From Klebsormidium nitens (lineage: Eukaryota; Plantae; Klebsormidiophyceae), in NCBI GenBank assembly GCA_000708835.1, contig DF237307.1, forward strand, positions 1 through 64,000: 64,000 bases of DNA, in the 5' to 3' direction. Below are positions 1-64,000 of the stretch, in pieces. Position 1 is the first letter of the stretch; every line of letters begins with the position of its first letter. The notes under the pieces are model-generated. The model was not told the DNA's origin. It did no database searches and saw only the letters and a list, made by a program, of their open reading frames with translations. The position numbers and the translations under genes are program-made.

Positions 1-2899
1 ACAGAACTCTGGTTTCTGTAAGAGGGCGCTTCCAGGGTTTCCATGGCTGCTGCATAGGCGACAGAGTTTCCGCTTCGTTCTCTGGTCGTATTGCCGCTTT
101 ATAGCTGAGGCTTTAGGGCAGACGTCACAACGGTGGCGGCATTGACGGTAGAAGCGGAGTGCCCGGGACGAGCGATGAAGGAGGCGTTGTACAGTGTCGC
201 AAATTGGGGGAGCTCTGAGGTGGGCCTATACAATACGGCTCCCTAAAGCAACCGATCGCTTTGCAACGATTGAAGCACGACGACATGCCCCATCATCTTG
301 TGCAAGAATGGGTGGCGCGAAAGGAGGTCGGGATTGCAAAACAGAGGTCATAAAAGTGGACATTTGACCATAAAGCGTTGGCATTCGGAAAGTTTAGAAT
401 ATAAAAAAGAGGAATAGAGATTGCCTATGATAAGTGGGGGATTGTTGGATACATGCGGAAAATCACGGTAAGTACGCCCCGATCATCCTCCGCTGATTTG
501 TAGTCGTTCAATTGAGGTTTGAGGTCCAATCATAGATGGTATGATTCGCGAGGTGGTTGTCGATTCTAATGCCAATATCGACGGTAGAATGCGTGTTCCG
601 AGGTGGTCCGAATCAGTTTAGCAACGTCAGTTGAACTAACGGGCGCTTGAACTCAGATAGGCGCCCGGGAGAGGGTTAAGGTTGTTTGCTGGTCAAGGTA
701 TTAGCCTTGGGTGCAAAGCGTGTATATCTTTGAGTCGGGAATTCTATGTTTGTGTCCCCGAGGACTCGGATTTCGATTCAAGCGACTCATACTTCAAGCA
801 AACGTTGCCAATATATCGAAATTGGTTCGACTATGACCGATTTAAAGCGACCATTGGATCATGGATCGATCGTGTAGGATGATTGTGCCAGGCCGAAATT
901 CGGGTGGTGGATCTCAACCACAAGTTGGAGAATTTGGTACAAATCGGGTTCTAATACGAGTGAAACCCATTTTGATGGACGAAAAGATCTTGCTATGACT
1001 CTGAACAAGATAACGTTGTGTGCACACTCAACTCAAGTATTCTAGTAGTGGTTACACACTTGAAAGGCTGTCCAAGCGCTTGTTTTCAACAGCCAGATTG
1101 AGCTTCAGCGGCGTGAACAATGAATTTTACGATGAGGGTGGGAACCTTTAATCATTCACTAGATGAGCATCAATAAGTTGGTGCACATTGGGAAGACAAG
1201 ATCCTAAAGGAAGTTGGGGATCACGGAGAAGCACATGGCGCATTGGAAGCCAACAGTGCGAGCCGCAGCGAAAGGCGTTGATTGATGAGCGGAGAGCATA
1301 AATTTGAACAATATCAAGAGGGTGTTGTTGCCGGACAACATGGGCGCGGTAAATATTATAGGCGCGTGCAGCATCGAAATGATATTGAAGCCGAAAAGGG
1401 GTGGATAACATGCAACCACATCCAAAATGGAGTGGTACGTTGAAATGTTTGGGTGCAATCATGCCCGCGTGCTGAGCGTTGAAAGTTGCTATCGATTGAC
1501 GGCCATGCCTTCGAGATTAGCTTCCAATAGTTTCGATCAACCCAATTTTGAATGGTAGGGGTCCCCTTATCTACTATCAACCGCGGAGCCGAGATGCAGT
1601 TAAATTGAACTCTTTTCGATCGTTGGGTTGCGAGCTAGTCAACTTTGAGTAGTGCCGTACTTCGACCCTGAATACGGAAGTACGGTTCTACCGCTCTCTA
1701 ATATATGTTCACTCACAAGTTGTTCGAGTGAAATGTAGCCGGTACAATGTGAGTAGTAAAGTTACCTAGCGGCGAGCACAAAGAACTCCATCAGAGTAAG
1801 TGACCAATTGGTGGGGTGAGACGTGGGGGCAAAAGCAAAGCCGGCCAAGACTAAGTAGAGTACATCTACCTGCGGGATCGAACTAACTTGGACTATTTTT
1901 CGGCGATGAATCATCATGTATATGAGAGAACTTGGTGGGTAATGGACTAAGGGCGCTTCTAATAAAGGCGCTTGCATATTGTCGCAAGTATTTTATTCTT
2001 GCGTTCGTTTAGCCTTCAGTAACCCGATTCTGATTAGATGGTTGTAAAACTTCAACATTTCACACGGTGTTACTCTCGACAATGTTTGGTGGAAATTTGC
2101 CATTGGCAAAACCCTGCAAAAAAACAAACTAAAGAAAAGATGGCAGCGTGAACCACCCGCAACATAGGTGTACTTTACTTCAAGCTCTTTTCATTCTCCA
2201 GCTTGACCCCTTGCCAATTAAGCGCAGAGTAGTTGAGCCGATCCTTCACCCCTATCTGTAGATTCTATTGTGGAAGGTTTCAATGTTGGATTTCGAAGCC
2301 CTCGCTTCTTTCTCAAGCCAGACATTGGTCGAGTCTATAATTAAGTCGGAGAGAAGCAAGCTTGAGGATGAAAAGTACATTGCCGCTTTGGTTGTATGAC
2401 TATACACTGGTAAACTCATGTATATAAGGGAAGAGAAAGAAATGGGACCAAATAACCAGTGACGGGTTGAAGGCTTTTCGGTACCAGAGACTTCAGTCTG
2501 CAACATATCTGAGCTTGTAAATTCGTCGAAACAACTGTATTAGGCGTCAACATTAGCTAGCTAAAGACACGTCTGAGCACCGAAGTAAACCACCAAACAC
2601 TCAGCCGTTGTGGCGGATCAGACGGACTTAGACAGAATCTACTAATGTTATTCAAGAAGAAAGTAGCAAGTTTTTCAGAAGTCGTTCCGATGTTTCAAAA
2701 AATGCACTATGTAACACCCAACACGTCCATGTCGATCTCACAACATTCCGTTCTTGCTAGCAAAATCGATAGCTTCGGGGATAGGCATGCTCGATAGGAT
2801 TGAAGCGGATCATTCGGATCCTTTAATTCTAGAGGATCTAGAGGATTCCCGGAACATGAAGAGTCAACGACTCCATCAGATATGATTCCTCTTTACGCG

Positions 2900-5800
2900 T
2901 CACTTTGCCCCTTTCACCAAAACTCCACAAAGTTCTTTGTGTGTTGGCCAACAATTTAGTTGACAATCTCGTCCACAATACCTACAATGATCGAAGTATT
3001 TTTCAAGTCAGTCTTTTGCATGCGATGCTTGGAACTCGAGAGCCAAGAACTCATGCAGGCGTGATTGACGAACCAAATTAGTTGGCCATCACAAAGCAAG
3101 GAATCGTGGGCAACTTCTTGGGACACGTTTCGGGCCTCTTTCGCTGCGGCTCACCAATCGCTTTTGCAACTGGAGCACCGTTGCGCCGCATCCGATCCAC
3201 AACTCGCACACTTGGGTGCTTCGAGCATTTCCTGGACACAGCCAACGTGCAAACCACCTTGGATGAGCCAGTCTTGAGGTCGAGTAGGATGAGTAGGCTG
3301 GTTTTTTGCAAATGGAAAAGCCGTTCGGGTAGTTGAGATACGCGAGATACTGTGTGCCCGACCAAGACGAGGTTCTGAAGTACGGTCCCGACGCGACCGT
3401 AAGTACAACCATGTCAAGCATGCCGTGCACAAGGCCGTCGAGCAAACACAGCGTCGCGCTTTTGCGGTGGCCGAGTGTCCGAAGGGCTCACCTCAAATTC
3501 GAACATGGCAAGCATGTCAGCCATCCGTGACTGCGTGTCGGCCCGCGTCTCCGGTGTGTCTCGGAAGACGGTGCCAAGCTGGGCGCGGCCAAGAATAGCT
3601 GCACCGCACTCACAAGAAAAGATACATCGCCCGCGGTCTTTGCTTGTCCGAGGCAGGGGTGCACCGCCCAGCACAAGAAGCAACAATGAAACATTTGCCA
3701 GCCAAGAAAATGCTCGCGGCCCTCTCGGGCTCTTTGTGAGGCTTGGCACTCACCCCAGTCGGTGCGACGCAGTAGCCGCTCGCGCATCTCCGGCACCTGC
3801 ACCATCCCCAAGCCCGTCGGCGACTTAGCTCAGCGAGGCCTTCTGCTTGGTCACCCACAAAGAGTCTCCCCCGCAACGCTGCTCTTTTCTCGCTATGCAA
3901 ATGCAAATGCAATGCAAATTTGCACCCGGCAAGGTCTCCGCCTCCGACACACCCGTTGCCAAGGGTTACAAAGCTTCCTCGGAGCCACCCCCGCTCCCCC
4001 TCCCCGTGCATGCTGGAGGCCCTCACCTGCTCCAGGATCAGCCGGCTGGCGCGCATGTCGTCCGTGGCGGGCGTCTGCATCAGAGTGAGCTCCTCCAGCA
4101 CCTGCGTCCGCCCAGCCCGGGCCCCCGTCAGCACGGGCGTCGCACCAGTGCTCGCGCGAACCAGAAACCAGGCGTCCCTAGGGCTTCAGCTCAACAGCCA
4201 CGCAAACGACGAAGAAAGCAAGAAGCCANNNNNNNNNNNNNNNNNNNNNNNNNNNNNNNNNNNNNNNNNNNNNNNNNNNNNNNNNNNNNNNNNNNNNNNN
4301 NNNNNNNNNNNNNNNNNNNNNNNNNNNNNNNNNNNNNNNNNNNNNNNNNNNNNNNNNNNNNNNNNNNNNNNNNNNNNNNNNNNNNNNNNNNNNNNNNNNN
4401 NNNNNNNNNNNNNNNNNNNNNNNNNNNNNNNNNNNNNNNNNNNNNNNNNNNNNNNNNNNNNNNNNNNNNNNNNNNNNNNNNNNNNNNNNNNNNNNNNNNN
4501 NNNNNNNNNNNNNNNNNNNNNNNNNNNNNNNNNNNNNNNNNNNNNNNNNNNNNNNNNNNNNNNNNNNNNNNNNNNNNNNNNNNNNNNNNNNNNNNNNNNN
4601 NNNNNNNNNNNNNNNNNNNNNNNNNNNNNNNNNNNNNNNNNNNNNNNNNNNNNNNNNNNNNNNNNNNNNNNNNNNNNNNNNNNNNNNNNNNNNNNNNNNN
4701 NNNNNNNNNNNNNNNNNNNNNNNNNNNNNNNNNNNNNNNNNNNNNNNNNNNNNNNNNNNNNNNNNNNNNNNNNNNNNNNNNNNNNNNNNNNNNNNNNNNN
4801 NNNNNNNNNNNNNNNNNNNNNNNNNNNNNNNNNNNNNNNNNNNNNNNNNNNNNNNNNNNNNNNNNNNNNNNNNNNNNNNNNNNNNNNNNNNNNNNNNNNN
4901 NNNNNNNNNNNNNNNNNNNNNNNNNNNNNNNNNNNNNNNNNNNNNNNNNNNNNNNNNNNNNNNNNNNNNNNNNNNNNNNNNNNNNNNNNNNNNNNNNNNN
5001 NNNNNNNNNNNNNNNNNNNNNNNNNNAACAGCCACGCAAACGACGAAGAAAGCAAGAAGCCAGGGGGGGACGGGGCCTGCGGGGCGAGCCGTGCGCCGGC
5101 GAACCCCTCCAGGTCAGGACGGGGCCAGAGCGGGCGGCTGGCCTGCCCTCCCCCTGCGCATGGCGTTGCGGCACGGCGCGGGCCGGCTCACCCGGTGTAG
5201 GTCCCGCAGGACGGGCAGCTGGTCGTGCAGGGCGGGCGTGAGGCGCGGCTTGAGCTGCAGCGGGGCAGGGGCGCCAGCGGGGGCGGCACGTCAGGACGGG
5301 GCGGGGAGCGGGGCTCAGGGGCAACAGACAGCGTCACCAGGGGGGGCGGGTGTGGGGAATAGCGTACAAAATCCCTAATCTCAAGAAGCATTCCCGATTC
5401 CGCCAGGCGCTAATGAAACATCCGAGCCCTTAGGTTTGCATCGAGCGGCTTCAATCAATTCAATGACTTCCACCAGGCGCCCGTGCGAATCTTGCAGACT
5501 TTGCAAGCGGGGTTCCGCCACAGGGTAGAATTGGACCGCCGACGGATGTCTCCTGAGATCCGGAATGTCCCGAGGGTCGACATTCGAAACCCGAGGTCGA
5601 GTTCTGTACGCTAGTCTCCTTATCCACCCTCCCAGAGCGTGCACACCGTGCGGGTGGAGGAGCAACGGGCGAACGCAGCAGCGGCGCCTGGCGCGGTGGG
5701 CGGGCGTACCTTGAGGACGACGTCGCGGCGGAAGTCGTCAAAGCGGTACTTGGCGCGGCAGCCCGGCTCCACCAACAGGTTGGTCACCGCCAGCCACGCC

Positions 5801-8800
5801 TGCGCCACGGGCGCCACAACCGCTGCTCAGCACCAGCGAAGAGACAAGGGGAACGCAACGCTTGGATGTGTGTACAGCTGAGGCGGCCAGGGCGAGTTTC
5901 CGGGTCCTTCCCAGCCAGACGCGCACCAACCCGTCCACAAGGTTGCACGCGCGCCAAGGCACAACCCCGAAGTGGGAGGGAAGAGGGCGATCCCGCGCCA
6001 CGCTGCGTGTGCTCACCTGCGCATCAGGCTGCTGCAGCTTGGCGCGGTCCGCCGGGGGGATGGCCTGCCAGCGCCCGTCCACGTACCCCTCCACCTGGAC
6101 ACGCCCACCACGAGCTGCAGTGCGCCGCACGGAGCACCAGTTGCGCGATGCGCACAGAGGCAAGAGCAGCGCAGAGCAGGCTGCAGCAGGGCGAGGAGGC
6201 GCGCGTGGGCGCAGGGCGGGGGCGGGCGGCCTCACCAGCTTGCTGCCGTGGTGCACGCGGCGGCGCTGCCAGGGGGGGCTCAGGAGGAGGGGGACCAGCG
6301 TCATGAGGCAGTCGTGGGTGGTCAGCAGGCGGGCCTGCACCCAGGGGCGCGACACGTGAATGCCGCCCCCATCAGGCACAGCAAGCGAGGAGAGCGCGTG
6401 AGTAGGGCCCTTGGCGCAGGCCACGCACCGACGTCGGCCAAAGCGAGGCGCGTGCGGAGGTGGGGGCGGGCTCACCATGACACAGAGGGGGAGGTGGGGC
6501 AGGTAGTCCGTGAGGTAGCGCAGCAGCGTGAGGCAGCAGAGAGCCACGCCAAAGCGGATGGCGGCCGCCTGCACAGCATACCCACGGCACCCGGGTCATG
6601 CCGCGGCCGCCCAGCAGCGCCGGGCGAACATTCGAGCTGAGCCGGCCACCACGGCAGCCTCAGCGCAGCGCTGATGCAGCGGGCGGGGCGGGGGAATGGG
6701 GGCGTGGCGCACCTTGTCCTGCAGCTCCTGCGCAGGGGACAGCGCCAACAGCTCCGCCGCGCTGCGCTCTGCACGTGTGCGCACACACACATGCACGTCA
6801 GTACACAGGGTCCACGTGCATTGCGGGGACCCCAGAGGGGCAGCAGGAGCGGGCAGATTTGAAGCAGCCGGCCTGCCCGAGCGCCTGTCGACAGGCACAA
6901 CAACTCGAGGTTAGCCCATCCAGGCTGGCACAAGCCGGGACGGCGGGTGGCCGACTGGATGAAGGGCATCGAGGAACAGCGCTGGGTTGCCTTCCGCCGA
7001 CGGACAGTCGTGTCAAAGGGTTCGTCTCTCGAACACAAAACTTGTCGAGCAGCAGCATGGCTGCGCGGTGGGCCCACCCTTGAAGCTGGCATCCTGGCGC
7101 CCCTCTGCGTGGAGGTACACCATCTTGCGGTGGCAGAAATCCGCGAGCTGCACGCACAGCGCAGGGCACGTCAGGTCGCGGGAGCCGTCCAAGGTCGTGC
7201 CCAGGGGACTGCCAAGTGCTGCGCGGCGCCGGCCAACGAGAAGCAGGACCGCAGGCAGGGGCAGGCGCCTTGTGCAACATTCGGCAAGACCAATGCTGCT
7301 GCTGTACAGGAGGCCGTGGTTCATGTGGTGCTGCGACGGGCGTGGGTGGCGGGTGTGCACGTGGGCCTGACCTCGAGCAGCGCGTCCTCCCCCGCGGCCT
7401 CGCATGCCTCGCGGTGGAACAGCGCCACCTCCAGCAGGTTGGCCAGCGTGGCCTCGTGGTGCAGCACCAAGTACCTGCAGCGGCCCCCGCAAGCGTCAGC
7501 AGCAGCGCGCGGGGGGGCATGCCGGAACAGGGCCAGCCAGATGCAGAACGAGGCAGGTTCCCCTGGCAGGCGACAGCGGGCATGAGGAGTGAAGGGGGCA
7601 GTGGTGCAGGAGTAGCCGGGGCCTCTTGCTTACACATTGATGGACCCCCCCCCCTGGGCCAGCTCCGCAGCAATGAGCGGGTACACCTGGTCTTTCCACA
7701 CCTGCACAGCCGCGAACAGGCAGGTTTACAAAAGGCTAAAAGGGGTCTCTGGTCAAGCCACGAGCAGGGCAGCTTGCAAGAAGGCCGATCAAGCAGGGGC
7801 CTGGCTGTAGCCCTGCCTCACACAGGCTGGCGTGAAAGTGGCCTGTGTGTAGAATTGAGGCATCGCTGCCCCTGGTGTCCTGTCTTTCTTTGTGGTGTTG
7901 TACAGAGAGCGCCGCACATCACCTCAATGACCAGCAGCTCATGGACCAGGAGCGCCAGCTTGTCGTACGACACCAGGGCCTGCCGGGAGAGAAGCGCCAC
8001 AAATGTCCTTCAGCAGGGCTCGAGCTGGTGGCCAGGCAAATCCGGTTTGGCAGGCCGCGATGGCAAGCGCAATGTACAAGGGCAAGGACAAAGACGGGGA
8101 GGACAGAGACCAGCTGGTAGAGGGCAGGTGCGGTAGAGAGGGCCGGGCCACTGTTGACATCTTCCTGATGCTTCATCAGGCAAGCTCAGCCTGGAGTAGG
8201 GGGTGCAGCGCAGCAGCAGCTCTTCTACTCACCGCCATCACAAACTCGTCCGCATGAGCCAGTGCATTGTGGTGCGCCTGTAGAAGAATGAAACCATCGG
8301 AGGCTTTCTTAGGCTCTTTTGTTCTGAGAAAGACACGTGCCTTCATGTTGACTGGCCAGGTTGTCACTACAGATCCCAGTGAAGTGTTGGCTATGCAGCA
8401 GTGCTAGCTTGCGGCAGACAGCACGTCCTGTCAGCATAGCGAGCTGCAAAACAAGCAGCAACAAGTAGTGCCAGTAGTGGTGAACAAGATTGTGTGCATT
8501 ACTTGGATGTTGAGCTTCTCCAGCACATCGTGCTGCTGCAGCCATGCCATGCTGCCCACCTGCACGAGACACACCAGAGGGGATGGGGAAGGGGCAGCCC
8601 AGGTCTGTGAGCAAGGAAGCAGCCGACAGTCCACACAAGGAGTACACCGGGGCTCTCAATTGAGAATGAGCCACGTCCAACCACTGATGCTAACAATCGC
8701 ATATTTGAACCTCCCAGCTGGAAGTTGTGCACATCAGACAAATTGCACCAACCACTTTCAATGCAGCTGAGCAGAAAGCAGACTCTTCACAATAACAACA

Positions 8801-9085
8801 CTCACATCATCAACGTCAAAAGGTTGGAGCTGATCAACAAGACGTTCGGCCTCAGGGGCTGTCAAAAGGACCTGCAAGTTCAACCATACCAGGAGTGAGG
8901 GAACACAAAAGGATAAATGCAGCTTACTTATGCACGAAAGTGCAATAACCACTTCTAGTCATCATTTGGGTGGTGTTTGTGCTTGATAAATCTCTTGGAC
9001 GTCCAGCAATTAGAAGAAAGTTGTCATAACATACCCCATCTTCCGCACGGAGGTAGGGCGCTGGACCTCGGTCTTGGATGTCCAT
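2900..9085 (-). CDS. ZMYND10: Zinc finger MYND domain protein 10 (BLU/DNAAF7), axonemal dynein assembly factor; multi-exon
   Basis: Spliced exons read MDIQDRGPAPYLRAEDG|VLLTAPEAERLVDQLQPFDVDD|VGSMAWLQQHDVLEKLNIQ|AHHNALAHADEFVM|EALVSYDKLALLVHELLVIE|VWKDQVYPL|YLVLHHEATLANLLEVALFH|...|LKPRLTPALHDQLPVLRDLHR|VLEELTLMQ...LILEQ|VPEMRERLL. They end in a MYND finger CASCGSDAAQRCSSCKSDW|YCGRDCQLNCWPTHKELC. Stop TGA at 2900-2902. All introns checked are GT-AG. Confidence 0.9.
4229..5026. other. Assembly gap (798 N) inside a ZMYND10 intron; flanks share a duplicated 36-mer
   Basis: aacagccacgcaaacgacgaagaaagcaagaagcca occurs at 4193-4228 and again at 5027-5062. Confidence 0.95.
5362..5611. mobile_element. 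Candidate MITE (about 250 bp, short TIR, TA target duplication) in a ZMYND10 intron
   Basis: Left ta|gcgtacaaaat and right gttctgtacgc|ta form an imperfect 11-bp inverted repeat flanked by TA on both sides. The interior is AT-richer than the surrounding GC-rich intron. Confidence 0.45.
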
Positions 9086-9360
9086 TTCTTGACAGACTGA
9101 AAGGCAAAGGACAACCCCACCAGGAGTTGGCAGCTCCTGTCCTCAGCATGTCCTGCAGCCTGCCCGCTTGTAGCTCAAACTTACTACCTAGTCAAAGTGC
9201 CTGCGTACGAAAGCTCTGGAACCAACTTTGATTCTGAACCGTGTAGGTACCTCCGGTGTGAAGCTTCGACTCGGTCACTTCATGAACGCGTGCACTCGGG
9301 TGCCACTGCAAAGCGCTGATCAAGACAAGGTACCTATGGCCGGCAGGCATTGGAATTTGG

Positions 9361-9590
9361 AACCCTAATTTCGGTGGCGTGTGTCGTGAAATCCAGGAGC
9401 GTCGTCCGATTGCAGGCCGATTGACCGGAATACATACAAACCGTCCGATGCTTGCCCTCATCGACGGCCTTTAACCTCGACGTCGAGGTCAGTTCATCGG
9501 GGTTGCTGATTGTGCGACACGTGGACTCCGAGTCCGGCAAGCCGGCCAGGCCCAGGCGGGCCAGGGCACGAGATCTGGCCAGGCCCAGGC
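9361..9590. promoter_or_regulatory. Bidirectional promoter region (ZMYND10 / DEAD-box helicase) with telo-box-like and site-II motifs
   Basis: AACCCTAAT at 9361-9369. GGCCCA at 9549-9554 and 9582-9587 within a repeated ggccaggcccaggc. Perfect 16-bp palindrome acctcgacgtcgaggt at 9474-9489. The two start codons are only 667 bp apart (9085 and 9752). Confidence 0.45.
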
Positions 9591-9751
9591 CCCCAGTGAC
9601 GCAGTGACTGTGTCGAGTCCAGGCCCCAGGGCTGCGTGAATTCCAAGCTCATGGTGGCAGATTGCTTCACTTTGCAAATTTCGACTTATGGAAGACGCCC
9701 TCAAAGCGTTCTGACAGAGACCTGAAGGTGGGCGTACGCTAAGGTGCAGCA

Positions 9752-13533
<3,782 letters not shown>

Positions 13534-15151
13534 GAGCGCGAGTGAGGGGTGTTAACCAGATGTGCGACGATGCATTGTTTTCGAGCAGAGAGTGTTACTG
13601 GCAGGTGGGGGCTTGGGCAGGGGATGTCCATTGACCGGAAATTGTTTTGTCCTCTTGATTCCTTGCTGCGTCCGCGGGCTGTACAGATAGTCGCATGTGG
13701 AGTCGACGCACTCTGGCTGGACTTTTAGTTTTCGAGGTACACATAGTAGGTAGGTACTTGGAGCAAGGGGCAGGTCGCAGGATCTGCGCACATCCTCCCA
13801 CTACCAATCTTTGAGGGGCGACATAGCAGATTGTAGAGAGCCTTCTCTAGTGCTGCCCGCATCATACAGAGGTGACTCGCAGCTTCCACGTATACTGCTC
13901 TTGTTGGGCGCAATTGGTCCAATTGGGAGATAAACAGGGCAACGCATCATTTTGGTGGCGAGTTCGAACACTGACGCCATCGGAATGACCAGGCTGTGAA
14001 CACTCGGATATTGAGCGGCACTAAAGCAACGTGATATTGTGCTGCCGAATTTCTGCTAGCGAAGCCGGCTGACCCGAATAGTACGGCATATGATCACTCT
14101 GCATCAGTGCACTTCGAAGGGTGTCGATGTACAATTTGGGGAATTCATGCCGAATGTTCGAGTCCTGTGGCTGTGGTGAGTCGGAAGTGTCTACTTGGCG
14201 GTGCAGTGCAAGACTACAGCTCCTGGAGCCCCAACCAGCTGGTCGTCTTGCACAGCTCTTGATTGAACACACGTCCTTTCTAGAGCTCACGCGCCAGCCA
14301 GATCATACCTAGCTAGATCCGAGTCCAAGGATCTCATCTTCTTGTTTCGTTGATCTGATGCATGGTTACATCACATGCCAGAAGCACATGATGTCAACTG
14401 CCAAAGTTAAGGGCCGGACTAGGATAGCAGCTCAGCGCACATTCATGAGTCAGGCAAATTATTGAAATATTAGACCCAAGTGCACATGCATGAATGAGGT
14501 GTTGGGCATGATGCAGCTGCAAGGAGAGTGCTCAGGTCGCTCATATGGTTCTTCAGTGTGAATGCACATTGCCTTGTACTGCCAGGCTGGTGCTAAAGAT
14601 GCAGACAAATGCACCTGTCAGATTGATTACTATGAATTATCAAATGAATTCAGCACGGACGCAGATTTTGTGGTCTCTGCATGTTCTCAATGCAAAAGGT
14701 CTGTGATGACTTCAAGCCGCAACTGCAGTCCCGCGAGAGACCACGACAGCAACATCAACGCCTTAATAAGGTCCCCTCTATGGCCAGGAACCGGCTTGGC
14801 CATGTGCAAGGATACTTACCATGTGTATGATAGTCAATTTGTGCTGATGTCGCCCGGATTTTTAAGCCGTTTTGACTCGAATTTTACAACGTTCGCACTC
14901 TTCCCCAAATATGCAGACAGCAATGCCAACTCTTCATGATATATGCTCGAGCGTGCTAACTTTCAGGTAACATATTCCATACAACCTTATTGTGCGGATT
15001 TGTCAAGCCGGAAGGGTGTCTGCGCTTTTCAAGCACGACAGCATAGGCCTGAACTCAGCCAAAAGCTCTTGATACCTTCAAGCGGGGATACGACCCGCCC
15101 AGTGCACTTGCTCGAGCACTCTGCGTGATGGAAGCACTGCGTGGGCTGCAG

Positions 15152-18100
15152 TTATGTGGGAGGCGGCGCCGTCCAGTGTTCTGCAACCGGCCCCACGTCG
15201 TGGATGATCTCGCGGTGGCTCGACCACACCAGCTGGATGGCCTCCCGTGTCCCAATCCCGGCACCCCGCGGGTCGCCGCAAGGACCGAACCTGGCATGCG
15301 ACGGGCGCGCTGCTCAGCTCAGGTGCAGCGAGATCAGGCGAGCAGCGGTGCAGCTACGTGGACAGCGGGGCGCGTGCACAAGAGCAGCACGGGACCAGGG
15401 TCCTCCACAAAGAAGGGCCGCCAGTTACACCCGGGGCACCTGTTGGCCGCCGTGGCCGCTCACCAGTGGTTCTGCGGCGCCCCCGTGGTGCGTGCTCTGA
15501 TGCCCGCGTACGTGGTGCCGTTCACCGTGCTGCCCAGCACCTCCTGCACGCACGCCGCCACGCGTCAGCGACAGACACCCAGCCATGCGGGCGCAGAGAG
15601 CAGGCAAGGAGACGGGCAGCATCCGCCCCGCCCGCGTCTCTGTTTGGCAGCACAGCGCGCGCGCAGGGCGGGGAGCGGCTGACCTGCAGGAAGAGCGCGT
15701 CGTTGGAGACGACGGCGGCGGTGAGGTGCGCGTGCATGCGCTCCAGGGCCTCCAGCACGGCCGGCAGCTGCGCGCTCGTGTACGCCGTCAGGATCTGCGC
15801 GCACACGCCAGGCTCAGCAGGGGGGCGCCACGCAAGCGGGGCGGCAATAGAAGCTTCTTACGCCAAGAGGTGCAGGCCGGCGCCGGCAGAGAGGAGCGGG
15901 CGTCGGCCCGCGCTCCGTGGGGCCGCTGTGCGGCGTGACGTCCCCCGGCTCTCGGGCGCACCTGGAAGGGCCCGAACACCTCCGTGGTGGCCAGGCGGAA
16001 GGCCTCCTCCGACCCCAGCAGCGTCTCCAGCGGCACGAACACGGCCGTCGGCTCAATGGCGCCGTACACGGGCGGGATGCGGTGCCCGCGCAACGGCTGG
16101 NNNNNNNNNNNNNNNNNNNNNNNNNNNNNNNNNNNNNNNNNNNNNNNNNNNNNNNNNNNNNNNNNNNNNNNNNNNNNNNNNNNNNNNNNNNNNNNNNNNN
16201 NNNNNNNNNNNNNNNNNNNNNNNNNNNNNNNNNNNNNNNNNNNNNNNNNNNNNNNNNNNNNNNNNNNNNNNNNNNNNNNNNNNNNNNNNNNNNNNNNNNN
16301 NNNNNNNNNNNNNNNNNNNNNNNNNNNNNNNNNNNNNNNNNNNNNNNNNNNNNNNNNNNNNNNNNNNNNNNNNNNNNNNNNGGCCGCCGAACGCGAGGCG
16401 CGCCCCCGGCAGCTGCAGCACCGCGGCAATGTGCTCCAGCAGCTGGGGGGTGGTCCACTGCGAGACACGGACGCAGGGGAAGGAGGAGCGCGCGGGGGTC
16501 AGGGCAGGCGGGCACGAGCAGGGACGCGCCACCGCAGAAGGAGAAATGAGGAGAGGCACGCAAGCAGGTGCCACGCTGGGGCGGCGGGGGAGAGGTGCGG
16601 GCAGCCGGAGAACAGGCGGGGCGAGAAGGGAAAGGACGAGCGGGCTCACTGTGAGCACGGGCCCGATGGAGAGGTCGTCGAGGTGGCGCTGCGCGGCGCG
16701 CTGAGCCAGCTTCTGCTCCAGGCCTGCCTCCACCCAGTTCTGCAAGCGGAGATGAGGCGAGCGGTGAGCAGCAGAGGCCCGCGACTAAGCACTGAAAGGG
16801 TTCGCCTATGCCGAATCCAATCAAGCTGCACATCACTTGCGGGCCACCATGGGACTCGGGGCCTCGCAGACAGTTGCCATCGGTCAGACGAGGGCGAGCC
16901 CCCTGTTCGCCCCACGGCCGGCGCTGCGTGTGCTGCGGACCTGGTGCATGAACAGGATGGACTGCGCGGAGCACTTTTGGCCGCTGCACGCGTACGCGTC
17001 CTGGTCCGCCTGCCACGCCACGTACTCCGCCGCCGCCACGTCCGGCCCCAGCACCTTCCAGTCGAACCCGGCGTCCTCCACGCGAACGCGCCCGCGCAGG
17101 TCCCCCGCCAGCCGCTCCGCCACCGCACTGCTGCCCGTGAACAGCGTGTTGCGCGGCGCCGCCTGCACGCGCACCGCCACGCAGGGTCAGGGGGGCGGGA
17201 GGCGGAAAGGGGAGGCGCGGGGTAGCCGAGAGATGCGAGCGTAGGGGCAGGCGCAAGGCACGGCGGGCAGGGAGTGAGGGGGGGTGCTGACCTGGAGGAG
17301 GAGGTGGTGCATGGTGGGCCCGTCGCAGTGCAGCAGGTCGGCGTCGGCGGGGGGCATGCCCGCGGCGTGCAGCAGGCGCAGGAACTGGTCCATCACAATG
17401 CTCACCTGCGGCCAGCCACGCACAAGCAGCGCCCGTCACAGGCACGCCAAGGCAGCGAGGGCGGCCGGGACGAGTCGCCGGGAGGAGGGGAGGAGGGCAA
17501 ACGGGAAGGAGGGGGGAGACGAACGTCACTTGCGCATGAAGGACCAGACGTGCAACATGACAGGCACTGGAGGCTTGCTGGTGCTCAAAGCGAGCGTGAA
17601 GGAGATGATCCCGAAAAGAAGACGAATTTGGGAGAAGGTCAATGGACAGACCCTTCCTCTGGAAACCTGTCCGACCATCATAGGTGGTGTACAAAGACTT
17701 TCTTTGTGGCGACTTGACCATTTTACCGACATCTACGGGCCCCAGCTTTATCCAGAAGGTCCTTGAGCGGGACCCTTTCAGGGCCTCGGTGTGCCTCCCC
17801 CAGCCCGTGGCGCTGGGCAGCCCCTGGTGGCCACCCGCGCTGGGGCGTACCTTGGAGTCGACCTTGAGCAGCGGCTTGTTGCCCATGTAGAGCGCGCCCA
17901 TGAGCTGCAGCGCGGGGATCTCCAGCGGGAAGTTGAACGGCGTGATCAGCGCCACCTGCCACGCCCGCCGCGCTGTCAGCAAGGGGCCGCGCAGCTACGG
18001 AGCGGGGAAACCCAGCAAGCAAACGACACTGACTCCAGCTTTCTTTGTTCAATCGCAAGAGGGCCTCTCGCCACACCGTTTAAAGCACAGAGCACGCAAG

Positions 18101-19744
18101 ATGCTGGCAGCATGGGTGCCGCCTGGGTGGGGCCAGCCTAGGGGCGGGTGGCGATGCTGACCGCTCCAAACGGCCAGCGGAAGCCGCTGCTCTGCTGGCC
18201 GGAGTGGTCCCCAGGGTTGGCAAACGAGCGCGCCAGGAAGCGGACCTGGTCCCCCGAGAAATTCTGCGCCACACACAACCACGCTCACGTGTCAGCCGGC
18301 CAGCGCAGCAGGAGCACACAAGGCCCGGGGGGGCACCACTGAGCACAGCCTGCAGCCCGGGGCCAGAATGGAGGTCAGCAGAGAGAGGTGCCTCCTGTTG
18401 TAGGGGGCGGTAGCGGGGGCGCTAACCTCGAAGAACTTGCGCGTGACGACCACCTCCCCCAGCGCCTGCGGCAGGCTCTTGGGCGACACCCGCTGGATGA
18501 GGCGGGCAAAGAAGTGCGCGGTGGCATCTTCGCGCAGCATGGCCGCCACGCGAGCAGAGATGGCGCCATAAGCCACATAGCTGCAGCAGGGCAGGGGAGA
18601 GTCACGCAGCGCCCAGGAGAAAGGCCCAGCCTGCCACGCCCGCCCCGCCAGCATGCCCAGACACATGCAGCATGGCAGGCCTGGCCTCAAGACAGAGCAG
18701 CGAAGGCGCCGCTCCGGACAAGACTACGCCAGCAGCTTCTGGCGGCAGGCGCAGCCACAAGGCTCACCGGTCAGGGTGCTTGAACGGATTGTGCAGGCCA
18801 GACTTGGGGACGCTCTTCAGGCTCGCAATGAATGGCTGCACGGGGGGAACGAGAGGCACGAGTGGGACAAGGGGGGAAGGGGGAGGGGGAACAGGCAGGT
18901 GCCACTAGTGTCATCAGTGCTGCACGCAGGTCGCTTTGGGCCAGAGCTTCGGTGAGCAGCATCCCCCTCTTGCAGGAAGCTGTGGGTGCCCGCACTCACC
19001 GCACACTCATCGCGCTGGGTATTGGGGATGGTCAGAAAGGGCTCCCCTGTGAGGGGGTCCGGGATAGGCACTGCCGATGCAGATGACGTCCACTCGCCAC
19101 CAACTGCACAGGGAGAAATGATCAGGTGGCCACGCGGTGGGGCAGGACAAATATGCGGCCAATGAAAGGTGGTCAACGACGGTGGCACGCTGGAAGCTGC
19201 CTGCAAGTTGAGACGGGACCTACGGCAATCGGAGCAGCTGTTGGAAGCTGTCAAGACAAGGCCAGCTGCACCAATGGCCCGCCCCTCAATCAGATTCACT
19301 GCCAATCAGCCCTGCTGTCTCTGAGGCTAGCGTGTGCCCCTAGCGGACGGCAAAACTGCCCCCTGCCCACCACCACCAAGCAATCACAGGTGTCCGCACT
19401 GCCTACCGAGATTGTAGGCGGTGCCTGGCTGGCTGCCTGATAGCGCGTCTGGGTCCAGAGTCGCAAATGAAGGCACGCTTGCAAACCTGAAAGAAGGAGA
19501 ATAGAAGAACAAATGGATGGTTGTAGCTTCATTCAATCAGAGATGCTAACAGAATCACAATACATGTGATGGCTGCAGGCGAACAACTTGTGCTGATTAG
19601 AAACTTGAAACGATGCAATCCTTTCTTGGAAACCTATCTGGCTAAGAGCCAGAAAACGCTCAAAGCTTCCACTCACATTCTTCTGAAAACAAGCCTTGAA
19701 CTTGATAGCAACACGCCATGGTGAGGGAATTGCGCAAGAGCCAT
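15152..19744 (-). CDS. P5CDH: Delta-1-pyrroline-5-carboxylate dehydrogenase (ALDH12A1), mitochondrial
   Basis: Exons FATLDPDALSGSQP, DPLTGEPF, FFARLIQRVSPKS..GEVVVTRKF, ITPFNFPLEIPALQLMGALYMGNKPLLKVDSK, LFTGSSAVAERL, EDAGFDWKVLGPD, YACSGQKCSAQS, VNGTTYAGIRARTTGAPQNHWFGP.GDPRGAGIGT. Stop TAA at 15152-15154. Start ATG at 19744 is inferred. Confidence 0.93.
16101..16381. other. Assembly gap (281 N) within P5CDH
   Basis: Flanks read ...PGARLAFGG and QPLRGHRIPPVYGAIEPTAV..., which are adjacent in ALDH12 proteins. Confidence 0.95.
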
Positions 19745-20273
19745 CCTGATTGAGAAGGACCTAAAGGCGAAGCATCTCTCTCTCCTTGATTGGCATAAAC
19801 ACAGCTGAGCAGCTCATGCAGAAAATATGTGAATGGCCCATTCACCACCGAGCTGCAGCAGCATGCGAGCATGTACCTATCCTATCCGGGACCTATCATT
19901 GGGGGCACTGCGATCAAAACACGACGACAATCCGTCCGATGAAATTTGAATGTGAGATCGCAGCCGTCCGAGGCGTTTGACAAGTAGGGCGCTTGAAATG
20001 GTGCGCGAGCGAAAGTACTTGTCATGCGGCAGTGTCTGACCAGGGCCTCCAAGATCAAGTCAAATGGTCGATACTTCCTTCAGGTATAGTAGGTCAACCC
20101 AGACTCACGGTCCGTATCGAGAAAAACCCTCGTAAAGCCATTTTGGTTTTACGAGCAAATCGTTCGATGTCCGTAGATCCGTATTGGACAAATTTATCGT
20201 ATTCGCTAGGGCCATATTGGAGGATTTGCTCGATACGCAGAATGCCCTATCGAGCAATTTGCTCGATTTTTGG

Positions 20274-21150
20274 GGGATAGTCGCAATCCAGGCCGATTGA
20301 AATCCAGGCCCGGAATGTTCGGGCGATCCAGGCCGTTCAGAGTTAGGGCCATATTGGAGGGTTTACTATGTATTTGGAGTTTTCGTTATTAAATGTCCGC
20401 TGAGCCGGCCTCCCGAGTCCTGGCCGGACATCCGCACGCCTTCGCAAACCGAGTGCTTTAGGCAGACTTGCCGGGATGATTGAAAGGAGATGTCGAAATT
20501 GGATATATAATATGCTCGACAAGAAATATTGGAGTATCAATAGGCAATATGTAAGCATTTTGCCGCCGAGTGTGACTGTACCTGTTACTGTTACTGTACC
20601 GGTAAGTGTAACCGTAGCAATGACTATGCCTTGTGCACTTGTGGTTAGCTATTACCAGCTAAGTTACCTATTACCATAGTGTACCTACGTAGCTGTAACT
20701 GTGACTGTGACTGTGACTGTGACTGTGACTGTGACTGTGACTACACTACAGTTGTAGTAACTGTAACTATAACCTTGGACGTGACCGTGACCGTGCATGT
20801 AACTGTAACTGTAACTGTAACTGTAACTGTAGCCGTAGCCGTAATTTGTAACTGTGCTTGGCTTGCCGCAAGATGCCGCAAGATTTTTCAAACAATTAAA
20901 TGTAAAATTGTCTGCTTGTAACTTAAGGAAAATCCTGCTTATAGCCGCTGAGTCAGTTGCCCCGTAAGATGTTCGAGGCGACCGGTTGTACGGGCCCTCT
21001 GGCCCAAGGGGCATGGGGTAAAACCAGGCTGGAAACATTGTGACCGGTAACCAAGGGTATCAGGGTGCAACCCGGTCAAAACTTTCAACGGCCTGGATCG
21101 TCCGGCCTGGATCGGCCTCGATTTCAATCGGCCTGGATTGCTACTATCCC
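20274..21150. mobile_element. Second TIR element nested in the 20095-21690 element
   Basis: Left gggatagtcgcaatccaggccgattgaaatccagg matches the reverse complement of the right end (gggatagtagcaatccaggccgattgaaatcgagg). Internal atccaggcc repeats. Flanks atttttgg and ttttttgg suggest an 8-bp TSD with one mismatch. Confidence 0.65.
20572..20850. repeat. Degenerate hexamer microsatellite (GTGACT / GTAACT / GTAGCC)n
   Basis: Perfect (gtgact) run near 20701-20742 and (gtaact) run near 20799-20828, with degenerate copies around them. Confidence 0.9.
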
Positions 21151-23477
21151 TTTTTTGGACCGAGGCGCCTAGATCTCCGGTACTTTCAGGGGTCGGTCCG
21201 GACGATTTCCGCCGTCGATCCAGGTGATCGCCGCGACCCACAACATCGGTCCACACGACCGCCAGGATCGCGGTACATAAAGGACGGTACCCCTATGGGT
21301 GGTTGGTCGGGGTGTGCAACTCCCCGGGGACACCGGACACTTCCCCTCTAGACTAGTAGTTTAGGGACCGTGGCACCCGAGAAGCAACCGGGCCCTCCCT
21401 GTGACATTAGGGTCTCGCGGGCAACCGGCGAACAACCGAGCAACTACCTGGGGCAACCGGGCATTCCCGCCTTAGGGTTACACCACTGCGAGTGACAACC
21501 GGGCAAGTACTTTTTTTTTTGTGTGTGCCCGGGGCTTTTCAAAAATCGAGACTTTTTCCCAATAGGCGCTACCAGAAAACGAGCAATTTGATCGATACAC
21601 GGCCGGCCGTATCGAGCAATTTGTTCAATATGCTTCCGATGGCTTTACCGTTACGAGAGGTTTTCTCGATACGGCCGTGAGTCTGGGTTGAGTAGGTACT
21701 TTGAATCTACAGTTTGTTAGTATCGAGCAGCTCTGGCGTCAGCAGGATATCCGATGCAGAAGACGTAGGATAATATTCGGATCCGTGCATCATTGCACTG
21801 CATCGAGTCAATGCAGTCTCGTGATACCTGATCAGCGCGCTGGCTCTTGAGCTGAGTCATCATGCATCGGTCTGATCAGAGCACCTTTGGAGATCAGTAG
21901 TTTTGAGCCTGCGGCTCTTCAGACTCAGGGGGACCGCTGGTGGGGAGCACGAAGGGACTGGCTAACGCCGGGGTTGACCGCCAACGACAGGCAGCTGCAT
22001 GCGCCTCTTGTCTTCCTGGCTGGCCGCGTGAGGGTCTCCGATCGCAATAAGTCAACGACTTCGAAGGCCTACAGAGCTTCTGGTGGCCCGGCCGTCCGCC
22101 AGTTGTACCGCCCGTTTGCCATACTACTATAGAGCTTTACAAAGCCACATGGATGTGTGGGCTGCCGGGCAAGCCTCACGGTGAATAGGTCAGCTTTGTA
22201 GACCCAATACCAGGCATCAACCTAAGATATTCTCGAGTGGAACGCCTATCGGAGGTTCTGCATTGATCCGCTAGGTTGCTACGACGAAGGAGAAAGAAAC
22301 CCGCAAGCGGAATCCCTCTGGAGATCCCAACAATGTGATGAGAGGCGAAGGAGATGATAGATCCAGCTGCCCAACTTGGCACGGACATCAAAAGACGGGG
22401 ATGGTGAATCGAAAGTAAGATCTGAAAAGATGGAGGTATCATCCTGATTTTCAAGTGTATACTAGGTTCCAATAGGTGCTGCTTCATCGGAGCAATTTTG
22501 TAAGCTTGACTTCCTGCAACGCGGTATGTTTGATCCTTCATAGGAAGTTTTGGAAAGACACTTCCGATCCAGTTCTGGTAGTTCAACATGCAAGCCAACG
22601 GCATGCAATCTCACACCGTCGAATAAACATCCCTTGCGGGGCCTCCAAACAGTCACGGGCAGGAAAGCACATGAGGACCTTGCTCCAGACTGCGGATTGT
22701 GAAAAACTCTTTTCTTGGCCACTGGGCCAATGCAATTTATCAGCGGAGAGCAAAGCGGCAGACTTTTGTCATTGTGTCAAGGATGATGTACCATTGAGGT
22801 GAACTTCGTTCAGTCTCAGTTAAGAAGATCTAGCTGGGGGCTCTGCTGGCGGACAAGGCAGCAACTGTAGCAGATGTGATTTGAGAGCCTACACATTGGT
22901 TGCAAGTCAGGTCGAGCAAGGAATCATTACAGTTTTACCCCACGAATTATCCAAGGAAGAAGCAACGTGAGCACTTAGATTGCTGGCGTAATGGAGATGG
23001 ACTGACTGTACTGCTGAGTGCAGCAGTGACTTTGCAATGGATACAATGTGCAATGCTGTCAACGACCATTTGACGTCGTTTGTACAGCAGCTTTGAAAAT
23101 CTCAAAAGCGTATTCTTGCAGAAATGGAAATAGTAGGAGAAAGTTCAAACCTCAAGATGGAATCACTTAGCTTTGTACTATCTTCCATCTGCCGAGCAAG
23201 TTCAGTGGTCAATCACTGCAGCTCGAACTGCAGTTACAAGTCACAGGATACTTAGTATGATAAAACAGTGTACGCGGCAGACATTCCTGGATTGCCAGTC
23301 TTACCAATATGGGATTCTCTGGGTGCTCCTTGAACACGTTGCTGAATGCTGCAAGGGACATCCGCTGTCCCACGCTGCGTAACGCAAGGCCGATCTGTTA
23401 CTGGTGCCTGCCTGCAGGTAAGCGACGGGAGCACCAAGCGCACGCGCGAGCTCCTCTGCGCCGCGCCACATGCCAGG

Positions 23478-26400
23478 ATGCAGAACGACGAGAGGAAGGC
23501 GGCCCCAGACGCGGAGGGCAGCGTGCACCGGCCGCGCAGAGGGACGCTCACGCTGGGCGGGGCGCATGGAGGCGCGTCCCCGCCGCCCAGCGCTCTCCCG
23601 GCGCACCTGGCCAACAACGTGCGCCACAGCCGGGCGCCGAGCATCGCAAACGTCTCCGTGCTGGACACCCTCTTCTTTGAGGACGTCACGACCGGCGCCA
23701 AGAGTGAGCACGGAGACTCGTCCCCGCTGATGTCCCCCGGCACGTCCACCAGCGGGGCCGACTACGAGCCGAGGCAATGGGCCACGGACGAAGGGCCGGG
23801 GGGGGAGGGCGAAGCGGAGAGCGCAACGCCCTTGGATCCACGGCTGGCTCTCGAGGTGACCTCCTATGTCCCTCCCCAAATTCACAGCTCAAGAACCCAA
23901 TTCAGTGACCGAGAATTATAGGTTGCTTGCAGCATCAGAAACATAGGTGCAACCCGTATTAAACCAGTCACAGTGTCGTCGAGGCTTGGCCTCGCCTGCG
24001 CGCTCAGGCACCGGTCCAGCAGTGCTCCTGGTTCCTTCGCCAGTCGCTCTCCCCCGTGGACCCATCCGGTACGCTGCCTGTCTGCTGCCTGCAGGGCGCT
24101 CTACAGGACGCCGACGAGTCCGAGCTGGCCACGGCGCCCTTCGCCTTCGCCAGCCCTGACCGCGCCTCGGCGGTCCTGGAGCAGATCTTGCAACCGCCGA
24201 AACAATCGGTAAGACAGCGAACACGTCCAAGCGAAGTCTTCACCACTGCGGCCACTCGGATTACGTTGGAAGTTGGCGTTATATCTGCATGGTAGACCGG
24301 CTCGCCCCTGGTCCTACAGAAGGCGCCACACTGATGTAACCTCGTCGCTCCTTCCAGCCAAGCGATCGGGCCGCGTACTCGCGGCGGGGCTCCCTCCAAC
24401 ACGGCGACGACCTTCCACCGGGCCATGCGGCCACGCCAGCGTTCATGGTGAGAAAGCAGGACACATGGCGCTCTCTGAGGCATCAGATTCTCGTATAATT
24501 GGATACGACTTCGGCCAAAGAAGACCACAGCAGTACGGATATTAACGGAAGAGGCGGACGACAGCGAGGTTATAGCAGTAGTGAATCTATGCATGGCCTA
24601 CAGCCGACTGCTCGTTCCTTCACACCCGCTATGGTAGAACGCAAGATAGCACTGAGATGGAGCTGCCCGCGGTCGACGAGGTGGTCTGTTTAGTCCGCTG
24701 CCCCGCGGTCTTTTGAGTGTTCCCTCGGTGTGGCCCCCGCAGGAGATCTACCCGTCCCCCGGCCTGTCCGCTCGGGACCGGACCATGAGTGGCGGCCCCA
24801 AGACCGTGGGGCGATGGTGGAAGGACTGGAAGGAGAGGAAGAAGGAGGTGAGCAACACCAGCCGCCGGATGCTTACAGTCGCCCTGTTCTACTGGTGGAC
24901 GGCTGCGCTCGCCTCCGGCTCTGTGAGGGTATCGGAAACAGTTGAATGTTCACTCAGGACCATCACATACGGCAGCCAACAGCCCACAACTCAACAAAGG
25001 TTGGATCTGACGTCATTCAAGCGCTCGAAAGCGGAGATTGCTCGAGTCCATTCGCGTTAAAAGTCAGTTCAGCGAAGGGTCATCCTTCGTTTGACAAGCA
25101 GGCACGAGCTGGTTGACATGGGCTTCCAATCACAAGGAGTCAGTTCCTAAGAAGTCCTCCCGTCCCGTGCTTGTCGGTCCGCTCGGCCTGTCCGCCGCCC
25201 CGCCTCGCCGCCCCTCTTAGCCTCGCCCTCGCCCGTCCTGAGCTGCTTGTGTTGGGTGGCTGCCCGCGCTCTAGATGACCCGGTCGCACGCGGCGCGGGT
25301 GCACGCGGCGGTGGCGGTGGCGGGCGTGGCGAGTGCGGTGGCGGCAGTTACGGCCGCCACGGCCGCCAACGCCGCCGACGAGGCCGCCACCAAGACCAGC
25401 ATCGCCGTCGCAGCAGCAGCCGCGCTCATCGCAGCGCAGTGCGTCGAGGTGAGGCCCGACGAACATCAGCGGAAGAGACGATGCCTTGGTCGTTCTTTAT
25501 GGTCCTTTACTGCATAGTCCGGATGCTTCTCATACTAGATTAATTGTCTGGAAAATTAAAAGGTAAGACCGTTGTAGGGACCATTGATGCACCTGATGGA
25601 GATGAACGCACGCCCTTAATGAAAATCATCGTAGTCAAAGGCAGAACAGGACTTGGAACGAGTTCTTAACTGCTCTTGCAAAACGCAGGTGTCTTTCTAC
25701 AGGTAGGGTGGATGCTAAGTTGGAGACGCCCTTGTTTGAGGCAACTCTTTTTCTCCCAGGTGGCGGAGGGCCTCGGCGCCAACAAGGAGGACCTCAGTGC
25801 TGTCGTCAGCAGCGCGGTGAACGTCAAGTCCGCGGGGGACATCGTGACCGCCACCGCACAGGCGGCCACAGGTGACGCGGCCACCGGCTCACCGCTGCCA
25901 CAGCACGACTCCTGGAGAAACAAAGAGCACGTCCACATGGCTCTTCTGAGCTTCTTTGAGGTTTCAGACTGTCTTAGCAAACTTTCTAAGCCGTGGGGAA
26001 GTAGCCTATTTCAGCCGTATAGGCGCATGTCAAGTTTCTTTGCCTGCTCTTCTCTTGGACTACAGAATGTGCTGAGTAGACTGACAAATCTGCATCCCTG
26101 CAAATTGGAGGAGAAATATCTAGCAGATTCGTCGAAGAGACCTGAAGTTCACCGTTCCTTTCCCTTCCAAATCGTAAACAGTTCGGGCAAGACCACCCGC
26201 GCCGCTCCCTTGCCCGAACCCCCGGTGTGTTTCCCGTCTCTTCCCGCAGCTCTGCGCGCCTCTGCTACGCTGCGCGCGCGGCAGCCCCCTAGCCGGGCGT
26301 CGTCGTCCCGGGTGGTGCCCACCGGGAGCAACCTCTCGCGGGGACACGGCTCCGCCGCCCAGCTGTCAGGTACGGACACCGGAGACGAGGGACAGACCAG

Positions 26401-28035
26401 CCACGGGTCCGCCTGGAAGGGCAGGCTCCGCATCCGGCCTTCTCTGGCTCGCTAGAGCCTTGCATGAAGAGCAGATTCACACCAAACGCGCTTTGGATCT
26501 TAAGAGCATTCACGCTCGAGCGAGCCGCGACTTCATTGCCAAAAGTCCAATCGCTTCCTTGAAGACATGCGAGTTGCTGTTCACGGAGATCAAATTTTCG
26601 ATCATGTTCTCTGGCGTGTTTCCTACTTGCGTTTTTTAAGAATTGGCAGAGGTCGAGGAAGATGTCGGATGCAAATCGATGTCGCATAATCGTTCCAAAG
26701 TCAAAGGAAGCTCTGCAAATGCACCTCAATGTCTGGGATCGAGCAAAGGACCAACAAGAGTGGTGCCTGCTTCCCGCGCGCGCAGACACCCCGACGGAGG
26801 ACGGCAGCGAGGGCGACAGTCTGCGCGACGACGAGGCGGCGTCCACTGCGGGGCTGCTGGCCATGGCCGCCACGCTCGGCCGGGGCCACGAGCTGCTCAA
26901 ACGATCCAAGAAAGGTGCGCGGCCCGCCAGCACACGACGGAACCTTTTCTACGTTACGTGATTCTTTGGGGAGTCGGTTCTCGTTAAGTAGGAGATCTTT
27001 CCTGTGCGCTAGCCGATAGAAACCTTAGCTTTTACTGTGCCGGGGATAAGTTCTACCATGTTGACACTACTGCTACTTTACTTACTTGTCATAGTATTGG
27101 ATGGCACAGAGGTAGCAAATCGAGACTGCTCCAACCCGCGGAGACTTGTTCGAGGCTTTCTCGAGCATTGACGGCTTCCTGGTGGCACTTGCTCCTCTTC
27201 TGCCAGGACAGAGTGTGGCCCCGCGGCAGCCCTTGTTTCCCGCAGGCAACGCCCTCCTGGTGGCTGCTCCCCCCGCCCGTTCCCGTCTTGTCGCGAAGCA
27301 CAAATGCTCTTTCAGTGCGGAAGCCCCAGCCCAGCCTGACGCGCATGCTCGTGTTCCGTGCAGGCGACCTGCACTTCCGGCGGCTGTCGGTGTACGTGGA
27401 CCGGCACGGCTGTGTGGCGCTGCGGCTGCAGAAGAAAGTGATGGGCGCCATGATGCGCGGGAAGAAGAGTGAGCGCGCCGCCGCCGTGTGACCGCCGCAT
27501 ATTTGATGCTCTACACCGTGTGGGCCGCCTAAACGGGGCATCCACCTCATTCATCCGGGATTCTAAGAGATGTCACAAATAATGCACCAACTTTTGAGTA
27601 AGTTGTCATGTGAGCTCCTTGAGATGTTTCCCGCGACTTCATGTTGCCGCTAATCAACCATTCGCTTTCCACGAACTCGCAAATCAGTTTCGCTGCTTTA
27701 TCCACCTCGACAAGGAAGTGGAGCAACTGGTAGGTCCCATTGCCACTGGTGTGATAACGATCCTTTCCCCCCGCCCAGGGCTTGTCACGGGTATCGATGC
27801 CATTGCGGCGTGGCCGGGGCGGGAGCTGCTGCAGAGCCTGGACGGGCAGGACACCCTGGGTCAGCGCCACTTTTGCATCCGGGCCGGACGGAAGAACCTC
27901 GAGTTTGAGGCCAAGTCGGACCACGAGTGCACCATGTTCATCGAGGGCATCGGGCGCCTGCTCGCGTACGCGGCCTCGCTCAAGCCGCTCCAGGCCGCGG
28001 GCCAGGCCAGCCAGCACCATGCGTCATCAGGGTGA
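23478..28035 (+). CDS. FORKED1 / VAN3-binding protein (auxin canalisation DUF828 + plant PH domain); start uncertain
   Basis: Exons PFAFASPDRASAVLEQIL, GGPKTVGRWWKDWKERKKE, AARVHAAVAVAGVASAVAAVTAATA...KTSIAVAAAAALIAAQCVE|VAEGLGANKEDLSAVVSSAVNVKSAGDIVTATAQAAT|ALRASATLRAR. PH part GHELLKRSKKG|DLHFRRLSVYVDRHG..LRLQKK..|..AWPGRELL..FCIRAGRKNLEFEAKSDHECTMFIEGIGRLL. Confidence 0.88.
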
Positions 28036-28435
28036 CCAAAATCGTGGCGACTGAACCGCTATACGGCGTAGGCTGACCGTTGTACAAATTCATACAGGAG
28101 CCTTGATATCTTCCAGCCGCCCATGCATCTGTACTCGCAACATCTCCATGCATGTTCTGATAACTTGGGCTTACGAAAGTGCTAGGAGCCGCTCTAGCTA
28201 CTGATCGAGATCATGCAATAGCTTTTAAGGCCGGGCTCTCGCACTCGTCGACCACAGACAAAGGAGAATGCTGCACGAAAGTAAGCTACACAAGAACTCA
28301 TTACATGGATCTATTCCCGACACGATTGACTTCCAGATATCTATCCACTACCTGCGCGCTGCATGATATATGTCTACACTAAAACGTAGCGTTGAAGCCC
28401 CACACTAGCGCGCGATGGGCCTTTGATGCTGCACA

Positions 28436-29194
28436 CACAAGCTACCTATGGTGGGTCTCGACGGTATCGACCGCGCGACGGTCCGGTCTCGAAGTTCCTA
28501 CACCGGTGTTACGCGTCGCGACGAATTGTGTACGCGGCACTGACGACCGTACTCGGCAGTACTTGAGAATCAGGTCTGAGTTCATGAATTGAACTTTTTC
28601 TGACACGTCGATCAACGGTCAAGTGCGTACTATACAGAGGTACGGTACCGCTCGAGTCTGCGCGTACATCGATTATGAAATTTATGGTCTTGGTCGGAAA
28701 TTCCGACTTGAACCACGCAGGAGTACCGCGGTACCCAGACTGAAAGGAGAGTGCAGGAATTTGATAGAGCAGTGTAAGGAAAGGCGCTCTGCAAAAATCA
28801 ACAATGGCGGCCCACTTTGCGCCTCCTATGCTGTTTCTTGAGATTTGTCCTGAACAAAACATGATGTTGGAGCTTCAAAGGACCTCTAATGACGCCCTTT
28901 CAACATTTTTTTTTGCTTGTCAAAGGTTTCTATAAGCTGCATAAGCCTCCTCATAGTGTGGCATTTTTATGCTTCTGTCAAAGTGTAAATCAAAACACTC
29001 TGTTACACCATTATGACACTCGGTTACGGCCGAGCAAGATTTTGAAAGTACTCGTTGGGTACATGTTACGGAAGTCCGAGTCGTCGTAACGTGAACCGCC
29101 GGTACTACTGACGAAATTTGATACGGGGTCCCACATTTTCGTCGCGGTTCGAGTCGAAGTCGACTCGGCCGGGACCCACCATAGGTAGCTTGTG
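28436..29194. mobile_element. Non-autonomous TIR element with CAC...GTG termini and a possible 2-bp (CA) TSD
   Basis: ca|cacaagctacctatggtgggtc at the left and gacccaccataggtagcttgtg|ca at the right form a perfect 22-bp inverted repeat. Weaker inverted similarity continues inward. No coding ORF recognised. Confidence 0.65.
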
Positions 29195-29714
29195 CATGTG
29201 AATGAAGCCCGGCCCGCATCAAGAGTATAAGTCGTGTTAGAGCCCGGATGCAAGCGATCGCTGGCATATGCAGCCATGTCATATCAGAACACTTGCAACC
29301 ATTGCCGAAATTACCACAAAAGAAGAGACTTTCATGGAGATCGACCCCGGCCACGCACCGTCGCAATTGTACATGGTTCATGTGGTCACCGGGTCGATCG
29401 TCTGCACTCACTTAGGAAATCTGCAATTCTTATTAAAGCATCACCCCGTCATGCCGGCCTCTCGCTAGTATGAACTAAACCTAATTACGTGGTGCTAGCC
29501 CGCATGTAGCATTCAACGAACTCCGAAAGTGGCTCAAACGGCATGTCACAATCAAATACGTACAGGCCAAAAGCTGAGCAACGACGCGGCAGTGACATCA
29601 AACTCAGATTCCGGCCCTTCTACACATTGAACGGCATATCCTCGAGCGAGTCGTGTAGCTGTTTTCACGATATGATAAGCATTGGCATCTCTTAAGTAGA
29701 CATACCGTACCCTG

Positions 29715-32700
29715 TCACGAGCCCCTGGATCTTTCCGATCTTAGGTAGATAGCCGCTGCCACTCCTAATGCTGCAACTGTTGTAGCTAACAAGAGGGTAT
29801 TTGTACTTGACCAGGACGATGTTGCTTGACTGACATTCTTCGGTTGACCCTTTTGAGAGCCGCGAGCAAATTCAAGGTACAACCGAAGATTCTGCAAAAA
29901 CAGATTGGACTTTTAGCACCGTATAGGAGAGATGTCAAAACCGAGCATACTGGAGTGCTAGTGCAAAGACGTGACAGAGCTTCAAGCTCTCAGAAAAACA
30001 GGCATGTTCGACGTACAGGTCGGCTCGATAAGCGCTGGGCATGTACGGAGCTGCGAGCGGGCGTGTACCTTGAGCCCGGCCGTCCTGGCCACATTGACGG
30101 CGGACGACAGGTCACCGTCACCGGACAGCAGCACGCGGTCCCCTTCGTCGTCAATGTACTGCACAGCAGCAGCACGAGCTTTGATGCTGCGGCCGTTGGA
30201 TGAAATACACAGAGCGCACGGCCATTGAGGCGGGTGATGCACTCGTTAGGCAACGACAAAGTCGCTTAATCTGTGCTGCTGAACGAAGCGAGACAAGAGC
30301 ATGTGGCAGCGGGGCCCGAGGAGAGCCTACCGAGATTGGCGGGATGGCGGCTGGCGGCAGGTCGAGCCGGCTGGACAGCGCCACCACGAGCTCCGCCATG
30401 CTCTGGCACCCTGCACGCGGCACGCCACGTCACGAGCACGCCGGCAGGAGAGGCGCACAGCGGGGGCGAGCACGCAAGCGCTGAGGCAGGGATGAACTGG
30501 TGACCTGCAGCAGGCTCCAGGCCAGGGGCAAATACAATGGCATGTGACTATGCAAGGCGGAATGAGCGGAGGGGCGGATGCGCACCGCAGCTGAAGCGAT
30601 GCTTGCGCCCCAGGTTGTCCTCGACCTTGAAGGTGAACACGGTCTGCAGCGCTGGCCCGCCGGGCCCGGGGTACCGCTCCGAGGCCACCATCTCGCTGCT
30701 CTGCACGCTGCACACGCCAGGGGGCACCCCCGGGGTGAGGGCCACACGAGGCAGGGCCAGGCACGGGCACAAAAGGCTGCTGCGCAAACGGGGGGGCCCA
30801 AGCCAGACGACCAGGCTCGCCGGCAGGGGGCTCACTGTCCTTTTGATCATCAGTGTCGCTTGGCTTTTCGTTTCCTCGCTGGGTTGATTTAGCTCGGTTG
30901 CCAGCCAGCAATGTTACAAGTCAGTACCTGTCTGGCTTGTCGGACTAGGAGCACAGAAAACACGCTCTTTCAATTCAGGTGGTCAGCATCTATTCTGGAA
31001 GCGCCTGCATGGTGGGCGGGTGCGCGTGCTGACCTGGTGTTGTCCGCGTCCTCGTCGCGCCCATCGGCAGCCGCCTCAAAGAAGCGCTGCAACATGAACG
31101 GGCTCTCGTTCTCCGCCTTGGAAACCTGCAGCACAGCGCAGCCGCGCAACCGCGAGCGCCATGTCAGGGAGGGTCCCGCCGCAGCGGGGAAGACAACACG
31201 GAGGGCAGCTCCGCAGGAAGCGGCAAAGCTTGTTTCCGTACAGCACTACGTTGCACAGCCGTCGCCAGGGGCGAGCTGCAGCGAGCGGCGGCTCACCTGG
31301 TTGACGGCGCCCTGCGTGAGCATGAGCACGTCCACGCAACCCACGCAGCCGCCACCTGGCAGGGCAGAGCCAGTCAGGGGCACACAAAGGGGGCAGCACG
31401 GGGGCCAAGGCCACACCAGACGGGGCAGCCGAACTCAGAGAGAAGGACGCACAAGTGCCAAGGGAGACACGGAAGAGTGGGGCGGGGAGGCAAGAGAAGG
31501 GGACAGCCTGCAGGAGCGCCGCACAAGAGGCTCACTCTTGTCCACTACGGGGAGGTGCAGGAAGCGCCCGTCATGCATGATGTGCAGCGCATCCACGATG
31601 GTGGTCTCCAACGAGGTCGTCTCGGGCTTCTTGGTCATCACCTGCCATTGGCACGCGCAGCGTCACACAGGAGGAAAGAAGACAAGGATCTCAGGCATCC
31701 AGAGAGCCACATGACAGGATTACAAGAGAGCGCAGCCTCATCCACCACTACGCTGCAGACACACGTCAGGACCCCGCTTGCCTTCCCTGCGGCAAGACAG
31801 CGCGTGCGAGCACTCACATCGGCCACGGGGGTCTCGTCGGGCTTGAGGCCGACGGCGACGACGCGCATGAGGATGTCCTTGGAGGTGAGGATGCCGAGCG
31901 GGCGGCCCTCGGTGGCGACGATGACGGCGTGCACCTTGAGGTCGCGCATGCGGCGCGTGGCGTCCAGCACGCTGTCGCTGGGCAGCACGAGCGCCACCTT
32001 GGAGCCCTTGATGACCTGCGCGAGCGTCGGCTGCAGCATGCTCTCCGCCACCTTGAGGTAGCTGCTCAGGTCCGCGTCCTTGCCCCAGCGGTCCTCCGCA
32101 AACTGCGCTAGCTCCGTGCCCTTCTCCACCGCCCGCTCCATGCGAGCAATGGCATCGTAGAGGCACTTGGTGATGTCCAGCAGCGCAATCACCTCGTTGT
32201 TCTCAACCACCGGCAGATGCCGGAACTTGCCTGCACGCACCCGCCACACAAGCCCACCCTCAGACCACTCAGACCGCAGCTTCAAAACTTGGGCCCAAGT
32301 GAGGACTACGATTTGCAGCATTACGGGCAAGCCCTGTTGCAACACAATAAAGCGGCAAGCCAACACAAAGTGCTGAGGCTTGTGTCGAGTGACTGTATTC
32401 ACGGCTGCCAAGGGGAATGTGTTTGCAATCCTACCTGTGACCATAATCTGGAGTGCTTTCACAGCGCTCGACTCCGCCTCCACAAAGCGGGGTTGTCGGG
32501 TCATGACATCTGACACGAGAGTCTCGTCCGGGTTCAGGCCCTCAGCAATCACACGGGTGGCAATGTCCTGCAGGCCATGACAAGGATGTCTTGCTGTCTG
32601 TGATTGAAGCATCGGGCCGCTCCATGCATTGCCAATTCTAGCCGCCACAAGCAAGAACAATTTCTCTACAAACTTACAAGTGCCTTTCAAACAGTGTGCA

Positions 32701-33258
32701 GGGGGGGGGTGGTGCACCCGCGCCTGGCCGCCCCTTGGGCGCTGCGCTCCTCCTGACCTTGTCGGTGATGATGCCGCACAGCGATGCACTGGAGTCAGTG
32801 AGCAGAGCGGCATCCACGCGCCTGGCAGACATGCTCTGGCACACGGTGGTCACGTTGTGGCTGACCGACACAGTGAGGGCCTTGGACAGCCGCAGCCGCT
32901 TCACCGTCCGGTCGCCCATCGACCTGAAAGGGCAGCGACGCACGCACAAATGAGCCGCGAAAGGCACAGCCCTGATCAGCAGACTTGCGAATCGACGGTG
33001 CGACAGTCAGCCTGGCAAAAAGGTGCCAGATGAGCTGACAATGAGCGGGAGCTCGTGCACTCAATGAGGCGGGACTGCAGCAACCAATCTGCATCCGCGC
33101 CCTGAACTCCTGCAGGGTGGTGCAATCTGAGCCCACCTGGGCCCTGGCACAGGACTCTTTGGACCCACTGATTGGGACGTCTTCCTTCTCGACGATGCCC
33201 CCGAAGTCTTCCTGGAAGGTCCCCCCCTCTCATAGTTCCCTGCTGCATACGGATCCAT
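29715..33258 (-). CDS. CBS domain-containing protein CBSCBSPB type (4 CBS + PB1 + C-terminal TM anchor)
   Basis: GDRTVKRLRLSKALTV..RRVDAALLTDS..LCGIITDK|DIATRVIAEGL..|GKFRHLPVVENNEVIALLDITKCLYDAIARMERAVEKG..TSKDILMRVVA|VMTKKPET..IVDALHIMHDGRFLHLPVVDK. PB1 FTFKVEDNLGRKHRF and QYIDDEGDRVLLSGDGDL. Hydrophobic C-tail. Confidence 0.92.
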
Positions 33259-34564
33259 AGGACGCAATCACCAAGCACAAAGCAGAATGGGAGGAAAGCC
33301 TGCGAGCGAGAGTGTTGAAGTAAGGCGCCCGATATGGCCCTAGAAACTCTCCACATTCTATTGCGCGGGCCAGCAGGCTTTGCACCAAGGTTGCAAGGTC
33401 CAAGGTCCAGGACCAAGGTGAGCTTCTCGGGCCAAATCACTGATCAGACTGAGTCTGCGCAGCAGTGGAGGCGAATATCTTCGAAATTCGAAATTTGGTG
33501 GGAACAGTGAACTCCACGGCGACCGGATGCCTGAAATCTGCATGGTTCGAATTTCAGCGACTGGAACTGGTGCCAGAGTCGATACCCCCTTCCATGAAGT
33601 CGCCGCGAACCACGTGCTCACTTGTAGTTCCACCTAAAGTAGGTAGGTACATAAAATGGAGCAGATACATACCTATTGGAGAAATACATAATATCCATAT
33701 TAGCATGCCACTTGTCCATAACATTGGTTCCCCGTTACCAACGAGGAAGCTCGAGACGCGCGGGACTTATCTGGGTCAAGAATCCAACTTGATAAGTAAC
33801 GGCGCATGGTAAAACTTACTAGGTAACAGGGATATACGCGAGCGGTCAAGTCTAGACTCTGACGTGCAATATCGGACCAGCAAGGTTGCACGGTTGCACC
33901 CGCCAAGCTGCTATCTGAGAACTAGGGACAACAAACCGGTTGAAAAATTCGTCGAACAGGGTTCCAGCCATTTGGGCTGCACCAGCATTCGGTACTAAAT
34001 GCTTGGCGCGGTCACCCCGAAGCTGTCTTTTGTCATCACCCGCAGTGAGGCTAGCAGTAAAGGCGCCGGCATCGGCCGGTGTCGCGCGAATTTAATTCAA
34101 GATCGAATGTCGCGCGCGGCCGCGTCGGCGGCGAACAACTAGCCGTGCGAGGAAAAAACAGAAGGCAGCTGGGGGCCTGACGAACGACCGTAACGCTAGT
34201 GCAGGCCCAAGAAGAGCTGGATGGAGGGCTACGACGCGAGCCCGAGAGAGCAGGGAGCATGGGAAGCCGAAGGCGACTGGGCTGAGGCGAGCAGGTAAGT
34301 TGAAAGAATTTTGAAGTATACAAGGGTGGGCCAGGGTGGGAAGCGCAAAATTCTTCCTAAGCGGGCGCCATGGCGCCCTTCGAAAGCTCTTCCGAAAATG
34401 CACAGGACCAGTGCGGGGTCTCATGCATTTTTGTGCCGAAAGTTCGGTAGTTCGCAACCGTCCGATTCGAGGTATCGTAATCGGACCAATCAAAAAGTTG
34501 TCCACTATCTTCAGTCCAGAGACAGTGACCTTCGAACCTGATCAACCCAGCTCAGGAGGTTTCC

Positions 34565-36449
34565 ATGATGGCGTCTGGGGCGCTTCAAGTCGCTTGCAGG
34601 ACAGCAAGGTGATTGTGGTAGTTGATTGGCTGCCCAGAGGGATTGGTGCTCTAATGCCCAATGTCTCCGAAGAAGTTCATTTGATTCTTTCAAATGGGTG
34701 AAGCCCCTCGAAGTTTCTTTGGAAGATATTGTCCCACAGCGACCTGTTGTAAGCAGCACTTCTGCTCATCAGTGATTGCTGATTGGGAGGAGAATCAAAT
34801 TCATTTGCAGCGGTTGCTACCTGGCATTGTCCTTCTCTTATGCAGGTTGTGATGAAACACAGGCTCTCTCTGATGACACGCAATTTGGTCGCCAATTGGT
34901 GGCTGATTGCTGCAGAAACACTCCCGTTGCCTCATTGTTCCTCTCTGTGTACAGTCGCGCCATTGCTATCCCTGGCGCTGCGCACGTGGAGCCGCCGGGC
35001 GGCTGCTCCACCTGCCCCGCGGCGGGCTTCCACTCGCGGAGTGGCGCAGGGGCGCTGCTGCGCCGCAATCCCCGGGGCGCCAGCTTTTGTGTCCCCGATG
35101 CCGACCTGCTAGCGGAGCGGCGCGAGCGCGCTCTGAGTGGGGCCGGGAGCAGCTTCACGGGGGAGAGAACTGGCCTTACAAGGCTCGCCACCAAGCGGAT
35201 AACGCCTGTGACTTTGGACAGGTCAGGGCATGTGGCGCAGCCTTTGCAACCCTTGCTGAAGTCGTGGAGCTGGTGTTTTCCAACATGGGTTCTCTTCCAG
35301 ATTCCTTGTTGCTGCCCAGGGGGCTTGGTCGGTGCTTTGCCTTGTGTCCTTGAGCTGTCAGCACGGTGTGATTTTGCGGAGCCAGCCCCGAGGTGGCGTC
35401 CATGGTGCTGCAACCGCCCGCCCTCTCTGGTCCTCGCAAGGGCTTGGGCCGTCTTCTCTCGGCCGTATCTGAGATGCTGGTGGCTGTTGTGTCCCCCCAG
35501 GCGGCGCGGTGCGGCGGTGGCAGCGCGCGCCCCTCGGCGGAGCGCTGCGAGTAGTGCTGCCACCCTGGACAAGGATGCGGGGCAGGACGAATCGCTGGCG
35601 GCATCGCGCCGGCGTGCGCTGGAGGACGCCATGGCGGAGATCAACGCGCAGTACGGCAAGGGTACCGTTACGCGTCTAGGCGCCACGGGCGTGTCCTCTG
35701 GGGTGGAGACCTTCCCCAGCGGCTCGCTGGCGCTGGACTACATCCTGGGGGGTGGGCTGCCGCGGGGCAGGATTGTGGAGGTCTGTAAAAATGATCTTTG
35801 TGTTCAGCACACCTCTTCAGATGAGCCACGCCATGCGTACAGCTTGCTCAGGCCCGTTTCGCGTCTGCTGCCTTTGGACCACCATTTGCAGTTGCCTGCT
35901 CTCCCAGGTATTTCTACTAACTGCAATGCTTGGCATTCTTTCACCACGCCTGGCGCCCCCCCTGCTGGCTGCCCCCATTCTTGAGCGGTGCCGTCGTGCG
36001 CGCAGGTGTACGGGCCGGAGAGCAGCGGCAAGACAACGCTGGCGCTGCACGCCATAGCGGAGGTCCAGAAGGCGGGCGGCAACTGCCTGCTGATCGATGC
36101 GGAGCATGCGTTTGACCCCGACTACAGCGGCGCGCTGGGCGTGAACATGGACGAGCTGGTCGTGTGCCAGCCCGACAACGGCGACATGGCGCTCAACACC
36201 GCGGACCACATGATCCGCTCCTCCGCCGTTGACCTCATCGTCGTAGACTCCGTCTCTGCGCTTGTGCCCAAGGCCGAGCTCGAGGTGCGGCGCCGCCCCC
36301 CTGCCCCCCTGCCATGTCCTTGTTTGGCAGTCCTGCTGCTGGCTGACTCTCTGTCAGCTGCGCATGTTTGTGTGCCTGGGTGCCTGCCTGCTGCTGACGG
36401 CGGTGCGTGCTGCGTGGCAGGGCGACATTGGGAACCAGCTGGTGGGGTC

Positions 36450-36486
<37 letters not shown>

Positions 36487-37912
36487 GCCAGCAGCGCGTC
36501 CAAGGCGCGGTGCACCATCATCTTCATCAACCAGATCCGGTTCAAGATCGGCGTCATCTACGGCAGCCCCGAGGTGACCAGCGGCGGCCAGGCCCTCAAG
36601 TTCTTTGCGTCGCTGCGCCTGGAGATCCGCAACACGGGCCGCATCAAGGGCGTGCCCGAGGCCGGCCGCGGCGAGGTGGATGTGGGCATCCGCACCAGGA
36701 TACGGGTCACCAAGAGCAAGGTCCGTGCCGGCGGCCCCTCAGCAGTGCGGCACACTCGAGCTGTGCCTGGTCTCAGCCCCGTCTCGGCACAGTGTGGAGG
36801 CGGCAATGGACAAGCCGGCTGTGGCCAGAGTGCTGAGGCTTCTATGGGCCTGCCTGCTGCGCAGTCCCCTGGTGCACTAGGCGGGATCAATCAGCTGTTC
36901 CAAGTGGATCCTGTTTACCAGCTGGCGCTGTGGCTCTGTCTGGTTGCGCCCCCTCCTGGCAGCCCTGTCCTGACGGCCTGCTGTGTGTCGTTGTGGGTGG
37001 CAGGTGTCACTGCCGTACCGCACCGCGGAGCAGGACATCATCTTCAAGGAGGGCATCTCGCACCTGGTATGCGCCCCTGCCCCTCCGCTGGTGCGCCAGC
37101 GACCACGCCCCTTTCCGTTGCTCGTTTTTGTCGCTGGCCTGGTGTTTCGGCGGCAGAGCGGCATGTGCTGCTGTTGACCGCTTGGCTGAATGTGCAGGGA
37201 TGCATCGTGGACGTGGGCGAGCTGCTGGGCCTCATTATGAAGAAAGGCGCGTGGTACTCGTACGGCGACACCAAGTGAGCCCCGGCCCCCTGTGACCTGC
37301 CCCTGCGGGGCCTCCCCTGCCCGAAGCTGCCCCGCACCGCCTGCCCCCTCTGTCGCCTTGCAGCCGCCCCAGTGATGGCGCGCCTGCTCACTTGCTGCTT
37401 GCGTGCGCAGGATCGGGCAAGGGCGGGAAAAGGTGGTGGCGTTCCTCAGGGAGAATGACGACATCCGGCAGACCATTGAAAAGGTGAGGCCGTGGAACCC
37501 ATGAGCATCCTGCCTACGTCGTCGCAACACGCCTGATGTGTGCCGCCCGCGCCTGCTCGTCGTAAGCTGCTGAGGAGCCGGCCGGTCAGTGCTGTCTGCT
37601 GCGAAGCAGAGTCTCCGAGATCGAAGGATCAGAGCGCAGCTTTCGAAGGCAGGGGTTGCTCGGGCGCTGGCCTTGACCAGCAAGCACGGGTACGCTTCAA
37701 CCGCGCAGTGCATGTGGCAGAAGCAAACCCTGCGCTGTCTGTCTCGACAGGACATTCGGGCCAGGATTGCGCAGGATTCTGCGAGCTCTCAAAACGGGAG
37801 GGGGGCGTCCTCAGCGTTTGTTGCTCCAATGGACTCAAACGGCGGACTAGACGAGCTGCCAACGTACGCGGCTGAGGAGGACCTCGGCTTTGCCTCCGAT
37901 TCAGAATCGTAG
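34565..37912 (+). CDS. recA: Organellar (plastid RECA1-type) RecA recombinase with N-terminal transit peptide
   Basis: [21 protein letters not shown]|[54 protein letters not shown]|[67 protein letters not shown]. The AFDP/CQPDNG/TKSKVSLPY signatures resemble RECA1 as I recall it. Start ATG is inferred. Confidence 0.92.
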
Positions 37913-39344
37913 CTCGATTCGGTTGATCCTGTGTAAATGAAGTTGCTGCTTGTACAGTCTAGTAAGCGAGCTCTGTGGGAAAAGGTATTGCCCCGTGTGC
38001 AAACAACCGGGCAATTGAAGGATAGGTGTCCAGCAAGGACAAAAATGTAAAGCGTCAACAAGCCGGCATATGGTAGATGTATCTAGGTCTCATTCGAATC
38101 AAAAGAGTATCTTCCCAGCAGCAAGAATCACTGTCGTTGATCTACTATCTGATTCTTTCGAGTGTTTATAGTGAGAATTCTGAGGCCGTCACTCAGTAGC
38201 ATTCGTAAATGTGGCTTTTGGAGTCGAATCCTGTAGGTTGTCGGCTGTCATCTTCAAATCGACTACGTTTTGAAAATTGTTACTTTTCGAAGCAACGATC
38301 CGTTAAATGTTCGATGGCACTGTTTCATTGCTTGAACTCAATGAGGTTCGGCTACGTAAGTCTTGCAAGTGAGATTCGAAGCATCATGTAGCCTATGCTA
38401 AATGCTTGCTTCAATCTGTAATTGTCAAAAGGCTCCTTCCTTCTAATACTACTGCTTCACATGCATGTAGGATACATGTACGTGACAAACTCGAGGCACA
38501 CCCTAAACTTGGAGTGCGTCTCCAGATGCATGCATGACGTTCTCTCTCCAAACGACGACGGTAGCCATGTGGGCCATCAGCTTCCGTGCCAATTGGTTTC
38601 TAGTGATGACATACATATGAATTGCAAATTTTCATTCCTAGATCGTCCCACTTTGACGTTGATCGGTCGACCGTATCCCGTGCTTGATCTGTGAGTCAGA
38701 CCTCTTCAGTGTCTCGCTAAGATGACAACATGCCGCATGTCTCAGAAGATGGATACAGCGCCTGGCACCGGCCAGCTTCAATGTGCACGAACGGATGTAG
38801 GTAAATCCATCACGATCTTGTCTTTTACAACGATTGATTGTCAACATCATCAATCAAACATGCTGAACCGTAAACGTTGTGAAACATGTGCAATAAAACT
38901 TTGCCAGACGTTGAGACGTGCATTCAGTCTCGCCATACCTGTAGACGTAGGATAGGTAGTTACTGTGTTTATTAGGCACTGAGGCCTTGCTGATTTCATA
39001 TGCTGCGCTGGCTGACCAGACTCTTAGTTTTATCGCGATCGTCGATTTGATAGCAGTGCTCATCATCGAACGGTGGCGATGCTGTTTTGGCGGGGGGTCC
39101 CCCGCGCCCGCGGGGCCGGACCCCATGCACTCAACATCATCCATGCGCATTGCAACTCTGACCAGTGCAGCGTGCTGGAGCTAGGAGTAGGCGTGATCTT
39201 TCTCAAAAGCTCCACCACCAAGCTGTCGGGGCGGTGGGCCAAATTCCAAGGCAAGCACGACTTGCATCAATTGGGGATTCTTCAATGAACATCTACATCA
39301 GCAGGCGCCTGTAGCTGTCCTCCATTATTGTCTTGCAACAAGCC

Positions 39345-42113
39345 ATGACGGCCGCTACTTCTATTGAGGGGGTGTCTGCAAGCTTGTGTTTGGCCCCCTC
39401 CAATAAGACCAGCACAGGGCGGCGTCCAGCCTCTCCCTTGCTTTGCCATGCCGCAGGGCACAGCACGGGCCTTGTGAGCGGGGCATCACAGCCTGTGCTT
39501 GGTTTCGGGGCTGCTGCCAGCACACAACAGCACGGCCTCTCCCGCCCACCGGAGGTACTAAAAAGCAGATTGGGGAGCGGCCCTTTTCCCCCCTGTGTGT
39601 CCTCCCTGGGCTTTACTGCACGGCCCGCCACCTTGCGCTGCTTGCAGGCTGCCATGCCAGGGCGCGCTGGTTCGCACCTGTCCAGCTTATCCTTCCTGAC
39701 CCTGACCGCGCCAGCCCATGCTCCCCAAAACTCACCCACTGCCAAACGCCCAAAGAAGTGCCGGGCTACTTTGGCAGCCAACTTGTCCGCTGTTGCGACG
39801 GAGGTGAGCGCTGCCCTGTGGGCGCAGCCCCCCAGCTGGGCTGCCACCCTGGGCGTGAACGCGGCCGTCTTCTCGCTGGGCTATCCTGTGCTGCGCTCCG
39901 GCCTCTCCGCCAGCGGCATGGCCAGCTCCTTCCTGCTGGGGGTGGCCGCCTGGAAGGGCTTTGGGCCCCCCGGGTACACCCTGGTGTGCCTCTACTTCCT
40001 GCTGGTGAGCCCCACAGCGCAGCGGACGCACCCCGCCTGGCCCCCCCGTGATGCGCCAGGTGCGGGCCGGTGTGCGCTGCCAGGCAGCCACCCGCCACCA
40101 AGCAATCACTGTTCTCACCAGGATTGAGCTGCGGTGCATGGCAGTGTCAAAATCAAAGTGCCCCTTTCTCCGCAGCCCCCCTCTGAGATGGCCGTTTGAA
40201 GTCCATGGCGCCATCGCTGCGCTACTGTGTCTGAGATGGCCTCCTTCCAGTTGCCCATTCCTGTCTTTCACGCCCCTGTCTTGCCTCCCGCCCTGAGCAC
40301 CGCTCGCCTGTGTGCAGGGCACTGCCGTGACCAAGTTGCGGCTGCAGCAGAAGCAAGCGGAGGGCATTGCGGAGCAGCGCAGCGGGCGGCGGGGCCCAGG
40401 CAGCGTGGTGGGGTCCGCGGCGGCGGCGGTGGCGTGCGCTGCGGGGGCCACGCTCGGGGTGGGGGGCGCTGCGGCGGTGCCGCTGTGGCAGCTGGGCTAC
40501 GTGGCCAGCTTCTGCACCAAGCTGAGCGACACGACCGCCAGCGAGGTCGGCAAGGCCTACGGCAAAACCACGTGAGCAGCCACACCTCGAGGTGGAGCCG
40601 CGCCTCCATGTGGCCCCTGGCCTGGAATAGCCGTGCGAAGCACTGTGTTCTGGCCTTTGTGGGCCTGCCAGACTCGGAGCTTGGTAGTTGCCCGGGCTCC
40701 CGTAGGCCCCAGCCTTTCTCCGCCCTAGTTGCGCCGCATGAAAGTTGCGCGCTGGCGTGCAGGTACCTGATCACCAGCCTGGCTCTGGTGCCGCGGGGCA
40801 CGGAGGGGGCGGTCAGTGCGGAGGGCACGCTGGCCGGCCTGGCGGCAGCAGTGGCGCTGGCGGGGGTGGCCGTGCTAGCGGGGATGGTGAGCCGCACAGC
40901 CAGCACGGGACGAAGTTCCGAGATCCTCCAGAAGTATTCGATAGAGAGTGCAAGGAGGGATGGCTTACAGTCTGAACCAGGCGGTCAATTGTCCAAGGAG
41001 AGTGTTGCTTTGTCAAGTGTGCCACAGTCGACATGGCTCGAGTGTCTACCATAGTTGGAGTGCCGTCTGCTCAGAAGCCGTGGTTTGCTTGGCACTTTCA
41101 GTGCAGATTCGTGCCGGCCTTAATGTGACGAACTGTGCCAGGCCCCACTTCGGTCATTCCGCCTGTGCCCCAGACGCATCTAGAGCAGTCCTTCGAACAG
41201 CGCCAGTACAGCACCAGCGGAGCGCCTGTCATGAACCTGGCTTGCGAGGACGCATCTCAACCACGGGGTCCCATAAAGGACTTGTCCAACGTCAAGCTCG
41301 GGCTTTTGCATTCGCCCATGCTTAGAGCGGCAAGTTCACCCTGTGTCGCTCGGAGAATTTGGTGGGCCTGAAAATGGAAGCTTTGACTTAACGTTCTCTA
41401 TCTGCGAGTGGCCTGCTTGCTTGGTGAGGTGCCCTCTTCCTGAGCCGCTCCCTCTCCCCCGTGTTGTGTGCAGGTGGACGGCACGGGGGCAGTGGTAGCG
41501 GTCGTTGCATCGCAGGTGGCCAACGTGTTCGAGAGCTGGCTGGGCGCCACCAGCCAGGGCAAGGCGGGGCGGGAATGGGTACGTCGCACCCTGCTTGCAT
41601 TCCGCACCAGTGCCCTCTCAGTGAGAGACACTCCACAATAGGACAACAGGCGTGCATGTTTGTCTGTGCTTTTACCCGATGACTACTTGCTCTCCACGAG
41701 CTGGTTCACTGGGTTCCGTTTCTCTTCTCCAAGTGGGCCGCGAGTGGGCCAACGGTGGGCAGGGCCACTTGCAGGGCTGCTGCTGGTACGGCGTTCCTGC
41801 AACACAGATACAGGCTCAGCCCCATGTATTCAATTCAAGGATCATGTTGTTGGCAGGCCCTTCTAGCGTGATGTCTGGATGTCTTTGCAAACGAGTCGAC
41901 AAGCGATTGAGACGTCTTGAGCATGGGGCTTGTCGACCGCGTCATAGGCGCGCTCCTCTGCGTGACACCCCGCTCTGCTGCTGGAGCGCTGTTGAGGCTG
42001 GGCGTGGCGTGTGTCGGGTGCAGCTGTCCAACGACCTGGTGAACGTGCTCAACATCAGCGTCGGCACCACGGTGGCCATCCTACTGCGAGTCGCACTCCT
42101 AGGCCGCAACTAG
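39345..42113 (+). CDS. VTE6: Phytyl-phosphate kinase VTE6 (DUF92/TMEM19 family), plastid
   Basis: GLSASGMASSFLLGVAAWKGFGPPGYTLVCLYFLL|GTAVTKL..KQAEGIAEQRSGRRGPGSVVGS..GYVASFCTKLSDTTASEVGKAYGKTT|YLIT..VPRGTEGAVSAEGTLAG..ASQVANVFESWLGA..W|LSNDLVNVLNISVG. Confidence 0.88.
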
Positions 42114-43372
42114 CGGCCCACCCGGGTGGGCTGTCACGGTTGCCAGGGTTGAGAAAGTCCATTGCTGGAGGATCTTTAGAGTGTAATTGTAAAGAGGACA
42201 CGTGCATTTGGACGCAGACAGAGATCAGATTGACATTAAGTCAAGACAAACTTCCAGAAACCGTCACCAAAACCCACATGCTGAGAATTGGATCTGACTG
42301 GTAGTTTACCAGCAGCATTGGTTTATTGCATTAATTGGTCATAGATCGAGAGAACCTCTAAGAGCTTGGGGCACCTCAAAACTTTCCACCAAGAATGAGT
42401 ACTGATCGTCATTGTGGCACGTTCGTGCGACTATGTTTGGCCCGGGCCACTATGAACCTGCAATCATTTTTGGCCCGGTACGTCCACTAATATAGAAGAG
42501 TAATGATTTCGTTCTCCGTACATGTTCGTTGCGCCTTCCATACATATTGAACGGTGCCACACGGGTCATTCTCTGTCGCATGTGACACGGTAATGCATTT
42601 GCATCCATCATGAAAGGTGCATTAAATGCACAACAGCATGGCCGGCATGTGAACATATTGCATCGGCCATATACATGCCTAGGCCGCAAGCAAGCCCTTT
42701 ACATGGCACGATGATCATGCTGTTGTTCGAAGTTCACCGGCCAGCTATCAAAGCATGCTGATTGGATGCCAGTGTGCGCTGCACAACCATGCCGCATAGT
42801 TGCAGTACTGTGAGGGGGCCGCCCCTTTGATAGATTGTTGCAGGGCAATCTTCCGTGCTTGCACGAGAACCTCAAGGGCATCCGATCTGAACAGATCCCA
42901 AAGCAAGTGGCTGCACAAACGTCTCACGAAACGATCATTGACTGGATATCGTGAATCGTTATAGAAGGATCAATTGAAAGTGCTGTTAGCCTCTAGAGTT
43001 ACAACACCAACCTAGTAGGACTTTACTAGGAGAAGGCTCTTGATCGTACTGAATGTAAGCACCAACGAAAACGGCAACTTGAACACACAAGACACACATA
43101 CCGTAACGCTAGATTCATCGGCTCTGCCTCCCTCCGTCAAACATAAGCGACGGTATTAGTACATGTACCTGTACCAGTGGTGATCAGTATGACAACTCTC
43201 GATTTGATAAATAGGCCTACCTAAAGTACAAGCTTCCTCCGCAGTGTCCTGCACTGTCTCCCCATGCCCAATCTGACGAGACGCTCGCCCCGCAGTTGAT
43301 CAACGCGTGGAGCGGCTCGGCCCCCCGGCCGTGCCGCCTTTCAGCCCCGCGCTCCCCAACACTGGGGCTGCG

Positions 43373-46300
43373 TCAGAACTGGCCTGCATCGTCGTCGTCC
43401 TGCTGCTGCGCGAGCGTCTCCCGGTTGTCGTGCTGCCAGAAGCCGCGCACGTCGGTGAGCATGGACACGACGGTGTCGCCCTGCTTGCACGCGACGAGGT
43501 CGCGCAGCGTGATGCGCGCGGGGTGCGAAGGCTTGACCATGTCCCACACCTCGTCCACCACGTCCTGGATCACCAGCTCGTAGTTGTCCGCCGCCATCCA
43601 CTTCTCGTGCACCGCCCTGCAACCAGCACACCCCGAGCCCATCAGCGCCCGCCTGCACTGCCGCTCTAGCATGATCGTTCAAAGATGAAACCGAGCGCAA
43701 GCGCCTGAGCCCGTTATGTGCAGATCTCCAAGCGGTTCAAATTCAACGCCCCTAGCGGTTGGCGTAGGAAAGATTCACAGATCCCACTCGCTCAGGACGG
43801 GGACACCATCTCCAACTCGTAAACTTTCGACCGACACTGCCCGCGGTATGTGACAGATGATGCCAGGTCGGTCTGCTCCCCGTGCCCTGGGGGAGGTCCG
43901 CCCGGGCTGGCCCACTCACTTGAAAAGGGTGTAGACGTCGGCGGCGGTGAGCGCGCCCTCGCCGCGCAGGTCGAGGCAGCGGAAGAGGTACGCGAGCGCC
44001 TCGGGCGTGTTCTTGTAGTCCATGGCCAGCACGAAGTCCACGAAGCTCGCCACGTCCATCTCGCGCGGGTGGCCCCGCCCCAGCCGCGACCGCCGCACGG
44101 CCTCGTCAAACACTGCGCCAGCAAGACGCAGCAGCAGCAGGCGGTCAAGCACAGCGGCGTCTGCATCGGAGGCCATCAAGACGAGCAGTGGACGGACGGT
44201 ACTCGAGGGCTGCGCTGCTACAGCAACTCACTTTCTCTCCGCATCCCTGCCCTGACGCATCAAGCAGTGCCGCCCCGCCCTCCTTCGAAGCGCAGTGCAC
44301 GCGAAACAGCTTGCTCCAGGGCGGGCCCGTACCTCTGTCCACGAAGATGGGCGTGAGGCCCCCGTCATTCCAGGCCGCCAGCTCGGCCTTGGAGAGGGTG
44401 CCGTTGCGGTCGCGGTCGAGCTTCATGAAGAGCGTGTACACGCGGCGCGCGTTGTCGGGCAGGAACCAGTTGGCGGGTGCCACCTCGTCGGGCTCGTCCT
44501 GGCGCAGCTCCATCAGCTCCGACAGCACTGGGTGCAGCAGCACGTCGCGGATCAGCAGCTTGCTGCGCCGCGCGCCGTCGATGAAGAAGAAGAACTTGCG
44601 CGCCGCGATCTTCTTGTACATGTTCACAAACGAGCCCCCCGGGGCCAGGTCCGAGCTGCCCAGCTGCGGCAGGCTGCACCCACGCCATGCCGCACACGCG
44701 TCAGCGCAGGGACCGGGCAACAGACGTGCCTGCGACCCGTACCGTACAGGAAAGATCGCAGCCGAAAAGAGTTGAGCGGCATCGCAAAGACTACAGTACT
44801 TGGCTGTTGAGACAAGGAGCCTCAAGACAATGGTCGGCAGCAAACTCTGAAAAGCTTGGCAGAAAGTCACAGCAAAGGTGCCTGGCCAGGGGACGCCCTG
44901 CGTGCTTAGGTGTGCTTGCACCCACCTGGGGATGAGTTGCCCAATGTAGGCCTCCAGCTCCGTGTGCTTCAGGTAGCCGTCGCCGTCCTCATCAAACACA
45001 CACATGTCAATCCGCGCCTGGCAGCACGGAGTGACGTCAGCACAGAGACTCAGCCACCAAAGCAAGGGCGCACAGAGCTCGTAGAACAAGAGAGGGTATA
45101 CGGTATCAGCTGGCTGCTTGGGAGGCAAGTAAGACTGGTCCAGCTTCAGGAGGTGAAATGCTGTGAGTCTCGAGAGGTCGGCCGCACGGGTGCGGCGGGG
45201 GGAGCGCGGCGCACCTGGGTGAGGGAGGTCATGCGCATCATGTACAGGTAGAAGGGGTAGATGCCAATGCGCCCGTACTGGTCCGCCTCGAAGGTCAGGA
45301 ATACCGACGGGGCAAAGAATGGCCTCACTTTGGGGCCAATCTGCTCGACGCTCCTGCACGAGAGAGGGCAGACAGCGGGTCCATCTCTCCGCATGGCTGC
45401 CTTGCTCTGTTGAGGCCACCCTGGACCAGCGGAGCACTCTAAGTTGGCCAAGTGCCTGGAACTGCTGTCCAGATCTAGTTTTAACCTTGAAACAGCGGTG
45501 CAACAAGTGCATGGGCAGGCGGCCGCGCACCTCTCCCCGACTTGGCAGAAATCGTCGTAGTTGATCCTGTCTTTGGCGGGGTCGTCGTCCGGCCCGGAGA
45601 TGCTCTCCTTGAGGCAGCCCCACACGATGCTCAGCTCCTCGGGGTCCAGCAGCGCGTCATGCTGCTTGCGCAGGAATCGAGTGCGCGCCAGCCGCGCCAC
45701 CTGCCCCGCCAGCGACGCCTCCTCCGGCCGCGCTCGGAAGAAGGGGGGAATGCCATCTGCAAGAGCCGGGGGCATACTATACCAACGGTTTCTGAGATCA
45801 GGAGCAGTGTTGGCACAATCCAAGAGCCTTTTAACATGGAATTTTTCAACAACAGCTTTTGTTATTGCGATAAGGTTGAGCCCCCCGTGCGGCTCCAAAT
45901 AGGGTGGGTGCGCCAATTTGCCTGCCAAGCTTGTGCAGGCGCCTTTCCGGCCAGCATGTGGGTGGGCACACCTGGTGGCGCACTGGTGCTCTCCTGGGGC
46001 TGGCTGCGCTGCTCCAGCAGGTGCCGCAGGTGGTGCTGCACCTCGCGCTCCGCTGCCTCCTCTGAGTACGCCGCCTCCTCGGCCCCCAGGTACCCCTTCA
46101 GCGCTTGCACCCACTGCATTCCTGACGTGCTGGGCCTGAAGAGAAAAGGGCAGGGTAAGACTGGGGCAGGCGATGCCGCAAGCGACGCCGCATTGCGCCT
46201 TCCAGGCAGGGTGGTCGTTCTATGCAAAGAGGAGACTTGACGATGGCAGGGGGACTTGAAGGCCCAGAACATTCCTGCCCTGCTGACAATCCAGAGGCCA

Positions 46301-46634
46301 TGCAGTCAGTCACTTGGAGTGGCCTGTGAACCCATGTCCTTGGCCCTAAATCTTTGTTGACTGCCAGTGTCTGACGGTGTTAGCGTTGACCGAGAAGCGC
46401 GACAGCACAGAACCTTTGTTTAGCAGCTGCCATCAATGCGTCACCACGCGCACGGGCGTACCTTCCGTTCCTGGGGCGGTGCAGGGCCTCGTGGCGCCAC
46501 CTGCGCAGCGTGTCATCCTCGTCTGCCTCGTCCCCCCCGGGCGAGCTGCGCTCCTCCAGGTCGCTGTCATCGGGATCCACGAAGTGACTGCCCGTCCAAG
46601 TGGCGGACCGTCCGAATGTGCCGCGCGCAGCCAT
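43373..46634 (-). CDS. TON2: PP2A regulatory B'' subunit TON2/FASS (preprophase band / microtubule organisation)
   Basis: MQWVQALKGYLG, IPPFFRARPEEASLAGQVARLARTRFLRKQ, RINYDDFC, EQIGPKVRPFFAPSVF..GRIGIYPFYLYMMR..SLTQ|ARIDM..DEDGDGYL, ARKFFFF, ELMELRQ, ANWF, EF-hand DRDRNGTLS, EMDVASFVDFVLAM, YLFRCLDL, EVWDMVKP, DVRGFWQHDNRE. Confidence 0.92.
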
Positions 46635-47242
46635 TGTCGAGGACACACGCAGAAACAGAGGCAGGCAACAAATGCAGTGCGTGCATCAGAGCATCTCGGG
46701 CTTCACGCATTCCATCCACAGCAGGCAACAGCAGCGAGGCAGCAAGGTACCGCAGACCACAGCTCACTTGCAAGCGCTGCTCGCGATCAGCGTCCTCTCC
46801 GCCTCCACTGGCAGGCGGGTCAAGGTGGTGACCATGGCCGGCAGCAGCGCCAACGACCCTCCTCCTTCCCTAAGCTTCCGGGCCCCTTAAGAACTTTACG
46901 GAGGCTACCCTACCCCGGGCGCTTGACAAAGCAAACCGGCCGGTTAAGCAATGCCGGCAAGCGAGGAGATATTGAAATCTTACCCCCGAGAAACAGCCGG
47001 TGAAACTTGCCGGGGGGATCCCGCGGATCCCTAGCCATCCCTGTGCCGTTCCTCGTCAGGCACCTCGCCATGCACCTGGTGTCACCTGGCCATCCTCAGC
47101 CTCAGGCTCTGGCTCTGGCCATAGCGAAGGCATAGCAGTGGCACTGCCAAAAGCAGTGCAGGCTGGGACGGGCAGAACGGCAGGGAAGCCTGGGAAGGAA
47201 GCTGGGGACAATTGACGACCAGGGACAGCCGATGGCGCGGGC

Positions 47243-50200
47243 ATGCTCCAGGCTGCTGCAGTGCGACAGGCCTCGGGACCCAGATGCATGAAGCTGTCCT
47301 ACAAGAAGGCGGAATGCCTGCCTGCATCACAGGAGCTAGCGGAACGCCCGTCAAATGCTCAAATGGTCCCCAGAATGGCTGCAGTGCTGAGGAGGCTTTC
47401 TGCCATTGTCCTGGGTGTGCTGGAGCTGGTGCTGGCAGCCATTACGTTGCTGCGGGTTGTTGTGGTTGTAGGGATTGCCCTGGCTGCGCGTGTCCTGGCC
47501 TACCCTCCAGCATGCACAGCCGTCTGCCTGTGCTGTGGGCAGCAGCTGCACTCCCAGAGCCAGGGGGCAGAGCAGGGGAGCTCGGGAAGGGGGGTGCGGG
47601 CCACAGCTACCGCTGATTGCGAGGGGGAGCACCCGAGAGGTGCAATGCATGCCACAAGCTATTCTTCCTCTCGAGCAGACTCTTGCGGAAAGGAGACCAA
47701 TGGGGTCTCAGACAGTGCCAAAGTGCCAAGATGTCAGGCATGGTCCCAGGACCACTCCCTCTTTGACCAGAAGGTGGACTGCTTGGAGCGAAGGGATGCC
47801 CTGCGCGGGCTAGCCTGCGCCGTCCGCAGAGAGTGCCGCTCGACGGCAGTGCCAGCTCGTGGAGACTCTCCTAGTGGCCAGGACTGCCTAATGAGGGGCA
47901 CATGCGGGGCCCATGAGGGTGGCCCCACATCTCCAGCTGTCGTACTCTCAAGCATGCAGACAAAAAGCACCCCTGCTGGGATGTCTCTCCAGCTCAGCCT
48001 TGCTGTTGACATAGGAAGGGGTGCCTGCCCGTCCAATCAATGCACGCACGCCGACACTTTAGCAGGCCATGTGGCCCCTGGCTCCTGCAGTGGCGCTGTC
48101 GGTGCTTCTGGGCAGTGGCCATCGGTGGAAGAGTTGCAACAGGAGCTGGACGAGGAGCGGAGCGCCGCAGAGGAGGCCGCCGCAGAAGCTCTACGAATGA
48201 TCACGCGCTTGCAGGTGAGGCACATGGACTCGTACTCTCACTTGCATGGGTAATAGCGCACCCGGAAAATAACAATTTGATAATATCCGGCGAGATGTAC
48301 CCTTGAAACCATCAGACTGTCCAAGCTTCGACAGAAGTGCCTCATATATTTTTGGAACCAAATACGAGCGCTCATGTCACTTTCACTTGTCCATTCGGTT
48401 GAGCATCTTGCTGCTCGCTGTGTGGCTTGTCAGAGGTGATCCACAAGCTCTGGCATTGCTCTGTGGCTGACCCGCGCTGCCGCCGCTGCTGCAGAGTGAG
48501 AAGGCTGCCCTGGCGGCCCAGCTGCGGCAGGCGGCGCAGCGTGAGCAGGAGGCGGCGCTGCAGCACGGCGCGCTGGTGGACGCACTGGAGGGGGCCATTG
48601 CACAGCTGGAGCAGGAGCGCGCCGCGCGGCACCGGGAGAAGAGGCACCACCGCGCGCGCTTCGAAGCACACGGGGCACGCTGGCAGCCCGGCTGCGCACG
48701 CTTGGCTTTGCTGGACGCATGGCACGAGGGAGGGGCAGTCCCCGTGCAAGTGCAGCCCGTGCTACTAGGAGGGCCGCACGGGGGGGTGGAAAGAGGGGCT
48801 CCAGGCCTGCTGCTGGCCACTGCAGCGGAGGACGCGCAGTGGCCACGGTGCGAACCCAAGGAAGGGGCGCAACTGACGGAGGTGAACGAAATGGGGGGCA
48901 GGCTGCACTCTGGGGGCCATAAGGCGATAGCAAGCGGAGTGGTCGAAGAGGAGGGTGGTAGAGAGGCGCCAGCTCAGCAGACTGCCCATGACGGGGCAGA
49001 GAGTGGGGGGGAAGCATTGCAGAGTGGCGGGAAACTGAGCGATGCGTCGCCAGAGTTAGGGAGTCAAAGGACCAATGCTGACGAAGGACTTGTGGGAAAC
49101 AAGGGCGGCAGCGGCGCAGGAGTCTTGCAAAGGCACGTGTCGCTGGTCTCGCACCCTGTTGAGGATGAGTGGCCAGACAGAGAGTGCGGGGGTACCGCAG
49201 CGCTGGAGCAGGAAGCGGGGGAAGCCGGCGGCAAGGAACAGAGTCCACTGCAGCCAGGGGCAACGGGAGTGGGCTTGGCTGCAGTTGTGGGTGCTAGCCA
49301 GCAGGACTACAGCCCCGACAGAGCTCAGCCCCAACCTGGAAGCTGTTCCGAAGGAGACCAGGCCGAAATTGTTCTGCAGCAACAGCCTGGGCGAGAGGTC
49401 GCACGAGCTTCCAGGTGCGAGGTGGGGTGCCAGGAAAACAGCTCTGATTGCACAAGTACGGAGCGCTGTGGCAAGCCGGGGGGGATTAGTAAAGCAGATT
49501 GTGGGTCGAGCCGTCGAGGCGGCAGTCCTCTCAAGCTTCCAGAGGAAGGCGTCAGTGAGCCCATGAGTGACTGGCTTTTGTCCATCGGAGGACAAGAAGC
49601 ACGACAGTCAAGGCAAGAAAACGGAGACCACGCTGATAGGTCCAACGAAGGCGCCTGCAATGGAAGAATCCGAGAAACGGACCATGCATTGGTCCGGAAA
49701 CGGGAAGCAAGCGTGCTCCAGGAGCAGCAGGAGAACGGGGGCGGGGTGCCCAGCCCAGCCACAAGTGAGTCAAAAGCCGCAGACTCCGCGCACCGCAAAC
49801 AGCAGGCAGTAGAGCTCGCAGATCCGGGTTGCTCGGTGGTGGCAGCGGGAGGTGCGGTGTCGGGCGAGCTGGCGGGGAAGCTGGCGTCGCGGCGCAAGTG
49901 GGAGCAGATGTGGGAGGAAAAGGGGCGGCATCTCTGGAGCAGCCCATCCGTGGCCATCAAAGAAAGACCGGTGCGGGGGGGCGTACGGCGATCCTTGTTT
50001 GGAGAAGGTAGTCAAGACAACACCACTGGAAAAGCTGGGAGCATCCGAGATCGGTATGATTCTGCAGAGCAGAATGAGCACTGTAGCCCAGGCGACACGC
50101 TTACGGCTACCTCGATGCAAAGACCTGAGATTGTCACGTCAGCTACACAGCCCCACACCCCAGATTCGCTTTCCACCGAACTTGCTAGAAAGCTAGCCAG

Positions 50201-50249
50201 CAGAAGAAAGTGGGAGGTCTCCTCCGAAGTGACCAAATCCTCCGCATGA
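47243..50249 (+). CDS. Myosin-binding protein MyoB (GTD/zein-binding, DUF593) with N-terminal TM segment; start uncertain
   Basis: N-terminal hydrophobic AIVLGVLELVLAAITLLRVVVVVGIALAARVL followed by a Cys motif (CTAVCLCCG). GTD core EELQQELDEERSAAEEAAAEALRMITRLQ|SEKAALAAQLRQ, joined across a GT-AG intron (48213-48495 region). Long acidic disordered last exon to the stop at 50249. Confidence 0.8.
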
Positions 50250-51209
50250 GAGCACCTAGGAAACAGTACTTCGAGGGGTCGTATTAGAAAAGCAGCACGT
50301 GTCATTTAACGGGTTTAGTCCGGTCACAGAGAGATCACGCTTTAGATATTTCGCGAGTAGCTGCCCTAATTGCTAAATGAGCATGTTCGACAGACCGTGT
50401 GCAACATTAATGTCATGCCGCTGATCGACACATAAGATCGATTAATCTGACCGATCAACAAGACGTATGTGTAATCAAGAAGTCTGCGCGCAGCGAACTG
50501 AGACTTACGCACGTAAGTGGCATGATATGTTGATTGTGTCGGAATAGCACGAACGCGATCGTGAATGCAGTGGCGCTATAAGCTTCAGTACACTGCCTTA
50601 AGCGGCGGTATAACTTGCAGCATGGCTCTCATGAAATTGCATCATCGATCCAGATCTAGTTCGTATCATTCGGCCGTAAGTTTGGCCGCGACTCACATGA
50701 CATGTGATCATATCCATACGTAGCACATGCTTCCGACACGCATGCATGTTGATCGATTTATAGTCGTAAAATCGTATGTATATTTATTAGGATGATGTAT
50801 ACGATACATCCAAGGTTGATGTGCAACGTCGCACACCTCGATGACCTAAGCCTTGAACGTCATAAGGATGCCTCAAACCAAACTCGCATCAACTCGTGCA
50901 TCGTTCATCATGCTGGCTCTGGAGTCGGCTCGACTTTGCGTTCAACTCTCAACATTTTCAAAGTAATGGACAACGATTTGGTGAATTCGTTGAGGGCATG
51001 CGTAGGCCGACACCTTTGAGTGATGGCAATTCAGTCGCTGCGGCCTGCCGCTGCTTTCAAGCGGATGACGTGCATGAGCACGCTGCCGGGGTGAAGTGAC
51101 TTGCCCAAAGTACGGTGGGTCCGCAGCCAACGTTGGTCGTGCAGTCCAGCTTGAGGACAGCATGCCAGCATGGCGAGCGTGGTGCTTCTCTATAAGAATC
51201 CTCGTTGCA

Positions 51210-53481
51210 TCAATCTTCTTCGTAATCTTCTTCGAGTTCCACTTCTTCCTGCACAGCACGGCTTCTCTTAGTCAAACACCATTTTTAAATCAAGGGTTCA
51301 AACACAAGTGCTCTTCCATCTTTGTTCAATTTCGAATTCGTATCACGTGAGCAGACTTGTTGGAGGCACATGGCTCTGCTTACTTTGACGCCCGCCGTTT
51401 CGTGCCAGGCATGATGGCAAGGGGGCCATTCCAACTTTGAGCGGCAGTGCGGTGCAGGAGGATGCTCACCACCTCCAAGCTCGAGAAGACGACGTATGCA
51501 ATGACGGCTGCCACCTGGGCCCCCACGAAGTACCAAGCTCGGCTGAAAGTAACGGAGAACGGAGTCAGTTAGATATTTTACGCTCCCTTGTGAGCGAATG
51601 TTTTTGAAAGCAGCCAACCGTACACCCAAACAAATCGTTCAAGAGTATCGTCTTTCGATCCTCAACACATCTCGACAAGAACAAGATCCAGACACCGGCC
51701 AACAACTGAGAGCACTGCCTGCCCTTCCAACTCCCGCTGGCCCCTCCTACGTAAACTGGCTCACCTCGTCAGCCGCTTCTCCTCCTCCGATCTCGTGTCT
51801 TCCTTCTTCACCTTGCCCCCCCACCACCCTCGCCGGGAGGACTGCCCGGGGGTTCTGGTGAATGGTGGGGGCTCACGAGGCATGTCGGGACGAGCGGACA
51901 GGACCTCGAGCTCTAGACGCTTGACGTACTTGACCAGGTTTGGATGAGAGAAGGCGCTGGTCTTCAGGGACGTCTCGACCTGCAACCAGGGACAGGCCTT
52001 GTTAGTCACAGTCGCCCAGCCGAACTCGAAGGCTTCAAACACTGAAAACGCGAAGAGGTGGCTCTTTGCTTGAGCGTCTCTTGAGGGCCGTCCACTAGCC
52101 TGCCGCCCGGCAGCCTGCCAGCACACATGGCAGTGGGGACACCCTCTCCGGACCTTAGGGCTGCGCAGCAACCGATTTCGGCCTCAGGAGGCCAAGCGCC
52201 AAGAGGGGCGAGAGACACCAGGGAGGCTGGGCCAGGATGTAACCCCAGCGACGCTGCGGCGCCCAGTTCGTGGTGGCTCACCAGCGGCGCTTTCTCCAGG
52301 AAGAGGAGGTGCGCAAACACGGCGGCGTCCACTCTGGAGGGGCGATTCCCAAAGAAGTAGCGCTGCTCCCCTAGTCGGGTGGCCAGCGCCGCGTAGGCGC
52401 GCTCCGCCTGGCGGTACACCTCCGCGCGCACGTGCGCCGCGTCCACCTCGCCCGTCTGGAACTGCGCGTCGGCCTGCTTGTGCGCGAGGTACGCCAGGAC
52501 GCGGTTGAGCGGGAAGGGCAGGGCCGGCGCGTAAGCGTGCTGGCACAGCTTGTAGTTGGCCTCCTCCAGCCAGAGGGAGTAGTGCAGCGCGGCGCGCAGC
52601 CGCAGGTGGGCCAGCGCGCTCAGCGCCTCGGCGTCCGCGCGCTCCGCAGCAGTCAGGGCGCTGTCCAGGTCAATGCCCTGTACGCGGAGGAGGGTACAGA
52701 CATGGGTTCCCAGAGAATCTTAACGCCCTCCATGAGTACGATGCTGAGGGTGAAAGTCTACAACTTTGCGTGCTTGTGCACAAAACACCAGCCCACGAGG
52801 ACAAGCGATGATCATACTCGATGTGTCAAGTCATGTGCATACCTTGGTCTCCCGTAGGTAGGCGGGTATCCCCCCACTCTCACTCGCCATAACCACCTCG
52901 TCGCCATCCTCCAGGGCAGGAATCTGCTCGGCTCCTACTCGCGTGGGCACGTCCTCCACTTGGAAAGCAGCACCAGCAAGTCGGAGGTACACCTGGACAA
53001 CCAGAAGATACAGTAATCTCATTGTGTAGTCTTGCATATAAACAACTTGATTGGAAGACTCAACTCCGCCTCGACCTGCTTTCATCGGTTCCAGTCGACT
53101 CTGTAAACCCATCTGCATTGCCTAATTCGTTAACAGCTTTCTTTCGGACATTCATACGAGTACTGCTACAACGACGGAGCGACTTGTCGTCTGCAAGTCG
53201 GCTGTACTTAGAGACTGAGGCATCAATGCGGGCGAGCTGCCATGCCTCACAACTTCTCGTGCTGGCCCAAACACAAAAGCATAGAAACAGCATCGATCCA
53301 GCTCCTCATTCGCCAGCGCTTGGCATCCACCACCAGTGGGCGTGACTAGCACTGTCAGCAATGCTGCCGCCAGGTGGGGCCAGAGGAGGGAATGTGTCAC
53401 GCATACCTGCGCCTCTATGCAGGCCACGTCAATGGAAGGTAAGTTCCAAGCAGGAGGGTGCTGTAACAGGGTGAAAACCAT
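51210..53481 (-). CDS. Metaxin (mitochondrial outer-membrane import component, GST-like fold, C-terminal TM)
   Basis: HPPAWNLPSIDVACIEAQ|VYLRLAG, ALHYSLWLEEANY, LPFPLNRVLAY, YRQAERAYAALATRLGEQRYFFGNRPSRVDAAVFAHL, HPNLVKYV, TM RAWYFVGAQVAAVIAYVV and acidic end EEVELEEDYEED* (TGA 51210-51212). Confidence 0.85.
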
Positions 53482-53667
53482 GATGCCGGATCAGGCTAGT
53501 AATGCATGCGGCGTGCCGGCACGCCCAGCACTCACTGCCTCAGGGCTTTGCGCGTATATGTGGCCACCACCACCAGCTGCTGATACGTAAAGCAGTTGCC
53601 ACAGGATGCAAGCCCCCCGAGAAAGAGTGGATTCTGGGATAACGCTAGGAGATTAGGGATCAAAATG

Positions 53668-54360
53668 GGCTAGGAGGGACACCGCCCTTCGGGCGGTATC
53701 CTCCTAGTACGGGTTCAATGGTTCGAGGCTCTGCCAAGGACAAACCGCCGGCCGGGTTTCCAAGCTGACAAGGCTTTGTCTTTGTGCTCGGTCGATGACC
53801 CCGGTGTTCCTCCCCGGGCGCTTCAAAATATAACCGGCCTACCGTACGGGACCCTTTACCGGCTCACCTTAATATTTGAGCGCTTATCTGCAATGCTGTG
53901 ATCAAATCTGAACCAATTTGTGATCAGTTTTCGCTGCATATCCTCTTTTTCAGACCCTCATCTAGGGCTGCAAACGGATTAAATTTTGGCCAAGAGGAGG
54001 TCCTTGCAGCCCTGAAAACCTTTGTTTTTGGTCATAAAATGCAACAAGACTAGAGGTATCGGCGATCAGCGTAGACTGGGACAAGATAACAAAAAAGTTG
54101 ATCCACTTCTGGATCAGCTCGATCCACTTCTGGACCAGATTCGGTTCTGGGGCTCGTACGGTAATTACTATGTCATAGCAGGTCAAATTCTGGGTGAATT
54201 TTAGATGCTGCACAGTCGAAGAAATTGGTTTTGCTGCGCGAGCAAAAAATCTAGGTTATAGAATGCACTCGCGCGAAAATCCAATCTGCAAATTGCGGCA
54301 CGTTTCCCGGAATTTCCTCAGGATGCAGCTTGGCACGTGAGAAAGGGGTATCTCCTAGCC
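53668..54360. mobile_element. Possible non-autonomous element with asymmetric inverted repeats and a terminal GC hairpin
   Basis: ggctaggagggacaccgcccttcgggcggtatcctcctag (53668-53707) folds as a hairpin. ggggtatctcctagcc (54345-54360) is an inverted copy of its left arm. An internal 21-bp tandem duplication gatccacttctgga(t/c)cag lies near 54100-54140. Confidence 0.3.
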
Positions 54361-54461
54361 AAAAAGAACGGCACCGGAATGCTGTTGACACTGACGGAAC
54401 GCAATCCGGTGGAGTCAGGAGTCTGTCGACGTGGCAGTGTCACAAGGACTAGCTGCCTAGG

Positions 54462-54462
<1 letters not shown>

Positions 54463-54496
<34 letters not shown>
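54463..54496. repeat. Poly(T)34 tract
   Basis: Homopolymer run. gactagct occurs just left (54447-54454) and right (54507-54514) of it. Confidence 0.9.
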
Positions 54497-54497
<1 letters not shown>

Positions 54498-54682
54498 GAA
54501 AATACCGACTAGCTAGTAGTAGTAGCTAGCTGCGGCCCGCTGGCGAAATGCGGGCTGGCGAACTGATGACAATGTGGGCTGGCGAAATGCAGCACTTGTT
54601 TCTCGAGAAACCCACATTCTCAGAGTCGGAGGTTGAGAAGTGGTATTAGTAGGTAGCTAGCGCAGAGGATCTGCTCATCAAC

Positions 54683-55970
54683 ATGGCCGCTCTAGCGTTG
54701 CGGTCGGCTGCTGCTCCTGCGTGTGCGGCATTGACATTTTCGAGCCCAGCAAGTCCGGCCGGCCAAAGTAATCTCCGAAGTGGCGGGTGCTCCTTCCTTG
54801 CCTCCTGTTCCCAGCTTGTGACGCAGGCTCCTTCGTCTGTGGCTCCACCTCAGCGGCATGCTAGCGTGAGGGCAGCAGATCCTGACCTGGAAGACTTTGA
54901 AAAAAGGCTGGAGAGCTTGCGGAGGGTGCCCCGAGGGGAGGGTGCAAAGGCGCAAAAGCGGAAAGGGGCAGGGGCAGAGGAGCCAAGGAAAGGAGACGAC
55001 AAGAAGGTATAGGCAGCAAAATAAAGGCAAAGAGCACATCGTACTGCCCAGAAAGTGCTGCCGATAAGGATCAGGAGTACACATTGTTGCCCTGACATGA
55101 TTTTTAACACCCTGCTAGATGTTGGGAGGTGCAAGTCTAGTGAAGCCTGCTAGACTTGCAATGTGAGGTCTTTGCCAGCAACCCAGGCTTGTGAGAGAGG
55201 GTTTTGCAGCACACTATTGTGGTGTTTGGGCATAGGTACCACCACCATTTCAGGTAGATAGAAGCTTTTAAATTCCTGCTGTTGTCAGCTCCCTGCATGA
55301 TAGATATCGGGGTAGTCACTTCTCAACTCCACTCTCCAACCCACTGCAGGAGGTTTACCTTGAGCCTGTCTCACTGCAAGAGCCTGCAGTCAATGGTGTT
55401 CCTTTGAGCCTAGGATTTGCACCATATGCAGAGATTCTGAATGGGCAGCTGGCATTGCTGGGGCTTGGGGCCCTGCTGAGTGTAGAGCTGTACACGGGGG
55501 GAGCATTGGTCAACTTCCATGAAGGTACTTCTAGAGCTTCTTGTCAATGGACCTTCGCGCAAGGAATTTATTTATACCACATGGCTGCTGATTGCACCAA
55601 TCCATTAAGTTGGAGGTTGCAGCAAGTGAGAGATTGGTGCCATCTCGCCGCTCTTTTTGAAGTTTTTGGAAGTTGCCAGATTACCCCGTGTTCTTCTTTG
55701 TCAATCAGACACTTCAACCGTTCTTGTAGGTTGTTGGAATTGCTTGATTCGGACGGCAATCTTTCAGCAAAAAGTTGCCATCTTGTATCTGATATTTGCT
55801 CTTCTGGCTACACCGGTGCATTCGATGCACACAATGTACCCACCAATCATGGTGTACTGTATGCAGGTGGGACTATTGGCACTCAAGCCTATTTTATTCT
55901 GGGGTTGAGTGCAATGTTGATCAAGTTCCAAAAAGAGAAAATAAGTGTATGGCCGGAGGGCAAGAAGTAG
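54683..55970 (+). CDS. Two-helix LHC-like stress-enhanced protein (SEP/LIL family), plastid
   Basis: Transit peptide. LHC motif LGFAPYAEILNGQLALLGLGALLSVELYTGGALVNFHE, then a second helix TQAYFILGLSAMLIKFQKEKISVWP. Resembles the At4g28025-type SEP as recalled. Confidence 0.8.
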
Positions 55971-57427
55971 CTAAAGTAGGCAATCAATAGGGCTATTCTG
56001 CATCTCTTGGTGGCTTCGTAAAGCATATCAAGAGCTGCAGCTTGAATTGGACTGAAGCTGCGTGAAACAAAAAGTTTGGTTGGTGACTTAGATAGCAAGT
56101 TCAGTTGCTCACATAAGGTTCGCATATTGAGTCAGTAACTCGACATATGGGCTGCTGCATGATGTTCTCTTTTGATTGGTTCAGTTTGTAGGAGCATAGC
56201 AGCCCATAGACCTGTTGGAAAGCTGGTGCGCAGGCTCCACATCTTAAGATTCAACAATTCGATGGCCTCAATCTTCCCCACTGTGCATAATAATCTCGGT
56301 TGAATGCATCTGGCAAGGTCTGATGAAATCTGATCCCTTCGACAATTTGAAAGCGCGGGCCGGCCCCAGGCTCACTAGCTAAAGCTATATGATGTGTCAA
56401 TTTCTGCACGCATACTAAATCCTTATATACATGCATATGTAGATCAAACGATCCCTGTTTCCCTATAACTTCAGCGTTCTGTACAGCTATCGTTATATCT
56501 ACTTAATCAAGCCATACGTACAGAAAATTGGCAACGTGATCCTGCAATTATAGGCCCGCGGGCCGGCCCAGGTCATGCTGCGGCATTCCAGTGCAGGGCC
56601 CGTCCTGCACTACCCTACCCCGGAGCTGAACGGGCCCTGCGTGACCAATCGTAGAGCTTGCGTGACACCCATAATCGGATCTAGCAGTTGCAATGATGGC
56701 ATAATACCAGGCCTAGTACGCATTTCTTAAGCACGCATACAGCTGCGACACCAGGCTCGTGCATCAGAAGGAATGCACACGCCTGAAGATCCAATACGGA
56801 TGCTCTTGTCGCTTCCAAAATGGATTGAAATGATTAATACATGCAATATAACAAGATGCGGTCCGAACTATAATCACTGTCACTCAAACAATGCCCATAT
56901 TGATGGGTCAATTACTTTAAGCAGCTTTACCTTCCCCACTGAATGAATACTACGCTATGTATGTTCCTTTATCTTCCCCAATAAGATTTACAAGACAAAG
57001 CTAGGCTCGTCACAAAGTGGTTAGCATAATGTATGTGAACTTGTATTTAATTCGATCTGTACAATGATCTATGAAAACGGATTTTGCTCCTGAATCTTTG
57101 GGCTACCCAATCTAAGATGCATTTCGCAAAGAATGATCACCATCAACGTGGCTCTATATCTAGCTTGCCTAGGTTCCTGCGCAGCTCTTCTACTCGGCTG
57201 TCGAAATCAACGGACAAATCTGTACATATGTTCCTTCAAGCGGCTCGCATCAATCTTATCGAAAGTCTTTCATTTGCGGAAAGGACTCGCAGGGGGTATC
57301 CGTGTGCTTGCCAGTCACATAATACAAGGTCTGAGCGTTGCATACGTAAGGATTCTTCAGACCGCATTGCTAAGATCCACCAAACGACCCTCCAGCAATG
57401 TCTCGAAATTCGACACCCGTCAGATCC

Positions 57428-60400
57428 TCAAGCAAGCCCCAACGTCGAACCTACGCGACGAAGCAACTCGTGCCTGAAAGAGTGGAGCCAAAGACCACTT
57501 CAGAAATCGACGTGAGAGAATCGGACTGGGTCAGCTAGGAAGTGCAGATTCCACTGCTAAACAAGCCTCGTAGCCAGCCTGGTAGACAGTCGTGCCCGGA
57601 ACGCGGTGGCTATGCAAGCACGACCAGAGGTGAGGACTTACTGCAAGCGCGCCCTGTCCGTGCCTGCCTGCATGAGCATGCCCTTGTTCTCCTGCGCCCT
57701 CCTGGTCATGACCAACGCACAGATTGATGACGACCGGAAGAGTGCGCATGTTGCACACAAGCGATTGCATCGCAGTGCCAAGAAAAGCAAAATCGAGGAC
57801 AAAGCGACAGTTCCTCAAGATTGACAGGAAAGAACCCCCCAATCCTAGCAATCCTCTCAAGATAAGGCGAAAGGACGAAGAGCAAAACTTTCATCAGGAT
57901 AAGCGCTGATATTGACACCGTGCACATCAGCCCTCAACCTCTGTCATCTAGGAAACAATCCACTGAACGAGATAGTGCTCTTACCTGATCAAGTAAGGCA
58001 CTGCACAGATGAGACGTGACGTCAGATAACAGTCAACCCTTGTTCGCAGATGTGGAATCGCATAGCCTCCAAAGAAAAAAGATTCGCGATCAGACCGCAG
58101 GGCCATCTACTGGATCTACTCGCTGCAACCGGGCGAAGCAGACCCGACACAGGCTGCTATGCTCGACTACAACGGGCAGACAGTCATCGTGCCCCCACTC
58201 ACTGACAGCATCCAGCGAGGCAAACGGGATGAGCTTGGACGCGTTGAAGCCCGAGCGTGCCAGTGCGAGTGAAAGGCCGTCAGCCATGCCCTGCAGGGGG
58301 GGCAGCGGGCAGTGGTGGGGTGAGGCAGCAGGTGGGGGGGCCGGACAGGGGGTCAGAACATCAAAAGTGTGTCGTGGCTTCCGACGCACTCATGGGCAGC
58401 GCCAGCCTGTAAGAACCGTCGTGTGTGCGTCGGTGAGTGTGAGTGTGTTTGCAATGGCCGTGACATTGTTTGAATTTCGCGGAGAACCCTGAGGAGGGGT
58501 CGTGGTGCCATCTGCAAGCGGCCGAGTGCGTGAGTGCGGGGCATGGGGACTAATTGACCGGTCGTGAGGCTGTACCACAAGGGGGCCCGCCACTCACTCG
58601 TGTCTTCCAGACTTCCAAACGGGTGCAGCTTGCTGCACAGATAGCCCGCCTGTCCGATCGCAAGCGAGAGCGCATCGGCCATCCCCTGCAGCAGAAAACG
58701 GTCTCGAGCGAGTGGGTCCTTTGCGGAGACACGGGAGCCGGGGCTTCGACTTTGCCCCAGGTTGAGGAAACGGAAAGGGGGCCGTGTGTCGGCGGAAACG
58801 GCTAGGGGCGAGGAGGGCCGCAATCTGTGCACGCCGCACTCCAAACTGCTGTCCGACACATTGCTGGGCTGCCTGTAAGACGGTGCCTGTCTCACCACTG
58901 ACTCTGGCTTCGTAATGAAATATCTGCCCCGCTCAGCACAGCGTTGCCATTGCATACTTACAAGCGAGTGGCAGAAGAACGACGGACAGACAACTCTTGA
59001 CCAGCAAGGATCGGCCGAAGTCTTGAAACAAAGCTTGCTCCACCAAGATAGGTGGCTCCAGCGACCTCGTGAAAGCGACCTCGCAGCATCCTCCGCCACA
59101 ACTCCCACGGGACACCCCTTTGCATGAGGGTCTTCAGCCGCGTCGATGGCTGGCTGCCTCCGGAGCTTTGCCGAACATGCACTCCCTGGAGCGTGTGGCG
59201 GGCTGTGTGCTGTTTGCTCACCTTGAGCTGTGCGAACTGCAGGCGCTCGTCCTTGCGCGCCAGGCCCAGGGCGTCCGCCGTGCTGATGGCGCGCCGCACG
59301 GACGCCGCGTTGTGGCTGGCCAGCACTACCTGCACCCACACCACCACCGCTCAACTCAGCGGCCATGCCGGAGCCAGCACATCACACGTGTCCCGCGGCT
59401 CATCCTCGTGCACACAAACGTTCCCACAATTGCAGCGCAATTTGCCGTTCGACTTTGAAAGCGGCTGGCACGGCATGCCCGCCATGGCCTCTCCCCAGAC
59501 CTCTGTGAGGGGCTTACCGCATTGCTTTTGGCGCTCTTCGCTGCGGTCTCGAGCATGAGGCGCGCACAGCGATCGTAGTTGGCATGCGTGGCCTCGATCC
59601 CGGCCTGGATGGGGGTCTCGTAGCTGCCCGCTGCCGCGCGCTGTGTCTCCTTCACAATGTACGCACCTGCAGGCAGCAAGGTCAACCAGGGGCGGCAGGA
59701 ATGAGGCCAGCGATGTGTCGTGAGCAGGGGGTGCTGACACAGGTTTGCGAGGCCATCAAGGCACCAGCATGACAAGCAACCAGCGCAAATACCGACTGCC
59801 CGCATACGCGTCTTCATGTGATCAGTATTAGAGGAGTGGAGACGTTAGCTGCCCCCTCAGTTATCATGACATCCTAGGAGACGAGCCCAGAGCAGCCGGC
59901 TGCGCTGACCTCTGACGAGCTTGGCCGCAAAGCCAACGTTGGCGCTGCGGGCGGCCTGGATGGCCAGCTGGAGGCGGGGCAGCGTGTCCTTGAGGTAGCA
60001 CTGGAACGTGTTCACCACCAGCGGGAAGTCGTGATTGAACTCCAGCGCAGCCACACCCGCCAGATAGTCAATGGCAGGCTGCAACAACGTGCATACGGAG
60101 ACTGTCAGCAGAGCTAGACACCCCAGTCGACCGCAGTTAGAGCAGGGCATGCTCAGAACAGATCCAGCATTGTGGCAGGGCACAGCTCAAACTCATTGCT
60201 CTTGCTCCCGCTTGGTGGTGCGGCGAGGCATAGAAGGTACCTGGACGGAGAAGTACTCGGCGTCGATGAGCAGGGGCAGGTGCAGGTCATGGCACGCCCG
60301 GCACACCGCGCGCAGCCGCTCCAGGCACTCCTCCAAGCTCTGCACCTCTTCAGGGGACAGCGGGGCAGGCTCCGCTGCAGCCAGGCACAAGGGACTCAGT

Positions 60401-62143
60401 CGCTGTATCCAGCAGAGGTGAGGCCCTAAGAAGACAGCTGCTATGCGTGAGAGTCACCAGCGTATTTCTACGACGCCGAGATCCAAGCGCGTCCAAGCAT
60501 TTGATGGATTCCTGTAAGAATTGTTTCGGACCCCTCCATTTCAGGTGCCTTAGGCCCTGGCGCTCACCCTGGGCGGGGAGGATGCTGCCGGGGGCCAGCA
60601 CGGGGAAGGAGGGCCGCTTCCAGGGGAGGTCCACCGATGGGTGCTGATGCTGCCAGCGCAACAGGGCACTGCCACAACAACGACAACAAAGAAGGGGGCC
60701 TCAGGCAGAGTCAGGAGAATGCTTGCAAAAATTCCTTCAATAAGGGGAAAGGACTTCTGACAGAGCGCTGTTTGAGAGTGCTAGCAGGACTGAAACTAAC
60801 CATGCCAGCTGACTCCAGTGGTGTTAGACACAAGGTGGCGCCAACTAACCTCGCTCGCTCCAAGACAGGCAGGGGCACAAACGAGGTGATCTTGACAACG
60901 GAATGGCTGGAGCAGTGGCGTGGTAGGGCGGCCACATGGCGCAGCGTCTCCAGGTTGCCAGCCAGGTTCTTGTCACAAGTAGCCGCGTCCATCGCATCCT
61001 CAACACTGCAAAAGCAAGGAAGAAAAGATCTCAACGGCAACTCACCTTGCAACTAAGTTCAGTTGACCCCTGTGTGGTCAACAACCCTCTAAAATATTGG
61101 CGCCAGCAGTTGTCATTGAGCAGAAACCGAAACATCACCACATAACTTATGCCTTCATAAGCCTTGCAAGAAAGCGACCAATCAACCAATATTATGTAAA
61201 CCTCATAGTCGTGCTCAAAGTAAAAAACTGGGAGATCCTCAGCTTTGTGCAGGAAATGACATGACTCGCTTTTGCCGCGCACCTGTAATCCAGGATGCTC
61301 CTCAAACCCAATTCTGAAGTTCTCAAAAGGGTCGCTTTGGCCTCCTCAATTGTGCCTCCTGCGTGGATTCGAAGTGAAGTGAGAGATGGGGTCCGACAAC
61401 ATGCAAAGGCAGGCCAGCAGCTTGCACAGGACATGCCAACCGTATCTATGACGTGGAATTCGATCCCTGCGATTAGATGCCTTGCCTGAGTTCCAGGGGC
61501 GGCCAAACCCCACCTGAGAAGCAGGCCCCTATAGGACTGCCACCTGCTACCCGACAGGGTTGACAGGGATGCAAGAAGACGCTTGGGCCACCGCATGAGA
61601 AGTGAGCCTTCAAAGGAACATCACTCCCTTTCTCAGACCTCTCGGACCACGACCTCCATAAAGAAGCTACATAATCGTGTGCCGGCACTTACCCGCACAG
61701 AAGTGAGAATATGCTGTCCTCCGCACAACCCAATTCACAGGTGCTGCAAACAACTTGTTCTTCATAAGGTCTGACATCAGTAACTTTGAGCTTGCATCCA
61801 CCATGAGCGAACTTCCCACCAATGACAGATTAAACACCCCTTTTGCAAGTTCTCCTGTGCTGAGGGCAGAGTAAAGTCTCTCAGTGTCCTCCAAATTCAA
61901 AGGATCTGCGGAGCAGGCCGCCTGATCTGCTGCTTGAAAGGACCCTGATCCAAAATCGTCAAAGGACGCTGTTCCCACTGGCCCTAGCTTGGGTGCGGTA
62001 CTCTCAGGGGCAGGCTTTGAGGCCACCAACCCTCCATGGATGTCCCTGCGACAGCAATCAATGATTCCAACGCGTGGGCGGACGTGGCGAGCAACCTGCA
62101 CCTCCAACAACTTTCCCAGACCAGCCATCGGACCGGGAGCCAT
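57428..62143 (-). CDS. ProDH: Proline dehydrogenase (proline oxidase), mitochondrial, with two alternative active-site exons
   Basis: VRRTAYSHFCA|GGTIEEA..GLRSILDY|SVEDA, VVKITS, LERLRAVC..LLIDAEYFSVQ|PAIDYL..NTFQCYLKD..KLVRG|AYIVKE..TPIQ..THANYDRC, VVLASHN, LQFAQLK|GMAD..|MPYLIR|RAQENKG..|HELLRRVGSTLGLA* (TGA 57428-57430). Start could also be the upstream in-frame ATG at 62215. Confidence 0.93.
57985..58000 (-). other. ProDH 16-nt microexon (TG CCT TAC TTG ATC AG = (M)PYLI(R))
   Basis: tgtgcag|TGCCTTACTTGATCAG|gtaaga. It supplies the otherwise missing PYLxR of the conserved PYLxRR motif, with matching phases on both sides. Confidence 0.88.
58203..58290 (-). other. ProDH alternative exon B (88 nt): GMADGLSLALARSGFNASKLIPFASLDAV + A
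   Basis: Acceptor cccccctgcag|GGCATG, donor GTCA|gtgagtgg. Open frame, phase 0 in and phase 1 out. Confidence 0.85.
58598..58685 (-). other. ProDH alternative exon A (88 nt): GMADALSLAIGQAGYLCSKLHPFGSLEDT + A
   Basis: Acceptor ttttctgctgcag|GGGATG, donor ACGA|gtgagtgg. Open frame, phase 0 in and phase 1 out. Confidence 0.85.
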
Positions 62144-62270
62144 GAATGCTGCCAGCGCTACGATAGTGAAGCATTGACTTTGGAGATGCACCAAGAAAGT
62201 GATCCTGTTCTGCATGCGCGGGCGCCTCTTTGCAATTCTCTTCTGTACCGGTACGTCACTCACTTGGAAA

Positions 62271-62279
62271 TTAGGGTTT
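62271..62279 (-). promoter_or_regulatory. Telo-box (AAACCCTAA) upstream of ProDH
   Basis: ttagggttt on the + strand equals AAACCCTAA on the - strand, about 130 bp upstream of the inferred ATG. Confidence 0.35.
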
Positions 62280-63239
62280 GGTCATGGTGGTCTCTCGCTG
62301 TAGGTTTGAGTATTTGCCGATACGAGAGAGACCGATACGACCGTAGATTGACAAGACGCTGGAGGTCGGCCTCGAGGCTCGACCGTCCGATAGGATCAGC
62401 TGCGACCTCTGGGGGGCCGCAATGATCTGTCGACACAAGGTATGTTGACACAAGGTATGTTGCTATGTAATTGGCATTGCATGATCTTTCTTCCCCATTT
62501 CCTCAGCCCCTTCGAGTATAATTTATATGATGCTTCCACCATATCTACCAGATGTCCGAGTCAGATGACAGTGTACTTGATCAGTGTAATACTGTAAAAG
62601 CTCATGGCAAACTTGCCTCGTGATAGCAGCTACCTAATTCAGATGGAACATGCAACGTCGAACTTCGACATGGGCCGGGATTCGTTTTAGACCCATGTTG
62701 AATAATTGGTGGCTCGCTGTCAGTTCAAGCACTGCCTAGTTCGGGCCGGGCCCGTTAACCACCACTGCGGGGCTGCAAAGACGATTGAGCAATCGATCTG
62801 CCAGTAAAGTCACATGTGGCAGGGCCTCCGTAGCCGGAGCCACCAAGATGATTAGGCATCGCATGCATATAGTGACTAGATACGGTAGCTTGTACGAAAC
62901 ATGCATAAAAAATCAGCCAGTGCATTGTTGACCGTCCTACATGTTAGGGCCGCGCATGGCAATGTAGGTACGTACATCACAGAATGATGTGCTACTAAGT
63001 TCGAGCTCACGTGTGCAAGATCTTACTAGTTCCACGGTTTCCTCGGATGAGAACACGATGGAAACGAGGCAAGGTCACCATTCACCACAAACAGTCTCGA
63101 ATAAGCAGAACATAAAGTTGGGCCGGAGATTTAGTTGACCCGAGAAGCTTGGCACGAGTGGAGCAGATACGAGTCGAGTTCACTCATGTTCATGCTCTCT
63201 GTAATCAGGTTGAGGCTTAAAAGAGGTGGCACCGTTGTT

Positions 63240-64000
63240 CTAGCCAGCATTCAAGTGTCGTTGTCTCGTCTCCTCTTTCCTTAACCCCTCCTGCCTTCTC
63301 TCTCGATAGAAGCTCCGCGTTCTAAGAGCTAGCCAGCCATTGACTACGCTGCCGAGCGCACACACTCCTGCCAGGATCAGGAAGGTGAGTCGAAAACAAT
63401 GCGCCCCGCTACAGGTGGGTGGACAGTCTGGTCGAAGAGCCGGCGCTCTCCCTCCCCGGCTGCCCGGCTCCGCCGCTACAGCTGACGCCCAAGCCCCTGC
63501 ACGAGATGCCCGGGCCTGCCTCTTGGGCCGTCCTCCATGCAGACCCCAGCTCTCGTCCGGTTTGCCTTCAACGGCCAGCATGAAAGGCGTGGTAGCTGTG
63601 CTAACTAGCTTCCGGCTGAGCGTGCAGCTGCCGCTGGACTCGGCCGGCCAGGCCGCTCGTCGTTGTCGCCTGGCCTCCTTGTCGTAGATCCAACCTGTTC
63701 ACTCACCGTTATCAAACAACTCCCTCTACTTCGACTGGGTTGCTGTGAAACTTGTGGACGGCCACTTGAAGGCTTCACGTCCTTGATACGGCCGCGGAGT
63801 TAGAGAGCGAGGGGCAGACCTGCTGCCTCCGGGCAGAGTCCCGCTGGTGGCAGCGCGAGGCTGGAGTACGGGGCGTCACCTGCTAGGCGTGCCGAGAGGA
63901 GGTACGTGGAGGCGGGGCTGCCCATGGCGAGCACGTTGTAGAGCGTGCCGAAGTGCGCCAGCCCGAACAGCTCGCTGGCCGTGGCGGCCATGAGCGCCCA
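63240..64000 (-). CDS. 3' end of a nodulin-like / NFD4-type major facilitator transporter (runs off the window)
   Basis: ALMAATASELFGLAHFGTLYNVLAMGSPASTYLLSARLA|GWIYDKEARRQ...CSGAHCFRLTFLILAGVCALGSVVNGWLALRTRSFY. Confidence 0.85.

What the first reader, a model, noticed from the sequence alone, without database searches (positions are those of the whole stretch)
58203..58685. Mutually exclusive tandem exons swap the active-site segment of proline dehydrogenase
Seen in sequence: two exons of exactly 88 nt, each with a canonical polypyrimidine-cag acceptor and the same A|gtgagtgg donor, separated by a 307-bp intron. They encode homologous peptides, GMADALSLAIGQAGYLCSKLHPFGSLEDT and GMADGLSLALARSGFNASKLIPFASLDAV (16 of 29 identical). 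Both are stop-free despite heavy nucleotide divergence. Including both gives A|GG CAT GGC TGA (stop). Skipping both gives AAG|TGC CTT ACT TGA (stop). Only one-of-two splicing yields enzyme. Established: this segment spans beta7-alpha7-beta8 of the ProDH barrel, which lines the FAD and substrate site, and mutually exclusive exons are common in animals but rare in plants. Inference: one gene makes two ProDH isoenzymes with different catalytic, substrate or regulatory properties, where angiosperms use paralogs (ProDH1/ProDH2). From memory, exon A resembles the animal-type SLxLGQAGY..PYGSLE segment and exon B the plant-type GLSLxLxxxGFNxSK segment. I know of no description of this arrangement.
Basis: partly seen in the sequence, partly recalled or inferred. 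Interest (0 to 1): 0.9.

Follow-up and report, generated by a model that had tools for sequence, protein, structure and literature searches.

The report
Two alternative exons in algal proline dehydrogenase
The proline dehydrogenase gene of the streptophyte alga Klebsormidium nitens carries two tandem copies of one 88-base exon; only one can be used per mRNA, both have been kept as working protein code in four related algae, but public RNA data show only the first copy in mature mRNA.

Summary
On the minus strand, exon A (58685-58598) and exon B (58290-58203) are both 88 nt. They share the same phase, a ctgcag|GG acceptor and an A|gtgagtgg donor, and lie 307 nt apart. Their peptides match at 16 of 29 residues. 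Using both, or neither, gives a stop within four codons.

The window is Klebsormidium nitens. The public protein GAQ87520.1 wrongly fuses both exons through 47 nt of intron.

Exon B is not a dead copy. Four independent assemblies (this window and three relatives) all keep both exons at 88 nt with intact splice sites. Exon B has dN 0 and dS 0.24, like the rest of the gene, while the flanking introns are only 55-70% identical.

RNA contigs from eight runs, and a relative's metatranscriptome mRNA, all carry exon A. Exon B was seen only with its donor joined to the next 16-nt microexon, at about 8% depth and with the upstream intron retained. No exon 8-to-B junction was found.

Most likely this is a real mutually exclusive pair, with A the default and B minor or conditional (confidence about 0.65). 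The "animal-type versus plant-type" idea is not supported, because the duplication is lineage-specific. Both exons carry Leu where every other homologue examined has the substrate-gating Tyr. Other first-stage notes list further exon pairs of this kind in this genome; none was checked.

The parts
57428..62143 (-). Whole proline dehydrogenase coding region: 13 exons and 517 aa with either alternative exon, from ATG 62143-62141 to stop 57430-57428.
   Evidence: Gene model built. Splice junctions confirmed by RNA contigs. Pfam PF01619 hits. Exons match K. nitens GAQ87520.1 exactly.
59222..59329 (-). Constitutive exon 8. It ends with ...QFAQLK (strand beta7), and its donor is CTCAAG|gtgagc.
   Evidence: Joint 59221->58684/5 in all eight runs. 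AF2 strand at residues 442-447.
58598..58685 (-). Alternative exon A, 88 nt, phase 0, the default exon. It encodes GMADALSLAIGQAGYLCSKLHPFGSLEDT plus the first base of the next codon.
   Evidence: Present in the dominant mRNA contigs of eight runs and in a relative's metatranscriptome mRNA, L003. Conserved in four taxa with dN 0.047 and dS 0.28-0.35.
58291..58597 (-). Intron of 307 nt between A and B. It is retained in roughly 7-25% of transcripts together with the downstream introns. It contains the alternative GT (58550-58549) used by the public fused gene model.
   Evidence: Unspliced contigs 57675-58559 and 57675-58627 at depth 18-75, against 70-1000 for exons. Only 55-72% identical between taxa. 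No RNA joint from 58551 to 58290.
58203..58290 (-). Alternative exon B, 88 nt, phase 0. It encodes GMADGLSLALARSGFNASKLIPFASLDAV plus the first base of the next codon.
   Evidence: Sharp conservation peak. The peptide is identical in three taxa, with one Ala/Ser change in a fourth. Seven of eight variable sites are synonymous, there are no indels, and the splice sites are kept. Its donor is joined to the microexon in run X29.
57985..58000 (-). Constitutive 16-nt microexon TGCCTTACTTGATCAG. With the last base of A or B it encodes M-P-Y-L-I-(R).
   Evidence: It appears as the 'letters between' in the joint 58598->57701/8 in all eight runs. 15-16 of 16 bases are conserved in relatives.
57642..57701 (-). 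Constitutive exon 11. It encodes (R)RAQENKGMLMQAGTDRARLQ, the conserved YLxRRxxEN substrate-binding motif of helix alpha8.
   Evidence: aligned to ylvrrllen of PutA.

Best explanation
This is a real pair of mutually exclusive exons that arose by tandem duplication of one 88-nt exon in the Klebsormidium lineage. After exon 8, the spliceosome joins either exon A or exon B to the following 16-nt microexon. Because 88 is not a multiple of three, an mRNA with both or neither exon hits a stop within four codons and loses the essential alpha8 Arg-Arg motif. Such an mRNA would probably be removed by nonsense-mediated decay (inferred). Only the one-of-two products encode a full 517-aa enzyme. Exon A is the default under all sampled conditions. 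Exon B is a minor or condition-specific choice whose protein product is nevertheless under strong purifying selection. The swapped 29-30 residues form helix alpha7, strand beta8 and the first turn of alpha8 of the FAD (beta/alpha)8 barrel. They include the position of the substrate-gating Tyr of PutA (E. coli Tyr540), which is Leu in both forms, and its neighbours (His versus Ile; Gly versus Ala). The two products are therefore expected to be isoenzymes differing near the substrate and flavin site.

Shown: the anatomy, the frame logic, selection on both exons, use of A, and activity of the B donor. Inferred: a productive B-only mRNA, NMD of A+B, and functional difference between the isoenzymes.
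For: - Anatomy and frame logic.
- Homology of A and B: E 6e-8, and only two copies in the window.
- Four independent assemblies (window, L001, L002, L009) keep both exons at exactly 88 nt with intact ctgcag acceptors and gt(g/a)agtgg donors. Their introns are only 55-72% identical.
- Exon B: dS 0.24 and dN 0, against gene-wide dS 0.39 and omega 0.10. Six of six substitutions among three taxa are synonymous (P about 3e-4 under neutrality). The chance of 5 or fewer differences in 88 nt at intron rates is 1e-7 to 1e-14. In four taxa there are seven synonymous changes and one conservative Ala/Ser change.
- The conserved block coincides with the exon B borders.
- The antisense ORF is broken in relatives, and the changes would be non-synonymous in it.
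- The exon B donor is joined to the microexon in run X29. The 14 loose letters are the exact reverse complement of the first 14 nt of the microexon, at depth 5.4 against 67.6 for the main mRNA. In that run the B-microexon intron has zero coverage.
- The stretch between exon A and exon 11 is the most retained in the part of the gene that was laid: 7-25%, against 1-4% for the exon 8-A intron. That fits a decision point.
- Structural placement of the segment.
Against: - No contig joins exon 8 (or exon A) to the exon B acceptor in eight RNA runs from six or more studies.
- The only full-length relative mRNA is the A form.
- The B-microexon junction contig still carries at least 80 nt of the upstream intron. 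Because the exon 8-A intron is almost fully spliced in the same runs, those molecules may be unproductive A-intron-B forms.
- X29 and X30 look like one data set filed twice, so the junction is a single independent observation.
- Logan contigs drop rare variants, so absence is weak evidence, but so is presence at 8%.
- No B-isoform protein is in the protein collection. That collection also lacks the abundant A form from these runs, so this is uninformative.
- Exon B carries Ala at a Gly that is invariant in 25 aligned homologues.
Confidence: 0.65

Rival explanations
1. Exon B is a regulatory 'poison' exon or splicing decoy. It would be included together with A, or with the A-B intron retained, to make a stop-containing mRNA that lowers enzyme output. 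It would never be translated as part of the enzyme.
For: The only exon B junction seen keeps the upstream intron. The exon 8-A intron is nearly fully spliced in the same RNA, so B-donor use would mostly give A-containing products with a premature stop. The region is unusually retained. Four conserved stems of 9 bp or more involve the A and B splice sites, against 0.05 expected in column shuffles.
Against: In an A+B mRNA, exon B is read in another frame and stops at its third codon. That cannot explain substitutions that are synonymous in the B-only frame (dN 0, dS 0.24), nor the exact 88-nt length. A purely RNA-level element should not show normal synonymous divergence with zero amino-acid change. 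The predicted folds are no more stable than shuffles (z +1.31 and -1.29), and no compensatory pair changes were found.
Confidence: 0.12
2. Exon B is a recently silenced duplicate. It was used until recently, or is still used in sister species, but no longer contributes to K. nitens mRNA.
For: No exon 8-to-B junction in eight runs. There is Ala at the invariant Gly position.
Against: The K. nitens copy itself has no amino-acid change relative to two other taxa. Its acceptor tract and donor are intact, and its donor is demonstrably used. Silencing would have to be very recent.
Confidence: 0.1
3. The public gene model is right: one protein contains both segments in tandem. In that model exon A is extended by 47 nt of intron to a downstream GT and then joined to exon B, as in GAQ87520.1.
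For: The deposited protein P0053 reads ...SLEDT-SEWRAPLWYSLTTGQL-GMADGL.... The frame is open.
Against: No RNA contig shows a 58551->58290 joint. All main contigs join 58598 directly to the microexon, and so does the relative's mRNA. The 47-nt stretch is poorly conserved. Two alpha7-beta8 units do not fit a (beta/alpha)8 barrel. The same model also lacks the first 126 residues.
Confidence: 0.02
4. Exon B serves a separate short transcript that starts inside the A-B intron. It would be translated from the Met at codon 2 of exon B into a peptide of about 68 aa comprising the C-terminal end of the enzyme.
For: The X29 contig (upstream intron + exon B + microexon) has the shape such a transcript would have. 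Metagenome gene callers start an ORF at this Met (P0026).
Against: In deeper runs the upstream intron is contiguous with exon A (records 7 and 18), so this looks like retention, not a new start. The contig end at 58370 is explained by a graph bubble around the SNP at 58340. The GMAD Met is an ancestral family motif also present in exon A. The conserved acceptor tract would not be needed.
Confidence: 0.03

Closest known systems
Mutually exclusive exons born by tandem exon duplication that swap part of an enzyme's active region (examples recalled from memory: pyruvate kinase PKM exons 9/10; ATE1 exons 7a/7b, PMC7797038; helminth COQ-2 alternative exons, PMC8659336)
   Same: Adjacent homologous exons of equal length and phase, each with its own splice sites. 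Exactly one is needed for an intact protein, and the swapped piece lies next to the catalytic site.
   Different: The host is a streptophyte alga, where such pairs are hardly documented (PMC3923563 states that reports in plants are rare). Use of the second exon in mature mRNA is not yet shown. No competing-RNA-structure mechanism could be demonstrated; the reading frame alone enforces exclusivity.
Plant-type mitochondrial proline dehydrogenase (Arabidopsis ProDH1/ProDH2 family; Pfam PF01619; PutA ProDH domain structures 4NM9, 5UR2, 1TIW)
   Same: Same fold and motifs, including the (beta/alpha)8 barrel and YLxRRxxEN. The closest sequence relatives are streptophyte ProDHs at 41-49% identity.
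   Different: In the relatives examined at the genomic level, this segment is a single copy and not a separate 88-nt exon. Angiosperms diversify through paralogous genes (from memory). About 40 homologues all have K-Y and P-(F/Y)-G here, whereas both Klebsormidium exons have Leu at the Tyr position and exon B has Ala at the Gly.
E. coli PutA Tyr540 variants (PDB 3E2Q, Y540S with trans-4-hydroxy-L-proline; Ostrander et al. 2009, as cited in PMC3718742)
   Same: The residue aligned with this Tyr lies inside the alternative exon and is not Tyr in either form. In PutA, this Tyr restricts the site to proline over hydroxyproline (PMC3718742).
   Different: Here the replacement is Leu, not Ser or Ala. 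No activity data exist, and any change of substrate range is speculation.

Membership tests
Proline dehydrogenase (PF01619, PutA-type FAD barrel) | Sequence match to the Pro_dh family profile | tested here: met
   Exons 6, 7 and 8 each hit PF01619 (E 5e-7, 2e-8, 1.6e-4). phmmer finds PutA chains at E 1e-14.
Proline dehydrogenase (PF01619, PutA-type FAD barrel) | (beta/alpha)8 barrel fold like solved ProDH domains | tested here: met
   The AF2 model of the relative's A isoform has pLDDT 84.9 and pTM 0.83, with eight strands. Foldseek top hits are all PutA ProDH domains at E 1e-17 to 1e-13.
Proline dehydrogenase (PF01619, PutA-type FAD barrel) | alpha8 motif YLxRRxxEN with the substrate-binding Arg pair | tested here: met
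   PYLIRRAQEN is encoded by the microexon plus exon 11 and aligns to ylvrrllen of PutA.
Proline dehydrogenase (PF01619, PutA-type FAD barrel) | Conserved beta8 Tyr (E. coli PutA Tyr540) that gates proline versus hydroxyproline | tested here: not met
   Leu in exon A (aligned to Tyr of 5UR2 and 4NM9) and Leu at the same position in exon B. About 40 homologues all have Tyr. This Tyr is a specificity determinant, not a family-defining residue, so the gene is still filed as a ProDH, possibly with altered specificity.
Proline dehydrogenase (PF01619, PutA-type FAD barrel) | FAD-dependent oxidation of proline | not testable with these tools
   Needs an enzyme assay.
Mutually exclusive exons from tandem exon duplication | Neighbouring exons of the same length and phase with significant sequence homology | tested here: met
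   88 nt each, phase 0, 16 of 29 aa identical, E 6e-8.
Mutually exclusive exons from tandem exon duplication | Both have functional splice sites | tested here: inconclusive
   Both consensus sites are present and conserved in four taxa. The A acceptor and donor, and the B donor, are seen in RNA. Use of the B acceptor was not observed.
Mutually exclusive exons from tandem exon duplication | Including both or neither destroys the product | tested here: met
   Stops after 3 codons (A+B) and 3 codons (neither).
Mutually exclusive exons from tandem exon duplication | Each exon found alone in mature mRNA | tested here: inconclusive
   A: yes, in eight runs and a relative's mRNA. B: only the B|microexon joint, with the upstream intron retained, in one data set. 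The contigs used drop rare variants.
Mutually exclusive exons from tandem exon duplication | Both copies kept by purifying selection on the protein | tested here: met
   A: dN 0.047, dS 0.28-0.35. B: dN 0, dS 0.24. Rest of the gene: omega 0.10.
Mutually exclusive exons from tandem exon duplication | A dedicated exclusivity mechanism (competing RNA structures, steric hindrance, incompatible spliceosomes) | tested here: inconclusive
   The 307-nt intron rules out steric hindrance, and both introns are GT-AG. Conserved stems exist, but without compensatory changes or unusual stability. Frame plus presumed NMD is the only mechanism evident.

The most novel reading that the evidence does not exclude
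Klebsormidium makes two proline dehydrogenase isoenzymes from one gene by frame-enforced mutually exclusive splicing. The B form would be switched on under conditions not yet sampled, for example desiccation and recovery, cold or dark, or proline or hydroxyproline supply. Both forms lack the otherwise universal substrate-gating Tyr, so the pair would differ in substrate range or kinetics. The gene could also be one instance of an unusually large set of tandem-exon alternative pairs in this genome; other first-stage notes list CNGC, CpcT lyase, GH29 fucosidase, a kinase, DTC carrier and MATE transporter candidates, none of them checked.
Probability: 0.3. Interest if true: 0.8.

Novelty: new member of a known kind. 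Interest (0 to 1): 0.6.

Why it matters
Exon-duplication-based mutually exclusive splicing is a classic animal way of making enzyme and channel variants, and it is barely documented in the plant lineage. A selection-supported case in Klebsormidium, an early-diverging relative of land plants, would show that this route to protein diversity existed in streptophytes. There it would sit alongside the gene-paralogue route that flowering plants use for ProDH1/ProDH2. The swapped piece is next to the substrate and flavin site of an enzyme central to osmotic-stress recovery, in an alga known for desiccation tolerance. Both versions lack a Tyr thought to define proline specificity. There is also a practical result: the public protein GAQ87520.1 is mis-modelled. 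It has both exons fused through intron sequence and is truncated at the N-terminus, which would mislead comparative and structural work.

Tried and rejected
- Antisense coding as the cause of exon B conservation. The + strand ORF 58016-58492 shares third positions with exon B, but it is interrupted by stops and frameshifts in L001 and L002, and the exon B changes are non-synonymous in it. Rejected.
- Competing or hairpin RNA structures. Four three-way conserved stems of 9 bp or more were found. They pair the 3' part of exon B with the B donor, the 5' part of exon B with the B donor, the A acceptor with the B acceptor tract, and 58972-58964 with the A donor. Column shuffles give 0.05. However, RNAalifold found no compensatory pairs, and single-sequence folds are no better than shuffles (z +1.31 for B, -1.29 for A). 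This stays a lead only.
- Searching protein collections for a B-isoform product. None was found, but the abundant A form of these RNA runs is absent too, so the result is uninformative.
- A metagenome scan with exon 6 gave one useful spliced mRNA (L003) and one spurious locus (L004).
- More distant genomic relatives (L005, L006, Closterium L008) have one copy only, and there the segment is not a separate exon. The duplication is therefore lineage-specific.
- A third, decayed copy in the window was looked for and not found.
- Ostrander et al. 2009 (PMC2665022) is not held. Its claim is cited through PMC3718742 and the title of PDB entry 3E2Q.
Full report
**Observation**

The gene lies on the minus strand. 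I read 57000-64000 and built a 13-exon model from ATG 62143 to stop 57428. RNA contigs later confirmed its junctions.

Exon A (58685-58598) and exon B (58290-58203) are each 88 nt and start in phase 0. Both have ...ctgcag|GG acceptors behind pyrimidine tracts and identical A|gtgagtgg donors. A 307-nt intron separates them.

The peptides share 16 of 29 residues. The DNA shares 49 of 88 bases, with third codon positions near saturation at 10 of 29. The window holds no third copy, and the cross-match has E 6e-8.

With either exon the product is 517 aa. With both it ends ...EDTRHG*, and with neither it ends ...QLKCLT*.

**What the gene is**

Three exons hit Pfam Pro_dh. The nearest full-length relatives are streptophyte proline dehydrogenases from Marchantia, Closterium, Chlorokybus, Mesotaenium and Wollemia.

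The window's exons match Klebsormidium nitens GAQ87520.1 exactly. That deposited model is 436 aa and starts at Met127 of my model. It contains both exons in series: exon A is run on for 47 nt into the intron (SEWRAPLWYSLTTGQL) to a GT at 58550, then joined to exon B. No RNA contig supports that junction.

**RNA evidence**

The available runs are Logan contigs, not raw reads, so rare forms can be lost.

In four deep runs from four studies (X1, X5, X6, X9), the dominant contigs have depth 70-1000. They join 59222 to 58685 (exon A), and 58598 to the 16-nt microexon (58000-57985) and on to 57701.

Four further runs (X16, X17, X29, X30) give 2.0-2.2-kb mRNA contigs with the same A form.

A 1873-nt JGI metatranscriptome contig from a close relative (L003, 93% aa identity) is a complete spliced mRNA, also of the A form.

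In the deep runs, exon B is covered only by unspliced contigs that run from exon A or its intron through B, the microexon and into exon 11. Their depth is 7-25% of the mRNA, against 1-4% for the exon 8-A intron.

In X29, a 182-nt contig of depth 5.4 (main mRNA 67.6) runs from 58370 to the last base of exon B. It then continues with 14 letters that are the exact start of the microexon. The B-microexon intron has no coverage in that run. The exon B donor is therefore used.

The same contig keeps at least 80 nt of the intron upstream of B. Its end at 58370 is 30 nt from a G/A polymorphism at 58340, which is what a k=31 graph bubble would produce. X30 is almost certainly the same data filed twice.

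No contig joins exon 8 or exon A to the exon B acceptor.

**Evolutionary evidence**

Three genomic contigs from relatives were recovered:
- L001, a Logan assembly found through the exon-1 ORF.
- L002, a JGI metagenome found through the ORF that contains exon B.
- L009, a Logan assembly.

In global alignments, constitutive exons are 87-100% identical to the window, except the short last coding exon at 82%. Introns are 55-75% identical and carry many indels. Both A and B are exon-like: 88 nt in all four taxa, no indels, splice sites kept. Exon B is a sharp conservation peak bounded by its splice sites.

Exon B has dS 0.24 and dN 0 against both L001 and L002. Exon A has dS 0.28-0.35 and dN 0.047. 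Exons 1-8 have dS 0.39 and omega 0.10.

Among three taxa, all six exon B substitutions are synonymous: five at third positions and one Leu CTG/TTG. That gives P about 3e-4 for random substitutions. At intron rates, 5 or fewer differences in 88 nt has P 1e-7 to 1e-14. The fourth taxon adds one synonymous change and one Ala/Ser change.

Exon A shows nine synonymous changes, three conservative replacements, and a change of its last base. That last change makes the split codon Leu instead of Met in the relatives.

The antisense ORF over exon B is broken in relatives.

A versus B has dN 0.5 and saturated dS. The duplication is therefore much older than the split of these taxa. Even so, A and B share K-L and S-L/V where about 40 homologues have K-Y and P-V. 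Closterium and two other streptophyte contigs have one copy only, not set off as a separate exon. The duplication arose within the Klebsormidium lineage.

**Where the segment sits**

An AlphaFold2 model of the relative's A isoform, built from 25 aligned sequences, has pLDDT 84.9 and pTM 0.83. It is a (beta/alpha)8 barrel that matches PutA proline dehydrogenase domains.

Strand beta7 (residues 442-447) ends exon 8. The alternative exon (449-477) encodes the loop with the invariant Gly-Met, helix alpha7 (452-460), strand beta8 (465-471) and the first turn of alpha8 (from 474).

The HMMER alignment to PutA 5UR2 and 4NM9 places the Leu of S-K-L-H-P-F-G on the Tyr of (E/L)-Y-A-P-(V/Y)-G. By motif, that Tyr is the E. 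coli PutA Tyr540 position. This Tyr is reported to enforce proline over hydroxyproline (PMC3718742 citing Ostrander et al. 2009; PDB 3E2Q).

Both exons have Leu there. Exon B also has Ala at a Gly that is invariant in the 25-sequence alignment. The two forms further differ at the residue after the Leu (His versus Ile), along alpha7, and at the start of alpha8.

**Reading**

The selection pattern on exon B can only be explained if exon B is translated in its own frame. That requires an mRNA with B and without A.

The RNA data show that this mRNA is at most rare in the sampled cultures. The B donor junctions that were seen may partly belong to unproductive forms. I therefore favour a real mutually exclusive pair with a strong default for A (0.65) over four rivals: a poison-exon or decoy role (0.12), recent silencing (0.10), the fused public model (0.02) and a short internal transcript (0.03).

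How the choice is made is unknown. Steric hindrance and incompatible spliceosome types are excluded by the anatomy. Conserved stems around the splice sites exist but lack statistical or covariation support. Exclusivity at the protein level follows from the frame alone.

**Novelty**

Literature searches found no description of alternative exons in any proline dehydrogenase, nor of this pair. Mutually exclusive exons are said to be rarely reported in plants (PMC3923563).

The mechanism is a known kind, so this is a new member, in an unusual lineage and enzyme. Other first-stage notes list several similar candidate pairs elsewhere in this genome. I did not test them.

Noticed in passing
window 57428-62143 (-): The public K. 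nitens protein GAQ87520.1 (436 aa) is mis-modelled. It starts at Met127 of the RNA-supported ORF. It also strings exon A, 47 nt of intron (to a GT at 58550-58549) and exon B together. No RNA contig shows that junction.
   Followed up: yes
window 58295-58402: A 108-nt piece of the intron just upstream of exon B also occurs, with 1-2 mismatches, inside other RNA contigs (for example a 1576-nt contig in X6, and pieces in X16 and X17). Their flanks on both sides are absent from this window. It may be a dispersed repeat or a second expressed locus carrying this piece. Its borders have no canonical splice signals, and this part of the intron is poorly conserved in relatives.
   Followed up: partly
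window 58340 and 58021: G>A differences appear in RNA contigs of some studies (X6, X16, X17, X29, X30) but not in others (X1, X5, X9). They are probably strain or allelic polymorphisms, and they break the assembly graph near exon B.
   Followed up: no
window 57985-58000 (-): A constitutive 16-nt microexon follows the alternative pair. It is conserved in four taxa and included in every mRNA contig. In Closterium and two other streptophyte contigs, the same coding stretch is not split this way.
   Followed up: partly
window 58629-58627 (exon A) and 58234-58232 (exon B), minus strand: Both alternative exons encode Leu at the position of the active-site Tyr (E. coli PutA Tyr540), which is Tyr in about 40 homologues examined. 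Exon B also has Ala at an otherwise invariant Gly (P-F-A instead of P-F/Y-G).
   Followed up: partly
window 57702-58597: The stretch between exon A and exon 11 (two or three introns, exon B and the microexon) is retained unspliced in 7-25% of transcript depth. That is several-fold more than the exon 8-A intron.
   Followed up: partly
same genome, other windows: Other first-stage notes report many candidate tandem, mutually exclusive exon pairs in this genome (CNGC, CpcT lyase, GH29 fucosidase, MUT9-like kinase, DTC carrier, MATE transporter). If real, the phenomenon may be genome-wide.
   Followed up: no
window 63300-64000 (-): The 3' end of another minus-strand gene lies upstream of the ProDH gene. 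Its reading frames are rich in hydrophobic residues and look like a membrane protein. It was not analysed.
   Followed up: no
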